Assembly: GCA_963719495.1 (NCBI GenBank)
Contig: CAVRCI010000005.1
Span: 32,001-96,000, forward strand
Origin: an uncultured Verrucomicrobiae bacterium
GTDB lineage: Bacteria > Verrucomicrobiota > Verrucomicrobiia > Chthoniobacterales > JAATET01
Length of the DNA: 64,000 nucleotides
Direction of reading: 5' to 3'
This document shows, piece by piece, positions 1 to 64,000 of the stretch. The notes beneath the pieces were generated by a model. The model was not told where the DNA came from. It did no database searches and saw only the letters and a list, made by a program, of their open reading frames with translations. The stretch's first letter is position 1; each line of letters opens with the position of its first letter. The position numbers and the translations under genes are program-made.

Positions 1-2
1 TC

Positions 3-671
3 CTCCTCGTCTTCATCGTGCCGAAGTTCGAAGCGATCTTCGCGGACATGCTCGGTGGTAAGCCGCTACCGGCGCTCACCCAATTCGTCATCGCCAGTAG
101 TAATCTGGTCAAAAACCACATCCTGCTCATCATCGTGGGCGCGGTGGTTCTCTTCATCATCTACAAGCTCGTCTCCCGCACCGCGAAGGGCGTGATGGCG
201 ATCGACAACATCAAGCTCAAGGCCCCGCTCTTCGGCGACCTCACCCGGAAGAGCGCGATCTCCCGCTTCAGCCGCACGCTCGGCACGCTGGTCACCAGCG
301 GTGTCCCAATCCTCCAAGCTCTCCTCATCACCCGCGAGACCGCGGGCAATACCGTGATCGCCGACGCCATCTCGAAGGTGCACGACGCGGTGAAGGAAGG
401 GGAATCGATCGTCCAGCCGCTCGAAGCCAGCGGCGTCTTCCCACCCATGGTCATCAGCATGATCGACGTCGGTGAAGAGACCGGCCAGCTGCCCGAGATG
501 CTGCTCAAGGTCGCGGAAGTCTACGACGACGAAGTCGACAACGCCGTCCAAGGCCTCACGTCGCTGCTCGAGCCGATCATGATCGTCTTCCTGGCGGTCA
601 TCGTGGGAACGATCGTCATCGCACTCTTCCTGCCGCTCATCAGCATCATTCAAGGGATGCAGGCCCAGTAA
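3..671 (+). CDS. Type II secretion F / PilC family inner-membrane platform protein, 5'-truncated by window edge
   Basis: Frame is open from the window start. GspF motifs RFSRTLGTLVTSGVP, GEETGQL and LLEPIMIV. Confidence 0.93.
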   Translation, partial: LLVFIVPKFEAIFADMLGGKPLPALTQFVIASSNLVKNHILLIIVGAVVLFIIYKLVSRTAKGVMAIDNIKLKAPLFGDLTRKSAISRFSRTLGTLVTSGVPILQALLITRETAGNTVIADAISKVHDAVKEGESIVQPLEASGVFPPMVISMIDVGEETGQLPEMLLKVAEVYDDEVDNAVQGLTSLLEPIMIVFLAVIVGTIVIALFLPLISIIQGMQAQ

Positions 672-691
672 AGTTGGGCTAGATTTCCGAC

Positions 692-1219
692 GTGAAAAGT
701 CTCCCCCCTCCCGTGTTCATCCTCCACCGCAAACGCCGAAACGCGTTCACGCTCATCGAGCTGCTTGTCGTCGTGGCGATCATCGCCATTCTCGCGGGAT
801 TGATCCTGCAAACGTCAGGTTTCGTTCAGGAAAAAGCCGCCACGTCGAGGGCGACCACGGAGATTGCGGCTCTGGAAAGTGCGTTGGAGAGCTACAAGAT
901 CGATAATGGAACTTATCCGGATGGGGACGGTAGCGACGCGTCGACCGGGGAACTCATCCGAGTGCTCATCAAGGATCCGATCGACAACGGCACCAAGATC
1001 TACTTCGAGATCCCAGCCAACATGCTGAACGTCCAAAACAAGAACGACGATTACGACACCAACGTCGCTGCCAGCACTCGACTGATCGATCCTTTCGGGA
1101 ACGCCTACCACTACGAGTTTCCGGGCGATCCCAACCGAAGCGGAGAATTCTTTTTCGACCTCTGGTCGCAGGGCAAGAAGAACTCCGCCGACGAAGTGAA
1201 GTGGATCAAAAATTGGTAA
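692..1219 (+). CDS. gspG: GspG-like pseudopilin
   Basis: Prepilin site RRNA|FTLIELL. C-terminal DPFGNAYHY and FDLWSQG motifs. Follows a GspF gene. Confidence 0.85.
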   Translation: MKSLPPPVFILHRKRRNAFTLIELLVVVAIIAILAGLILQTSGFVQEKAATSRATTEIAALESALESYKIDNGTYPDGDGSDASTGELIRVLIKDPIDNGTKIYFEIPANMLNVQNKNDDYDTNVAASTRLIDPFGNAYHYEFPGDPNRSGEFFFDLWSQGKKNSADEVKWIKNW

Positions 1220-1231
1220 GCGCCCCGCGCT

Positions 1232-1849
1232 TCAGAGTTCCGCGCTGATCTCGGTCCAGGCCGCCATTACGATCTGGGACCAAGTCTCCAGCCGATTCTC
1301 CCGGTTCGACAGTTCGTCAACGGCCAGAAATTCGAGCTGCTCGATCACAGCTTCACCGGCTGTCACCACGTCGGACCGCAGATCGACCAAGTGAACGACC
1401 CCGAGGTGAACCCGGCCTACGTCGCTGCTGTCGTCGTTGATCAGCCCAACGATGCGGTCCGTAAAACCGTCACGAATGACCAGTTCCTCGCCGATCTCGC
1501 GTTCGACCGCCGCCCGATAAGATGAAGTGTCGAAAGTCGGCGTCGACACATCGAAATCGTTGATGTGGCCACCGATGCCCAACGACCCTTTGGCCACCAA
1601 CCGCTGCTCGCCGCCCTTTCCACCCCGCACGTAATGCAGGATGCGGCCCTCGTGACGGAACACCGCGTAGGGAATGATCTGTTTGAGCGAGGGGTCCGTT
1701 TCCACCTCCGACCGCGGCGCGAAGAAATTACTGCCGGGCTGGAAAAACGCCTCCAAATAAGGCTTTGGATCAGCGTGGAACCCTTGAAAACTGCCGATCT
1801 CTTCAAAAAGAGATCGGCGAACGACTAACACATTCTCATCAGCGGACAT
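1232..1849 (-). CDS. Predicted NUDIX-family phosphoesterase
   Basis: ETDPSLKQIIPY, SLGIGGHIN, REIGEEL and VGRVHLG motifs. Confidence 0.8.
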   Translation of the reverse strand: MSADENVLVVRRSLFEEIGSFQGFHADPKPYLEAFFQPGSNFFAPRSEVETDPSLKQIIPYAVFRHEGRILHYVRGGKGGEQRLVAKGSLGIGGHINDFDVSTPTFDTSSYRAAVEREIGEELVIRDGFTDRIVGLINDDSSDVGRVHLGVVHLVDLRSDVVTAGEAVIEQLEFLAVDELSNRENRLETWSQIVMAAWTEISAEL

Positions 1850-2082
1850 GGACCGAGCGTCGCAGGCACCGGCCGGGCCCTAAAAGCCAAATTCTCCCTT
1901 CCGACGGCGATCTTTCGGATTTCCCCTTCGAGCGGAAACGGCGTCAGCGGAGCGAGATCGACGTCGGCCTTGCAAGCGGAGTCACCCGCCAGCGTGCGCG
2001 GAGCGCCCGCTCCACCCGCCGAAATGCGAAGAACGCGGAGACCGCGGGCTCACCTTCATCGGCGAGCAGCCGGAATCCAAAC

Positions 2083-2190
2083 CCGGAGGGCGAGGCTCCT
2101 GCCGAGCCGTGGCTTCTCGCAGCGACGTCCTGCGAGAAATCGGCCGGTTCCAGTGTGGGGCCACGGCTCGGCGGGAGCCTCGCCCTCCGG
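2083..2190. repeat. REP-like doublet, family A (GGAGGGCGAGGCTCCTGCCGAGCCG and its inverse)
   Basis: Arms 2083-2112 and 2161-2190 are near-perfect inverted repeats. The motif recurs at 4741, 7506, 19112, 38346 and 60724. Confidence 0.9.
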
Positions 2191-2220
2191 TTGGGACCGG
2201 TTGGGACGGGTTGGGACGGG
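2191..2220. repeat. 10-bp tandem repeat (TTGGGAC[CG]GG)x3
   Basis: ttgggaccgg ttgggacggg ttgggacggg read directly. Confidence 0.85.
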
Positions 2221-2309
2221 CTTTGGGAGACAAGAAAATCTGACGTGAGGACGGTGATGCCGCCTGATCGCCGCATATTGCCAGCCGGGCAGCCACGTAG
2301 CTGGCGCAA

Positions 2310-3284
2310 TCAATCGAGCCCGAACGCGATCGTCGCCGCGTTCCGCCTTGCCTGCTCGATTTGCTCGCCGCTGAGTCCCGCTTCGACCGCGGCGACGTTC
2401 AGTTCGTGGTCGAGATCGATCGCGCTGATGCCCGGGTCGTCCGTGTTGATGGTCGCCAGCAGCCCGGCTTCCAGGAAAGCTTTAAGCGGGTGACTGGCGT
2501 AATCCGGCACGGTGCTCGTCTGCACGTTCGACGTGAGACAGCACTCGAGGCCAATCTTGTTTTCCAGCAGGTATTCCATGAGCCGGGGATCTTCGAGCGC
2601 CCGCACGCCGTGACCGATGCGGGTCGCGCCCAGCATCCGGATCGCCGTCCAGATTCCCTCCGGCCCACCGGCCTCGCCGGCGTGGACGGTCACCGCCCAA
2701 CCGACGTCCCGCGCCTTCCCGAAGTGTTCGGCGAAAAGCTCGGGCGGAAATTGCGCTTCGTCTCCCGCCAGATCCAAGGCCGTGATGTCCTGCCAGTGGG
2801 CGAGCAGCGCCTCGAGCTCCGTCCAGCCCGACCCGACTCCATACGTCCGGCTGATGATCCCGATCAGCTTCACCTTCACGCCGAACTTCTCAACCCCCGC
2901 CCGCACTCCATCGATCACCGCCTCGACGACCGCCCGCGGGCTGAGACCGTGGGGCTTCGCCATGAAGACCGGGCTGAAGCGCAGCTCGACGTAATCCAAT
3001 CCCTCACGTTTGGCGTCCTCGACGTTTTCGTAGGCAACGCGGCGGCAGGCCTCGGCGTTGACAAGCACGCCAACCATCCAGCGAAACTTATCGAGAAAAG
3101 CCATGAGACCCGGCTGCGGCGTCGAAATTTGCACGTGGGGCCGGAGTCCCTCCAACGTTTTCGCCGGGAGGCCGAGGTCGTGTTTGTCCCCCAGCTCGAG
3201 GATGGTCTCCAGGCGGATCGAACCGTCTAAATGACGGTGCAAATCGATTTTCGGAATCAAGTTTTCGGCCACGCCGTCACTCAA
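2310..3284 (-). CDS. add: Adenosine deaminase
   Basis: [27 protein letters not shown] and INTDDP motifs. Confidence 0.93.
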
Positions 3285-3391
3285 CGCCTTTCATCCCGGC
3301 GACGCAAGTCGAGGCGGGCCCCGGGGAGCCGCGCAAATCGGCTCTGCGCGAATCGGGGTCGACGCCAAACCTCACGATTACAGAGACGCTC

Positions 3392-3475
3392 GTAGCGACG
3401 GTCTGTGCCGACGTCCAAGCCCCGCGGATGATCGTCCGTTGAGAAGATCAGCGGCGGCCGCAGACGCGCCGCTAC
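3392..3475. repeat. Degenerate GTAG-type REP doublet, family B
   Basis: GTAGCGACGGTCTGTG ... CAGACGCGCCGCTAC resembles the copy at 8023-8112. Confidence 0.7.
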
Positions 3476-3594
3476 ATTCGACGTGGAGACTCCGCGAGCG
3501 AGCCGGACACCTATTTTTTCGGGTATAGAAGTCGTCCAGCAATAACTTGATACTTCTCTAGGTTGGGCAAACTTTTGGTTGTGGCCGAACTTTG

Positions 3595-3833
3595 ATCGAG
3601 CATCGGCTCTTCTGTCACATCACCCAGAACTGGCGGGGCAAAGCCCTCGTCAGCCACGAAGTCGTCGTCGAACTCATCGCCGCGACAACCACCCGGGCTG
3701 GCCTCAAAGTCAGGGCCGAGGCCGATCAATCGCACCATCGAACCAAGCTCAAACCCACCCCCGAGCAAACGGCCTCCATCCGCATGACCCGCAATGATTT
3801 TCACGGGGAATGGACTACACCATCAGCCCTTCA
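3595..3833 (+). pseudogene. ISAzo13-family (DDE_Tnp_ISAZ013) transposase C-terminal remnant
   Basis: IEHRLFCHITQNWRGKALVSHEVVVELIAATTTRAGLKV...DFHGEW, then YTISP in a shifted frame. The N-terminal part is absent. Confidence 0.85.
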
Positions 3834-3924
3834 CAGCTGTTTTGTATCAGGTTCCTTCTGGAACGATGCCTTTAAGCAGTGCCATTCCGGACTTGAGACC
3901 CCTTAGACGGCTCCAGCCGCCGAC

Positions 3925-4040
3925 GGGGAGCGCACGCGTCCGCGCGTGCGAGCTGCGGCGTCCCGCCGCAGCAACTCGGCAAATCGATTAAAGCGAGAGA
4001 GCCGCCCACTCAAGGAGCGGCGATTTGCAATCGTCGGACC
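3925..4040. repeat. ~115-bp composite repeat ending in a family C palindrome (GGAGCGGCGATTTGCAATCGTCG)
   Basis: Near-identical to 48798-48914. Confidence 0.88.
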
Positions 4041-4085
4041 CACCCCACGACGAAACCGCAAATATTGCCCTTGAAGCAATCGTGG

Positions 4086-4114
4086 TTGACTGCCGAGCAA
4101 CCAACTTCCATTCT
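4086..4114 (+). promoter_or_regulatory. Putative sigma70 promoter
   Basis: TTGACT-17 nt-CATTCT, ending 6 nt before GTG 4121. Confidence 0.45.
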
Positions 4115-4120
4115 TCTCCC

Positions 4121-4693
4121 GTGAAATTCCCGCTCGCCGTCGCCGCACTAGCCATCCTCCTAGCCACCACCGCCCCGGCCGCTCTTGTCTTCCAGCTCGA
4201 CCCCGCTCTCGAAACGTTCACCCTCACCGGTTCCGACACCGGAACGCCGAATCCCCCAAGTTCCAGCGGCAGCCGGAGTGCGTGGTCGAGTTTGTTCAAC
4301 CTCACCGACGCGTCGAACACCAACCTCGCGATCACGTCGGCCGTGGGCGCCGACAGCGGCATCGCTTTCTCGCCGACCTCCTTCTTGCGGATTCAGGGGG
4401 GTGCCACGACGCCGGGTTACGTGATCGAAATCTTCACCGGCAACAGCAACACGCAAACCATCACGGGCAACGGGACTCCCATCAGTTACGCGGGCCTCGG
4501 CGCTGACCAGAAATCCGACTTGGAGCGATTCGTCGCGAGCCCGAACAACGGGCAATTCATGCTGGCAGCCGGCAATAACTTTTCGGCGATCACCACCCAG
4601 GCCGTGCCCGAGCCGTCGACGGTGGCGTTCCTAGCCATTTCGCTGATGGCGATCGTCGGGGTTTCCGCCTGGCGACGGCGGGGTGCCTCGTAG
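4121..4693 (+). CDS. PEP-CTERM sorting-domain surface protein
   Basis: Signal peptide MKFPLAVAALAILLATTAPA. C-terminal VPEPST, TM helix and WRRR. Confidence 0.92.
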   Translation: MKFPLAVAALAILLATTAPAALVFQLDPALETFTLTGSDTGTPNPPSSSGSRSAWSSLFNLTDASNTNLAITSAVGADSGIAFSPTSFLRIQGGATTPGYVIEIFTGNSNTQTITGNGTPISYAGLGADQKSDLERFVASPNNGQFMLAAGNNFSAITTQAVPEPSTVAFLAISLMAIVGVSAWRRRGAS

Positions 4694-4740
4694 GGACAGG
4701 GGTTACGACGCACTGCTGAGCCGGAGGCCTCCCCCAATCT

Positions 4741-4825
4741 GGAGGGCGAGGCTCTGCCGAGCCGTTGCCTTCACTGGAATCGTTGCCGCCACGCAAAAGC
4801 ACGGCTCGGCAAAGCCTCGCCCTCC
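4741..4825. repeat. REP-like doublet, family A, between convergent genes
   Basis: Arms 4741-4764 and 4802-4825. Confidence 0.9.
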
Positions 4826-4852
4826 CCAAGTTGGGAATCGCCGCGCGATATT

Positions 4853-7057
4853 CTACGCGGTAGCGACCGCCGTGTAGCTGAGGCACGCGATCTCTTCGAG
4901 CGTCGTTTGGCCGCCGAGGACCTGAATCAGCCCTTCCTGATACAACGACAACACCCCCTCGCGGTTCGCCACCTTCCGCATCTCACTCTGCGGCGCGTTC
5001 CGCGCAATCATGTCGGAAATCTCTCCGCCGACCTCGCACATTTCCATGAGAGCCACCCGACCCGCGTAACCCGTCTCCGCGCACTCCGGACATCCTCCCG
5101 GCAGGTAGAACAGACTCTGGTCCCCCGCCACCACAACCCCGTTCCGTCCAAACCGCTCGCGCATCTCCTCCGTGATCTCCGCCGGGCGTTTGCAATGCGG
5201 ACAAAGCCGCCGCACGAGCCGCTGCGCCTGCGAGAGGGCAAGGGAGTCCGCCAGCAGATACGGCGCGACGCCCATGGAGATCAGGCGCGAGACGGCGCGC
5301 AGCGAATCGTTCGCGTGCAGCGTCGTGAGCACCAAGTGCCCGGTGAGCGCGGCGTTCACCGCCGCCGAGGCCGTCTCTTCATCGCGCGACTCCCCGATGA
5401 GAATGACGTCCGGGTCCGCTCGCAAAATGCGCCGCAGTCCCTCACCGAAATCAATCCCGTTGATCGGGTCGATCTGGGTCTGATTGATCCCCTCGATCTC
5501 GTATTCGATCGGATCCTCGATCGTGTGAATGTTGATCGACTCGTTGTTGATGCTGTTGATGAACGCATACAGCGACGTCGTCTTTCCGCTGCCGGTCGGC
5601 CCGGTGACGAGCACGAGACCCTGATCGCGAGTGAGCGTGTTCTTCACGATACCGGATTGGCGCGCGGACAGGTTCAGCTCGCTCAACTCCTTCACGCCAT
5701 CGCGTTTGTCCAGGAAGCGGATCGTGATTTTTTGCAATTCCTTGCTGCACGGGATCGCCGAGACGCGGCAATCGATCCGCCGCTGTCCGATCCGCATCCC
5801 GAAGCGCCCGTCCTCCGCCGTCTGCCGGCGCTGACCCATGTTCGAGTAATTTTTCAACAGACTCACCAGCCGCGGCAGGAGGTCCTCCGAGCACGAGTGG
5901 ATGAGATTGAGCTCCCCGTCGATCCGCGCCCGCAGCCGCGCGGTGTTGAAATACTTTTCCACGTGCAGATCACTCGCGCCCTGCGACGCCGCTCGGTAGA
6001 GGACCCATTGGACGATCTGCTCGGGCGTCGTGTTGATGTTCTCCGGATTGATCCGCTGCATCTCGCCCGGATCGATTTCCACGACGTTCGCGTCGTCCGA
6101 GTAGATCAGCTCCCGCTCCGCGACCTCGGCTCCGCCCGCCACGGCGCGGCCGCGATTTCGGTTGATCGCTTCGCGGATGCCCTCCGCGTCGGCGAGCACG
6201 TTGATGATCCGCACCGCATCCTGACCGCTGGACAACCATTCGTCCTCGAACGTGTAGTTGTCGCGGTCCGACGCCAGCAGGTAGATGACCCGCTTGCCGA
6301 TGTAGAGCGGGTAAACCGTGTGCTTCTCGAGCAGCACGTCCGGAAAGATCTCCTGCGCCGGGGTGAGTTCCGGCGCAAAAATCGGCTTTCCGGTCGTCAA
6401 ATAATTAAAAGCCGGCCCATGACTCGGCGGCAGCAGCCGGTAATCGCCGACCCGCCGCATGTCGATCTCGCCGAAGGAATGCTCGCTCTGCCGCAGCTTT
6501 TCCGCGTCGCCCTCCGACATCGGGTAGTTTGCCAGCATCCACCGCGTTGCCGTCCGCAATCCCGTGTTCCGCTCCGGCCCCTCGACGCCCTCGACCGGGC
6601 TCGTGGCCGCCAGCGGCGTCATCCGCACCCGCTCCATCACGTCGCCCAGCAGCCGTTCGTATTGCGCCCGCCCGACGAGCACCCGCTCGAAGAGGTAATG
6701 CGGCATCCCCCACGACTCGACCGTCGACGGATCGTAGTGCGCGCAGAGCAGCACCGGCCCGACCGCGCCGAATGGCAACCAGGGAGCGTCCGCGTCGCTC
6801 GCCCGCGCCACTTTTCGAAAAATCTGCTCCGCCCGCGTCGAGCACGCCGCCCGCGTGAGATCGTAGGGCACCATCGAGAATTTCTCGGCCAGCCACTCGA
6901 GCGCTTCGTCCGCGCCCACGCCGTTCGAAGCCGCGATCGTTTCGACGAAAAGATCCCCCTCCCGCGAGGCGGCCGGGGGACAAAACAACCCCCGCTCCTC
7001 GAGCAATCCGCTCAACCGCGAGGTGGGGAATTCGACTTCTTTCGCTTCGACCTGCAA
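4853..7057 (-). CDS. GspE/PilB family assembly ATPase (start uncertain)
   Basis: ASDLHVE, Walker A GPTGSGKTT, TIEDPIEY, LRADPDVILIGE, TGHLVLTTLH and a CPHC...CPEC Zn motif. Confidence 0.93.
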   Translation of the reverse strand: MQVEAKEVEFPTSRLSGLLEERGLFCPPAASREGDLFVETIAASNGVGADEALEWLAEKFSMVPYDLTRAACSTRAEQIFRKVARASDADAPWLPFGAVGPVLLCAHYDPSTVESWGMPHYLFERVLVGRAQYERLLGDVMERVRMTPLAATSPVEGVEGPERNTGLRTATRWMLANYPMSEGDAEKLRQSEHSFGEIDMRRVGDYRLLPPSHGPAFNYLTTGKPIFAPELTPAQEIFPDVLLEKHTVYPLYIGKRVIYLLASDRDNYTFEDEWLSSGQDAVRIINVLADAEGIREAINRNRGRAVAGGAEVAERELIYSDDANVVEIDPGEMQRINPENINTTPEQIVQWVLYRAASQGASDLHVEKYFNTARLRARIDGELNLIHSCSEDLLPRLVSLLKNYSNMGQRRQTAEDGRFGMRIGQRRIDCRVSAIPCSKELQKITIRFLDKRDGVKELSELNLSARQSGIVKNTLTRDQGLVLVTGPTGSGKTTSLYAFINSINNESINIHTIEDPIEYEIEGINQTQIDPINGIDFGEGLRRILRADPDVILIGESRDEETASAAVNAALTGHLVLTTLHANDSLRAVSRLISMGVAPYLLADSLALSQAQRLVRRLCPHCKRPAEITEEMRERFGRNGVVVAGDQSLFYLPGGCPECAETGYAGRVALMEMCEVGGEISDMIARNAPQSEMRKVANREGVLSLYQEGLIQVLGGQTTLEEIACLSYTAVATA

Positions 7058-7084
7058 GACTCCGGCAGTGTTGCGCCAAACCCC

Positions 7085-7651
7085 CTACGGCGCAACCACG
7101 ATCCCGGCCCCCGCGACCCCCACGTCCAGCGCTTTGAAGAACTTCCCCGTCCACTGCAACCGCACGACGTTAGGATCACTCGAACCCACTGCCGTGAATT
7201 CCGTGGGGACAAACGGCGATCCCGGGACGTCCGCGACCGGCGTCTTGAGGAGCATCAGCACCGCCTCCTCGTCCGCGAATCCGCTCGCCGCCGCGTTCGG
7301 CACCGTCTCCACGACCTGCCCGTAGTGCGTGACCGCCCGGTTGAGGAATTCCATCGCGTCCCCCGACACGCCGGACTTCGCGGCCGACAACAGCCCGCCG
7401 AGCCGCGGGATCGCGATCGCCGCCAGGATCCCGATCACCGCGATCGTCACCAACATCTCCGGCAACGAAAACCCCCTCCGGCCAGCGGCAGCTCGTCCCA
7501 AATCCGGAGGGCGAGGCTCCGCCAAGCCGTGATCTCCACGCGACGGTCGCAGCGTTTTCAGTCCACACCGTCCCGCAAGGCGCACGCCAACCACGGAAGC
7601 CACGGCTCGGCGGAGCCTCGCCCTCCGATCTGGGGACACGCTTCGCGGCAT
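7085..7651 (-). CDS. Type IV pilin-like protein with a 60-aa leader containing a family A REP
   Basis: RRG|FSLPEMLV motif. ATG at 7651 lies just after the upstream TGA at 7654-7656. Confidence 0.85.
   Translation of the reverse strand: MPRSVSPDRRARLRRAVASVVGVRLAGRCGLKTLRPSRGDHGLAEPRPPDLGRAAAGRRGFSLPEMLVTIAVIGILAAIAIPRLGGLLSAAKSGVSGDAMEFLNRAVTHYGQVVETVPNAAASGFADEEAVLMLLKTPVADVPGSPFVPTEFTAVGSSDPNVVRLQWTGKFFKALDVGVAGAGIVVAP
7505..7627. repeat. REP-like doublet, family A, inside a prepilin leader
   Basis: Arms 7505-7529 and 7603-7627. Confidence 0.9.
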
Positions 7652-7653
7652 AC

Positions 7654-8136
7654 TCAATAGGGCACGGCCGCCCCGCCCTTGGTCAGGTCCAGCTTGCGCA
7701 GCGTCAACACGTCATTCGGCAGATCCATTCCGTAGCCGCCCGGCACGTATCCCGCCAACGTCGCCGGTGCGAACGCCAGATAGGGCGCGGCCAACGCGTA
7801 GCGAGCCGGGTCGTCGGTTGCCCCCGACCACGCGCTGTTCGCGACCGATTTTCCTTTCGCCTGAACGAACGCCGCCGTCGCCAGATTGAGCGCCTCCGCC
7901 CGGGCGATCGCCAGGTGCGTTTCGCTGTCGTCCTTCACTTGCACGATGTTCGGAATCGCCAGGAATACGATCACGCCCACCAAAGCCACCGCCACGAGGA
8001 CCTCGACCAACGAAAACCCGGTGTAGCGGCGGTCTGTGACCGCCGCACTTCTCGTCGACAGCTTGTCGAGCGTTCCCGCTTCACGTCCCCGGCGCTCACA
8101 GAGCGCCGCTACAGGCAAATGCGACCATTCCCTCAT
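7654..8136 (-). CDS. Type IV pilin-like protein with a 40-aa leader containing a family B REP
   Basis: YTG|FSLVEVLV motif. ATGA overlap with the upstream stop at 8133-8136. Confidence 0.88.
   Translation of the reverse strand: MREWSHLPVAALCERRGREAGTLDKLSTRSAAVTDRRYTGFSLVEVLVAVALVGVIVFLAIPNIVQVKDDSETHLAIARAEALNLATAAFVQAKGKSVANSAWSGATDDPARYALAAPYLAFAPATLAGYVPGGYGMDLPNDVLTLRKLDLTKGGAAVPY
8023..8112. repeat. GTAG-type REP doublet, family B, inside a prepilin leader
   Basis: GTAGCGGCGGTCTGTGACCGCCG ... CGGCGCTCACAGAGCGCCGCTAC. Confidence 0.9.
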
Positions 8137-8567
8137 GGCCCGACCTGCACCTTGGGGTAGCTCCCCGCCGTCCACGTGGAAAACGTGACGTATTTACCCG
8201 TTTTCTCCATCGCGTCCGTGTTGAGCGCATCGCCGATCGTCGCGTGAGCTTTCAATTGATCTTTCGTCGACTTCGAGATGTAGGGCTCAATCAGGGCAAC
8301 CTTCTGCGCCACGGTTGTCTGCGCCTCGTAGAACGACCTCGCCGCATCGAGACTTCCCCGGCCCGTGACCGAACTCGCCTTGGAAACCCAGGTATTGAGC
8401 GCCTCCTGCAGCACCGCCTGCTGCTGCTTGACGACCACGCCCCGCGCATCCTGCGTCGCATTCGCGAACGAGGCGACCACCATGGACGCCATCACGCCGA
8501 TGATCGCGATTACGATGATCAACTCGATCAACGAAAACGCCCGGAAAGTTGTTGAGCCGATTTTCAT
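8133..8567 (-). CDS. Type IV pilin-like protein
   Basis: FRA|FSLIELIIVIAIIG motif with a 10-aa leader. Confidence 0.9.
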   Translation of the reverse strand: MKIGSTTFRAFSLIELIIVIAIIGVMASMVVASFANATQDARGVVVKQQQAVLQEALNTWVSKASSVTGRGSLDAARSFYEAQTTVAQKVALIEPYISKSTKDQLKAHATIGDALNTDAMEKTGKYVTFSTWTAGSYPKVQVGP

Positions 8568-8582
8568 GAAACCTTTCGCCGC

Positions 8583-8611
8583 AAAAGCCCCCGGCGTTTC
8601 CGCCGGAGGCT
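8583..8611 (-). terminator. Rho-independent terminator/attenuator after the putative major pilin
   Basis: Minus strand reads AGCCTCCGGCG-GAAA-CGCCGGGGGCT-TTT. Confidence 0.75.
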
Positions 8612-8645
8612 GGTGCGTTACAACGGGGTTGTTTCCCGGTGCAAA

Positions 8646-9062
8646 TTAATCGGCGGTGCCGCCACCTCCCTTTACGTAAGAAAAACCACTTCCAGCAGCG
8701 TAGTTGAGATATTGACGAACATTTGCGTCGTAATCTCCTACCGCCATGTCCAGTTTGTATGAATCCCCGGCAATATCTGGCGTGTCAGCGTCGACCACTC
8801 CAGCGATCATTTTTGTGACAGCCAAAGTCCCTGTACCCTCAGTGAAAGGATACCCCGCGGCACGCGCCGTCGAAGAAACCGAGGCAATCGTTTGTGCGTT
8901 CCGCTGATCGCTCGCAGTATTTGCACCACTGGTCAGCCCAGCAATATTCGGAATGGCGATCGCCGCGATGATACCGATGACGGCGATGACGACGAGGAGT
9001 TCGATCAAGCTGAAGCCCTTGCGGAGTGCAGCTTTCATTCTGAGTGGCGATTTTGTTTTCAT
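8646..9062 (-). CDS. Putative major type IV pilin
   Basis: RKG|FSLIELLVVIAVIGIIAAIAIP motif. Has its own upstream intergenic region and a downstream terminator. Confidence 0.88.
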   Translation of the reverse strand: MKTKSPLRMKAALRKGFSLIELLVVIAVIGIIAAIAIPNIAGLTSGANTASDQRNAQTIASVSSTARAAGYPFTEGTGTLAVTKMIAGVVDADTPDIAGDSYKLDMAVGDYDANVRQYLNYAAGSGFSYVKGGGGTAD

Positions 9063-9253
9063 GTGGTTTTGGTTTGTTGGTTGAGGTTTTTCCTAACGCA
9101 ACGAAGAATCCACCACACGAAACCATGCGTCGAGTCAGGGAATCCCCTATTTTCTCATAGGGAAACCCTGTAGCGCCTCAGAAGCAACCAACCCTGGAAC
9201 CGGCTCCAGCCGATCACCAACCCACAGCGCGAAGCGCCTGCCACCTCAACGCA

Positions 9254-9922
9254 TCAAGGCTCGATGATGTGATTGCGGATCGCATACCGCACCAGATCGC
9301 TGAACGTCGCCATCCCGAGTTTCCGCATGACCGCCGCCCGGTGCGTCTCCGCCGTCTTGACGCTGATCCCCAGCGTGGTCGCAACCTCCTTGTTGCTCTT
9401 GCCCTCCGCCAACAACTGCACCGTCTCCCGCTCCCGCAACGTCAGCCGCGATTCCTCACCCGCCTTCGCTTCCCAGCCCTCCGCATCCGCGGTCGCCCCC
9501 GCTTTCAGATAAGCGTCGAAGACCAAGTCGCTCACCTTCGAGCTGAAATACCGTTTGCCCTCGCCCACCGTGCGGATCGCCTTGAGCAGGTGCGTGCCCA
9601 CGTCCGACTTCAGCACGTAACCGGCGGCGCCCGCCTGAAACACCTCGTGCACGAGCCGCTCCGCGTCGTGCATCGTGAAGATGATCACCTTCGAATCCGG
9701 AGCGACCCGCCGGATCTGCCGCGTCGCGTCGATCCCGTTGAGTTCCGGCATAGAGATGTCGAGCAGCACGACGTCGGGCTGCAATTTCTCGGCCTGCTGC
9801 ACCGCGTCCCGCCCGTCGACCGCCTGACCGCAAACGCGACAGCAATCCTCACCTTCGATCATCGCCGCGATCCCCTGCCGCACGATCTCGTGGTCGTCGG
9901 CTATCAGGATTTTCAATTTCAT
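9254..9922 (-). CDS. NarL/LuxR-family response regulator
   Basis: IADDH, LLDISMP and YVLKS in the receiver domain. HTH LTLRERE...GKSNKEVA...TAETHR. Confidence 0.95.
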   Translation of the reverse strand: MKLKILIADDHEIVRQGIAAMIEGEDCCRVCGQAVDGRDAVQQAEKLQPDVVLLDISMPELNGIDATRQIRRVAPDSKVIIFTMHDAERLVHEVFQAGAAGYVLKSDVGTHLLKAIRTVGEGKRYFSSKVSDLVFDAYLKAGATADAEGWEAKAGEESRLTLRERETVQLLAEGKSNKEVATTLGISVKTAETHRAAVMRKLGMATFSDLVRYAIRNHIIEP

Positions 9923-9966
9923 CGCGCGGGGGTTACGGGAGTTTCCCGATGCCGTTTCTACGAAAC

Positions 9967-11013
9967 TCACCCCGCGATCGGATGGCAATCCAAAGAAACG
10001 AACGCCTGCACCTTCGTTCCAGCCGCGCTACCCGTCACCGAAAGGGTCCCGCCGAACTGCTCGATCCGCTCCCGCATTCCCAAGAGACCGACGCCCAAAG
10101 GGGCCATGGCGCCGCCCTCCCCGTCGAGTCCCACCCCATCGTCCGCGACTTGGACGGCCACCCCGGCCTCCAAGGCCTCGATCGAAATCTCCACCCGCGT
10201 CGCGCCCGAATGCCGGTGCACGTTCGACAGCGATTCCTGCACGACGCGAAAGAGCGCGGTGGCCACGTCCGACGGCAGCCGCGGCATCTCCGTCGCCGCC
10301 TTCAAGTCGACGACCGTCCCCGTCCGCTTCGTGAATCCATCGATGAACAGCCGGACCGCAAAAACCAGCCCCACCTCGTCGAGCAGCGGCGGGTGCAGCA
10401 GGTGCGAGATGGTTCGAATCTCGTCGCAGCACTGATTCGCCATTCCGCGCGTCTCGTCGACGATCCGCCGAGCCTGCGGACTCCGGTCGCCCGGCAGACC
10501 GTCGAGAATCGCCAGATTCATCTGGATCGCCGTGAGGACCTGCGCCGTCGAGTCGTGCAATTCCCGGGCGATCCGCCGCCGCTCGTCGTCCTGCGCGGCC
10601 AGCAATTTCCCCGAGAGCTGCCGCCGCTCATCGTCCGCCGCCCGCAACGAGTCGCTGAGCCGCTCGATCTCGCGCGCGAGCAACGACACCTCGTCGCGGC
10701 CCGCCGTCGCGAGCTTCAGCGGCTTCCCGCGCGCCTCCGCAACGCTCCGCTGCAGGTTGCGAATCGGTGCCAGCACCGCCCGGTCCAGCCCGAAAAAAAC
10801 CAGGAGAAACAATCCGCCACCCGCGACGGTGAACGCCACCAGCAGCACGCTCACGAATTGCCGCCGCGTCTCCACCGCCGAAGTCAACGGGTCCATCGCC
10901 GCCCCGCCGTCGAGAAACCCCGCCACCAATTGCGTCGAAAGCACGAACACCCCCGAAAAGAGCAGCACCATCGCGCCCGCGAAAATGAGCAGCGTCTTCG
11001 TGCGAATCTTCAT
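9967..11013 (-). CDS. HisKA_3 (NarX-like) sensor histidine kinase
   Basis: Two TM helices, a HAMP-like segment, ERRRIARELHD, QESLSNVHRHS, DDGVG and GLLGMRER. Confidence 0.93.
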   Translation of the reverse strand: MKIRTKTLLIFAGAMVLLFSGVFVLSTQLVAGFLDGGAAMDPLTSAVETRRQFVSVLLVAFTVAGGGLFLLVFFGLDRAVLAPIRNLQRSVAEARGKPLKLATAGRDEVSLLAREIERLSDSLRAADDERRQLSGKLLAAQDDERRRIARELHDSTAQVLTAIQMNLAILDGLPGDRSPQARRIVDETRGMANQCCDEIRTISHLLHPPLLDEVGLVFAVRLFIDGFTKRTGTVVDLKAATEMPRLPSDVATALFRVVQESLSNVHRHSGATRVEISIEALEAGVAVQVADDGVGLDGEGGAMAPLGVGLLGMRERIEQFGGTLSVTGSAAGTKVQAFVSLDCHPIAG

Positions 11014-11086
11014 AATTCAAGGGAGTGAGGCCGTCCCGTCCTCATGAATGCATTCGCGCGGACGAGACGTCCCCACTCCGATAAAT

Positions 11087-12352
11087 TCACCGCACCACCC
11101 CCGGCGCGCTCACCGCCGCCGGCGGCTTCGTCTTCGGCAGCATGATCTTGCTCAACGAGAAGATCGGGCCGTAAATCGCGTAAACCAGCAAACCCACGAA
11201 CACCCCCATCACCACGATCGTGATCGGCTCGAGAATCTTGTCGATCTGACCCGCGATCGTGTCCAGGTCGTCCTCGTAGTCCGCCGCGATCTCGTCGAGC
11301 ATCTCGTTCGCGCTGCCGGTCTCCCCCGCGATCTGCATCATCGCCGCCATCATCCGCCCATCCGGTCCGAGCCGCCCCGACTCCTGCAAAAAACTCTCCG
11401 GCAGCGACTCGCCCTCCGCCACGCGGTCACGGATCACCAGAAAAAATTCCCGAAAGTCCACGTGTGAAGAACTCGCCGCCACGATCTCGAGCGCCGTGCT
11501 GATCCGCACCCCCGCCTGCAGCAACATCGCGAGCACGCGGAAACTTACCGCCGCCGCCGACTTCCGAATGATCGGCCCCACCGTCGGCACCTTGACGATG
11601 AACCGCTGCACCGCCGGGATCCGGTAAATTTCCGGCCACTTCTTGAAAAAATAAAACAGCCCCACGAAAGGCAGCACCGCCAGGTAGGGTCGGTGCAGCA
11701 GCAGGTCCGAGAGCCACATCATGGCCCGAGTCGCCAACGGCAACCCCGCGCCCATCGACGCGTAGAGCTTCGCGATCGCCGGCACCAACGTGAAGCTCAT
11801 CACGATCACCACCGTCACCGCGATGAACAGCACGATCGCCGGATAGATCATCCCGCCTTTCAGCTTTTTGATGATCCGGAGCGTCTTCTGGTTGCCCGTC
11901 GCGATGCGCTGACACACCAGCGACAATTGACCCGATTCCTCGCCCGCCCGCACGAGGGCCAGCACGTCATCGGTGAACAGCTTCGGGTAACGCCCGAGCG
12001 CGTCGCTAAATTTTTCCCCCTCCAAGATTTGCTGGATCACCCCCGCGATCGCGCCGCGATACGCCGGCGACTTCACCCGCCCGGCCTGCATCCCGAGCGC
12101 CTTCACCGCCGAAATATTCCGGTCGAGGCAGCGCCCCAACCCCCCGAACAACGCGATGCGATCCTCGATCGTCGGCTTCTTCCCGGTCGAGCGATGCGTG
12201 AATTCGTCCGCGCCCGTGATCGACTTCACGACCGCCGTCTCCGTCACCGCCTTCCCCGATCCCAGGATCGCCAACTCGTCGTCGTCCGTGTCGACCATGA
12301 GGACCGTCCGCTTCGCCGTGATCGTGTCCGTGAGGGTAACCTGCTTCAGCAT
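11087..12352 (-). CDS. PilC/GspF platform protein
   Basis: AGEESGQL, MIYPAIV, AGETG and ILEPITI. Start taken as ATG 12352; the longer track ORF overlaps the next gene. Confidence 0.9.
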   Translation of the reverse strand: MLKQVTLTDTITAKRTVLMVDTDDDELAILGSGKAVTETAVVKSITGADEFTHRSTGKKPTIEDRIALFGGLGRCLDRNISAVKALGMQAGRVKSPAYRGAIAGVIQQILEGEKFSDALGRYPKLFTDDVLALVRAGEESGQLSLVCQRIATGNQKTLRIIKKLKGGMIYPAIVLFIAVTVVIVMSFTLVPAIAKLYASMGAGLPLATRAMMWLSDLLLHRPYLAVLPFVGLFYFFKKWPEIYRIPAVQRFIVKVPTVGPIIRKSAAAVSFRVLAMLLQAGVRISTALEIVAASSSHVDFREFFLVIRDRVAEGESLPESFLQESGRLGPDGRMMAAMMQIAGETGSANEMLDEIAADYEDDLDTIAGQIDKILEPITIVVMGVFVGLLVYAIYGPIFSLSKIMLPKTKPPAAVSAPGVVR

Positions 12353-12363
12353 CCGCAAAAAAA

Positions 12364-12786
12364 TCAGCGCACCGTCGGCCGCACCAGCTCCATGTCGTGA
12401 CTCCGCGTCGCGCTCGCGTCGCCGCCCGTCCACGTCCCCGCCGACCACGAACCGGTCGCCGCCGAAGCCCGGACGACCAGCGTGCAAGTCGTCCGCTCCA
12501 TCGACAACCCATCGACGTCGACCAGCACCGCCGGACTCGGCGAGAACGTCACCGACACCACGGCGGGATCCGCCGGGAGCAGAGCCGCAATCTCGTTGGT
12601 GTTCATCCCGAGATGGTAAAGCCGCGCCGCCTGCTCTTGAAGGTTTAACGCCCGCGCGACCCGCGCGTTCGCCTCGCCCTGCGCCGTGACCGCGAGCGTC
12701 ATCGACACCGCCGCCAACACCGCCACCGCGAGGATCGCGCCCGCGACCATCACTTCGACCAGCGAATATGCGCCCTTCCGGCTCAC
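12364..12786 (-). CDS. PilV-like minor pilin
   Basis: MSRKGA|YSLVEVMV. GTGA overlap with the upstream stop. Confidence 0.8.
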   Translation of the reverse strand: MSRKGAYSLVEVMVAGAILAVAVLAAVSMTLAVTAQGEANARVARALNLQEQAARLYHLGMNTNEIAALLPADPAVVSVTFSPSPAVLVDVDGLSMERTTCTLVVRASAATGSWSAGTWTGGDASATRSHDMELVRPTVR

Positions 12787-14117
12787 GGCGAAAACACCTC
12801 CAACCAGCCGTCCCGCGCCGTGAGCTGATCCAGCAAGCGCGGCTCCGGCTCCCGGGCAAAAGTCAGCGTCCCGGTCGGCACCGTGACGTCCCGATCCGAC
12901 CGCAGACCGCCCCGGATTCCGAGAGCGGGCGAGCTGATGTTCAGAGTCAGCGGGCAATTTTCCAGCGTGAAAATCCCCCGCCATTCAGCCGCCGCCCCCG
13001 ACAGGAAATTAAAGTTCACGCCAGTTCCATCCAGCTTCTTCACCGCGAACACGAGCTTCCGTTCACTGAACCCGGTAAAATCCACATTGACCAAGTCCGG
13101 TGATCCCAACGGCTGAACGAACACGACGAGCAACGCGATGTGGAGATCGGCCGCATCGCCCTCGGCCACGGTCGTCTGACCGGTGAATACGATCCGCGAT
13201 GTATTCCCCTCGATGAAAACGGCCTCCAGATTCGGGTTCGACAAATCGAGCGTCACCGTCCCAGCCCCGTCCGAGCTCCAGCCCACCCCGCTCGTGCCAC
13301 TGGTCCCGTCGACGAGCACCGGGCTCTTCAACTTCGCAAAGAGCTCATTCGGGCCCCCGCCATTCTTGATCACGTTCAACCGCCCGGCGAAATCCGCAGA
13401 CGTCCCGACATCTCCACTCGTCCGCGCGACGAACGGGAAGTTCGCCACCAGCACGTCGGGCGGCAAGCTCGACGGCGCGTTGAAGGTCGTCGCTGAGATC
13501 GAGCCCGCGCCCGCGAACCACACCACCGCTTCACCCAGCACACCGACGGATCCCGACACCAGGGTCGTCGGTGCCGCGTTGAGCGTCGGCTTGTTTCGGG
13601 TCAGCAACGTTCCCGCCAACTCCGGCGAATAAGAACGCAGCAAAACATTCCGGACGGTCGGAAAAGGATCGCCCGCCACCGCGGCCAACGCGACCGACCG
13701 CGTGACCGAGAAACCGGCACCGTCGGCCGGATTAAAGTGATTCCAACCATTCGGACCGACCGTGGACTCGAGCGGAACCAGCGCGGACCCAATCGCCGCC
13801 GTCGACATCACCCCCCAACCACCGCCCACGTCGGCGGTGACCGCCGGCGCGTTTGCGACATTCTTTGTCAGCAGACGCGTCGCGAAATACTGCCGCGCCA
13901 ACGCCGTCGCGTTCAGCTCGGCCACCCGCCGCTGCGAAGCATCCGTCATCGTCTCCACGTAAGCCGTCTCCGCCGACATCACCGCCACCCAACCCGCCGA
14001 CAGCGCCCCGCCCACCAGGATCACCACCAACACAATGAGTAACACCCCTCCCCTTGAGGAGCGGCGATTTTCAATCGCCGAACCAACCCTCAGGCGAAGC
14101 CTCATCCCCCCCCTCAT
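12783..14117 (-). CDS. PilX/GspK-like minor pilin with a family C REP in its leader
   Basis: SRGG-VLLIVLVVIL (no E5). ATGA overlap at 14114-14117. Confidence 0.72.
   Translation of the reverse strand: MRGGMRLRLRVGSAIENRRSSRGGVLLIVLVVILVGGALSAGWVAVMSAETAYVETMTDASQRRVAELNATALARQYFATRLLTKNVANAPAVTADVGGGWGVMSTAAIGSALVPLESTVGPNGWNHFNPADGAGFSVTRSVALAAVAGDPFPTVRNVLLRSYSPELAGTLLTRNKPTLNAAPTTLVSGSVGVLGEAVVWFAGAGSISATTFNAPSSLPPDVLVANFPFVARTSGDVGTSADFAGRLNVIKNGGGPNELFAKLKSPVLVDGTSGTSGVGWSSDGAGTVTLDLSNPNLEAVFIEGNTSRIVFTGQTTVAEGDAADLHIALLVVFVQPLGSPDLVNVDFTGFSERKLVFAVKKLDGTGVNFNFLSGAAAEWRGIFTLENCPLTLNISSPALGIRGGLRSDRDVTVPTGTLTFAREPEPRLLDQLTARDGWLEVFSP
14058..14080. repeat. Family C palindrome inside a pilin leader
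   Basis: GGAGCGGCGATTTTCAATCGCCG is identical to the intergenic copy at 48888-48910. Confidence 0.9.
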
Positions 14118-15211
14118 AACGCCGGAAACATCGGAACCGCAAAAAACAGCGAAGTCCGCCCCCCCATGCCCGCGTAGCTCGCCCGCGCCTCCGTCGCGCC
14201 GTCGGCCCCCACGGTCGCCGCCCCGAAATCCATCGCCGCCGGATCCGGCCACCAAAGAAAATAAAACGGCCCACCCCGCGCCACCTTCAACCGATCCACG
14301 GCATCACCCTCCACCGACACCCGCCGCGCCGACCGTTCGAACGCCACGACCACCGGACTGAACGCGACCGACCCGCCGCCCGCAATCTCCGGGTAAAACA
14401 CATCGTAAAAATCCGTCATCGCCGTCCCCACGTAGCGCCGCACGCTCACGTAAGTCCCCTTGGGCGAAGTCGTCGTCACGAAATCAACGTCGTAAATCGC
14501 GTGCACTACCAACTCCTCCGGATCCGCCGAAGGTTGCAGCAAAAACACCGACGCGTTCTGAGCCCCCGACGCACCGCGGTAGGACACGAAGGCCGCCGGA
14601 TTCGGGAGCAAAGCCCGAAACGCGTCCGGCGAATCCGTCCCCCGCCCGACCGCACCCGCCGCCACGGCAATAATCTGCGGACGTTGCTCGTTCAGCCCGC
14701 TGCGACCCAGACAGAAGACCGCGCTCGACCGCCCGACATCCTCCCAGAACAAATCGCGCAACCGATCCGCCGCCGCCCGCCGCCCGTAATTCGGAGCCAC
14801 GAACGCGTCCGTCCCCACGGCGTCGAGCCCATAGAAATTGAGCATCGCCGGCTTCCCGATCGTCACGAACTCGAACGTTGCCGTCGCCCGCCGCCCCGCG
14901 CCCAGACTTTGAAAAACGATCACCCCCACCGTGATCACCGCCACCCCGATCGCGAGAGCCACCGCCACCTCCACCAACGAGAAGCCCCTCGTCCAAGGGT
15001 AGGGCAGCCGGGCCCCGGGTGCCGTCGCCTTCACGCTCGCGCGCCCGACCCGACCGATTCGCTCCGCCAAGCCGGGGGTCTCGCGAGATAGCGGTCCCGC
15101 ATCCGAAGAACCTCGCGATTGGTGAAAGAAGTGGGCACCCGGCGGCGCGGCTGCCCTACCCGGGCAACGAAGCCGCCGGCGGCGGCTGAGGCTACCGGGC
15201 GGCGCGAGCAT
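14114..15211 (-). CDS. PilW-like minor pilin with a family D REP in its leader (start 15211 or GTG 15034)
   Basis: TRG|FSLVEVAVAL motif and position in the operon. Confidence 0.8.
   Translation of the reverse strand: MLAPPGSLSRRRRLRCPGRAAAPPGAHFFHQSRGSSDAGPLSRETPGLAERIGRVGRASVKATAPGARLPYPWTRGFSLVEVAVALAIGVAVITVGVIVFQSLGAGRRATATFEFVTIGKPAMLNFYGLDAVGTDAFVAPNYGRRAAADRLRDLFWEDVGRSSAVFCLGRSGLNEQRPQIIAVAAGAVGRGTDSPDAFRALLPNPAAFVSYRGASGAQNASVFLLQPSADPEELVVHAIYDVDFVTTTSPKGTYVSVRRYVGTAMTDFYDVFYPEIAGGGSVAFSPVVVAFERSARRVSVEGDAVDRLKVARGGPFYFLWWPDPAAMDFGAATVGADGATEARASYAGMGGRTSLFFAVPMFPAL
14997..15161. repeat. GTAG-type REP doublet, family D, inside a prepilin leader
   Basis: GGGTAGGGCAGCCG...GGGTGCC and its inverse GGCACCCGG...CGGCTGCCCTACCC. 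Another copy lies at 24218. Confidence 0.88.
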
Positions 15212-15833
15212 CTTTCGCCACCTCCCGCGGCTGCTTGGTCACGACCATCGGCACCCGGCTTCCGTTCGCTCCCGCCGCCGCGGAGCCGCCGCTCAGCGCC
15301 TCCGTCACGCGCGGCTCCAGCCGGATCGGGATGAAGATCTTCCGCGTCGGCTCGCTTGGCTGCGTCTCGATCCACTCGATTTCCATCACCGTTTCGAAGA
15401 TTTGGACCACCCGCAGCGTCTGCGTCTGACCCTCGAGCACGGGCGGAAGCGTCGTCCCATTCTCCAGGATCAAATCGCCGAAGAGCACCTTCCACCCATC
15501 CGCGCCCCGCGTCCGCCCCGTCACGCGCAGTCCGTCCAGCACGGCGCGGATCTGATTCTCCTCGCTGGCCGTGTTGTCCGGAGCCTCTTCGATCTCGAGC
15601 TTCGGCACCTCTTTTTTGGCAAATGGATTCCGCGCCGTCTCCGCCACCGACGCCGCCCGACGATCACCCGGCAGGATCCCGACCGCATCCGCGACGTCCT
15701 GCGACCAACCCGTTGACAAAAACGTCAGCGAGACCAAGGCGGCGACCAACCATCTCGCGATCCCCGCTCCCGGCCCATCCGCGGAATCCGCAAAATCCGC
15801 GGTCCAAAAAAATTCACCGTCCGAGGTCTTCAT
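15192..15833 (-). CDS. Exported protein, PilP-like by position
   Basis: ATGA overlap at 15830-15833, signal peptide and RNPF motif. Confidence 0.6.
   Translation of the reverse strand: MKTSDGEFFWTADFADSADGPGAGIARWLVAALVSLTFLSTGWSQDVADAVGILPGDRRAASVAETARNPFAKKEVPKLEIEEAPDNTASEENQIRAVLDGLRVTGRTRGADGWKVLFGDLILENGTTLPPVLEGQTQTLRVVQIFETVMEIEWIETQPSEPTRKIFIPIRLEPRVTEALSGGSAAAGANGSRVPMVVTKQPREVAKDARAAR
15777..15803. repeat. Short ATCCGC-periodic motif (family E-like) in a signal-peptide n-region
   Basis: ATCCGCGGAATCCGCAAAATCCGCGGT resembles the intergenic copy at 19283-19312. Confidence 0.6.
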
Positions 15834-16384
15834 GGTGCCGCCGTCACCTCCTTCGCGAGCAGCGGCACGTCGAGCACGAGATTGAGCCGGATGTCGTTGC
15901 CGTTCTCGCCGCGCACAATTTTGAGGTCCGTCACCCGTGACGACGGCATCGTCTCCTCGACCTGTCCGAGCCAATTGAGCGTCTTCGCAAAATCATCTTC
16001 AAAGGTCAGGTGCGCCCGCAGCACCCGCGGGATCGCGTCGTTCCCCGCGTTCGCCGCGACTTCGAAGCGCTGCGCCAGCGTGACGAGACCAGCCTCCTTC
16101 ACCCGTGAAGCGACGTTCAGCTCGCCGCCTTCCGGCGTGTCGACCTGCGACAGCGGACCCACCCACGCGTCGAGAAATTCCCGCATCGCGGCCGACGTCT
16201 CCTCGATCCCCCGCATGGCCGCGCGCTCCGTCCCGAGCAGCAGCTCCGTCCCGCCAGCCAGGGCCTGCGCGTCGGCCACCTCGTTCTGCAAAGCCACCAG
16301 ACGCTTACGCACCTCGACCACACCTTGAAGCATGAGCAAGGCGAGCAGTCCGACGACGATCACCGCGAAGTGCTTGCGGTTCAT
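15830..16384 (-). CDS. PilO-like protein
   Basis: N-terminal TM helix, coiled coil and ferredoxin-like C-terminus. ATGA overlap. Confidence 0.65.
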   Translation of the reverse strand: MNRKHFAVIVVGLLALLMLQGVVEVRKRLVALQNEVADAQALAGGTELLLGTERAAMRGIEETSAAMREFLDAWVGPLSQVDTPEGGELNVASRVKEAGLVTLAQRFEVAANAGNDAIPRVLRAHLTFEDDFAKTLNWLGQVEETMPSSRVTDLKIVRGENGNDIRLNLVLDVPLLAKEVTAAP

Positions 16385-16953
16385 TCGTCCGCCCCCCCGC
16401 CGGTTTGCCGGATGAGCGTGGCCTCGTAGGCGATCTGATTCCCCTCCTGACTCTGCTGCGCGGAGAATGGCCGGAAATCGGCACCCCGCACGGCGGCGAT
16501 CACGGGTTCCAACGCCGCGCCTTCGCTGGCCTGCAATTTGATCGCGATCTGCACCTGCCGGTCCGTCGCGGTGTCTCGGCTCAGGTCGAGTTCCACGATG
16601 GCCGCCCGCTCGGAGACGCTGTCCGCGACGGCGACCGCGAGCGGCTGGAGATTCGCCGATCCTTCGACCCAGCGCAGAACGTCGCTCGCGCGCTTGGCCT
16701 TGGTCTCGAGCGCGGCGCGTTCGATCTTCGTCCGCTCCAGGTTGGTCTGCGCCTCCGCCCCGCGCTCCCGGGCGGCCAGCAGCTCGCCGTTGGCCTGACC
16801 AATTTGCAGGATCGTCACCGTCGAGAGCACGATGGCCGCGAAGGTGCAGAGGTAAAACAGGAGCGGCACCAGTCGCAGCGTCACCGCCAGCGGCGGCAGC
16901 ACGTCGGGCCGACCCATCTTCAGGTCGTGAACGGTCTCCGGCGCGATGATCAC
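16381..16953 (-). CDS. PilN-like protein
   Basis: TM helix plus coiled coil, in M-N-O-P gene order. Confidence 0.6.
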   Translation of the reverse strand: MIIAPETVHDLKMGRPDVLPPLAVTLRLVPLLFYLCTFAAIVLSTVTILQIGQANGELLAARERGAEAQTNLERTKIERAALETKAKRASDVLRWVEGSANLQPLAVAVADSVSERAAIVELDLSRDTATDRQVQIAIKLQASEGAALEPVIAAVRGADFRPFSAQQSQEGNQIAYEATLIRQTGGGADE

Positions 16954-16987
16954 GAGATCCCGCCCTCCAATTTTTCACCGCGCGCGC

Positions 16988-17881
16988 TCATCGATCCGCC
17001 AGCACGCTCCACAGTTGATCGTCCCGTCCGTGCTCCACGATCTCGGCCTTCGGGAGTCTTTCGCGCAGCGCGCCAAGCATCGCCGAATCGGCGTGATCGG
17101 CCGCGAAATGCACCACCGCCCCGCCGTCCAACCGCGCGATCAGCGGCTCGAGAATTTTGGTCACCGGCTCGACGTCCCCGTCCTTGTAGAGATCGCTCCG
17201 CGACCGCAGGTCCGTCCACAGCTCGCCCGATTCGAGCATCGCGCACACCGACCCCTCGCAACACACCACGAACAAAACGCTCGAACGCCGGGCGGTCGCC
17301 TCCTCCTTCTCCCGGCCCGCCTTCCCGCCCGGATGCACGATCTCGAGCAGCCGCCGGAGCATCGCGTAGGTCCCGCAAGAGATCCGGCCGACGCTCAACC
17401 CGGCATCGCGCAACACACCCTCGGTTTGTTTGATCTGCTCCTCTTCGACGGTCAGCAGGATGGTCGCGACGCTCTCGGGATTATTCGTCAGAGCGTAGCG
17501 CTTCCCCCGCTCGTAACGTCCGCCGAGCACCGCGCGTGGATTCGATCGCAGCAACTGCTCGATTCCGGGTTTGCGCGAAACGTTCGTCTCGAGGCTGATC
17601 ACGTAGCGGGCGTTCAGCGACACCGCGCACCACCCGTCGTCGGTGAGCGCCCGCCACTCCGCCGCCATCGCCGCAGCGATTTCCTTGAAATCTCCAGCCT
17701 GCTCGCCGCCCTCGACGAACTTCCCGTTTCGGGCCACGCCCTTCCACGAGGTTTGCCCACGCCCGACGTTGAGAAGCAGCGTCCGCTTTCCCGCAAACCG
17801 CCGCGCCCAGGACTCCGCCGGATCGTCCGGCTCGGGTCGGAACGCCCGGAAGGCCAGCACGCTCTTGATGTCGGCCAGCAT
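16988..17881 (-). CDS. Cytoplasmic protein, PilM/GspL-like by position
   Basis: TGATG overlap with pilT and no TM segment. Function inferred from synteny only. Confidence 0.55.
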   Translation of the reverse strand: MLADIKSVLAFRAFRPEPDDPAESWARRFAGKRTLLLNVGRGQTSWKGVARNGKFVEGGEQAGDFKEIAAAMAAEWRALTDDGWCAVSLNARYVISLETNVSRKPGIEQLLRSNPRAVLGGRYERGKRYALTNNPESVATILLTVEEEQIKQTEGVLRDAGLSVGRISCGTYAMLRRLLEIVHPGGKAGREKEEATARRSSVLFVVCCEGSVCAMLESGELWTDLRSRSDLYKDGDVEPVTKILEPLIARLDGGAVVHFAADHADSAMLGALRERLPKAEIVEHGRDDQLWSVLADR

Positions 17882-18933
17882 CAGACCTCGATCCTCCCCT
17901 GCGCATCGAGGTAATCCTCGACCTCTTCGCGACCAAATCCCGTCGGCCGCGGCGAGCTGCTGCGGAACCCATCGGCCTCCCGCAGCTCGATGCTTTTGTC
18001 GAAATTATTCATCCCGCGTTTCCAGCCGGTCTCGAGTTCCTGGTCCAATTTTTTGAAATCCCCGCGCCGGATGAGGTTCACCACCCCATCGTATTGCAGC
18101 AGCACCTCATGGATCGGGAACCGCTTGTTCTTTTCGGTGTCGAGCATCAGGCGCTGACACAAAATCAGCCGCAAACAATCGGCCATCGTCGCCTGCGCGG
18201 TCTCCATCCGGTCCGACGGAATCAATTTGAGAAAACGGCTCACCGTCTGCGCGGCCGACGACGTGTGGAGCGTCGCCACCACCGCGTGCCCGGTCTCCGA
18301 CGCCTGCAGCGCGATCTCCGCCGTCTCGCCATCGCGAATCTCGCCCACCACGATCACGTCCGGAGCCTGCCGCAGAGCCGCCCGCAGTGCTCCGGCGAAA
18401 TCGTGTTCGTCGCTGCCCATCTCCCGCTGCGACACCAGCGAGGGATAGGTCTCCGGGTAAACGAACTCGATCGGATCTTCGAAGGTGATCACGTGCTCCC
18501 GCCGCCGCTCCGCCCGATACCGCACCATCGAGGCGATCGTCGTCGACTTGCCGCTGCCCGTCGCCCCGCACACGAGAAAGAGCCCGTTCTTGCTCTCGAG
18601 AAAAGCTTTCAGCGCCGGCGGTGGGATTTGGATCGCGTCCGGATCGGGAATGTCCCGCGGCAGGAGACGCAGCACCCAGCGAAACCGCCCCTTCGTCACC
18701 ATCCGGCTCACGCGGAACCGGTGCGGCCCGATGTCCATCGCGTAATCCAAACACCCGGCGTGCATCTCGGGCAAGGCCGCCGGTTCGTAGCGAAAGTCGT
18801 CGATGATGAGTTCGCCGTTCGTCTTGTAACAAAGCGGGTCCCCCGGCGTGACGTAGAAATCACTGACGCCGGAATCCTCGGCAAGCGCGACGATGCGCGC
18901 GCCGAGCGGGGAATGTGCGGTGACGTCGTCCAT
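17881..18933 (-). CDS. pilT: PilT/PilU retraction ATPase
   Basis: GATGSGKST, ITFEDPIEF, ALRAALRQAPD and ETGHAVVATLH. Confidence 0.88.
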   Translation of the reverse strand: MDDVTAHSPLGARIVALAEDSGVSDFYVTPGDPLCYKTNGELIIDDFRYEPAALPEMHAGCLDYAMDIGPHRFRVSRMVTKGRFRWVLRLLPRDIPDPDAIQIPPPALKAFLESKNGLFLVCGATGSGKSTTIASMVRYRAERRREHVITFEDPIEFVYPETYPSLVSQREMGSDEHDFAGALRAALRQAPDVIVVGEIRDGETAEIALQASETGHAVVATLHTSSAAQTVSRFLKLIPSDRMETAQATMADCLRLILCQRLMLDTEKNKRFPIHEVLLQYDGVVNLIRRGDFKKLDQELETGWKRGMNNFDKSIELREADGFRSSSPRPTGFGREEVEDYLDAQGRIEV

Positions 18934-18949
18934 GAGCTTAGCGAGTTCG

Positions 18950-19340
18950 AACCACGGATGGACACGGATGAACCCAGATGGTCTCAAAAACTTCGGCGCA
19001 ACCATCCCCCAAACCTGTTCTCGTTGCGAGGACCCCGAACGCGCCAGCGAGTCGGGAAGCCGGGGATGACATTGGCAACCCCGCGGCAGCAGCCGCCCCC
19101 ATCGGGCATTCGGAGGGCGAGGCTCCTGCCGAGCCGTGGCCTTCACGTTGGATTCGGCCCACGCAGACCGATGTCATTGGCAGCGAAGTGAAAGATCTCC
19201 GGCCTCGCCTGCGAAACCGCCCACCACCCAGGAAAGTCAGAGATCCTTCGCTCCGCTCAGAATGACAAGATTGCAAAAAGCGATCCGCGTTCATCCGTGT
19301 CCATCCGCGGTTCCTCATCAAGTATGTCCATCCGTGGTCC
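18950..19340. repeat. Nested multi-family REP cluster (E arms flanking an A composite and a G doublet)
   Basis: E arms at 18950-18980 and 19283-19340. A composite at 19037-19155. G arms at 19172-19199 and 19240-19267. Confidence 0.85.
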
Positions 19341-19344
19341 CGCA

Positions 19345-21816
19345 TCAGAACTCCTCCGTGATCGTCGCCTGCGTGATCGCCACACCGTTGCCGTTGATCG
19401 AGAGCGTCTTCGCTACGACGCTACCCGTGAACGTTCCGTTCAGATTCACCCGGCTGTCCGGCGCCGTCAGATCGGTGTAGGCCTGCGCCCCGCTGTTCAC
19501 CGTGAAATCCCCCGACGCGATCCGCAGATTCAGCCACTCCGGGTGCTCCGAATTCCCCATGATGGACGAATTGATGTTCACGCCATTGGCCAGCGTCAGG
19601 ATCACCGGACCCACGACTTTGAGCTGACTGTTGCCGTTGAGATTCAAACGTTCGAAGTTATAGACCGTCGGCGTCGTCGCGCCAACCGTTCCGATCACGA
19701 AGCTGGTTCCACTGCCGGAATTCAGCTGACCCCAGTTCCCCGGCAACAACTCGACGTTGCCCGCGTTGCTGTTGAGATTCACGTTCGCCGCGCTGTTCGC
19801 GTTCAGCGGACTCGCGGGCTGCGAGTTGACGTTGGCGGAGTTTCCGTTGCTCGGACTCGGGGGCCGCGGCACGCTCGGCGGAACGAACACGTCGACGCGG
19901 CGGAAGATTTTCCCCTCGATCGTCGACCCCGAGTTCAACCGGATGACGTAGTTGTTCGGGTTCGGGCTGCCGTTCAGATCGACGATTTTGCGCGTATCCG
20001 TCGCCGGGATTACCTCCGATCCGTCCGACAAAAACTGCCGCCCCTCGATCACACCCCCATTCCCCGTCTGCACCTGCGGCGTCCCCCGAACGAAGAGATT
20101 ACCCGCCTTGATCCGAGCGCCGCTGTTGAAATTGAAATCCCGGGTCGACGTCAGGATCAGCGACCCGATGTAGGTCCCGTTGATCTGCGCGTCGCCGACG
20201 AGCGCCCCCGTGCCGCCGGAGCCATTCGTGTAAACCGCCGTTGAGACCGCGCTCGGCACGAACCATTGCGCCAGATTCGACGGGGGAAAAATCCGCGCTT
20301 TCACGATGCCCGACCCATCCGTCGTCCCGGTCTGAAACGCTCCGGTGTAAAGGATGCCGCTGGTCGGCTCGCCCGCCGCCATCCCCGGCTCCGCGCCATT
20401 CGTGAGGTAGTAAAAACGAATGCCCGACGGATAGGGTTTGTTGATGCCCTCGTAGAGGCTCACCGGCAGATCCGCCGACCGCGTCGTGCTCCCCGGATCG
20501 ATCAACGGTCGCCACAACGTGATCTTTTCGATCCCGACGTTTCCGCTCTTCACGGGCGAACTCGCGAAATACGTCGTATCCACCGCCCGCACCGCCGCGC
20601 GGATCTCCAACCCGGTCGCCGAAAATCCCGCCAGCGGCAAACTGATCGTCACGTCGCTCACTCCGTCCCACGAACCCGGCGGCGTCTGCGCGGTGCCGGA
20701 CGTCAGCGGATCGGTTCCGTCCGTCGTCCAAACGACCTGATAAAATCCGCTCCCGCGGTAGGCCGCCGGGACCTCGCTCGTATTCGTGCTCAACGTCGCC
20801 GTGCGCGGCGCCGGATTCGACGAATTCGACATCGCACCCCCGACTTCCAGATACGTCAACGCAGTCTTCGCCGGCATCGCCAACTCCGCCGTCAGTTGAA
20901 ACGGCACCGCCGAATACGTCGCCGACACCGGCGGGCTGTCCAGCCACCGCGTCGGATCGATCGACTGCGCGTAGATCCCCGAGACCGTCCCGCCCGGCGA
21001 CACCACGATCGGCGTCCCGTCGTAGATCGTGTCCGGTTGCTGACGCAGCCGCGACGCACCCGCCGGGTTGAGGTTCGTCAGCGTAACCGTCATCGGAAAA
21101 TCGAAGATTGCGTAGGTGCTCCCTGGCGGCGAAAGCGTCGGCGCCGCCAGCACTTGCGGCGTCGGCGCACCGGGCGTGCCCGTCGCTGTCGCCGTCCCGG
21201 TGTCCGGAGTCGTCGGCCCCGTATTCGCCGTCACCGTCGCATCGACGTAATCCCACACCCACGGTTCCGTCACCGCCTGCTCGTTGCTCGTCGTCCGCGC
21301 CGCCGCCGCGAGCGCCGCCTCACCCGTCGCCGCGTCCAGTTCGAACCGCTTCACGCCAATCCCGCCCGAGCTCACGATCACCATTTGCTTCGCCGTCGCG
21401 TCCCACCGCGCCCGCGGCCGCGACGAAGCCGCCTCGTCCGAATCCTGCAGCACCCCGACCATGCGCGGATCCAGCGTCCCGCCGCGAAACCCCGTCACCC
21501 GCGCGCCGGTCGACGCCGTCGCCGCGCGCTTCAATTCGGTGAGCACCGCATTCACGTTCGTCGTCGCCGGCAACGCCCCACCGCTCACCCGGAAAACCTG
21601 CACCGCTGTATTGATCACCGCCACGTCGCTCTCGAGCTTCGTCACGCGATTCCCCTCCGCGACATTGCTGACCACCACGACCCCAACGCCGCTCAAGATT
21701 CCGATCACCGCGACGACGATCAACACCTCGATCAAGGTGAACGCGGCCATCCGTCCGCGACGAGCTTTCGAAGCCGCGGAAAAGCAGGGCACGGAAGTGG
21801 CTGGACTTTCTTTCAC
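19345..21816 (-). CDS. Giant pilin-like adhesin (prepilin N-terminus, Fn3-associated/CHB_HEX_C-like modules, Asn/Gly-rich beta-solenoid-like tail)
   Basis: AA|FTLIEVLIVV, WTTDGTDP and YYLTNGAEP motifs. Repetitive N/G-rich C-terminus. Confidence 0.8.
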   Translation of the reverse strand: MKESPATSVPCFSAASKARRGRMAAFTLIEVLIVVAVIGILSGVGVVVVSNVAEGNRVTKLESDVAVINTAVQVFRVSGGALPATTNVNAVLTELKRAATASTGARVTGFRGGTLDPRMVGVLQDSDEAASSRPRARWDATAKQMVIVSSGGIGVKRFELDAATGEAALAAAARTTSNEQAVTEPWVWDYVDATVTANTGPTTPDTGTATATGTPGAPTPQVLAAPTLSPPGSTYAIFDFPMTVTLTNLNPAGASRLRQQPDTIYDGTPIVVSPGGTVSGIYAQSIDPTRWLDSPPVSATYSAVPFQLTAELAMPAKTALTYLEVGGAMSNSSNPAPRTATLSTNTSEVPAAYRGSGFYQVVWTTDGTDPLTSGTAQTPPGSWDGVSDVTISLPLAGFSATGLEIRAAVRAVDTTYFASSPVKSGNVGIEKITLWRPLIDPGSTTRSADLPVSLYEGINKPYPSGIRFYYLTNGAEPGMAAGEPTSGILYTGAFQTGTTDGSGIVKARIFPPSNLAQWFVPSAVSTAVYTNGSGGTGALVGDAQINGTYIGSLILTSTRDFNFNSGARIKAGNLFVRGTPQVQTGNGGVIEGRQFLSDGSEVIPATDTRKIVDLNGSPNPNNYVIRLNSGSTIEGKIFRRVDVFVPPSVPRPPSPSNGNSANVNSQPASPLNANSAANVNLNSNAGNVELLPGNWGQLNSGSGTSFVIGTVGATTPTVYNFERLNLNGNSQLKVVGPVILTLANGVNINSSIMGNSEHPEWLNLRIASGDFTVNSGAQAYTDLTAPDSRVNLNGTFTGSVVAKTLSINGNGVAITQATITEEF

Positions 21817-21875
21817 GATTTAGGGTTGATTCGCGAAGGAAACTCCGTTGTAACGCGCTTGAGAAGAAACACGGA

Positions 21876-23933
21876 TTGCGATTCCACGCAACATTTAAGC
21901 CGAACATTCTGAAGACCCCGCCCGCCAAACCTTCCCCTTTGCCTCGCCTTTCCCGACCCGTCCTCGTCGTCCTCTCGCTCCTGATCTGCGCCCTCGGCGC
22001 ACCGGTTCAGGCGCAGCTCGGACCCGACCCGAACGCCGCGATCGTCTCGACCAATCTGCGCAGCCAACCGCCGCGCGATTACGATTTCAATCGGGCCTCC
22101 CTTCGCGACGTCCTGCGCTTCCTCGCGACCGACGCCGGCATCTCCTACGTCTCCGTCGCCGAAGTCGCCGACGAAGAGGAAAAACTCGTCACCTTCAGCC
22201 TGCGCGCCAGCCCCTTCCGCGCCCTCGAGATCATCGCGAAGTCCAACGGCATCGATGTCGTCTACGACGACGACGTCTGGTATCTCCGCCCCCTCGACAA
22301 AGAAGAGCTGGTCGCCCGCATCTACAAGCTCCGCTACAACACCCAGGAGAAAGTTACCTCGGACTCCGCGGCATCCACCGCGCCCGGATCTCAGAACGGT
22401 GGTCTTGGCGGTAGTCAGGAAAGCAGCACGGGCGGTGGACCCGACCTCGGCCTCTCCCTCTCCGGTGTCACGAACATCTTTCAAACCGACCCGAAGCAAC
22501 TCATCGCCGACATCACCAGTCTCATCGGCGTCCCCGAGCCTGGCCTCGCCGCGTCACTCGGCGTCTCCGTCGACGGAGCGGAGAGCAACACCACCGGTCG
22601 AGTCGGCCCGTCCTCCGCCGGCGAGCCGGGCGGCCCGCAGGTCATCTGGAACTCCGATTCCAACACCCTCTACGTCGTCGCCACCCGGAATCAGCAAGGC
22701 CTCGTCGAAGGTTACCTCGAATCGATGGATCGCCCGCAGCCGCTCATCGCCATCGAGGTCAAATTCATCGAAACCAACCGCAATCCCCGCGAGCAGCTCG
22801 GCGTCGATTGGTCCGGCACCCTCCAGGAGGGCTTCACCGCCGCCGCCCGCAACATCACCGCATCGCCCAATGGCTCGCTCGTCTTCTCCTCCGACACCAA
22901 CGACTCGTTGCAGACCGGCAACCCCGCAGGAGAAGGTGCCAATTTCGACATCCGCACGAACGACCGCCTCCGCAGCATCTCGGCGTCCGCCCCCTACTCC
23001 GCCGTCCTCTCCGCCAGCGACGTCGCCATCACCCTCCGCGCCTTCCTCGACGACCGCGACAGCACCCAGACGGCCTACCCCCGCGTCCTCACCCGCAACA
23101 ACCGCGAAGTCGTCATCCGCAGCGTCCTCAACCAACCCGTCCTCGCCTCCAGCTCCGCCGTCACTCCCGGAATCGGCGGCACCACCACCTCCAGCATCAG
23201 CTACCTCCCGATCGGCACCATCATCAACGTCCTGCCCAAGGAAATGGAAGACGGCACCGTCGCCCTCAACCTTTCCATCTCGATCTCGAATATCGTGAAC
23301 CAAGTCCGCATCGGCCAGACGCAGGACCTCTTTCCGGTCGCCAGCACCCGGGTCTTCAGCGCCGCCCTTTCCGTGACCTCCGGCTACACCCTCGCGATCG
23401 GCGGCCTCGAAGAAGCGCAGGACATCGATAGCGACAACGGCGTCCCCTTCCTCAAAGACATTCCCATCCTCGGCTACGCGTTCAAAAGCTCCGACCGCAC
23501 CCGCGCCAACCGCAACCTCCTGCTCCTCATCACCCCGACCCTCCTCCCGGCCAACGGCACCGACGGTATGACCGCGAAACCCATCAGCACCGTCCCCCTC
23601 CCGCGCGACGCCCCCACCCCGCCCGCCTTCACCATCGACGGCACCCTCGTCGGCGGAGCCCCCGCCCTCGGCGACGCCGTCCGCTGGCTCGCCTACCAAT
23701 CCCGGTACTTCGACAACCTCATCGCCGAAGCCCGCTTCCTCCCCACCGACCTCGGACGCCTCCGCAGCCTCGTGACCACGAGCGAAATGCTCATCCTCCA
23801 GATCGAGCTGATGAAGGACGGCAACCCCGACCGCGACGCCCGCCTCGACATCGAGCGCGACCAGGTCGCCGACCTCCTCGAACGCCTCGAATCCCAAGCC
23901 AAAAGAGGCCGCAAGATCATCGTCCCAATCTGA
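21876..23933 (+). CDS. GspD/PilQ family secretin (start uncertain)
   Basis: IAIEVKFIE, LGVDWS, PRVLTRNN, IGGL, VPFLKDIPILGYAF and LLLLITP. Confidence 0.92.
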   Translation: MRFHATFKPNILKTPPAKPSPLPRLSRPVLVVLSLLICALGAPVQAQLGPDPNAAIVSTNLRSQPPRDYDFNRASLRDVLRFLATDAGISYVSVAEVADEEEKLVTFSLRASPFRALEIIAKSNGIDVVYDDDVWYLRPLDKEELVARIYKLRYNTQEKVTSDSAASTAPGSQNGGLGGSQESSTGGGPDLGLSLSGVTNIFQTDPKQLIADITSLIGVPEPGLAASLGVSVDGAESNTTGRVGPSSAGEPGGPQVIWNSDSNTLYVVATRNQQGLVEGYLESMDRPQPLIAIEVKFIETNRNPREQLGVDWSGTLQEGFTAAARNITASPNGSLVFSSDTNDSLQTGNPAGEGANFDIRTNDRLRSISASAPYSAVLSASDVAITLRAFLDDRDSTQTAYPRVLTRNNREVVIRSVLNQPVLASSSAVTPGIGGTTTSSISYLPIGTIINVLPKEMEDGTVALNLSISISNIVNQVRIGQTQDLFPVASTRVFSAALSVTSGYTLAIGGLEEAQDIDSDNGVPFLKDIPILGYAFKSSDRTRANRNLLLLITPTLLPANGTDGMTAKPISTVPLPRDAPTPPAFTIDGTLVGGAPALGDAVRWLAYQSRYFDNLIAEARFLPTDLGRLRSLVTTSEMLILQIELMKDGNPDRDARLDIERDQVADLLERLESQAKRGRKIIVPI

Positions 23934-23940
23934 GCGCGCC

Positions 23941-24222
23941 ATGACACCCAACGACCTCCGCAACGCGAAATCCCCCGACAACCTCGCCCCGCTCCAAGCC
24001 GCCCTCTGGCACGAAGCCCGAGGAAACTGGGAGAAATCCCACGAATTAGCCCAGAGCGACGAGACCAGAGCGGGAGCCCACGTCCACGCCTACCTCCACC
24101 GCAAGGAAGGCGATGAAACCAACGCCCGCCACTGGTACGAGCGAGCCGGCCAACCCTTCCCCACCGAAACCCTCGAAGCCGAGTGGGCCAAAATCGCGCA
24201 AGCGATCCCCAATCGTCGGTAG
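23941..24222 (+). CDS. Small conserved hypothetical protein
   Basis: HVHAYLHRKEGD..NA.HWY motif and host-like codon usage. Confidence 0.8.
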   Translation: MTPNDLRNAKSPDNLAPLQAALWHEARGNWEKSHELAQSDETRAGAHVHAYLHRKEGDETNARHWYERAGQPFPTETLEAEWAKIAQAIPNRR

Positions 24223-24251
24223 GGAAGCCGCGCCGCCGGGTTCCCACTTCC
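24218..24251. repeat. Family D REP arm supplying a TAG stop
   Basis: GGTAGGGAAGCCGCGCCGCCGGGTTCCCACTTC matches the reverse complement of ~15128-15160. Confidence 0.85.
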
Positions 24252-24374
24252 GGTCACAGGCGACGGACCCGCCGCAAAAAAACCTCCGATACCCCGCGAC
24301 AAACGCCGCCGAAAACCTCACCCTCACCCTCCGCTGAACCAGCCCCCACGCTTCGCGAACGAACAAATATCCGA

Positions 24375-25436
24375 ATGAAAGCTTCCGCCCCCGACACCGA
24401 ACGCCAACTCGAATTCGACTTCCTGCGCGCGACCGAAATCGCCGCCCTCAACACGCTGGCCTGGCTCGGCAAAGGCGACAAGGAGTCCGCCGACCTCGCG
24501 GCCTGTGACGCCATTCGCGGCATGTTCGACCTCATGGACATGCGCGGCGAAATCGTGATCGGCGAAGGCATCAAGGACGAGGCACCCGGCCTCTTCGTCG
24601 GAGAAAAGGTCGGCAATTGGAAGGAGGGCACCTCCCGCTTCGAGATCGCGCTCGACCCCGTCGACGGCACGACGAACGCCAGCAAGGGAATGCCGAATTC
24701 GCTCAGCTGCATCGCCGCCGCCCTCCGCACCGACGAAGGCGACGGAGCCGCCTGTCTCCAGGACATCCCGGCCTTTTACCTGAAGAAGCTGGCCTACCCG
24801 CTGGCCGTGCGCCGGGCCTGGATGGAGGACAACCACCTTCCGATCGACATCGACGCGCCCATCGAAGAGGTCATCGACGTGACCGCCAGGATTCTCGAAA
24901 AGGAAGTGCGCGACGTCGTGCTTTGCGTCCTGGACCGTCCGCGCAATCAGGACCTCATCGAGGCCGTCCGCCGCAAGGGAGCGACGCTTCGCATGATCGT
25001 CGACGGCGACATCTCCGCCGCCCTCGCACCCGCAATGCTCACGTCCGGGATCGACCTCTACGCCGGCATCGGCGGGACGCCCGAAGGCATCCTCTCGGCC
25101 GCGGGACTTCGCTGCCTCGGCGGCGGCATGCGCGCGAAGATCTGGCCCCGCGACGACGCGGAGCGCAAGTCGCTCGTCGACGCCGGTTGGGGCGACCGCA
25201 TCGACCAGCAGTTCATGTCGAAGGACCTCGCGCGCGGCGAAAACATCATCTTCGCGGCGACCGGCATCAGCCAGAGCCCGCTCGTGCGCGGCGTGAAGGT
25301 GCGCGGCTCGATCGCGACCACCTACTCCGTCCTCATGCGCGCCCGCAGCGGGACGGTCAGATTTCTGGAAACCCACCACAACCTTCGCCGCAAGACCATC
25401 CACCTCCGCTCGACGCAGAGCGAGGCAGCCGTCTGA
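24375..25436 (+). CDS. glpX: Class II fructose-1,6-bisphosphatase
   Basis: RATEIAA, IVIGEG.KDEAP, DPVDGT, LDRPR, GIGGTPEG and FAATGI. Confidence 0.93.
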   Translation: MKASAPDTERQLEFDFLRATEIAALNTLAWLGKGDKESADLAACDAIRGMFDLMDMRGEIVIGEGIKDEAPGLFVGEKVGNWKEGTSRFEIALDPVDGTTNASKGMPNSLSCIAAALRTDEGDGAACLQDIPAFYLKKLAYPLAVRRAWMEDNHLPIDIDAPIEEVIDVTARILEKEVRDVVLCVLDRPRNQDLIEAVRRKGATLRMIVDGDISAALAPAMLTSGIDLYAGIGGTPEGILSAAGLRCLGGGMRAKIWPRDDAERKSLVDAGWGDRIDQQFMSKDLARGENIIFAATGISQSPLVRGVKVRGSIATTYSVLMRARSGTVRFLETHHNLRRKTIHLRSTQSEAAV

Positions 25437-25509
25437 GGGCGGCGCGCACGACTACGCCAACGATCTCGGTCACCCCAAAGACCTGGGGCGGAGGTCCGGG
25501 CCGCCCTCA
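25434..25509. repeat. Inverted repeat starting at the glpX stop codon
   Basis: TGAGGGCGGC ... GCCGCCCTCA. Confidence 0.6.
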
Positions 25510-25623
25510 CCCACATCGAGTCGGCCACCGGAAAAACGTTTGGCAGCACGCCCGATCCACTCCTCGTCTCGGTTCACTCCGGCGCCCGCGAATCCATGCC
25601 GGGGATGATGGACACCCGCCGGA

Positions 25624-26511
25624 TCAATCCGCGCTGGTCGGCACGGGAACCGGGCGATCGCTCACGCCGGGCGGAGCGACTTTTTCGTTCTCCGGGGGAG
25701 CGGCATCCGGATCGACGTAGATTCCGTCCACAACCTGCACGCCGCCAGCCGTGTCCCGGACGAGGCGCGTCTTTTTATTCACGGCCTGGTAGGTCTTCCG
25801 CTCGAGGACGGCGCCGGACAACGAGATGCGCGAGTAGAGGAATTGCTTGGGCGCGACATTTTGGAGGATGTGCACGTCGTTCGTCGAATCGAGTTTGATG
25901 TCCGGGACGCCGAAGGACACGAAGCGACCCAGCGGATGGGTGCAGAAGATCCGACCGTCGGCGTCGACGATCCGGAGGTAGAGTTGGGTGAAATTCGGCA
26001 GACGGTGCGCGAGGAGCGTGACCGTTCGCGCGGGGCTTCCGTCGGGCACACCGACCGTTTCCTGCCACAATTCGCGGCCTTCGGTGATCTCGATGTTCAG
26101 CGGCGGATTCGAGCTGAAATATTGTTTCAATTCCCGCGAATAGATCGTCGCGGTCACCCGGTAGGCACCGAATTCGGTGAGCGGATAAAGCGGCGTGAGA
26201 TTCACGAGGCGCTTCGCCTTCTGACCCGGACCCAGCTGGATGGGCGAGAGCTGGTAATTCGGATCGTAGGGCGGGACGAGCCGTCCACCGGCGGTCTGGA
26301 TCTTGAAGCTGAACCACTTGTAATTCCCCTCGTCGGCCAACTCGAGCTCACGCCCGCTCTGGTTCGTGATTGTGACGACGGCCAGCAGTGGCTCGTAGCG
26401 AATGAAGAGGCTGCGCGGCAGCGACAGGTCGACCCGCACCTGCGCGACGGCCGCCGGGAGGAAGCAGCCAATCAGAACGATCGGCAGAACGATGCGGCTC
26501 AACGATTTCAT
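25624..26511 (-). CDS. Secreted hypothetical protein
   Basis: Signal peptide [27 protein letters not shown] overlap. Confidence 0.8.
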
Positions 26512-28892
26512 AGCTTGGCGGGCGCCGTGTCCGAGGCGGTCCGGAAGCCCAGCCCCTGCTCGCTCTGGATCGGGTAGTAAACCTGGATTCTCCGGGTGAC
26601 GCTGGTGTCGGGATTGTTCCAATTCCCACCGCGGATCACGGGGAGCTCGTCGCCACTCGCCGGATCGGGGGCAATCGTCGCGGTCCACTCCGAGACGTTG
26701 CCGCCCATGCCGCCAACTCCGAACGGACTCTCGTCCTTCGGAAAGGCATCGACCGGGGACCAGCGGATGTAGCCGTCGATCTCCCCGCCCTTCGTCGCAT
26801 TCTTCTTATCGATGTCGGACCCACTGCTCACCCACTCGGGCTTCGGTTCGTTGCCCCATGGGTGGGTGCGCCCGTCGGTGCCGCGGGCCGCTTTTTCCCA
26901 TTCCTTCTCCGTCGGGAGGCGCCGTCCCTTCCACTTCGCGTACGCGTAAGCTTGGAACCAATCGACGTTGAAAACCGGGGAATCGACGTCGAGCGCGGCC
27001 TCCTGAAATCTCCCCCAGCGCTTCGCCCGCTTGTAATACCCCGCAAATGGACCGGTCGCGAGATCCTGATCGGCCCACTGCCCCGGCACGTAGGAGCTAC
27101 CCGAAGGCGCGTCCGGATGCGCGAGCTCCGCGGCCTTGTCGGGATGCTCCTCGACCCACGCGAGGAACTTGGCGTATTGGCCGATGGTCACTTCGTATTG
27201 GTCGATCCAGAAAGTCGGCAGCGTTTCCTTCTCACCGTCCTGATAGATGAACTCGCCGGCGGGGATCTCGAGCATCGTATCGAAATTCGTCGCGGTCGGC
27301 TCGCGGATCAGCATGAAATAAACGACCGCCAGCACGGTCGCCAGCAGAGCCAGCGATCCCAGCGAACTGAGGAGCACCATGCGTTTTTGCTTCTGCTTGG
27401 CTTCCTCGACCGCTTTCACGGCGGCGCGGCTGCGGGCGTCGAGTTTGTAGGCGTCGGCTGGGCGGACCTGCGGGAGCCGGTTCTTCGCTTCCTGCGCAAC
27501 GGCCGCCCAGGACCGGTATTCGCTCTGCGGCTGACCCGCCTCGGTCAGCAACTCGGCGGCGAGCGCGGACTCCGGACTGGTGGCCATCACGGGCAACAGC
27601 ATCGCGGCGAGGGCTCGGATCTCCTCGCCGCTCTCGGCTCCGGACGTGCCCTCGTGGGCGGCGACGTTCGCAATCCTCGGCTGGCCCTTTGCGTCCAGCA
27701 GAAGCTGGGAGGCACGAAACGGATCGTGCTGGATCTTCTCCCGCCCGAAATAGGCCATCACCTCGGCCGCGGTCTGGAGAAATCGCAGCACGGTCGCCGC
27801 GTCGAGCTTGCGCCCCTCTTCGGCGAGTTCCTCCACCGTGGTGTTGGGGACGAATTCGCAAGCGTAGAAGTAGCGACCGTCGCGCTCGCCGGCTTCGAAG
27901 ACCGCCAGGACGGCGGGGTGGCGAACGTTGGCTTTCACGCTCGCGTTGGAAATGAATCGCTGCACCGAGTCGCCGTCGGCGGCCGAGTCGGCGTTCATCA
28001 CGTAGAGCCGGACGGTGCGCCCCATGCTCGTCTGGAGCGCACGGTAGATCCCGCCGAAGCGGTGCTCGTCGATCCGCGCTTCGATCTGGTAGTCGCCGAG
28101 CGTCACACCGACCATTTCGTCGGGCGGCAGCGTTCGATCTTTTGGAACGATCACGGGGGCATTTGCCTTGGCCGCGACCGGGGCGGCGGCAACCTTCGCG
28201 GCACCACCTGCCTTGACGGCGACAGCAGGTTTCGCCGAGACGGCTGGCTTCGCGGAAACTGCCGGCGTCGCCTGGGGCGCGGCCTTCGGCGTCGCCGTGG
28301 GGGTGGCTCGAGGTGTCGCAGTCGGCGTCGCCTTCGGTGTCGCGGCTGGCGTCGCCTTCGGCCCGGCGCTCGGGGATGGGGAAGCTTTGGCCACCGCGGC
28401 GGGCCCGGCCTGCGGCGAGGCAGCGGGAATCGCCTTGGGCTGCGCGATTGCTTTCGGAGTGGCTACGGGCACCGCTGCCGGCTTGGCGGTCGGTGTGGGG
28501 ATGGCCCGCGGCGTCGGCGCGGCGGGCGCCGAGGCGGCGGGAGCCGGGGCGACTTCACGAATCTTGCCGGCCAATGCCTTCGCGTCGACCGGCTTCATGA
28601 GCACCTCGCGACCGCCAATCCGGTCGGCGTAGTCGGAGAGGTCGTATTCGGTGAAGAAGATCGTCGGCAACCCGGGGAATCGGGGATCGAGCGTTTCGCG
28701 CAGCGTGAAGCCATCCGTGCCATCCATGATGACGTCGGTGACCAACACGTCGACGACGACGCCCGCGTCGACGGACTCGATCGCGGCCCCGGCGCTCCCG
28801 GCGACGGTCACGTCGTCGAATCCCTCGGCGCGCAGCCCTTCGGCCAGCCGCTCGGCGACTTCGGGTTCGTCATCGACCAGCAAGACTCTCAT
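26508..28892 (-). CDS. REC, Pro/Ala/Lys linker, pseudokinase, TM helix and FGE-sulfatase (SUMF1) domain protein
   Basis: VLLVDDE/VTDVIM, a kinase-like N-lobe, [15 protein letters not shown] and GNVSEW. Confidence 0.85.
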
Positions 28893-29860
28893 AGATCGTC
28901 CCGGGTGAGCGGCAGGGGAAATTCGTCCAGCAACGTGACCGGCTCGGCCCGCGAATCCTGCAACCCGCCCTTGTAATAGATTCCCAGGACCCAGCCGTAA
29001 TACTGCAACGGCGGCAGGTCACCGCGGTCATCAGCCGGCATCGAGTAGCGCACATCAACCAATTCGGGTTCGCCGTTTGCCCAGTCGATCTCCGGGGTGA
29101 GCCACTCCGACTTCATCCCCGACGTCGTCGGCAGGATCTCGCTGTAGTCGTTTTGTTCGTAGAAGGTGACCGCGATCTTGAGATCACCCGGCTCGATCGT
29201 TTCCGTCTGCGTGGCCTTGGTGGCAATCTTGAGGTGTTTAAATCCGGCGTCGGAGTCGTCGATCCGGGCTTCGATGATGCCGAGCGATGAGCCAATGGGA
29301 ATGCCGATCTCGTCCCGCATGAGCGAAGCGGACGGCGCGCCGCCCTCCGAAGCGGCCCCGCCTCGCAGCGCGGCGGCGCGCTGCTCGGCCTGGAGCCGAA
29401 TGGCCGGAAAATCCGGATTCGCGGGATTCACCGGCAGTGCGAGAATCGCCTGATACGCCTCGGCGGCCTCGACGCGCTTGCCCATCGCCTCGAGAACGCC
29501 CGCCATCTGAATCAGAATCCCGGGCTCATTCGGCACGAGGTGGTCCGCTTCGCCGAAGGCATTGAGCGCCGCCTGGAGGTCGCCCCCGCCCCGGGCTTCG
29601 TTGCCCTGCTCGAGGAGGCTCTGCGCCCGCGCAATTACCTGCTCGGTCGGAGTGCCGGCGGCGGCGGTTGTCGTCGGCGCACCCGGAGACCCGGTGCCCG
29701 CTGCCGCCCCGTCCGAACGCGACCCCTCCGTGGTGAAGCGGACCTGCGGCGCGAGCGCCACGACGGCGGCGATGAGTTGAACGAACGCGAAGAGCCCGAG
29801 AATCACGGCGGCCACGACGAAGGTTTTCTCGGCGGCTGGTTTGGGAACGGTCGGGATCAC
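28889..29860 (-). CDS. Membrane-anchored TPR protein (start uncertain)
   Basis: N-terminal TM helix and TPR-like helices. ATGA overlap with the downstream gene. Confidence 0.7.
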
Positions 29861-30117
29861 TGGGGAAGAGAGAAGTAAATAGCCACCCGCTCGCGTGTCA
29901 AACCGCAACAACCGCGAGAACCGCACGCCCGACAACCGCAAACGTCGGCGCGCGATGAAAAGTGCGATCAGCCGTGAAGGGACGGATCTCCGATGCCCAC
30001 GGCGTTTCACCCGGGAGCCTTCGAGTCGCCCGGAATAAATCGAGCCGAATGGCCGGAACGATCCCCACAACCCACCGCAAGACCACGGACTCTTCGACCA
30101 TCCCAGCATCGACCGAA

Positions 30118-30163
30118 CCGCCCCCGATTAAACGTAACGGGCGTTACGTTTAATCGGGGGCGG
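30118..30163. repeat. Perfect 22-bp-arm palindrome
   Basis: CCGCCCCCGATTAAACGTAACG-GG-CGTTACGTTTAATCGGGGGCGG. Confidence 0.92.
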
Positions 30164-30291
30164 GATTGATCCACGCCGTCGCGACTCCTGATCACCAATG
30201 GTTGGATCCACGGCCCATTTCATGAGCTGGACCAACACTCTCCGCAGAAACCACGCGGGCACCCCCGATCCCTGACTTCACCGCACTCATT

Positions 30292-30327
30292 CCCGATTGA
30301 ACGTAACGGCCGTTACATTTTATCGGG
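30292..30327. repeat. Degenerate second copy of the 30118 palindrome
   Basis: CCCGATTGAACGTAACG-GC-CGTTACATTTTATCGGG. Confidence 0.85.
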
Positions 30328-30547
30328 GGGGATGAGGGCGACGCTTGGTTGAAAAATTCGAGGGTGCCGAGGTTGGCCTCAGATTGCCGCGAGGTGGGCG
30401 GGAGGCTCGCACCCATCGCGTCAGCCGTCTCCGAACATACCTGGGCCGCTGGTCGCGGACGATATCACCCTGCCACGCCCACCTCCCGGGAAGCGGATCC
30501 CCACTCGAGGCGGGCTTGGATGACTCCCAGCGCTCGCCGCCCGCCAC

Positions 30548-31618
30548 TCAGCGCGGCTGCTGCTCGACGTCGACCGGCACCTCAAACGTCCGGCCGTCGC
30601 GCAGAACCCGCGTCCGGACCCGGTCGCCGATTTTCATCTCGGCGAGCCGGTTGCGCACGTCGACGGCGTCGCGCAGTGGTTTGCCGTTGAACGCCTGCAG
30701 GACATCGCCCGGCTGAATGCCCGCGCGGGCCGCCGGCGAGCCGTCGAGCACGGCGACGACGAGATTGCCCCCGACCTGCGTGATGCCCAGTTTCTCGGCG
30801 ATGGCGAGCGTGAGCGGATAGGCGATCGCGCCAAACCACGGCCGCGAAATCCGCCCGCGCGTCACGACGTCGTCGTAGACGCGCATCGCGAGATTCGACG
30901 GGATGGCGAAGCTGATCCCCTGACTGTCCATGAGCACGACGGCGCTGTTGATGCCGACGATCTCGCCCCGGACGTTCACCAGCGGACCCCCGGAGTTGCC
31001 CGGGTTAATCGCCGCGTCCGTCTGAAAAAATTCCGTGGTCAGCTCCGTGGCGGCCCGACGCCCCTTCCCACTGATAATCCCCTGCGTGACGGTCTCCTGC
31101 AGCCCGAGCGGATTGCCAATCGCGAAGACGACCTGGCCCACCCGCGCGGCGTCGGAATCGGCGAAGATCAGCGGAGTCAAATCGCTCGCCTCGATTTTCA
31201 AGACCGCGATGTCGGTGAGCGGATCGGCCCCGAGGAAGGCGGCCGGGAAGCTCCGCCCGTCGTTCGAATGAACCACCACCCGCGTCGCCCCGGCGACCAC
31301 GTGAAGGTTCGTCACGATGTGACCCTCCGCCGAGACGATGGACCCCGAGCCGAGCTGCGGCTTGGATTCGTCCAGCCCGAGCAGGCCGCGGATCCGGTTC
31401 ATCCGCGCGGCGACACTCGGCTCCTGGTCGGCCGTGATGCTGACGACCGACGGGACGACCCGGTCGACGAGCGAGGTGACCGCCGCGTCGAGGGCCACGA
31501 GTGGATTTCCAGCGGCACCTCCGGCGGATTCGATCCCGCTCCGGCGGGCGAAGTAAACCGCCGCCACGAGCAGGGCGATCACACCGATAAACGTGAGAAA
31601 CCGCCCGACGCTACTCAC
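30548..31618 (-). CDS. HtrA/DegS-like serine protease with one PDZ domain
   Basis: TNLHVV, DIAVLK, QTDAAINPGNSGG and a PDZ segment SPAARAGI. Confidence 0.93.
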   Translation of the reverse strand: MSSVGRFLTFIGVIALLVAAVYFARRSGIESAGGAAGNPLVALDAAVTSLVDRVVPSVVSITADQEPSVAARMNRIRGLLGLDESKPQLGSGSIVSAEGHIVTNLHVVAGATRVVVHSNDGRSFPAAFLGADPLTDIAVLKIEASDLTPLIFADSDAARVGQVVFAIGNPLGLQETVTQGIISGKGRRAATELTTEFFQTDAAINPGNSGGPLVNVRGEIVGINSAVVLMDSQGISFAIPSNLAMRVYDDVVTRGRISRPWFGAIAYPLTLAIAEKLGITQVGGNLVVAVLDGSPAARAGIQPGDVLQAFNGKPLRDAVDVRNRLAEMKIGDRVRTRVLRDGRTFEVPVDVEQQPR

Positions 31619-34256
31619 TCTCGGCAGCCGCCTCCGGCTTCTCCGGGAAGCGCTGTTCGAGTTCGGCCAGCGCTTTTTCGGCCTCGAGCTCGTTCCCGGC
31701 GCGCTGGTAAGCGTCCGCCGCCCGGCGCAGAGCGCGCGGCGTCACGGCCGGATCGTCGTAGAGCACGGCGATCGTGAGGAAGCCCCGGGCCGCCGCGTCG
31801 TATTCCCCGGCGGCCATCTGGATGTCGCTCATGAGCATCCGGCCGGCCGCGTTGTATTTGCCCTCGGGCTGCAGCAGCAAGGCCTCCTCGCCGAATCGTT
31901 CGGCCTCGGTGGGCTCGCCCTTGCCGAGCGCGATTTCGCCCTTCGCGAGCAACGCCCGCGCGCGGCTCACCGGGTCGCGCGCCTCGGCCATGTAACGGTC
32001 GACTGGCCCCCGCGCCGCGTCGTATTTGTTCTGAGCCAGCCGCGCCTCGACCAGACTGATCAGCACCTCGGCGCTCACCGGAATCGAGGGGTCCCGCTCG
32101 GCCAGTGGCGCGAGGAACGACTCGGCCTTCGCGTAGTCGCCTTCCTCGAAGTATTGGTTCCCCAGCCAGATCATCACGTCCGAGGGCACGACGCCGGGCG
32201 TCGCCTTCTCCGCTTCGGCCGCGACGGCCGGGCGGTCTTCCCGGTAGAAGTGCGCGAGGATGATGCGCACGGTCGAGCGGTCGCCGAACTGCTCGGGATC
32301 GAGCTCACGCGCCCGCTCGAGGTGCGTGATCGCCTCCGGGTATTCCGCCTTCTCGAAGAGCGCCCATCCGATCCAATACTCGGCCTGACCCGCCGCGTTC
32401 GTCTCGGGATATTCTTCGAGCAAGCGCCGGAACGTGTCCCCCATTTCGTCGAATTTCTCCTGCTGGCCGAGCGTCAACGCCATTTGCTGGAGTGCGAGTT
32501 CCCGCTCGGACGCCTTCGGGAATTCTTCGACGAGCCGCCGGAAGTCCGCCATCGCGTCGTCGTAGGCCTGCGATTGCTGCGCGGCCAGGGCGCGCTGCGC
32601 GAGCGCCGATGCGAGCAGATCGCTCTTCGGATACGTGTCGACAAATTTACTGAACGTCTGCCGCGCCGCGATCCAATCCTGCGTCTGCGCGTAGCACCAA
32701 CCCAGCTTGAAGAGCGCCTGCTCGAGCTGGCGCTTCGGCAGCTTGGAGTCGAGCGACTTGGTGTAGAACTCGATCGCCTTCTCGTATTCGCCCTGCTTGA
32801 AGAGCGTCTCGGCTTTCAGCAGAAACGCCCGGCCCCGCTCGCGTGGATCGGTGCTGTTGGCGAGAAAATCGTCGACCTGCTCGAGCAGCTCGGCGCCATT
32901 GGTCTGATCGAGGCTGACCAGCCGCTGGAAGCGCGCGCTGGCCGCCGCGTCGCTGTCGGGATACTCGGCGAGGACCTGCTCGTAGAGCGCGATCGCGCCC
33001 TCCTTCTCGCCGAGCTGCCGCTTGGCATTGGCCGAGATCAGCATCGCCTCGGGGATCGCTTCCTTCGGGAGATCCGCGATTTCCTGATTCGTGAGACCGG
33101 CCGGCTCCTCGAATTCACCCGCTTCGTAGGCGAGCCGGATCGCGCCCAGTTTCGCCACGCCCCGCCAGTCGCCGATCGCCGGCTTCGCGAGCGCCTTTTT
33201 GAAGAGCTTGCGCGCCTCGTCGTCGCGGCCGAGTTCCGCCGCGATGGCTGCCGCTTTCACGGTCGCTTCGGCTTGGAGATCGGCTTTGTCCGCCTCGTCC
33301 CCGAGCCGGGCGTAGACGTCGAGCGCTTCCGCCTTCGCGCCGGCTTTCGAGAGCGACTCGGCGACGTAGAAATCGGCGGCGTCGCGGTAGGGGTTGTCGG
33401 TCCGCTTTTTGGCGAGCTTTTTGAAAATCTTGAGCGCTTCGGCTTGCTTGTCGTTGGCGTCCAGCGCGTTCGCCTCGTAGAAGCTCGCCGACAGCTGGAC
33501 GGCTTCGGATTCCGAATTTTCCCGCGCCGTCCGGAAGAGCTCGATCGCCGCGCCGTAGTTGTTTTCGCCGTAGTAGATCTCGGCCAACCGGTAGGCGCCC
33601 GATCCCACGAACTCGCCGGTGCGAAACTCCTCCAACAACCGCTCGTAACCCGTGCGCGCGGCCTCCGAATTCCCCAGGAATCGGTGACTCTCCGCCAACC
33701 GGAACATCGCCCCGTCCCGGCCCTCGGCCTTCGGCGAGGCGATGAGAAACTTCTCATATTCGTAGACCGCCATGTCGTACATCTCGCGTTTGTAGAAGCC
33801 GTTCGCCGCCAGCAGCGATTGATCCTCGGTCGCCGACGACGGCCCAAGCCGGATCGACCCCGCCTCGTCCCTTGGCGTCGCGGTGGGACTCCGGCGCTGC
33901 GGCTCGGTCGGCTGTGGGTCCCGGGGCGGCGGGGTGTTGGGAGTGGGCACCCGCTCGCCCCGGTCCGGCGTCGGCTGCGGAGTCGGGATCGGCCCGGGCG
34001 TCTCGTCGACCGGCGCGGGCGTCTCGTCCACCGACGCGGCGGGCTCGACGGCTTCCGCCGCGCGAACGGGCAGGTTATCCATCCAGGCCGGATTCTCGAT
34101 GGTCGCCGGATTCACCGGCTCGGCCCGCCGGATCTCGGGTTCGTCTCCGATGATCGGACCCGGCGTCACGGGGACCGCCCGCCGGATCTCAGGCTGCTGC
34201 GCCCCGACGCTGCCCGCGATCAACCCGAGCGCCATGATCGCGAAAATTTTCCTCAT
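31611..34256 (-). CDS. Exported multi-TPR protein
   Basis: Signal peptide from ATG 34256 (ATGA overlap), Pro-rich linker and many TPR motifs. Confidence 0.87.
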   Translation of the reverse strand: MRKIFAIMALGLIAGSVGAQQPEIRRAVPVTPGPIIGDEPEIRRAEPVNPATIENPAWMDNLPVRAAEAVEPAASVDETPAPVDETPGPIPTPQPTPDRGERVPTPNTPPPRDPQPTEPQRRSPTATPRDEAGSIRLGPSSATEDQSLLAANGFYKREMYDMAVYEYEKFLIASPKAEGRDGAMFRLAESHRFLGNSEAARTGYERLLEEFRTGEFVGSGAYRLAEIYYGENNYGAAIELFRTARENSESEAVQLSASFYEANALDANDKQAEALKIFKKLAKKRTDNPYRDAADFYVAESLSKAGAKAEALDVYARLGDEADKADLQAEATVKAAAIAAELGRDDEARKLFKKALAKPAIGDWRGVAKLGAIRLAYEAGEFEEPAGLTNQEIADLPKEAIPEAMLISANAKRQLGEKEGAIALYEQVLAEYPDSDAAASARFQRLVSLDQTNGAELLEQVDDFLANSTDPRERGRAFLLKAETLFKQGEYEKAIEFYTKSLDSKLPKRQLEQALFKLGWCYAQTQDWIAARQTFSKFVDTYPKSDLLASALAQRALAAQQSQAYDDAMADFRRLVEEFPKASERELALQQMALTLGQQEKFDEMGDTFRRLLEEYPETNAAGQAEYWIGWALFEKAEYPEAITHLERARELDPEQFGDRSTVRIILAHFYREDRPAVAAEAEKATPGVVPSDVMIWLGNQYFEEGDYAKAESFLAPLAERDPSIPVSAEVLISLVEARLAQNKYDAARGPVDRYMAEARDPVSRARALLAKGEIALGKGEPTEAERFGEEALLLQPEGKYNAAGRMLMSDIQMAAGEYDAAARGFLTIAVLYDDPAVTPRALRRAADAYQRAGNELEAEKALAELEQRFPEKPEAAAESE

Positions 34257-34666
34257 TTCGGCTTGCTGGTCGCGAACGCGACGTTCCAGATTTCCACCGT
34301 GCGGCACACGTCGAGCACTTCGACGATGCGGCTGTATTCCGTGGCTTCGTCGCCGCGCAGCACGATGGCCTGGTCCGGATAGAGTTCCTGGATCCTCGCC
34401 AACGCGACGCGCAGCTCCTCCATGTTCATCTCCCGCCGGTTCATCATCACGGACCCATCGGCCTTCACGTTGAGAATGACCTCGCCCACCGCGCGGCGAC
34501 TTTCCTTGCCGGCCTTCGCCGTCGGCACCTGCACGTCGAGCTCCATTTCGTCCTTGGAAAAATTCCACGTCACCAGGAAGAAAATGAGCAGCAGAAACAC
34601 GATGTCGATCATCGGTGCGATCTGAAATCCCGACGACTCGGGCTGGGCGCGGGCGCGGAAATTCAT
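34253..34666 (-). CDS. exbD: ExbD/TolR family protein
   Basis: IAPMIDIVFLLLIFFLV and IVLRGD. Confidence 0.92.
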   Translation of the reverse strand: MNFRARAQPESSGFQIAPMIDIVFLLLIFFLVTWNFSKDEMELDVQVPTAKAGKESRRAVGEVILNVKADGSVMMNRREMNMEELRVALARIQELYPDQAIVLRGDEATEYSRIVEVLDVCRTVEIWNVAFATSKPK

Positions 34667-34669
34667 CGC

Positions 34670-35431
34670 CTATTTGTCGTCGCTCTCGTCGGACGTCCGG
34701 ATCGAGCCGGGTTTGAAATTCGCGCTCATCAGCGCCATCAGCTGCGTCGTCGCCGCCTCGAGGTCCGCGATCAACGACTGCACCCGCCCGCGGAAATACG
34801 CGTAGGCCGCCATCGCCGGGATGCCGATGAGCAGCCCCGCCGCCGTCGTCACCAGAGCCTCGGCCACCCCGCCCGCGAGCAGCATCGGCCGGGATGCGTC
34901 GAGGCCGTTCGCCACCACGCTGAAGGATTTGATCATGCCCAGCACCGTGCCGAACAACCCGACCATCGGCGCGATCGTCCCGATGTCCGCGAGGTAGACG
35001 ATCTGCTGATTGAGACCGCTCGCCTGCCGGGTCCCCTCGGTCTCGGCGATTTCGCGCGCCTCGGCGATGGTCGCGCCCGGGTTCTTGGTGAGAAATTCCA
35101 ACGTCCGCCGCATCACGCGCGCCACGAATTGGTTGTGCCGGTTCGACAGCGCGAGCAGGCCGTAATAGTCGCCCTTCCGCAGCAACGCGTCAGCCGACTT
35201 CATGTAGCGCCCACTCACCACGCCGCCCCGCCGCAGCGAGAAAAAGAAGATGAGGATCAGCATCACCGCGATCACCGACAGACCCGCGAGCGGATACATC
35301 ACGACCCCGCCCTTCATCAGCACCGCCACGAGGTCGGTCTGCTCGGCGGCGACCTCCGCCCCGTCCTGCGCTCGCGCGGCCAGCGCGCTCAACCCGGCGA
35401 TGGCCGCAACCCAAAGTGATGTTTTCCTCAT
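34670..35431 (-). CDS. exbB: MotA/TolQ/ExbB proton channel protein
   Basis: [15 protein letters not shown] and ALVTTAAGL. Confidence 0.9.
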
Positions 35432-35524
35432 GATCAAGGTCGCGTATCTTATGCGGGGTTCGCCCGCGCGCAAGCCACGGATGGACGCGAAACAACTCGC
35501 AACGTCCGGCGAACAACACCTAAC

Positions 35525-38254
35525 GTGACGCCCGTGCTCAAGAGGTCGAAGTCAGTCCCTCCCCGCTCGACGAACGAAGAAGCCGACCGGTCGGACACTC
35601 CCGGCATCCTGCCCAGCCTCCTGAACTGCCTGGCGGTCACCCTCGTCCTTTCGCTCGCGGCGACCCTCGCCTTCTCCAGCGAGCGACGACACGCCACCGA
35701 CCGGCTCGCCGACCGGCTAGAGACCGAACTCGGCAGGGAGGTCAGCGTCTTCTACCGCGAGATCCGGATCGCCATCGCCGACCTGCTGCTCCTGCGCCAG
35801 TTGGCGACCTCCACGATTGCCGACCCGAGTCCGACGACCGCCCGGCTGACGTCCATCGCCAGCGACGCCGACCAGCTGGCGTCGAACCGCGGGACCTACG
35901 ACCAGATCCGACTGCTCGCGCTCTCCGGCAAGGAACGCCTCCGCGTCAACCTCGCCGCCCCGGCCAAGGGCGCCGGCCAGATCGCCGATGTCCGCCGGGT
36001 CGGCCCGGCGGAGCTTCAGAACAAGATCGACCGCGATTGGTTCCGCGCCGCGCTCCGGCTCGGACCCGGCCAAATCACCGCCTCCCGGCTTGACCTCAAC
36101 GTCGAGCGGGGCCAGCTCGAACGCCCCCTCAAACCGACCATCCGGCTCCTCACCCGCCTCCCCGGCACCCCGGATTTCGCCGAGAGCTTCCTCGTGATCA
36201 ACTACCTCGCCGGCCCCTCCCTCGAGCGCCTCCGCGAACGGGACCTCACGATCGGCGGCATTCGCGCGGCCATCGCGGACCGGACCGGCAATTGGATCGT
36301 CGGTCCGGACGCGACCTGGGACTGGAGCGCCGCCATCCCCGAACAAACGGACCGCACCGTGGCCGATTTTTCACCCGAACTCGCCGACGCCCTCGAGCAT
36401 TCCTCGAGCACGCGGATCGCGACCTCGAAAGGCCTGTTCGTCGTCGAGCGCACCGGACGAAACCTCGCCGCCTACCTGCCCCGCAGCCGCCTCCTGGACG
36501 ACGTGGGTTCGCGCAACCTCGGCTTCGATTTCATCGCCTTCGCCACCAATGACCAGATCATCGCGAACGCGCGCGACGCCACCGATCTGATCGTCACCGC
36601 CTACCTCTTCAGCCTCGCCATTCTCCTTCCCATCACCTGGTTCGGAACCCATTCCTACCAGAACCGCGCCCACGCCGTCCGGGACCTCCGGCGCAACGAG
36701 GAACGACTCCGCGAAGCCGAGCACATCGCCCGCACCGGATTCTGGGAATGGGACTTGGCCACCGACCACTTCGTCCTCACCCAGCGCGCCGCCGAGATCC
36801 TCGACCTCGCGTCCAAACCCCGCCCCGCCACCCTCGCGCAATTTCTCGCCCTCCTGCCCGCCGACGCCGCGGCCCTCGTCACCGACGCCCTCGAGCGCGC
36901 CCGCTCCGATCGATCCGCCGCCCAGTGCGATCTCCAGATCCCCACCACGGGCACCGAGCCGCGGGCGACCGCGTTCACCGCAAACGCCGAGCCGTCCCGC
37001 GTGCGCGGCGTCGTCCAAAACATCACCGAGCGCAAACGCGCCGAACGCGAGCTCGCCCACGCGCGCGCCACCGCCGACACGGCCAACCGGCAGAAGAGCG
37101 AATTCCTCGCCATCATGAGCCACGAAATCCGCACGCCGATGAATGGCATCATCGGTTACACCGGCCTCCTCGGGGAAAGCGACCTCACGCCCGACCAAAA
37201 CGAATTCGTCTCCATCATCTCGTCGAGCGGCGAAGCGCTCCTGCGCATCATCGACGACATCCTCGACTACTCCCGCATCGAATCCGGCCAGGTCACGATC
37301 CAACCCGTCGTCTTCGATCCCGCCACGACGCTGCGACTCGTCCACCGTCTGCTCGACGTCAAAGCCCGGAGCAAAAATATCGAAATCATCCTCGAGATCC
37401 CGCCCGACTTCCCCCCCCGGATCGAAGCCGACGAGGTCCGCCTGCGTCAGATCCTCATCAACCTCCTCGGCAACGCCATCAAGTTCACGCCCTCCGGCAC
37501 CATCCGCGTGCGTGCCCGGGCCACGGAAAACGGGACATCCCATCGCGTCGCCCACCTCCACTTCGAGATTCAAGACAACGGCCCCGGCCTCTCGGCCGAA
37601 GGAATCAGCCGCCTCTTCCAACCCTTCGTCCAGGCGGACGAAACGGTTCAAGTCCGCCACGGCGGCACCGGACTCGGCCTCTACATCAGCAAACGCCTCG
37701 TCGAGCTGATGGGCGGATCGATCCACGTCTCCTCGGTCCTCGGCGATGGCGCGACCTTCAACTTCTCCATCGCCGCGCGCACCGTCGCCCTCGCGTCACC
37801 CACCGTCGCTCCCGACCAGGGCCCGTCCTCCGACGACACCAACCTCGCCGTTCGCCATCCCCGGACCATCGCCATCGCCGACGACGACGCCGTCAGCCGC
37901 CAACTCCTCCAGCGACTCCTCGCCCGCTTTGGTTACGAAAGCACCGTCCACGCCGACGGGCACGATCTCTTCGCCAGTTGGCGGGACAACCCCACCGAAA
38001 TCATCTTCACCGATCTGCAAATGCCCCGCCTCGGAGGCATCGAAGTCACCCGCCGCATCCGGGCCACCGACGGCGACCGAACAACGTGGATCGTCGCCCT
38101 CACCGCCAACGCCATGACCGGCGAACGCGAACGCTGCCTCGCCGCCGGAATGAACGACTACCTCACCAAACCCATCTCCAAGACCGCCCTCCTTCGCTCC
38201 ATCCTCCGGGCCAACGACCACTTCAAAACCCGGCGGCTCCCAGCCGCCAAATAA
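35525..38254 (+). CDS. Hybrid sensor histidine kinase (Cache, PAS, HisKA, HATPase, REC)
   Basis: [39 protein letters not shown] and YLTKP. Confidence 0.93.
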
Positions 38255-38279
38255 CCACCCCGGTCATGCCGAGGGCAGC

Positions 38280-38388
38280 GAACGCGCAAGTGAGTTATGA
38301 AGCCTGGGATGACAGCGCGGCGCCAGCCGACCCCATCTGGCATTCGGAGGGTGAGGCTCCTGCCGAGCCGTGGCATTCTCATTGGATT
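38280..38388. repeat. Composite repeat containing a family A arm
   Basis: Aligns by eye to 19037-19155. Confidence 0.8.
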
Positions 38389-38475
38389 CTGGTCGCTCGT
38401 TCAAATTCAACAGCATTGAATCGCCACCACCCCCTTCGTTACCTTCTGTTCATAACTCACCACACCCGCACCGCC

Positions 38476-40182
38476 ATGAAGCCAGCCACCAAGTCCAGCA
38501 AGCCCAGCCTCCGCCCGCATTCCTCCCTCGTCCTCGACGGCCCCGCCCGCGCCGCCAGCCGCGCCATGCTCTATCCCGCCGGCTTCACCCGAAAGGATTT
38601 CGCCAAACCCCAGATCGGCGTCGCTTCCACCTGGAGCATGGTCACCCCGTGCAACATGCACATCGACGCCCTCGCCCGCGAAGCCGCCCTCGGCATCGAC
38701 GCCGCCAAGGGCAAAGCCACCATCTTTAATACCATCACCATCTCCGACGGCATTTCGATGGGCACCGAAGGGATGAAATACTCCCTCGTCTCGCGCGAAG
38801 TCATCGCCGACTCCATCGAAACCGTCATGGGCTGCCAGAGCTACGACGGCCTCGTCGCCATCGGCGGCTGCGACAAAAACATGCCCGCCTGCCTCATCGC
38901 GATCGCCCGCCTGAATCGCCCGTCCGTTTTCGTCTACGGCGGCACCATCCTCCCCGGCTGCCTCAACGGCAAAAACCTCGACATCGTCTCCGTCTTCGAA
39001 GCCGTCGGCCAGCTCGCCGCCGGCAAGATCTCCCAGACCGAAGCCGACTCCATCGAGTCCTGCGCCATCCCCGGCCCCGGCTCCTGCGGCGGCATGTACA
39101 CCGCCAACACCATGGCCTCCGCCATCGAAGCCATGGGCATGTCCCTCCCCAACAGCTCCGCCCAGGCCGCCGTCTCCGAACACAAACGCGAGGACTGCCG
39201 TAACGCCGGAGCCGCCGTCATCGATCAGCTCAAACGCGGCATCCGCCCCTCCGACATCCTCACCAAGGAAGCCTTCGAAAACGCCATCACGGTCGTCATC
39301 GCCCTCGGCGGCAGCACCAACGCCGTCCTCCACCTCCTCGCCATCGCCCACAGCGCCAACGTCAAACTCGGCCTCGACGACTTCACCCGCATCGGACGCC
39401 GCGTCCCCGTCCTCGCCGACCTCAAGCCCTCCGGCAAATACCTCATGTCCGAGCTCATCGGCATCGGCGGCATCGTCCCGCTCCTGAAGGATCTCCTCGG
39501 CGCGGGCCTCCTCCACGGCGACTGCCTCACCGTCACCGGCAAGACGCTCGCCAAAAACCTCGCCCCGTTCAAGAGCTACCCCGAAGGCCAGAAGATCATC
39601 CTCCCGCTCGACGCCCCGATCAAGAAGGAAAGCCACCTCGTCGTCCTCCGCGGCAACCTCGCCCCCGAAGGCGCTGTCGCGAAGATCACCGGCAAGGAAG
39701 GCGAGAAATTCGAAGGCAAAGCCAAGGTCTTCGACGCCGAGGAAAAAGCCCTCACCGCCGTCCTCGAAGGCAAAATCAAAGCCGGCGACGTCATCGTCAT
39801 CCGCTACGAAGGCCCCCGCGGCGGCCCCGGCATGCGCGAAATGCTCTCCCCGACCAGCGCCGTCATGGGAGCCGGCCTCGGCACCTCCGTCGCCCTCATC
39901 ACCGACGGCCGCTTCTCCGGCGGCACCCACGGCTTCGTCGTCGGCCACATCACCCCCGAAGCCCACGAAGGCGGACCCCTCGCAATCGTCAAAAACGGCG
40001 ACCCCATCACCATCGACGCCGTCACCCACGAACTCACCCTCGGCGTCCCCGCCGCCGAGATCAAATCGCGCCTCGCCAAGTGGAAGCAACCAAAACCCCG
40101 CTACCGCCGCGGCGTCCTCGCCAAATACGCCCACACCGTCACGACCGCCAGCAAGGGAGCCGTCACCGACGCCAATCTATAG
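38476..40182 (+). CDS. ilvD: Dihydroxy-acid dehydratase
   Basis: [37 protein letters not shown] and TDGRFSG. Confidence 0.97.
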
Positions 40183-40195
40183 CCCTCCGCCTCGA

Positions 40196-40218
40196 GGAGC
40201 GGCGATTTGCAATCGCCG
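40196..40218. repeat. Family C palindrome
   Basis: GGAGCGGCGATTTGCAATCGCCG. Confidence 0.88.
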
Positions 40219-40297
40219 ACCCACTCCCATCCGGCGGAGCCGGACACTTCAAATGCGTCGAGGGTCGAGTGACGAGCCTCGGCGTCACCCTTCCCTT

Positions 40298-40327
40298 CTT
40301 CGCGACCTTTGCGACCTTCTGTTCAAA
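40298..40327. repeat. Family F repeat
   Basis: CTTCGCGACCTTTGCGACCTTCTGTTCAAA is identical to 48995-49024. Confidence 0.88.
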
Positions 40328-40404
40328 GACGGTATTGTATTTCCTTCGTTCCCTTCATTCTCTTTTGTTCCGACTCAGGTCGTCAACTCACCGAGCCACA
40401 TCCC

Positions 40405-43400
40405 ATGCGCGAATACCCACTATCCCCGCTGCACCACCAGCAACTCGCCGCCTCCGGCCAGCCCGCCGGATCCGCTTTCCACACCCGCCAGCTCTCCTTC
40501 AGTTTCGGCGAGCGCATCGACCGCGACCGCCTCGTCGCCGCCTGGGGTGACCTGACAACCGCCCACCCCATCCTCCGCACCCGCCTCGACCCCGCCGGCC
40601 CCCGCTGGGTCGAGTCCGACGACGACATCACCGACTGGCAAGCCCTCGATTGGCAAACCGACGCCCCCACCGACCTTGGAGCCGCCTGGCAGGAACTCGT
40701 CACCACCGACGCCGCCCACCCCGTCACCACCGGACACCGCCTCACCACCATCCAACTCCCCAGCGGCGACCTCCACCTCCTCTGGTCCTACGACGACCTC
40801 CTCATCGACGAATCCGCCCTCGAAGTCCTCCTCGTCGAGTGGCTCCTCCGCTACGAAGGCGACACCTCCGACACCGCCCCCGACGACCCGGCCCCCGCCT
40901 TCGCCGCGCTCACCGAGCACGATTCCGAAGAAAAAACCTGGCGCTCCCATTTCCAAAACGTCCCCGCGATCCGCCCCCTCATCCTCCTCCCGCTCCCGCC
41001 CGAGTCCGCCCCCACCGCCCGGCGGACCACCGTCACCCACACCTTCGAGCGCGAACACGGACAAACCCTCACCGCCGCCGCGAAGACGATGACCGTCGAA
41101 CCCGTCGACCTCGTCAAAGCCGCCTGGATCTCCCTCCTTGGCCCCGCGCTGTCGTCGCACGAGATCATCCTCCTCGAATCCATCCGCCTCCCCCTCACCG
41201 CCATCGCCCGCGCCGAGGCCCGCGTCCCCCGCCGCCACCGCCTCGCCCCCGACGCCAAAGTCTCCGCCCTCGCCCAGGCCGTCGCGCAAACCCGCGCCGA
41301 ATCCACCGGCATCGGCACCTGGACCGCCGAACAAATCGCCAACGTCGTCTCCGGTGGAGCCGCCTCGACCCGCCCCGCCGCCGCCTTCCGCTACCGCCGC
41401 GGCACCCTCAACGACACCCTCCACGCCCGCCTCCCCCGCTGGCTCGGAGCCGACGCGCAATTTCTCAGCCACGACCCCGCCCCCTTCACCCTCATCTACA
41501 CCGCCTCCGACCGCGCCGAAGTCGCCCTCGACTTCGATCCCGGCCTCTTCAGCGAAGCCGCCGCCCGCCGCTTCCTCGAGCGCTGGGTCTCGCTGATTGG
41601 CCAGCTCATCGCCGACCCCGACCGCCCCCTCGCCGACCTGTCGATCCTCCTCCCCGACGAACCCACCCTCGTCGCCGGACCCGAAGCCGCCCCCCCCTTC
41701 CGCAGCCTCGTCCCCCAATGCCTCCACGATCTCTTCGCGGAGACCGCGAGTGACCTCGGCGACGCCGTCGCCCTCGAGACCGACGGCGGCCTCGTCACGT
41801 TCCAGACCCTCGACCAACAATCGAACCAGGTCGCCCGCGCCCTGCGCAAACTCGACGTCTCGCCGAAGTCAACCGTCGCCATCGAACCCGGCCCCTCCCA
41901 CCTCTGGCCCGCCGTCATGCTCGGAATCTGGAAAGCCGGAGCGACCATCGAACTCTCCGGCGGCAGCGAAGCCGCGCCGAAAAAGCAGTCGAAGGGCAAG
42001 AAATCCACGATCTCGATCGGCGAAAGCCAACCCAATTCCCCCGACGGCCACGCCCTCGCGAAGTTCTGGGATCAAGTCTCCGCCGAAAAACCCCGCCCCA
42101 TCCCCAGCGAACTCTCCGCCACCGACCCCGCGATCCGCACCGCCGACGGCCGCAAACTCACCCACGAAGAAGCCGGCCGTCTCAGCCAGGCCTCCGCCGC
42201 CGCCCTGCTCGTCGCGCCCGGCGACCGCACCCTGCAATCCGGAGCCCCGAGCGACCTCGATCCCATCGTCGAGCTCTTCGGCGTCCTCCTTTCCGGAGCC
42301 ACCGCCGTCCTCGCCGCCCCCGGCGGCTGGTCCACCCGCACCGCCTTTCAGGAGTTCGCCGACCAGCACAACGTCACTCTTCTCAGCATCCCGACCCCAT
42401 TCTGGAGTCAATGGACCCACTACCTCGCCGAGCTCTCGCTCCCCGCACCCGCGAGCGTCCGGCGCACCGTCATCCACGGCGGCCGCGTCGCTCCCGCCGC
42501 CCTCGCCGCGTGGCACGCCGCCGCCCCGACCGCGACCCTCCTCCACTCAGGCATCGGCTTCCACGGCCCCTCCTCCGAGATCGACCCCGGCGACGCCTTC
42601 GAGCCCGCCTCCCACCCCCCCGCCGGCAGCGTCGCCCGCATCACCTGGCAGGGCAAACCCCTCCCCCCCGGTTTCGCGGGCCAACTCGAAGTCGGAGCCT
42701 CCGAGGACACCCTCCTCGACTCGGGTCGCGAAGCTTTCCTCGACGACACCGGCACCTTCTACCCCCGCAACGAACTCGAAGCCACCCTCCGCCCCGGCAC
42801 CCCCACCTCCCGCCTCGAGACCATCGAGCGCGCCATCCTCGCCCACGCCGAGATCTTCGACTGCGTCCTCGCCCCCGGCGAAGCCGACGTCTGGAACGTC
42901 TGGATCGTCCCCGCCGACTCCCAACGCGGCGAACCCATGGATTTCCGCGACCACCTCGGCAAGCACGTCCCCGACCTCGAATTCGCCGTCGCCTGCATCC
43001 CACGACTTCCCCTCGACTCGGGCGGCCAACTCGATTCCTCGGCCCTGCCGAAACCCACCCGCGAAGCCGCCCCCACCCGCGCCGCCGATCCCGAAGAACC
43101 CCAAAAGCCCCGCGGCGAGGACGAAAAACTCCGCAGCATCCTCTCGCGCGCCCTCGGCGGACGCGCCATCCAGAACGACACCTCGATCTCCGACGGCTCC
43201 ACCAAACCCCACGTCGCCAAACACCTCCACGAAACCTGCGAGCGCACCGGCTACCCCATCGCCCGCCTCGCCGACTTCCAGCGCACCTTCACCGTCAAAT
43301 CCCTCCTTCGCGAATGGCGCGCCCGCAAGACCGCCGGAAAATGGGAACCCCTCACCGCCCTCCGCGCCGCCGGTTCGCTGCCACCACTCGTCTGCTTCCA

Positions 43401-44034
43401 CGATTTCGGCGGCGGCTCCGACCTCTACCGCGAGCTCACCCTCCAACTCGACCCCGAGCAACCCGTCTACGCCGTCACCGCCCGAGCCACCATCGAACCC
43501 GACGCCGCCCACAAAGACGTCCTCGAAATGGCCATCGCCTACGCCGAAGCCATCCGCGGCTTCGACGCCGAAGGCCCCCACTCTCTCGTCGGCTTCGGCT
43601 TCGGCGGCATCCTCGCCATCGAAACCGCCCGCCTCCTCCTCGAATCCGGTCGCGAGGTCGCCCTCATCGTCACCCTCGCCACCGAGCCACCCAAACCCGT
43701 TGGAGGACTCGCCACCACCTTCGCCAAGCTCCTCGGCCGCAAAAAAGACCCCGCCCCCCGCCCCGGCGACTCCCGCATCGCCACCGCCAACCGCCTGGCC
43801 GCCGCCCACCACCGCGTCGAACCCCTCGACGTCAAAATCCACGCCTTCCTGCCCGAACTCGATTTTCCCACGCTCGCCGACGTCCAGAAAGGCTGGGACG
43901 CCATCTCCGACGAAGTCCAAATCTACCAAGTCCCCTGCGCCCCCGCCGACCTCCTCGAAGAACCAGCCGTCACCGCAATAGCCGACGCCCTCACCAAACT
44001 AGCCGCCAACGAAGACCTAACGGACGAAGAGTAA
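40405..44034 (+). CDS. NRPS-like C-A-T-TE protein with degenerate catalytic motifs
   Basis: YPLSPLH, HPILRT, CLHDLF, LDQQSNQVA, PTPFW, RLPL..GQLD..ALP and a TE-like LVGFGFGG. Confidence 0.8.
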   Translation: MREYPLSPLHHQQLAASGQPAGSAFHTRQLSFSFGERIDRDRLVAAWGDLTTAHPILRTRLDPAGPRWVESDDDITDWQALDWQTDAPTDLGAAWQELVTTDAAHPVTTGHRLTTIQLPSGDLHLLWSYDDLLIDESALEVLLVEWLLRYEGDTSDTAPDDPAPAFAALTEHDSEEKTWRSHFQNVPAIRPLILLPLPPESAPTARRTTVTHTFEREHGQTLTAAAKTMTVEPVDLVKAAWISLLGPALSSHEIILLESIRLPLTAIARAEARVPRRHRLAPDAKVSALAQAVAQTRAESTGIGTWTAEQIANVVSGGAASTRPAAAFRYRRGTLNDTLHARLPRWLGADAQFLSHDPAPFTLIYTASDRAEVALDFDPGLFSEAAARRFLERWVSLIGQLIADPDRPLADLSILLPDEPTLVAGPEAAPPFRSLVPQCLHDLFAETASDLGDAVALETDGGLVTFQTLDQQSNQVARALRKLDVSPKSTVAIEPGPSHLWPAVMLGIWKAGATIELSGGSEAAPKKQSKGKKSTISIGESQPNSPDGHALAKFWDQVSAEKPRPIPSELSATDPAIRTADGRKLTHEEAGRLSQASAAALLVAPGDRTLQSGAPSDLDPIVELFGVLLSGATAVLAAPGGWSTRTAFQEFADQHNVTLLSIPTPFWSQWTHYLAELSLPAPASVRRTVIHGGRVAPAALAAWHAAAPTATLLHSGIGFHGPSSEIDPGDAFEPASHPPAGSVARITWQGKPLPPGFAGQLEVGASEDTLLDSGREAFLDDTGTFYPRNELEATLRPGTPTSRLETIERAILAHAEIFDCVLAPGEADVWNVWIVPADSQRGEPMDFRDHLGKHVPDLEFAVACIPRLPLDSGGQLDSSALPKPTREAAPTRAADPEEPQKPRGEDEKLRSILSRALGGRAIQNDTSISDGSTKPHVAKHLHETCERTGYPIARLADFQRTFTVKSLLREWRARKTAGKWEPLTALRAAGSLPPLVCFHDFGGGSDLYRELTLQLDPEQPVYAVTARATIEPDAAHKDVLEMAIAYAEAIRGFDAEGPHSLVGFGFGGILAIETARLLLESGREVALIVTLATEPPKPVGGLATTFAKLLGRKKDPAPRPGDSRIATANRLAAAHHRVEPLDVKIHAFLPELDFPTLADVQKGWDAISDEVQIYQVPCAPADLLEEPAVTAIADALTKLAANEDLTDEE

Positions 44035-44090
44035 CGCAAGCATCCTGCTTGCCCCCCACCTGTCATGCTGAGCGAAGCGAAGCATCTCTG
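44031..44090. repeat. GTAA-footed hairpin plus a family G arm
   Basis: GTAACGCAAGCATCCTGCTTGC, then TGTCATGCTGAGCGAAGCGAAGCATCTCTG. Confidence 0.8.
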
Positions 44091-44106
44091 GCCTACACTC
44101 CTCACC

Positions 44107-44946
44107 TCACCTCATCCCACGAACCAACCACCCCAAACTCCCCAGCACCACCCCCCGCAACCGCCGCCGCGAGATCTTCACCACCCCCGCCGAGTCCACC
44201 CGCAACTCCGGTGCCATCGCCAACCCAATCCGAGCCGGCAGCACGCAAGCCAGTCGCATCCGCCGACGGTCCACGCGCCGGGCCCACTCCAGCCCGGCCT
44301 CCAGCCCCATCCGAGCCTCGTCCTTCACCCGATCGAAATCCGCGTCCACCACGTAAACCCGCCCGATCTCCCGATCCGCCGCCCGGTCCCGCAGAATATT
44401 CACCCGCTGCAACCCTTTCCCGTAATCCACCCCCAGCCGCACCATCTCCCCCCGATCCGCTTGGGAAAACCCCGGCACCCGATCAAAACTCAACTCCGTC
44501 CAAAACTCCCCCACGCACCCCGCGACGAGATAAGTGTATCCGTCCAACTCCTCCGCCCCAAGGTCACCGCCGCTACCCCCAAACCGCTCCAAATCAAAAA
44601 TCTGACCCCGCAAAATCCGAGCCCACACCCACTCCAGCCGCCCCCGGTCCGGCGAGTCCCGCAACCGCTCGATCAACCCCGGCAGCGCTGTCACCAACTC
44701 GGCCTCCGCCGCCACCTCCTGCCGACCCGCCATCGCCGCCACCACCCCGGCCCCAATCCCAAATCCCTCCAACTCCCGCAAAGCCCCAACCCGCCGACCC
44801 ACCTCCGCCCCGGAAGAGTCCGCGATACTGTCGGAAGCCCGCGCCAGCAAATACCCCAGCGCCACCGTCTCCCGAATCTCCCCAGGCAACCACCGAATCG
44901 TCATCGCAAACGACCGAGCCACCCGCCCCAAAAGCGCCCAATCCAT
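44107..44946 (-). CDS. Squalene/phytoene synthase family protein
   Basis: ARSF, LARASDSIAD, YTYLVAGCVG and GLQRVNILRD. Confidence 0.88.
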   Translation of the reverse strand: MDWALLGRVARSFAMTIRWLPGEIRETVALGYLLARASDSIADSSGAEVGRRVGALRELEGFGIGAGVVAAMAGRQEVAAEAELVTALPGLIERLRDSPDRGRLEWVWARILRGQIFDLERFGGSGGDLGAEELDGYTYLVAGCVGEFWTELSFDRVPGFSQADRGEMVRLGVDYGKGLQRVNILRDRAADREIGRVYVVDADFDRVKDEARMGLEAGLEWARRVDRRRMRLACVLPARIGLAMAPELRVDSAGVVKISRRRLRGVVLGSLGWLVRGMR

Positions 44947-44964
44947 CAAGCGAACCCCTCACCC

Positions 44965-44998
44965 CAATCCGCAATCCGCAATCCGCAATCCGCAATCC
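44965..44998. repeat. Heptamer tandem repeat (CAATCCG)x4 plus CAATCC
   Basis: Read directly. Confidence 0.92.
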
Positions 44999-46048
44999 TC
45001 ACAGTCCCACCCGCACTTGCTCGATCTCATCGGCATAAAACCGACCCAGCCCCATCGCCGCCGCGCTCTCAACGTGCCCCGCCCGCAGCCCGATCGACGG
45101 CAGTTTATTGCTCGTCTTGTATTCCTCCAGCAACCGAATCGCCACCGCGTCCAGCGCCACCGGATCCGCGCTCGCGAACAGCGTATAATAGGGCCGCACA
45201 AAATTCGGATTCGGCAAAGGCCCACCCGCAAACTGCAAAGTCAGCCCGTCCATCAAGGTAAACACCACCTTCCCGCGAATCATCGGATCCGAGTAAATCT
45301 CCGCCAGATACGGGTCTCCAAACGTCGGCGGTTTGATGAAACGCCGCCAATTGTCGACGTTCCAAAGCGTCATGTTCGCGATCGCCCCGTTGATCCCCGT
45401 CATGAAGCTGTCGCACAGCGAAGGCACGTTGATCACCTTCGTCACCTCCTGGCTAAGGACTTTCGCAAAGTAACTCGTGCTACTCAGCTGATCCCCGTTC
45501 GAGAGCACGTCCTCGAGCCGAGTCCCCTCCCGCACCCCGAACTTGCTGTCCCCCCAGATCAGCCGCCCCAGCACCGGAGCCGTCAGCAACGCCTTCGGAT
45601 CATACCCCGACGTCGGGTCCGTCCAGCGCAACTGGTAGTCCGGCGAATCCTTCGAAAACCCCGCCTTGATGAGATCCTCCTCGTTCCGATCCCAGACGAG
45701 AATCTTCGAAGCCGGCACCCCCGCCGACTGCAACCCCCGCGAAATCGCCCGCACCACCGCCACGTGCGTCCCGCTCACGTCCCCCGGAGCCGCCGCCACC
45801 TTGATCCCCACCACGTCCTCCGGCCCCGCCAGCGACCGCCAGGCCTCCGCCGCCGAACGTTTCCGAGTCACCGCCGCCACCAGCGAATCCACCATCCGCC
45901 CCACCACCGCCTCGTCCGCCCGAAACCCCGTCACCAACGACTTCGGGTCCATCGCGAAATAAACCGTCGATCGCTCGGCCACCGCTTGCGCAAATGTCCC
46001 GCCCGCGCCCGCGAGCAGACACACCATCGCCATTCCGATCCCCCTCAC
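44999..46048 (-). CDS. DUF362-domain exported protein
   Basis: VVGIKV, VINVP and DPVALD motifs. GTGA overlap. Confidence 0.75.
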   Translation of the reverse strand: MRGIGMAMVCLLAGAGGTFAQAVAERSTVYFAMDPKSLVTGFRADEAVVGRMVDSLVAAVTRKRSAAEAWRSLAGPEDVVGIKVAAAPGDVSGTHVAVVRAISRGLQSAGVPASKILVWDRNEEDLIKAGFSKDSPDYQLRWTDPTSGYDPKALLTAPVLGRLIWGDSKFGVREGTRLEDVLSNGDQLSSTSYFAKVLSQEVTKVINVPSLCDSFMTGINGAIANMTLWNVDNWRRFIKPPTFGDPYLAEIYSDPMIRGKVVFTLMDGLTLQFAGGPLPNPNFVRPYYTLFASADPVALDAVAIRLLEEYKTSNKLPSIGLRAGHVESAAAMGLGRFYADEIEQVRVGL

Positions 46049-46854
46049 GGCCGCACCCCCCGCGGATCTTCGACGACCACCCGCACCGGTGCCGCCACCA
46101 CCACCGGACGCGGATCCCATCGCTCGATCGCCGCCCGCAACGGCACCGCAACGACCAAAGCCCAGCCAAAACTCAGGAACGTGCCGATGATGATGTATTC
46201 CGCCATCTTGCGCTGACTCGATTCTTTGATCTCGCCGAATCGCAGGATCGATTTCGCCGCCAGCAGAAACCCGATCCCGGTCGGCTGACCGATCAAATAA
46301 AACAGCACCGCGAGCAACCGCTCCAGCCACCCGATCATCCGCCCCCCGCCCGCCAGGCCGTCGACCGCGGACGCCCCCCGAGCCGCCTCCGCCTCCGCCA
46401 CCTCCCGGCGCAGCGGCTCGGTCAATTTCCCGATCAAAATCCCGCCGACCGGCCCGGTCAGAATCACGCCGCAACCGACCGCCACCCCCACCCGGCACCA
46501 CCCCAACACCTCCGGATCCAACCACGCCTCCCAGCAACCCCCATCCGCCGCTAGCGGGAACAACGCAGCCAGCAACCCGATCACCGCCACGTGCCCGATC
46601 TGATCGCCGACGAACGCCCTCGGCCCGTCTCCACCCAACCGCGTCTTCACAAAGTCCAGAGCGGCGTGGCTGCCAAAGATGGCTCCGAGAATGATCCAAG
46701 GAAACGACCCCAGGAAGACTGCCGAAAGCCCGGTCACGATCAAAACGTGCAGCCCGAACACGCCGTAGCGAGCCTTCCGAGCCACCATCCAATCCGGTTG
46801 CAGGACGAAATCCGCCAACAGGTGCGCCGCCAGCAATGGAAGGAATGTGTTCAT
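46045..46854 (-). CDS. DUF3307 membrane protein
   Basis: AHLLADFVLQ, DQIGH, IGWLER, AAKSILRF and EYIIIGT. Confidence 0.88.
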   Translation of the reverse strand: MNTFLPLLAAHLLADFVLQPDWMVARKARYGVFGLHVLIVTGLSAVFLGSFPWIILGAIFGSHAALDFVKTRLGGDGPRAFVGDQIGHVAVIGLLAALFPLAADGGCWEAWLDPEVLGWCRVGVAVGCGVILTGPVGGILIGKLTEPLRREVAEAEAARGASAVDGLAGGGRMIGWLERLLAVLFYLIGQPTGIGFLLAAKSILRFGEIKESSQRKMAEYIIIGTFLSFGWALVVAVPLRAAIERWDPRPVVVAAPVRVVVEDPRGVRP

Positions 46855-46884
46855 GTCACCGTTTCGAGGACGTCGATTTGCCCA

Positions 46885-47586
46885 TCATCCCCTGACAGCC
46901 GTTTTCGGCTGTCTTACCCCAGACAGCCGTTTTCGGCTGTCTTGCCCCCACAGACTTTCGAACCGCTCCACGGCCACTTCGATCGCGTGCCAGCCCGCCG
47001 CGTTCAGCGCCTTGGTGACGGTTTGTTTGGTGACGGCAGGCCGCTGCGCTTTCGCGATTTCCTCGTGAGTCGGCGCGCTGGGATGCAAAGCCCGCGCCAC
47101 GAATTCCGCCTGCCGCCAGGACCACCGCGTGATCAGCTCGTCGCACAGCACACCCACCACCGGCAACCAATCGCCGCCCGGTCGCGCGGCCTCGATCGTC
47201 ATCCGCTCGCGCGAGTCCATCCCGTCGAGCGCCCGACCCGACACCTCGAAAGCCTCGCCGCTGGAAAGCGACGTCCGCGTCCGGGAAATCTTCCGAACCG
47301 TCCCCAACCCGATGGCCACGCGCGAATCCGCCCGCATCCTCGCCCGCAAAGTCGCTCGCAGAAAGATCGCCACGCGCAAGGCCATGCCCGGATCCTCCAG
47401 CACGAGCTGCCAGGCGTCGCCGCGAAAAAACTCCGGCTTCGATCTCACCAGCCCCCGCCGCCAGGCGCGCACCTCCCGCGTCGCTTCCAACCAACAGTCC
47501 CGCAGTGCCTCCAACCCATTTTCTCCGAGCGCGGTGGATTTCACGACGTCGCCGGAAAGAACGGCGTAGGTTGACGAGTTGCGCAT
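46885..47586 (-). CDS. SatD-family protein with C-terminal HTH
   Basis: VLSGDVVKS, FRGDAWQ, AIGLG and GEAF..SGR motifs. Paired with a DUF3307 gene. Confidence 0.82.
   Translation of the reverse strand: MRNSSTYAVLSGDVVKSTALGENGLEALRDCWLEATREVRAWRRGLVRSKPEFFRGDAWQLVLEDPGMALRVAIFLRATLRARMRADSRVAIGLGTVRKISRTRTSLSSGEAFEVSGRALDGMDSRERMTIEAARPGGDWLPVVGVLCDELITRWSWRQAEFVARALHPSAPTHEEIAKAQRPAVTKQTVTKALNAAGWHAIEVAVERFESLWGQDSRKRLSGVRQPKTAVRG
46894..46948. repeat. Two tandem palindromes GACAGCCG-TTTT-CGGCTGTC (28-bp period)
   Basis: Read directly at 46894 and 46922. Confidence 0.9.
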
Positions 47587-47693
47587 CGAAAGACCCCGCT
47601 CCGGGGTGATCACTTCAAACCCAATCCCCCCACTTTTGCAACCGACAACGAATCAAACCGGCTCTACGTTCGACTGCACCGACCTTCCGACCC

Positions 47694-48794
47694 GTGACCA
47701 CCCCTATCTCCCACCTCTACGTTCACATCCCCTTCTGCCCGAAGGTCTGCCCGTATTGCAGCTTCTACAAGGAGGCCAGCGACCGCAACCGCACCCGCGC
47801 CTTTCTCGACGCCGTCCTCCTCGAAGCGGAAAAACACGCCGCCACCCTGCGCCCCACCACCATCTTCTTCGGCGGAGGCACCCCCAGCGCCCTCAGCACC
47901 AGCCAGCTCGACCTCCTCCTCACCGGCCTCCACGACCGCCTCGACCTCACCGCCGTCACCGAGTGGACGCTCGAAATGAACCCCGCCACCGTCAGCCTCG
48001 AAAAGGCCCGCGCCCTCCGCGACCTCGGCGTGAACCGCATCAGCATGGGCGTCCAGTCCTGGGACGACACCCTCCTCCACACCCTCGGTCGCGTCCATTC
48101 CGCCGCCCAGGCCGAGCGCTCCTACCACCTCCTCCGCGAAGCCGGCTTCACCAACGTCAACCTCGACCTCATCTTCGGCGTCCCCGGCCAGACCCGCGAC
48201 CAGTGGGCCACCTCCCTCGACCGCACCATCGCCCTCGCCCCCGACCACATCTCCGCCTACTGCCTCACCTACGAAGAAGACACCGACTACTTCCTCCGCC
48301 TCCAGCGCGGCGAACTCATCCCCGACAACGAACTCGACGCCGACCTCTTCGAACTCACCATGGACCGCCTCGGCCCCGCCGACTACGAGCAATACGAAAT
48401 CTCGAACTACGCCCGCCCCGGCCGAGCCTGCCGCCACAACCTCGCCTACTGGCAATCCGCCGACTACCTCGGCCTCGGCCCCAGCGCCTTCTCGACCGTC
48501 GGCGACCAGCGCTGGAAAAACGTCAGCTCCACCGAAGACTACGTCCAAAAAATCAACGCCCACCTAGACCCCGCCGACTTCCGCGAACCCGCCCCGCCGA
48601 CCCTTCGAGCTGCCGAACGCCTCGCCTTCGCCCTCCGAACCTCCACCGGAATCCCCGCCGAAGACCTCGCCGCCTTCCCGACTGAACTCAACCGCCTCCA
48701 AACCGCCGGCTACTTGGAACCCATCGAGCAAAACTACCGCCTCACCCGCCAAGGCCGAATGCTAGCCGACGAAATCGCCGAAGCCTTCATTTGA
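47694..48794 (+). CDS. hemW: Radical SAM heme chaperone HemW
   Basis: LYVHIPFCPKVCPYCSF, GGGTPS, YEISN and HNLAYW. Confidence 0.92.
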   Translation: MTTPISHLYVHIPFCPKVCPYCSFYKEASDRNRTRAFLDAVLLEAEKHAATLRPTTIFFGGGTPSALSTSQLDLLLTGLHDRLDLTAVTEWTLEMNPATVSLEKARALRDLGVNRISMGVQSWDDTLLHTLGRVHSAAQAERSYHLLREAGFTNVNLDLIFGVPGQTRDQWATSLDRTIALAPDHISAYCLTYEEDTDYFLRLQRGELIPDNELDADLFELTMDRLGPADYEQYEISNYARPGRACRHNLAYWQSADYLGLGPSAFSTVGDQRWKNVSSTEDYVQKINAHLDPADFREPAPPTLRAAERLAFALRTSTGIPAEDLAAFPTELNRLQTAGYLEPIEQNYRLTRQGRMLADEIAEAFI

Positions 48795-48797
48795 GCG

Positions 48798-49140
48798 GGG
48801 GAGCGCACGCGTCCCCGCGTGCGAGCCGCGGCGTCCCGCCGCGGCAACCCGGCAAATCGAGCAAAGCGAGAGAGCCGAAGAACTCAAGGAGCGGCGATTT
48901 TCAATCGCCGAACCAACCAAATTCCGCGAAGCGGAACAAAAATCCCCCCGGCAACCCGCGCCAGCGGGAGCCGACCGCATCCCCCTTCCGTATCCTTCGC
49001 GACCTTTGCGACCTTCTGTTCAAAACCCGTATTCGAATTCCGCAAGAGTGTTGACTCGCGCTCTCCCGAGCGTCTCGCCCTTCGGGCTGCATCGCAGAGC
49101 CGATGCAGTCTGCCCCGAGCCTTCCCAGCCTCCGGTGCTC
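48798..49140. repeat. Multi-family repeat cluster (composite C, F, J)
   Basis: 48798-48914 matches 3925-4040. 48995-49024 matches 40298-40327. 49050-49140 matches 60116-60206. Confidence 0.87.
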
Positions 49141-49162
49141 TGTTCAAACGTATAAAACCCAA

Positions 49163-50236
49163 GTGACCCACGACATCCTCATCATCGGAGCCGGCCCCGC
49201 CGGCTCCGTCGCCGCCGCGCACCTCGCCCGCGCCAACCGCCGCGTCCTCGTCATCGAGAAGTCCACCTTCCCCCGCCACAAAGTCTGCGGCGACTGCCTC
49301 AACCCCGTCGCCTGGCCCATTCTCGAGCGCCTCGATCTCGCCGACCGCATCCTCACCCTCCCCCACGCCCAGGCCGACACCGTCGAATTCCTCGGAGCCC
49401 ACGGCCAGCGAGTCACCATTCCCGCCCCCGCCCACTCGCCCGCCACCGGTGAACTCATGGTCACCCGCCGCGACCTCGACGCCCTCCTCATCGCTCGCGC
49501 AACCGAGCTCGGCGCCGAATTCCGCGACAACCTCCCCGTCACCCGCATCGAGCGCACCGGCGGCCACTGGACCCTCCACACCCCCACCGGCCCACTCACC
49601 GCCCCCATCGTCCTCGCCGCCGACGGCCGCAACTCCACCACCGCCCGCCAGACCAACCGCCTCGGCCGACCCCGCCACGACCGCGTCGCCATCCAAACCC
49701 ACGCTCCCCTCGCCGACGACCTCGGCAACACCGTCCGCATGATCTTCCACGCCGACGGCTACGGCGGCCTCGCCCGCGTCGACGCCACCACCATGAACGT
49801 CTGCCTCGTCGCCCGCACCAAGCGCCTCCCCGCCCTCCGCGCCTACGCCGAACGCACCTTCGATCTCCCCGTCGACACCGACTGGCGCTCCATCACCCCG
49901 CTCACCCGCGCCGATTCCTCACCCGTCGCCGCCGACGGCCTCTTCCTCCTCGGCGACGCCGCCCGCGTCGTCGAACCCTTCACCGGCGAAGGCATCACCT
50001 ACGCCCTGCGCTCCGGCGAACTCGCCGCCGACGCCATCGCCAATCACCCCCTCCCCGCCGCCGAGACCACCTACCGCCGCACCCACGCCGCCACGTATCG
50101 CGGCCGCCTCTGGGTCAACCGCCTCGCGCGCCAGGCCAGCCTCCACCCCCTCGCCACCTCACGTCTCCTCAGCCTCCTCAAACTCTACCCAGCCCCCCTG
50201 GCCCTCCTAACCAAAAAAGTCGTCCGCCCCACTTGA
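49163..50236 (+). CDS. FAD-dependent oxidoreductase (geranylgeranyl reductase-like)
   Basis: IIGAGPAGS, FPRHKVCGD, AADG and GDAA...PFTGEG. Confidence 0.9.
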   Translation: MTHDILIIGAGPAGSVAAAHLARANRRVLVIEKSTFPRHKVCGDCLNPVAWPILERLDLADRILTLPHAQADTVEFLGAHGQRVTIPAPAHSPATGELMVTRRDLDALLIARATELGAEFRDNLPVTRIERTGGHWTLHTPTGPLTAPIVLAADGRNSTTARQTNRLGRPRHDRVAIQTHAPLADDLGNTVRMIFHADGYGGLARVDATTMNVCLVARTKRLPALRAYAERTFDLPVDTDWRSITPLTRADSSPVAADGLFLLGDAARVVEPFTGEGITYALRSGELAADAIANHPLPAAETTYRRTHAATYRGRLWVNRLARQASLHPLATSRLLSLLKLYPAPLALLTKKVVRPT

Positions 50237-50255
50237 GCCAACCGCCCCCCCCAAC

Positions 50256-50285
50256 TGTCATGTTGAGCGAAGCGAAACATCTCTG
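50256..50285. repeat. Family G arm
   Basis: TGTCATGTTGAGCGAAGCGAAACATCTCTG. Confidence 0.85.
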
Positions 50286-50368
50286 ACCTCTCACCCCCGC
50301 TTAGCAAGCTCATCTTCCCAGCACCCGAACCGTCCGCCAACCGCCCCAAATCCGTTCAATTAGATATC

Positions 50369-50524
50369 ATGAAACCACTCATCCTCACCCTCGCCCTCGT
50401 CGTCACTTCCCTCGTCCTCACCGGCTGCGGCTCGATGGGCAACCCCGACGGCGCACCGGCAACCACACCGAACAGCAACGACAGCAACATCGGCGACGTG
50501 AACAACAACATCCTCAACCGTTAG
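50369..50524 (+). CDS. 51-aa lipoprotein (absent from the ORF track)
   Basis: MKPLILTLALVVTSLVLTG|C lipobox and host-like C-ending codons. Confidence 0.8.
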   Translation: MKPLILTLALVVTSLVLTGCGSMGNPDGAPATTPNSNDSNIGDVNNNILNR

Positions 50525-50537
50525 GTTGAAGGAATGG

Positions 50538-50622
50538 GAAATTTGAAATGCCAAATGAGAAATGGATTCGGCCTTCGGGCCGCTCGCCATTTCTCATTCA
50601 GCATTTCTAATTTCTAATTTTC
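50538..50622. repeat. AT-rich 7-periodic inverted repeat between convergent genes
   Basis: GAAATTTGAAATGCCAAATGAGAAATGG ... CCATTTCTCATTCAGCATTTCTAATTTC. Confidence 0.75.
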
Positions 50623-51952
50623 AAACAGCCGCCATCCGGTCCAACCCCCGCCGGACCGCCGCAAACAACTCGTCGATCTCCGCCACCGAGATCACCAGCG
50701 GCGGCGACAGCGCGATCAGATCGCGGATTCCCCGCACGATCGCCCCTTCCTCCCGAACCAAACCCGAAGCGTGCGCGCCCAGCGAGGCCAACGGCTCGCC
50801 ACCCGCCCGCCGGATCTCCGCCGCGCCGATCAACCCGAACCCGCGCACCTCGCCAACCAACGGGTGATCCGCCAACTCGCCCAACCGAGCTTGAAAGTGC
50901 GGCCCTAGTTCGTCCCGCACCGCCGGGATCAACCCCTCGGAGTCGATGAACCCCAGATTCGCCAACGCCGCCGCGCAGCAGCTCGGATGACCGCTGTAAG
51001 TAAACCCGTGTGAAAAATACCCGCCCGAGTTGATCGCCTCCACGATCTCGTCACTCGGCATCGTCGCCCCCAGCGGCAGGTAACCACTCGTCAGCCCCTT
51101 CGCCAGCGTCATCAGATCCGGATCCAATTCCCAAAGCTCGCTCGCAAACCAAGCCCCGACCCGCCCGAACGCCGTGATCACCTCATCCGCCACGAACAAA
51201 ATGTCGTTCTCCCGGCAAAGCTCCCGCAACCCCCGCAAATACCCAGCCGGCGGCACGATCACGCCACCCGCCCCCTGAATCGGCTCCACGAACATCGCCG
51301 CGATCGTCCCCGCCCCCTCCCGCTCGATGATTGCCGCCGTCTCCGCCAGACACTTCTCCCCGAACGCCTCCTCCGAAAGTTCCGACTTCGCCGCGTAACG
51401 GTAAGGCGCCGGCACGTGCACGAAATCCGCCAGCGGCAACCCAAATGGATGATTGCAAACCGGCAGCCCCGTCAGGCTCGACGTCGCCAGCGTCACCCCG
51501 TGATACGCGTATTCCCGCGAGAGCACCTTCCGCTTTTCAGGTCGACCGAGGATCTCATTATACAAACGGATCATTTTGAGCGCCGTCTCGTTCGCTTCCG
51601 ACCCGGAATTCGAAAAGACCGCCTTGTTCAAGCGCCCCGGCGCCCGCGTCCCCAGCCACTCCGCCAGCAAAATCGCCGGCTCCGTCGTCGAATTGAAAAA
51701 CGACGGGTAATAGGGGAGCGACCGCATCTGCCGGTTCACCGCGTCGATGATCGGCGCGCAGTTGTAACCCACGTTCACGCACCAGAGCCCCGCCAACCCA
51801 TCGAGCAACCGCTTCCCGTCCGCGTCCGTCAACCAGCACCCCTCGCCCGACTCGATCACGTGCGTCCCCGCCGGATGCATCGCCGTATGATCCGTGAAGG
51901 GATGAATGTGAAAACTCCGATCCTTCTCCCGCAGCTCAGCCAAGGTGTTCAT
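50621..51952 (-). CDS. Class III (omega) aminotransferase
   Basis: DGLAGLWCVNVG, SGSEAN, YHG, EPIQG, DEVITAFGR and LAKGLTSGYLP. Confidence 0.93.
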   Translation of the reverse strand: MNTLAELREKDRSFHIHPFTDHTAMHPAGTHVIESGEGCWLTDADGKRLLDGLAGLWCVNVGYNCAPIIDAVNRQMRSLPYYPSFFNSTTEPAILLAEWLGTRAPGRLNKAVFSNSGSEANETALKMIRLYNEILGRPEKRKVLSREYAYHGVTLATSSLTGLPVCNHPFGLPLADFVHVPAPYRYAAKSELSEEAFGEKCLAETAAIIEREGAGTIAAMFVEPIQGAGGVIVPPAGYLRGLRELCRENDILFVADEVITAFGRVGAWFASELWELDPDLMTLAKGLTSGYLPLGATMPSDEIVEAINSGGYFSHGFTYSGHPSCCAAALANLGFIDSEGLIPAVRDELGPHFQARLGELADHPLVGEVRGFGLIGAAEIRRAGGEPLASLGAHASGLVREEGAIVRGIRDLIALSPPLVISVAEIDELFAAVRRGLDRMAAV

Positions 51953-52394
51953 AAGACCCATTTTACCACCGCCATCCCGCCGCCGCCAAGCCCCAGAAGA
52001 CGACCGTCTCCCAGGTCCCAACCTGATGACATGAAGTCCAGCAGCAACCGGCACCGGGCAAACCGCGAGGAGAGAATCCGACTGTTTCGCGGACCAAACA
52101 ACGCCTTCTTGATCAGATCGGAGCAACCTCTCCGTCCGGAGATATCAGAACGGCTGCAGCCGTGCTGAATTGGGTCTCAGCGACGCAACCAGCATCAACC
52201 GCTTCGATCAACTGGTTTCCAGAAATCATCGCTGCCCCTCCCAACCCGCTCCGGCGACGGATTCCTAGCTCTCAATTGCCGCCGCACTCGCTCGTGGGCA
52301 AACCGAAATTCGCCACCTCGTCCATTGCCCTGGACCCGCCTATCTGCTACCTCCCACCGCCCGCACGTCGCATCCGAATCTTCCCGCTCGCCCG

Positions 52395-53290
52395 GTGACC
52401 AAATCAGTCAGCATCATCGGAGTCGGGTCCGCTGGACTCCCTGCGGCAGCATGCTCTGGGAAGCCACATCCCGCAAGGTCCAGAAACAAGGCGGAACCGT
52501 CGAGATGGGCGCAAACGTCACCCGCTGCCGCCACGACGCCGACTCCGGCGAGTGGGAGACGACCTTCGAGCGAAAGGGCGAGACCGGCACGATCCGGTCC
52601 CAGCACGTCATCTCCTCCACCCCCATCAGCCTGCTAGCGTCGTTGCTCGCCCCCCCCCCTCTCGGCGAGAAGGCCGCCGCCGCCCAACAACTTCGCTACC
52701 GCGACTTCCTCACCGTCGCCCTGGTGGCGCGCGAGCGTCACCTCATCGAAGACAACTGGATCTACATCCACGAGCCCGGCGTCCAGGTTGGTCGCGTGCA
52801 GAATTTCAAATCCTGGTCGCCCGAGATGGTCCCCTCGCCCGACCTCGCTTGCTACGGACTCGAGTATTTTTGCTTCGAAGGCGACGGCCTCTGGAATTCG
52901 TCCGACGATGACCTCATTGCCCTCGGGCGCCGCGAACTCATCCAACTCGGCATCGCCGAAGCCGACGACATCATCGACGGCACCGTCGTCCGCCAGCCGG
53001 AGGCCTACCCGGTTTACGACGACACCTACGCCGCCCACGTCCGCGTCATCCGCGACGAACTTACCGCCCGCTACCCCGGCCTCAACTTCGTCGGCCGCAA
53101 CGGCATGCACAAATACAACAACCAGGATCACTCCATGATGACCGCCATGCTCTGCGCGAAAAACATCGCCGCCGACGAACCGCTCTTCGACCTCTGGGAA
53201 GTCAACGAAGACGCTGAATACCACGAAACCGAGTCTCCTTCGACCGGCTCCTCGGGACTCCGACAGGTCCCACGGAAAATCGACGCGTAG
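52395..53290 (+). pseudogene. FAD-dependent oxidoreductase (protoporphyrinogen oxidase/UGM-like) with internal deletion and frameshift
   Basis: The N-terminal MTKSVSIIGVGSAGL frame joins out of frame to MLWEA...DNWIYIH...GRNGMHKYNNQDHSM. Confidence 0.78.
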
Positions 53291-53471
53291 AGTCGGTTCG
53301 CGACTACCTTCTACCGAGCCTTGCCCCGTTGGGTCGCGACCCGCTGGAAGCAGGTGAAATGAAGATGATCGAGTCGAGTGCTCGATTCGCTTTTTCAGAA
53401 CGTAATCGTCCGAAAGTCGTAATTTCCAAACCGAGACGAATGGACGATCATCAAACTACGGCTGATTTTCG

Positions 53472-53894
53472 ATGGAAGAGTTTCTTAAACCCCGCATGCA
53501 CCGCTCTCACGTCCTTTACGCCCCAAGCAATCCTGGCGTGGCGATCTCCATCGACGAATACATCGAAGGGGCTCGGGTCGGGATCAGCTCCGAAGCGGTC
53601 CGTCACTTCCCGTCATTGAAACAACAGCTCGAGGCCAAGCTGCAGGGCGATCACGCGCTTCAGCACCGCGACTTGTGCGACGGAGTGAGGGCCATCCACC
53701 GATTCCTGTCGTCCGCCGAGGCTCAGAACGCGGACGATCCTCTACCTCGTAAGATCGCGGAAGCGGCCGTCGCGTTGAACTATTTCCTCAAGGGATTCGA
53801 TCTCATCCCCGACTCGATCCCCGAGATCGGATTGGTTGATGACGCCCGCGTCATCGCCTGCGTCCTGGCCCGAAATCCTACCATTTACCAATGA
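53472..53894 (+). CDS. DUF1232/YkvA-domain protein
   Basis: YFL..FDLIPDSIPEIGLVDD. Confidence 0.82.
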   Translation: MEEFLKPRMHRSHVLYAPSNPGVAISIDEYIEGARVGISSEAVRHFPSLKQQLEAKLQGDHALQHRDLCDGVRAIHRFLSSAEAQNADDPLPRKIAEAAVALNYFLKGFDLIPDSIPEIGLVDDARVIACVLARNPTIYQ

Positions 53895-54835
53895 ACATCC
53901 CAAACATCACCGCCGGAACAAACAACGAAAGCCTGACTGCCATTTGCCTCTTCGCCGCCTTTGCGGATGGCGAGAAGTCGGAGTCGGAACGCGAGGAGGT
54001 TCGGCGACTGGCTGCGGACGTCGGCATGGAGGACCTTTCGTCGATCTCGCGAAAGATCCTGATGGGAAAACTCTCGTTGGAGTCCGCGGTAGCCGGACTC
54101 GGAGGATCCCAGGACCGACTGCTTGCCTACGAGTTGGCGCTCGGCGTCTGCGAGGCTGGCGGCGACGTCACCACCGAAGAGCAGCAGTTTCTGGCAGACC
54201 TTCGGCGACTCCTCGATCTTGGGGACAACGACGCCAGCGCGGCGGAAGCTTCGGTCGGCGCCCTGGCCCTCGCGGAAGTGACGGGTTCCGGGCAGAACCT
54301 CGCGATCCCCGCGGCTCCGGACAATGCGGGTATGATCCTCAAATACAGCATTCTAAACGGCGCGCTCGAGCTGCTTCCAGAATCCCTCGCGACGATTGCC
54401 ATCATCCCGATGCAAATGAAGATGGTCTATCGGATCGGCCAGAACCACGGCGTCGAGCTCGATCGCTCGAACATCAAAGACTTTCTTGCCACCGCGGGCG
54501 TTGGATTGGGTTCGCAAATCGTGGAAGGATTTGCGCGCAAACTCATGCGGGGGATTGGGAAGAAAGTCGGCGGGAAGCTCGCCGGTCGCGCGGCCAGTCA
54601 GATTACCGGGTCCGCGATCTCCTTTGCGTCCACCTACGCGATTGGGCACGTTGCCGAGAAATACTATTCCAGCGGGCGAAAGCTCGAATCCGGAAATCTT
54701 CGGGCGATGTTCGAGCCGCTCCAGAATCAAGCGCGGGAGCTGCATCAGAAATATCTCCCCGAGATCCAGGAGCGCGCCAGCTCGCTCGGCACCGCCGAGA
54801 TTCTCTCGCTGGTCCGTGGCAAAACGCCCATCTGA
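53891..54835 (+). CDS. TerB-like domain plus DUF697-like domain protein
   Basis: AAFADG.KS.SE and VCEAGG motifs, with a Gly-rich hydrophobic C-terminal domain. ATGA overlap. Confidence 0.75.
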   Translation: MNIPNITAGTNNESLTAICLFAAFADGEKSESEREEVRRLAADVGMEDLSSISRKILMGKLSLESAVAGLGGSQDRLLAYELALGVCEAGGDVTTEEQQFLADLRRLLDLGDNDASAAEASVGALALAEVTGSGQNLAIPAAPDNAGMILKYSILNGALELLPESLATIAIIPMQMKMVYRIGQNHGVELDRSNIKDFLATAGVGLGSQIVEGFARKLMRGIGKKVGGKLAGRAASQITGSAISFASTYAIGHVAEKYYSSGRKLESGNLRAMFEPLQNQARELHQKYLPEIQERASSLGTAEILSLVRGKTPI

Positions 54836-54888
54836 CCGGGGCCCCCAAGCCTCTCGTAACTCTTCGTCTGTAGAATCATCCAAATTTC

Positions 54889-55506
54889 GTGCAGGAAAAA
54901 ATCTCCGACGGTCTGAGAAGAGTCCTCGTCGTCGCTGATGGTCAAGGTCTGGCGATAGGACAGATGGTGCAGATCCTGCAAGGGCGCGGGTTGCTCATGA
55001 TTGTGATCCTGCTCTGCCTGCCTTTTCTGAGTCCGGTGAGCGTCCCCGGGATCTCGATTCCCTTCGGGTTGGCCATCGCCTTCAGTGGTATGCGGATCGC
55101 TTTCGGGCGGGAGCCTTGGATTCCAGACTGGGTGCTTCGGCGTTCGCTGCCACCCCGCGTTCTCGAGAAGATCGTCTCGGTCGGCATCCGGCTTCACGAA
55201 CGCCTGGAGCGAATCACGCGACCCCGCTTGATCATCTTTCTGAGTCAGACTGGCCGGATTTTTGCGGGATTGGCGATCGCCCTCGCGGGCGTCTTCCTGT
55301 CGCTGCCGGTTCCCCCGCCCTTTCCGTTGACCAATACCATCCCGGGCCTCGCGATCATCCTCATCTGCCTCGGTCTCATGGAACGGGACGGCTGGTTTCT
55401 CGTCTGGGGATACGGCCTGATCTTGATCGGGACGGTCTATTTGGCGGGGATCGGGTTCCTCGGCGGGGCGGGGATCGCCCAGGTTCGCGCGTGGATGGGC
55501 TGGTAG
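54889..55506 (+). CDS. exoD: ExoD-family exopolysaccharide synthesis membrane protein
   Basis: PGIS..FG, PWIP, NTIPG and ERDG. Confidence 0.87.
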   Translation: MQEKISDGLRRVLVVADGQGLAIGQMVQILQGRGLLMIVILLCLPFLSPVSVPGISIPFGLAIAFSGMRIAFGREPWIPDWVLRRSLPPRVLEKIVSVGIRLHERLERITRPRLIIFLSQTGRIFAGLAIALAGVFLSLPVPPPFPLTNTIPGLAIILICLGLMERDGWFLVWGYGLILIGTVYLAGIGFLGGAGIAQVRAWMGW

Positions 55507-55516
55507 ACTCGCCGCG

Positions 55517-56464
55517 TCAGGATGGCCAGAGCGCGAAAAGGTAGACGGCAAATCCCGTCAGAAGAAACCCACCCTCCCAGCGCTGTAGATTGCGCCCCGT
55601 CCACATGAGGGGGAGCAAAGCCACGGCAAACGCGCCCATCACCACGAGATCGAGTGTCGAGACTCCCGTGGCCTCGATGGGACGCACGACGGCGGTGATG
55701 CCGAGAATTCCGAGCACGTTGAACAGATTCGAGCCGATGACGTTACCGACAGCGATGTCGGGCTGGCGGCGGATCGCGGCCATCACGGAGGTCGCGAGTT
55801 CCGGCATGCTGGTGCCCGCCGCGACGATGGTGAGGCCGATGACGGCTTCGCTGACCCCGAGAGTCGTCGCGATCGAGGTCGCCGACCCGACGAGCCAGTG
55901 CGACGCCAGCACGAGCAACGCGAGTCCTCCCGCCACGAATGCCAGGTCGCGGAGCAGCGAACGCGACACGGTCGGCACCCCCTCTTCGAACTCCGCTTCC
56001 GCTTCCGGCGGCGACGTCGTCTTCGCCAGCCAGACGGTAACTCCGGTGTAAAGGAGCAGAGCGGCGACAAGGGCAGCCCCAATCCCGGATCCGAGAGAAC
56101 CCCGCGAAAGAATGAGAGCGCCGACGATCGTCGCACCGACCATGATCGGGGCATCGATCTTGAGCACCGGAAGCGCGATCCGAATCGGGCAAATCAACGC
56201 GGTCAACCCGAGGATCACGCCGATATTGAGAATGTTCGATCCGACGATGTTTCCCACCGCCAAGCCACCCTGCCCGGCCAAGGTCGCGTTGACACTCACG
56301 ACCAACTCCGGAGCGCTGGTCCCGAATGCGACGACCGTCAGACCGACCACCAACGGAGTGAGACCGAGCCGGATCGCCAGCGACGCACTACCGCGAACGA
56401 GACCTTCGGCTCCCACGAGGAGAACGCCAATGGAGAGGAGGAGGATAAGGATTTGAGTGATCAT
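55517..56464 (-). CDS. Ca2+/Na+ antiporter (YrbG family)
   Basis: Two alpha repeats GTSAPE/GTSMPE and GN.VGSN. ATGA overlap. Confidence 0.93.
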   Translation of the reverse strand: MITQILILLLSIGVLLVGAEGLVRGSASLAIRLGLTPLVVGLTVVAFGTSAPELVVSVNATLAGQGGLAVGNIVGSNILNIGVILGLTALICPIRIALPVLKIDAPIMVGATIVGALILSRGSLGSGIGAALVAALLLYTGVTVWLAKTTSPPEAEAEFEEGVPTVSRSLLRDLAFVAGGLALLVLASHWLVGSATSIATTLGVSEAVIGLTIVAAGTSMPELATSVMAAIRRQPDIAVGNVIGSNLFNVLGILGITAVVRPIEATGVSTLDLVVMGAFAVALLPLMWTGRNLQRWEGGFLLTGFAVYLFALWPS

Positions 56465-58221
56465 GGGGCAGCTTTCAGGGGCCAAAGTAGGGGCAGTATT
56501 GCGAGGGTCACGACCGTCAACAGCACCGTCAGCCAACCGCCGACCCGAATGAAATCCATGAGCCGATATTTCCCTGGGCCGTAGACCAACAAGCAAGAGG
56601 GTTCGAATGGCGTGATAAAAGAAATCGACCCCGCGAGCATGATCCCGATAGCAAACGTCCGCTCGTCCCCTCCGATCAACCGCGCGGCTTCCAAAGCGAC
56701 GGGGAGCACGACCAGGGCCGCCGCCGCGTTCGACATCGGCTGGGTCAAGAGAATCGTCAGAACGAAAAATCCAGCCAACACCGGAGCGATTCCGAGAGGT
56801 CCCAGAACTCCCACGATCTCGTCGGCAAGAAACGCGGCGGCCCCCGAGTTCTGCATCGCCGTTCCAAACGCCGTCATGCCGCCGATCAAGATTAACAACC
56901 GCCAGTCGATGATCGTGTAGGCCTTCTCGACCGTGATGCACCGCAGCACGACCACGCCGACGGCCGCCGTCAGGAAGGCGGCAGACATTGGAATCCACCC
57001 CGTCACGGAGATGAGGATCGCCGCGACGAAGAGCCCCAGAGCGGTCAATCCCGCCTTGGGCGATTGGGATTCCGCGTGAATCTCTTCGAGGATCGAGAAG
57101 TCATCCTCCAGTCGCAGCGCTTCGATGCGTTCCGGCGTTCCCTGCAGGAGCAGGACGTCTCCGGTTCGCAATCTCAACGCCGAGAGTCCCTCGTGAAAGG
57201 ACCGACCGCGCCGGTAAACCGCCAACGCCGATGCGCCAAAACGTTCCCGAAAAGCGATCTCCAGCAGGGTCCGCCCGACCAGTTCCGAGCGCGGCGTGAT
57301 CACGGCCTCGACGACCCGCGAGTTGCCCCCCTCGATCTCGTCGAGAGATTGACCTGCTCCGATCTCCAACTTTTCCATCGTCCGAATCTTGAGAAGATTC
57401 TCGGCCCTCCCTTCGATCAGCAACACGTCGGCGGCCTCGATCGGGACAGTCGGCTCGATCCCTTCTCCATCCCGCCAAAGCCGCAGGACCCGAAAATCGA
57501 GCAGCCCGAGATCGTTCCGATCGGCGCCTTGGCCGATCAACGGAGACTCGGCCAACACGGTCACCTCGCTCAAAAAATTGCGCAGCTCGTAGTCATCGGT
57601 CAGATCGCCCCCCGAATCGACCGGCAGCAGACGTCGCCCGACGAAAAACATGAACAGTAATCCAGTGACCACGATCACCAGTCCGATCGGCGTCATCTCG
57701 AAGAAACCGAGCGGCTCCATGCCAGCCGCCTCGATGTAGCCACTCACCGCGACATTCGTAGACGTTCCGATCAACGAGCACGTCCCCCCCAGAATCGAGG
57801 CGAAGGCCAGCGGCATCAACAGTTGGGACGGACTTAATCCCACCCTATTGGCAAGACCCGTCACCGCCGGCAGGAACATCGCCGTGACCGTCGTATTGTT
57901 CATGAATCCGGATAATCCCGCCGGAACGATCGTGATCGCGGCATACAACCGACCCACGCTCCGCCCGGAGATCTTCGCCAACCCTCCGCCAACCGCGTCG
58001 AGAACGCCCGTCTCCCGCAGCGCTCCGCTGATGACAAAGATCGATGCGAGAATGACCAGGATGTCCGAGCTAAATCCCGCGAACGCCTCCGCGGTCGTCA
58101 GAATGCCGGTGAAGATCAACCCCAACAGCAAAAGCAGCGTGACGAGATCGACCGACAACGTCTCCCGCGCAAAGAGAACGACGCCAATAACCAGCAGTCC
58201 AAGGACGATCGCAATTTCCAT
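56461..58221 (-). CDS. SLC13-family permease with TrkA-C domains
   Basis: FMNNT, GTSTN, two TrkA-C modules and MSNAA. Confidence 0.9.
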   Translation of the reverse strand: MEIAIVLGLLVIGVVLFARETLSVDLVTLLLLLGLIFTGILTTAEAFAGFSSDILVILASIFVISGALRETGVLDAVGGGLAKISGRSVGRLYAAITIVPAGLSGFMNNTTVTAMFLPAVTGLANRVGLSPSQLLMPLAFASILGGTCSLIGTSTNVAVSGYIEAAGMEPLGFFEMTPIGLVIVVTGLLFMFFVGRRLLPVDSGGDLTDDYELRNFLSEVTVLAESPLIGQGADRNDLGLLDFRVLRLWRDGEGIEPTVPIEAADVLLIEGRAENLLKIRTMEKLEIGAGQSLDEIEGGNSRVVEAVITPRSELVGRTLLEIAFRERFGASALAVYRRGRSFHEGLSALRLRTGDVLLLQGTPERIEALRLEDDFSILEEIHAESQSPKAGLTALGLFVAAILISVTGWIPMSAAFLTAAVGVVVLRCITVEKAYTIIDWRLLILIGGMTAFGTAMQNSGAAAFLADEIVGVLGPLGIAPVLAGFFVLTILLTQPMSNAAAALVVLPVALEAARLIGGDERTFAIGIMLAGSISFITPFEPSCLLVYGPGKYRLMDFIRVGGWLTVLLTVVTLAILPLLWPLKAAP

Positions 58222-58557
58222 TTACGCGGTAATGACCAGCGGAAGTATTACGCCCAAGTCCGGTGTCAAGGGACCAGAAAAATCGCGATGCAGGGTCGGC
58301 GAGTGAGCCGTTTCCGCGATCGTCGTCGCGGATGACCCGCAGCCACGTTCGGGGACGCGGCGGCGGAAAGCAGAGGTGACGTGCGTCGAGGGGCGATGCC
58401 AGCGATCAGGGAGTGAGTCAATCGCGGCGAATCCAGGGGACTCTGGCACCTGCCGCCTTCCCCAAATCACCACCCATTTTCAAACTTGACGCCAACCGCC
58501 CCATCCGGTTGGTTGCGCGCCAGTTTTGAGCAGCAATATCACCAACTAGCCGCCTTG

Positions 58558-60060
<1,503 letters not shown>

Positions 60061-60080
60061 CCCCGAATCCCGCGAACGAA

Positions 60081-60710
60081 GTGAGCGCAAACCACTTCCC
60101 ATTCCGCATTCAACAGTTGCCTCGGTCGCTCCCGCTCCTCTCGCCCTTCGGGCTGCTCCGCAGAGCTAGAGCAGGCTGCCCCAAGCCTTCCCGGGCTCCG
60201 GTGCTCACATTCCTGAGCGTTCTCGCTCTGGCAGGCTGCGCCGGAGACACCCGCCACCAACTCCTCATCAGTGTTCAAGACCAACGCATGGTCGTGCTCG
60301 ACGAAGGAGAATTCGTAGCCGCTTACCCGGTTTCGACGTCGAAATTCGGCCTCGGCAGCGCCCCAAGCAGCAACCGAACCCCCGTCGGCCACTTCAAGAT
60401 CCGCGAAAAGATCGGCGACAACCTCGCGCCCGGCGCCGTCCTCAAGCACCGCCGCCCCACCGGCGAAATCCTCGGCGTCAACGCCCCCGGCCGCGACCCC
60501 ATCGTCACCCGCATCCTCTGGCTCGACGGCCAGGACCCCGGCAACCGCAACGCCCACGACCGCTACATCTACATCCACGGCACCCCCGAAGAGCGCACGA
60601 TTGGGACCCCCGCCAGCTACGGCTGCATCCGCATGCGCTCCCAGGACGTCATCGCCCTCTACGACCGAGTAGGGTCCGGCGCCCGGGTCGTGATTCAGGA
60701 GAGCTTCTAG
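60081..60710 (+). CDS. L,D-transpeptidase (YkuD) lipoprotein; start 60081 or 60201
   Basis: Lipobox LAGC and YIHGT...SYGCIRM. Confidence 0.88.
   Translation: MSANHFPFRIQQLPRSLPLLSPFGLLRRARAGCPKPSRAPVLTFLSVLALAGCAGDTRHQLLISVQDQRMVVLDEGEFVAAYPVSTSKFGLGSAPSSNRTPVGHFKIREKIGDNLAPGAVLKHRRPTGEILGVNAPGRDPIVTRILWLDGQDPGNRNAHDRYIYIHGTPEERTIGTPASYGCIRMRSQDVIALYDRVGSGARVVIQESF
60116..60206. repeat. Family J 91-bp repeat within a lipoprotein signal region
   Basis: Colinear with intergenic 49050-49140. Confidence 0.82.
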
Positions 60711-60723
60711 CTTTCCACCCCCC

Positions 60724-60851
60724 GGAGGGCAAGGCTCCCGCCGAGCCGTCATCAACGCGCCACCCGTGCGTCCACGCCACAATTCCGAACCCCACTCACG
60801 ACCCGCTAAAACCCAAACGCTTGTCATGCTGAGCGAGGACAAGCATCTCTG
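60724..60851. repeat. Family A arm and family G arm
   Basis: Arms at 60724-60748 and 60822-60851. Confidence 0.82.
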
Positions 60852-60980
60852 ACTTACCCTCCTCACCGAATTCGCAAACTCGGTCATGTCCCGCGAGCAC
60901 TAAAACGAACAAGAGGAGATTCGGAAAGCGCGCCAGAAGTTGCCGATGGTGGAATCAACTGGCAGTCTCGTAAATTAGTC

Positions 60981-63900
60981 ATGGGGGATCCGGTCGTTCA
61001 CATTCCGAGGCATCGAAAGGCTCGCTGGTTCCTAAACGAACGGCTTCTAGAAGGCGTCTCAACGTTTTCTCAGTTAGAGGATCGGCTTTCTACACGACTT
61101 TCGGAGAAAACTCGGGGCGACGCATTCGAAGTCTTCGCCGAAGCCTGGCTCGCGACCCAACGCCTTCCGCAGGCCCAACAAATCTGGACCGAACAATCCC
61201 TCCCCACACGGCTCGCGACGCAGTTACGCCTCCCAACCGGCGACATGGGAGTGGACGGTGTTTTCGAGACAAGCGCCGGTGATTATTGCTGCTACCAAGT
61301 CAAGTTCCGCACCGGTCGCCCTCGCCTTCGCTGGAGCGATCTGTCCACCTTCTTCGGACTCGCCGACGCCTCGTTGCTACGACTCGTTTTCACGAACTGC
61401 GATGAGGTCGCCGGGACCGCCGAAGATCGCCCGGGTGCCATTTTTGTCCGAGGCACCGATCTGGACCGGCTAGGCCCAGCGGACTTTGCGGCTATGGCAG
61501 CGTGGCTCGACGGGGTCACGGTGCAACGAAAACTGAAAGAGCCGAGACCTCATCAGGTCGAAGCCGTCCGGAGCATCGTCGACGCATTCGCCGCCAACGA
61601 CCGAGCGACCGCCCTCATGGCCTGCGGCAGCGGGAAAACGCTGATCGCCCTCTGGGTCGCCGAAGACATTCGGGCGAAGACCGTCCTCGTCCTCCTCCCC
61701 TCCCTCGCTCTCGTCGGGCAAACGGTTCACGAGTGGCTCAAAGAGACCCGCTGGACGGACGTGGACTACTGCTGCGTCTGCTCCGACGATTCCGTGCAAT
61801 CGGAAGATGACGCGATCGTCGTCCGCCCGTCGGAACTCGACTTTCGCGTGACCACCGACAGCGCACAACTGGCCCGCTTCCTCGAACATTCCAAAGCGGC
61901 GGTTCGCGTCGTCTTTTCGACCTACCAATCATCACCCGCCATCGCCTCGGCAATGACGGGACAGCCTCCGTTCGACCTCGCGGTCTTCGACGAAGCCCAC
62001 AAGACGGCGGGTCGTGAGGGCGTCCGCTTCACGTTTGCGTTGGACGATCAGCGCCTCCCAATCTCCAAGCGCCTGTTCCTGACCGCCACACCGCGCCATT
62101 ACAAGCTCAAGGGGCGCGAAGGCGCGACCGAAAAGGTTTTCTCGATGGACGCCAAATCAGTCTACGGCTCCATCGTCCACCGACTCTCCTTCACCAAAGC
62201 CGAGCGCCTCGGGATTGTGACGCCTTACAAAGTCATCATCTCCGTCGTCACGTCGCGAATGGTGACCGACGAACTCCTCCGCCGCGGGGTGGTCGTGGTC
62301 TCCGGGGAAGAGATCAAGGCCCGGCAGGTCGCAAATCAGATCGCCCTGCGCGCGGCGATCGAAATGTATGACATCCGGAAAGTCTTCACCTTCCACTCGC
62401 GAGTCCAAGCCGCCCGATCATTCGTTCACGAGGGCTCCGAAGGCGTCGGGCAGCATTTGCCTGGATTCGAATGCGCCCACATCAGCGGAGCGATGCCGAT
62501 GACGCATCGCCGAAAGATCATGCGCGAATTCGAAGCTTCCTTCCGGGCGATCCTCTCCAATGCGCGGTGCCTCACCGAAGGCGTCGATGTTCCCAGCGTC
62601 GACCTCGTCGCCTTCCTCAGTCCCCGGAGAAGCTTGGTCGACATCGTTCAAGCCACCGGTCGCGCGATTCGCACGGCTCCAGACAAGACGTTCGGCTACG
62701 TTCTGGTGCCCCTGTATGTCGAGCAAGCTCGCGACGAAACGGTGGAAAGTGCGGTAGCCAGAAGCGCCTTCGACGAGGTCTGGAACGTTCTCAATTACCT
62801 GCAGGAACACGACGATTTTCTCGCCCAGGTCATCTCGGAAATGCGGGCAGAGCGAGGCCGAACGGGCGGATTCGACGATACGCGTTTTCGGGAGCGCGTT
62901 GCGATCCTCGGACCAACCGTCGCCTTGGCCGCATTGGAAAAATCGATCACCGCTGCCTGCGTCGATGCGGTCGGAGATCCGTGGTTCGAACGGTTCGGCC
63001 AGCTTAAGGCTTACCACCAAGAGCATGGCGACTGCGACGTGCCCGCGCGCTGGAAAGGCAGCAACCGGCTTGGAACGTGGGTTGTCACGCAACGGGTCCA
63101 CTGGAATGACGGCCTGCTCGACTCGGCAAAAATTGCCCTTCTCGATGAACTTCAATTCAACTGGGATCCGAAAGGACGAGCGTGGCGCGAACGATATCTG
63201 GAACTTTGTGCCTACCGTGAACGGTTCGGCGACTGTCGCATTCCCCAGGATTGGTCGGAGAATCGACGTCTCGCCCAGTGGGTTTCGACCCAGAGACATC
63301 GGCTTCAAACCGGCCAGATTAGAACTGAGCAGAAGGAGTTACTGAATCGGCTTGGTTTCGAATGGAGTATTGATTTTCGAACTTGGGACCATCGATTGGA
63401 AGAACTTCGCCAATTCAAAGCCGACCACGGACATACCCGCGTTCCCGCTAGATGGGCTAAGAATCGAACGCTGGGTGCCTGGGTTGCTACCCAACGTTAC
63501 GAGAATCGACAGAAACGGCTTACCGTTGACCAAATTGCGTTGTTGGATGCCGAGGGTTTCGAATGGGATATCGCGGGTCGGCAGTCGACGGTTGACGAAA
63601 AGCTCGCGCTTCTCATCGACTTCCAGAATCGGACCGGTCATTTCCGGATCCCAAAAACCGATGCTAATTTGTCACACGTGGTTGATTGGCTATCCACCGT
63701 GCGTCGACTCAAACGGCTCGGCACTTTGGACGCTGACATCGAACGGCGGTTCGATCAGATAGATTTCCCGTGGATCCCTGTTCCGGCACCCCCGAAAGAT
63801 CGATGGAATGAAAGATTCGATAGATACCGTTCAGCTATTCAAGAGCATGGGCGATTGCCGCTTCCAGCCACCCAAGAAACCAGATGGCACCGCACATGGG

Positions 63901-64000
63901 CGGGTCAGCAACGGCGGGATCGAAAATTGGGAACGCTTTCCGATGACCGGATAGCCGCGCTGACGAACTTGGGATTCGATTGGCGGACTCCAGAGACAAA
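60981..64000 (+). CDS. Restriction-endonuclease-like domain, SF2 DEAH helicase and helicase-associated (HA) repeats; 3'-truncated by window edge
   Basis: Hand translation shows GDAFE, DMGVD, YQVKF, MACGSGKT, FDEAH, TATP, QATGRA and at least 5 W..R...L.....HG...P...L..W...QR-type repeats. Absent from the track because it has no stop in the window. Confidence 0.88.
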   Translation, partial: MGDPVVHIPRHRKARWFLNERLLEGVSTFSQLEDRLSTRLSEKTRGDAFEVFAEAWLATQRLPQAQQIWTEQSLPTRLATQLRLPTGDMGVDGVFETSAGDYCCYQVKFRTGRPRLRWSDLSTFFGLADASLLRLVFTNCDEVAGTAEDRPGAIFVRGTDLDRLGPADFAAMAAWLDGVTVQRKLKEPRPHQVEAVRSIVDAFAANDRATALMACGSGKTLIALWVAEDIRAKTVLVLLPSLALVGQTVHEWLKETRWTDVDYCCVCSDDSVQSEDDAIVVRPSELDFRVTTDSAQLARFLEHSKAAVRVVFSTYQSSPAIASAMTGQPPFDLAVFDEAHKTAGREGVRFTFALDDQRLPISKRLFLTATPRHYKLKGREGATEKVFSMDAKSVYGSIVHRLSFTKAERLGIVTPYKVIISVVTSRMVTDELLRRGVVVVSGEEIKARQVANQIALRAAIEMYDIRKVFTFHSRVQAARSFVHEGSEGVGQHLPGFECAHISGAMPMTHRRKIMREFEASFRAILSNARCLTEGVDVPSVDLVAFLSPRRSLVDIVQATGRAIRTAPDKTFGYVLVPLYVEQARDETVESAVARSAFDEVWNVLNYLQEHDDFLAQVISEMRAERGRTGGFDDTRFRERVAILGPTVALAALEKSITAACVDAVGDPWFERFGQLKAYHQEHGDCDVPARWKGSNRLGTWVVTQRVHWNDGLLDSAKIALLDELQFNWDPKGRAWRERYLELCAYRERFGDCRIPQDWSENRRLAQWVSTQRHRLQTGQIRTEQKELLNRLGFEWSIDFRTWDHRLEELRQFKADHGHTRVPARWAKNRTLGAWVATQRYENRQKRLTVDQIALLDAEGFEWDIAGRQSTVDEKLALLIDFQNRTGHFRIPKTDANLSHVVDWLSTVRRLKRLGTLDADIERRFDQIDFPWIPVPAPPKDRWNERFDRYRSAIQEHGRLPLPATQETRWHRTWAGQQRRDRKLGTLSDDRIAALTNLGFDWRTPET

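Follow-up and report, generated by a model that had tools for sequence, protein, structure and literature searches.

Do the palindromic repeats carried by four members of a type IV filament operon lie in untranslated DNA, or are they translated as parts of prepilin leader peptides? All features studied here lie on the minus strand, in one operon of the window, the 64,000-nt stretch of DNA that was analysed (Table 1; G000 is the genome under study, and G001-G005 and G012 are the relatives compared with it). A sequence-only reading had placed four repeat families (A-D) between the start codon and the cleavage motif and had proposed leaders as a safe harbour for such elements. The core of that observation holds. 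Its interpretation gained from the finding of lineage-specific inserts behind retained start codons, but lost the idea of a preferred target. The explanation that we favour, and consider reasonably probable, is that mobile palindromic repeats of four unrelated families were inserted, are mostly read through, and are tolerated without targeting.

Table 1. Operon genes and repeat elements in the window, in order of position
Feature	Position	Strand	Evidence and remarks
T2SSE-type assembly ATPase	4853..7057	-	PF00437, 339 bits; same operon
Pilin A ORF, 188 aa from ATG 7651	7085..7651	-	N_methyl 30.1 bits, TIGR02532 37.4 bits, both above cut-off
Element A, REPIN-like inverted doublet of unit CGGAGGGCGAGGCTCCGCCGAGCCGTG	7490..7642	-	Arms 7490-7531 and 7601-7642
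Pilin B ORF, ATG 8136	7654..8136	-	N_methyl and TIGR02532 above cut-off; ATGA overlap with upstream stop
Element B, GTAG-tagged REP doublet (GTAGCGGCGGTCTGTGACCGCCG ... inverted copy)	8022..8113	-	Core 8112-8023 = 90 nt = 30 codons
Element-free pilin, 10-aa leader MKIGSTTFRA	8133..8567	-	ORF and pilin profile searches
Element-free pilin, 16-aa leader, probably major subunit	8646..9062	-	ORF and pilin profile searches
T2SSF-type platform protein	11087..12400	-	PF00482, 144.6 bits; same operon
Element-free pilin-like gene, GTGA-coupled start, 6-aa leader	12364..12795	-	N_methyl 18.4 bits, under cut-off
Element C host, 444 aa, ATG 14117	12783..14117	-	ATGA overlap; putative minor-pilin-like protein
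Element C, single 48-nt REP unit	14057..14104	-	Conserved family unit
Pilin D ORF, 365 aa from ATG 15211	14114..15211	-	N_methyl 16.8 bits, TIGR02532 16.1 bits, both just below cut-off
Element D, ~165-nt MITE-like, terminal inverted repeats GGGTAGGGCAGCCG / CGGCTGCCCTACCC	14998..15161	-	
Gene upstream of D	15192..15974	-	Last 20 nt overlap D ORF; GGGAGGTGG 7-15 nt before ATG 15211

The longest ATG ORFs give leaders of 60, 40, 24, and 76 aa for A, B, C, and D, respectively, in agreement with the sequence-only reading. The G-1 codons of pilins A, B, and D lie at 7474-7472, 8019-8017, and 14986-14984, and the public gene call for pilin B is the 160-aa form. The ATGA stop/start overlaps claimed at 8136 and 14117 are real, and ORF reading bore out the 6-, 10-, and 16-aa leaders of the element-free pilins in the cluster. 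The hosts had been described as four pilin genes, which is correct for A, B, and D, whereas the C host is only presumed to be a minor-pilin-like protein. Its 24-aa leader ends in RGG and is followed by a hydrophobic stretch; no Pfam or NCBIfam pilin match was obtained for it, and F+1 and E+5 are missing. The genome encodes a Peptidase_A24 gene, the processing enzyme.

The four REP-like families were confirmed by blastn-short and k-mer families where they had been placed, and all are dispersed over the genome. The blastn-short match lines (self included) numbered 66, 48, 102, and 82 for A, B, C, and D; the k-mer family intervals numbered 135, 61, and 257 for A, B, and C, and 87 + 33 for the family ends of D. 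Elsewhere in the genome, members of family C flank a Y1 transposase gene in a REPtron-like arrangement. The family C repeat is present, but its earlier limits (14058-14080) were too narrow compared with the conserved unit. A palindromic structure was evident in A (-103.6 kcal/mol, z -9.3), B (-53.3 kcal/mol, z -5.4), and D (-108.9 kcal/mol, z -6.8) but weak in C (8-bp stem, -19.1 kcal/mol, z -0.2). The claim that every family also occurs between genes in the window failed for B, which at up to 3 mismatches is represented there by its own two arms only; the remaining family B copies are found in the genome outside the window.

Alignment of orthologues, which the earlier reading had proposed as a check, revealed short, element-free leaders (5-14 aa) in G004, G002, and G005, which belong to the same genus. 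In G004, at 73-79% amino acid identity, the leaders are 5 aa (A), 6 aa (B), and 9 aa (D), and element B is not present in the G004, G002, and G005 orthologues. Other genomic copies match the element arms at 94-100% identity. Judged from these comparisons, elements A-D are recent, lineage-specific insertions. The old start codon lies upstream of the insert and in frame in B, C, and D. G004 has the start context of pilin B, ggtgcaggtcgg(g/a)ccATGA, in common with G000, in which codon 8 and Gly-1 are separated by the 90-nt element. The start of the C host overlaps the upstream stop (ATGA or GTGA) in all six genomes compared. The ATG of pilin D occupies the position homologous to the start in G004; in both genomes the Shine-Dalgarno-like GGGAGGTGG is followed by ATG, 11 nt, and CGGTAG. 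The start of pilin A at 7651 is without a positional homologue in G004. The dN/dS values against G004 are 0.30 (A), 0.13 (B), and 0.23 (D), similar to those of the element-free neighbours (0.16 and 0.47), and by this measure the three hosts look functional.

The pilin frame is stop-free through each of the four elements, as had been claimed. It is the only stop-free frame of the three in B, C, and D, and one of the two other frames is also open in A; the chance of all four elements being open in the pilin frame is 2/81. The elements end 1-4 codons ahead of Gly-1, and no canonical start (ATG, GTG, or TTG) lies between element and Gly-1 in A-D. Part of every element must therefore be translated, if any cleavable prepilin is made. 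Among 347 pilin motifs at 80 Verrucomicrobiota loci, the nearest in-frame start gave a leader of fewer than 20 aa in 329 and of at least 28 aa in only 6.

Repeat-bearing leaders recur in other genomes. When leaders with independently fixed starts (anchored leaders, from G000 plus relatives) were collected, seven of eight were in frame (P = 0.0026 for at least 7 of 8 at 1/3), in a set that omits the G002 orthologue of the G000 locus C2:392593 and whose relatives' cases were noticed during inspection of orthologues of G000 cases and are not a blind sample. The seven comprise B, C, and D of G000; C2:392593, with a GTGA start common to five congeners; the B orthologue in G012, with a heptamer hairpin of -69 kcal/mol; the G005 orthologue of C2:392593, with a palindrome that has 66 matches in G005; and the orthologues of C5:140297 in G004, G003, and G001, counted as one event, whose repeat-bearing leader of 25-26 aa stays open with its ATG in the three species. 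The counter-case is C5:140297 of G000 itself, in which the ATG homologous to the start in these three species is out of frame and the only in-frame starts are GTG (37 aa) and TTG (26 aa). The recurrence in G012 and G005, which is independent, and in G004/G003/G001 is what translation through the elements predicts.

Alternatively, the elements may be untranslated extragenic repeats between cistrons, the long leaders being open-frame artefacts of a genome with 63% G+C. Initiation would then take place inside or just after the element, at TTG 7504 in A, GTG 15033 in D, or a non-canonical codon such as CTG 8062 in B. The TTG of A and the GTG of D would yield ordinary leaders of 10 and 17 aa (another TTG in D gives 29 aa), and open 5' extensions of called genes are common, taking in 285 of 1410 repeat intervals. 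Coding-core estimates place the start after the element in A (7459) and C (14039) and inside it in B (8082) and D (15082). Codon usage within the elements is not gene-like, as expected of young inserts and hence uninformative. Di Nocera et al. (2013; PMC3733652) also caution that most N-terminal REPs are annotation artefacts. However, B and C lack any canonical in-frame start 3' of the element, very stable stems (about -104 and -109 kcal/mol) enclose the TTG and the GTG, the ancestral start codons remain in frame, and the frame is preserved in seven of the eight anchored cases. We consider this alternative unlikely.

Another explanation is that the elements are retained as useful, with mRNA hairpins modulating translational coupling, RNase processing, or segment stability and thereby setting the ratio of minor to major pilins. 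Very stable hairpins lie exactly at the four cistron junctions, an arm of element B carries a paired G-to-C/C-to-G change that preserves the stem, the same junction carries repeat-bearing leaders in several congeners, and intercistronic REPs are discussed as post-transcriptional control elements (PMC3733652). On the other hand, pilin genes are not enriched over genes in general, close relatives are without the elements, and the four families are unrelated, with C nearly structureless, which argues against a shared function; this explanation thus seems quite doubtful. It is very improbable that the insertions disabled the genes, leaving four young pseudogenes or a decaying operon with frames open by chance: the inserts are indeed young, with arms near-identical to other copies, the leader lengths are unmatched among the relatives surveyed, and dN/dS, averaged over the whole G000-G004 divergence, is blind to recent relaxation, but four open frames would be a 2/81 coincidence, the mature parts are all intact with their motifs kept, a repeat-bearing leader has been kept open in G004, G003, and G001, and the remaining operon genes, for two ATPases and the platform protein, are likewise intact.

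The genome-wide distribution of the repeats, in contrast, did not support a preference for leaders. A repeat was found within 100 nt upstream of G-1 in 6 of 55 pilin-like genes (10.9%) compared with 287 of 3147 genes (9.1%), the latter counted upstream of the coding core in a crude gene model; the expected enrichment was thus not found. The statement that no copy lies in a mature-protein region is correct within the window but not for the genome, in which ClpB, FtsK, an ATP-dependent DNA ligase, and an MFS transporter contain family A units in frame, flanked on either side by Pfam domains. Translated repeats are thus tolerated in G000. These copies and the lack of pilin enrichment led us to trim the safe-harbour idea: in-frame inserts in leaders are tolerated, but leaders are not targets, and they are comparable with other permissive spots such as 5' gene ends, protein loops, and intergenic DNA.

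We propose the following course of events. Four unrelated families, REP/REPIN-like doublets (A and B), a single REP (C), and a MITE-like element of ~165 nt (D), would recently have entered a type IV filament (T2SS/T4P-like) operon, each at the 5' end of a different gene. The operon genes of the G000 lineage are packed stop-on-start (ATGA/GTGA) with almost zero intergenic DNA, and the inserts would therefore have come to lie downstream of the ancestral start codon, which was retained, and ahead of the site cut by prepilin peptidase. Initiation most likely still occurs at the old start codon, and ribosomes would then traverse the element, producing Arg-rich leaders of 24-76 aa instead of the 5-14 aa without an insert. 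Prepilin leaders stay in the cytoplasm and are cleaved on its side of the membrane, with a length range of 6-26 aa that the 40-76 aa leaders predicted here exceed (PMC4471445). Since a class III signal peptide leader would be cytoplasmic and the A24 prepilin peptidase would cut it off after Gly-1, the mature subunit would be unchanged and in-frame, stop-free inserts would be nearly neutral; inserts out of frame or with stops would disappear. Translation through the element is likely in B, C, and D and may also occur in A; the expected products are leader peptides of unusual length that would be cleaved away. What the sequences show is the insertions, their absence from relatives, the retained starts, the preserved frames, and the recurrence in other genomes; we infer that leaders of 24-76 aa would be translated and cleaved, and that the inserts would be neutral.

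Intercistronic REP/BIME elements, for example E. coli malE-malF, form hairpins and can alter the relative expression of flanking genes. The present elements are likewise hairpin-forming repeats between genes of one operon, but REP/BIME elements lie in true untranslated spacers, whereas these lie at spacerless junctions, downstream of a retained start. The sequence-only reading knew of no description of the pattern. In-frame REPs (PMC3733652) and a MITE in a signal peptide (PMC2229807) have in fact been published. Our literature search found no description naming prepilin leaders as repeat sites, and 'pilin' and 'methylation' have 0 occurrences in the decorated-ORF list of PMC3733652 (supplementary file 3).

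The intragenic GTAG/CGTC REPs of that paper are most numerous in the verrucomicrobium Opitutus terrae. They are mostly extragenic, with a minority in frame inside ORFs; a dimer corresponds to 20-30 encoded aa, and ORFs can carry copies at either terminus, the N-terminal copies being treated as probably non-coding misannotations (PMC3733652). They resemble the present elements in being short, palindromic, and partly in frame; DNA ligase is decorated both there and in G000, and element B has a GTAG end. The difference is that the Gly-1 motif and the conserved coupled starts fix the frame here, with no start after the element. Rickettsia palindromic elements are mobile, lie in frame in protein genes, and are not found in the orthologues, and permissive protein parts explain the tolerance there as here (PMC2229807, PMC3733652). 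Their residues stay in the mature protein, whereas removal with the leader is expected here, and their translation is experimentally supported (PMC2229807, PMC3733652), whereas ours is predicted from sequence. In the MITE-ORF fusion YPO1552 of Yersinia, the MITE forms part of the signal peptide (Delihas 2008; PMC2229807), so that a mobile palindromic element supplies N-terminal, export-related residues there too. That signal peptide is of the class I type and belongs to a putative new protein, whereas the elements here extend established class III (prepilin) signal peptides on the cytoplasmic side, which is cleaved off. The present case is thus not a separate new type of system but extends the tolerance of in-frame repeats already known in bacteria.

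The assembly of the source genome comprises 4.54 Mb in 16 contigs, with a G+C content of 63%. Its T2SS/T4P-like type IV filament operon encodes two T2SSE ATPases, one T2SSF platform protein, and several proteins with a prepilin N-terminal methylation motif. In mid-operon, a two-component pair (a histidine kinase with a LuxR-type response regulator) separates the pilin block from the T2SSF gene. A profile search of the genome placed a Peptidase_A24 gene on another contig, C9, outside the operon (42.7 and 31.9 bits). The probable major pilin gene (8646–9062, minus strand) has a lower G+C content and atypical codon usage, and is the sole pilin of the block left uncalled by the codon-usage gene model. 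A 917-aa plus-strand open frame (4907–7660), antisense to a T2SSE ATPase gene, was rejected as a gene; it is a shadow ORF attributable to the high G+C content.

Features of the filament operon (window positions) and leaders of the genes hosting repeat elements A–D, with the leaders of orthologues in three same-genus relatives (G004, 73–79% amino acid identity; G002; G005). Leader, residues from the start codon to Gly-1, the prepilin-peptidase cleavage position.
Feature	Position	Strand	Gly-1 codon	Longest ATG start	Leader	G004 leader	G002 leader	G005 leader
Type IV filament operon (T2SS/T4P-like)	about 4.8–19 kb	minus						
LuxR-type response regulator and histidine kinase	9254–11013	minus						
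Gene A		minus	7474–7472	7651	60 aa	MKRRG	5 aa	orthologue not found
Gene B		minus	8019–8017	8136	40 aa	MTRRAA	13 aa (nearest in-frame GTG)	9 aa
Host of C		minus	14048–14046 (RGG before VLLIVL)	14117	24 aa			
Gene D		minus	14986–14984	15211	76 aa	MRGRFGRVG	11 aa	14 aa

Four repeat elements, A–D, lie within the 5' ends of four genes of this operon. The prepilin motif (Gly-1, a hydrophobic stretch, and Glu+5; N_methyl/TIGR02532) scored above the cut-off in both profile libraries for A and B and just below it for D (16.8 against 21.2 in Pfam, 16.1 against 16.3 in NCBIfam), in which GFSLVEV is present. The sequence-only reading had counted four pilin genes. This holds for A, B, and D, which carry the motif, but not for the host of C, which has no pilin family match, no F+1, and no E+5. 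Its coordinates and leader lengths were reproduced by the ORF read-out (60, 40, and 76 aa for A, B, and D), as were the ATGA overlaps with upstream stops at 8136 and 14117 and the leaders of 6, 10, and 16 aa in the element-free pilins. Class III leaders are described in PMC4471445 as short and hydrophilic, with 6–26 aa. The leaders of A, B, and D read from the retained ATGs exceed this range, and that of C is inside it; A and D fall within it only with starts inside the elements, at a TTG (10 aa) and a GTG (17 aa), respectively. The encoded leaders are rich in arginine (K+R to D+E of 15/4 in A, 8/5 in B, 7/1 in C, and 14/3 in D), in keeping with the positive-inside rule. There is no sign of decay in the host genes: their dN/dS values against G004 are 0.13–0.30, compared with 0.16 and 0.47 for element-free neighbours, figures which average the whole divergence from G004 and are blind to recent change.

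The four elements belong to four separate families dispersed over the genome, as had been proposed. Searches with blastn-short returned 66, 48, 102, and 82 match lines for A, B, C, and D, respectively, self-matches included. Families were built with a k-mer adjacency graph; single-linkage clustering fused all intervals into one family. The graph kept the four distinct, with 135 (A), 61 (B), and 257 (C) intervals and, for D, 87 at one end and 33 at the other. Element A is an inverted doublet of the REPIN type with 42-nt arms and a 69-nt spacer (fold –103.6 kcal/mol, z –9.3). Element B is a doublet of the GTAG-ended unit GTAGCGGCGGTCTGTGACCGCCG (fold –53.3 kcal/mol, z –5.4); this end was not seen on the units of A, C, or D. 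The boundaries of B are exact by alignment with eight other doublets (nine loci in all; 89–93 nt, modal length 90 nt). Each family had been said to recur between genes of the window; for B, no further copy was found there. The upstream arm of B (8090–8112, compared with 8023–8045) carries a paired G-to-C and C-to-G change relative to the family consensus, by which GGCGCTC...GAGCGCC replaces GGCGGTC...GACCGCC and the small stem is kept.

Element C is a single 48-nt unit of a dispersed family and is barely a palindrome (8-bp stem, z –0.2). Eleven matches to the IS200/RAYT-type transposase profile Y1_Tnp were above the cut-off in the genome. Family C units in inverted orientation border one Y1 transposase gene (C4:155919–156146), a REPtron-like arrangement, and none of the 11 matches was found with units of A, B, or D at its sides. 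At 3925–4064 and 48798–48938 of the window, a second repeat of about 80 nt, 93% identical between the two sites, precedes a family C unit to give a composite of about 140 nt.

Element D is a MITE-like element of about 165 nt with terminal inverted repeats that pair in the fold (–108.9 kcal/mol, z –6.8). Full-length copies of 164 nt are approximately 70–72% identical with conserved ends, and an alignment of eight copies revealed no evident target-site duplication. D-like units also occur in tandem arrays, rather than as single dispersed copies, at C11:174931–175652 (about 281 nt) and C13:721667–722543 (period of about 262 nt). In G004, the leader of pilin D contains CGGTAGGGTCGGC just before Gly-1 (about 3415–3440 of the compared locus L039), which matches the left terminal repeat of D (GGGTAGGGCAGCC, 15161–15148 of the window) at 10 of 13 positions; this likeness could reflect a preferred target, a footprint, or chance. 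None of the four elements matched an Rfam family, and in a scan for intrinsic terminators no large hairpin scored, the only site being a weak one at 14999–14985. Other repeats of the genome include tandem heptamer families (CCAATCC/GGTGATT types; k-mer families 10, 57, and 58; for example, 44964–44998 of the window), which often lie inside coding cores (24 of 77, 13 of 23, and 10 of 20 intervals), far above the palindromic families. The 33-nt repeat AGTCGCGCCCTCACGGGCGCGCGGATTGAAACT of k-mer family 27, with 46 copies of constant length genome-wide, looks like a CRISPR array repeat.

The sequence-only reading had anticipated short, element-free leaders in related genomes, and alignment of the orthologous pilins of the genus revealed exactly these (table). 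Queries with B and D against 60 relatives gave orthologue matches beginning only at about residues 30–39 and 64–76, respectively, and clean gaps face the elements in the DNA alignment with relatives. Judged by this comparison of sequences, the elements are insertions. The genome G016 adds two more short leaders (8 or 22 aa for B, 18 aa for D) and one row of alignment A1; it is unpublished, its publication requires the permission of the depositors, and no conclusion rests on it. HMM alignments of the D orthologues of G008 and G016 seemed to extend into the long leader of D but proved to be matches of low complexity (leaders, 6 and 18 aa). The 32-aa leader of the C host in G004 was rejected as another repeat, its sequence being unique within that genome. 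A metagenome scan with the mature B protein found no close relative or pre-insertion allele of the same species; the best full-length match was 63% identical and had a 14-aa leader. A search of public sequencing runs listed a single DNA run, which shared a 0.25 fraction of the sampled words; no RNA run was listed. Three runs were assembled and gave short low-depth contigs ending at the element borders, in which no empty-site allele, start, or end was readable. In one soil run (X2), many contigs match the arms of B alone with different spacers; these are other B copies or other organisms.

Where translation begins is the central question, since a frame easily stays open when G+C is 63%. Open 5' extensions are indeed common: under a crude gene model (3507 genes, 81% of the genome), 285 of the 1410 repeat intervals in 27 families lie in one, while 953 are intergenic, 36 are at a core edge, and 136 are inside cores. 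The elements end 1–6 codons before Gly-1 with no ATG, GTG, or TTG in between, so that part of each element must be translated if a cleavable precursor is made. The ancestral start codons of B, C, and D are retained. For B, the source genome and G004 have ggtgcaggtcgg(g/a)ccATGA in common, with the 90-nt element placed after codon 8 and before Gly-1. For C, the start overlaps the upstream stop as ATGA or GTGA in all six genomes compared, with leaders of 9–32 aa. For D, ATG followed by 11 nt and CGGTAG is the same in the source genome and G004, and GGGAGGTGG precedes the ATG in the former. The ATG of A lies 2 nt past the upstream stop; the spacer in G004 is unrelated, and the start of A is therefore not anchored.

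Through B, C, and D, no frame other than that of the pilin is free of stops; through A, one further frame is also open. The chance of four open frames is 2/81. The GTG within D and the TTG within A belong to the consensus of the respective elements, as determined for D by copy alignment, and both sit within long stems. A codon buried in such a predicted stem is a poor site for fresh initiation and would be no obstacle to a ribosome already translating. The public gene calls (160 aa for B, 444 aa for C, and 365 aa for D) reflect the choice of a gene caller. By an RPE-like test, B, C, and D each lie within an ORF, in frame, free of stops, and absent from orthologues; for A the frame is open and the start has no homology anchor. 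On these observations, translation likely runs through B, C, and D and may do so through A, whose start is unanchored.

Repeat-bearing leaders recur beyond this operon. A genome-wide motif scan gave 56 matches (55 pilin-like and one false), and a repeat interval lies within 100 nt upstream of Gly-1 in six of the 55, namely A, B, D, and three new ones. At C2:392593, a family C unit occupies a 37-aa leader that starts with a GTGA overlap. This overlap is common to G001, G003, G004, and G005, whose leaders of 20, 7, 33, and 43 aa are all in frame; the G005 leader contains a palindrome (–67 kcal/mol) with 66 matches in that genome. At C5:140297, an ATG and a 25–26-aa leader with the unit AAGGAGCGGCGGCTTCCAGCCGCCG are common to G004, G003, and G001. 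Dispersed copies of this unit occur in G001 (25 matches) and G003 (11 matches), the leader copy is the only one found in G004, and the orthologue in G002 has a 10-aa leader without it. The source genome itself provides a counter-case at this locus: the homologous ATG is out of frame, and only a GTG (37 aa) or a TTG (26 aa) is in frame. In G012, of another genus, the ATG of the B orthologue is coupled as ATGA and begins an open leader of 54 aa, within which (ATTTTGG)n...(CCAAAAT)n forms a hairpin of –69 kcal/mol; eight further contigs of that genome carry the repeat, and a control gave 0 matches.

Of eight leaders that bear a repeat and have a start established without reference to the frame, seven are in frame (P for at least 7 of 8 at 1/3, 17/6561 = 0.0026), in a sample that was not blind, since the cases from relatives were met while inspecting orthologues of the source-genome cases. 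The seven are B, C, D, and C2:392593 of the source genome, the B orthologue of G012, the G005 case, and, as a single event, that of the G004 clade; C5:140297 of the source genome is the exception. Outside the count are A, with its unanchored start, the 33-aa (G004) and 20-aa (G001) leaders and the G002 orthologue of the C2 gene, and C13:237651. At this last site (C13:237608–237651, compared locus L143, outside the window), a 36-nt perfect-type palindrome of family 49 (TGCAAAACT..GCGGCCGC..AGTTTTGCA) contains the pilin ATG together with the stop of the preceding gene, the two overlapping as TGATG, and codes for the first 8 residues of a 15-aa pilin leader; only partial similarity to it was found in G001.

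The sequence-only reading regarded leaders as a safe harbour for insertion and proposed a genome-wide test of whether intragenic repeats are enriched there. Repeat intervals occur within 100 nt upstream of Gly-1 in 6 of the 55 pilin-like genes (10.9%) and within 100 nt upstream of the coding core in 287 of 3147 genes overall under the crude gene model (9.1%). On these rates, pilin leaders were rejected as an insertion hot spot. The absence of copies from mature-protein regions holds for the window but not for the genome: 74 intervals of the palindromic families lie in called cores, 26 of them with same-frame coding potential on both sides. Four such cases of family A were examined, and Pfam domains flank both sides of the element in an ATP-dependent DNA ligase, ClpB, FtsK, and an MFS transporter. 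Leaders are thus not special as a target, and there is no targeted harbour. Coding DNA is strongly depleted of repeats, with 136 of the 1410 intervals in the coding 81% of the genome; leaders therefore behave like permissive DNA, unlike mature coding sequence.

Such tolerance would have a simple basis. According to PMC4471445, the class III leader does not leave the cytoplasm, and cleavage after Gly-1 takes place on that side of the membrane; the added residues would neither cross the membrane nor enter the filament. Insertions into the leader that are in frame and free of stops are probably nearly neutral and survive, with others being purged. Where an operon has no intergenic spacers, only the leader would remain as a place for insertion. 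In the wider phylum, most pilin–pilin junctions have real spacers, with the ATG 7–16 codons before Gly-1, so that the phenomenon would become visible in a tightly packed lineage. A more far-reaching reading joins three propositions: that leaders in coupled operons are a recurrent landing pad for palindromes, that prepilin peptidase still processes leaders as long as 76 aa, roughly threefold the described range, and that the translated hairpins are kept because they govern translational coupling and, through it, the proportions of minor and major pilins. We consider this combination improbable as a whole.

The presence of the elements at these sites in the leaders is real. Misannotation is the standing doubt about REPs at N-termini, and PMC3733652 cautions that these mostly arise in this way. 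Here, Gly-1 and a conserved coupled start codon fix the frame, so that a REP inside the N-terminus cannot be dismissed on that ground. Should these long leaders indeed be produced and processed, the prepilin peptidase would be indifferent to leader length far beyond 6–26 aa, and cleaved leaders would join protein loops and termini as sinks for palindromes that are costless to the mature protein. For annotators, leader length alone cannot set pilin starts in repeat-rich, high-G+C genomes. A full-text literature search found no description naming prepilin leaders as hosts of palindromic repeats, and the supplementary list of PMC3733652 contains no entry with 'pilin' or 'methylation'. In-frame REPs themselves are described in that paper, Opitutus terrae (Verrucomicrobia) having the most, and PMC2229807 reviews RPEs and a Yersinia MITE that forms part of a signal peptide. 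The leader inserts are a variant of this known tolerance of in-frame repeats and not a new kind of system.
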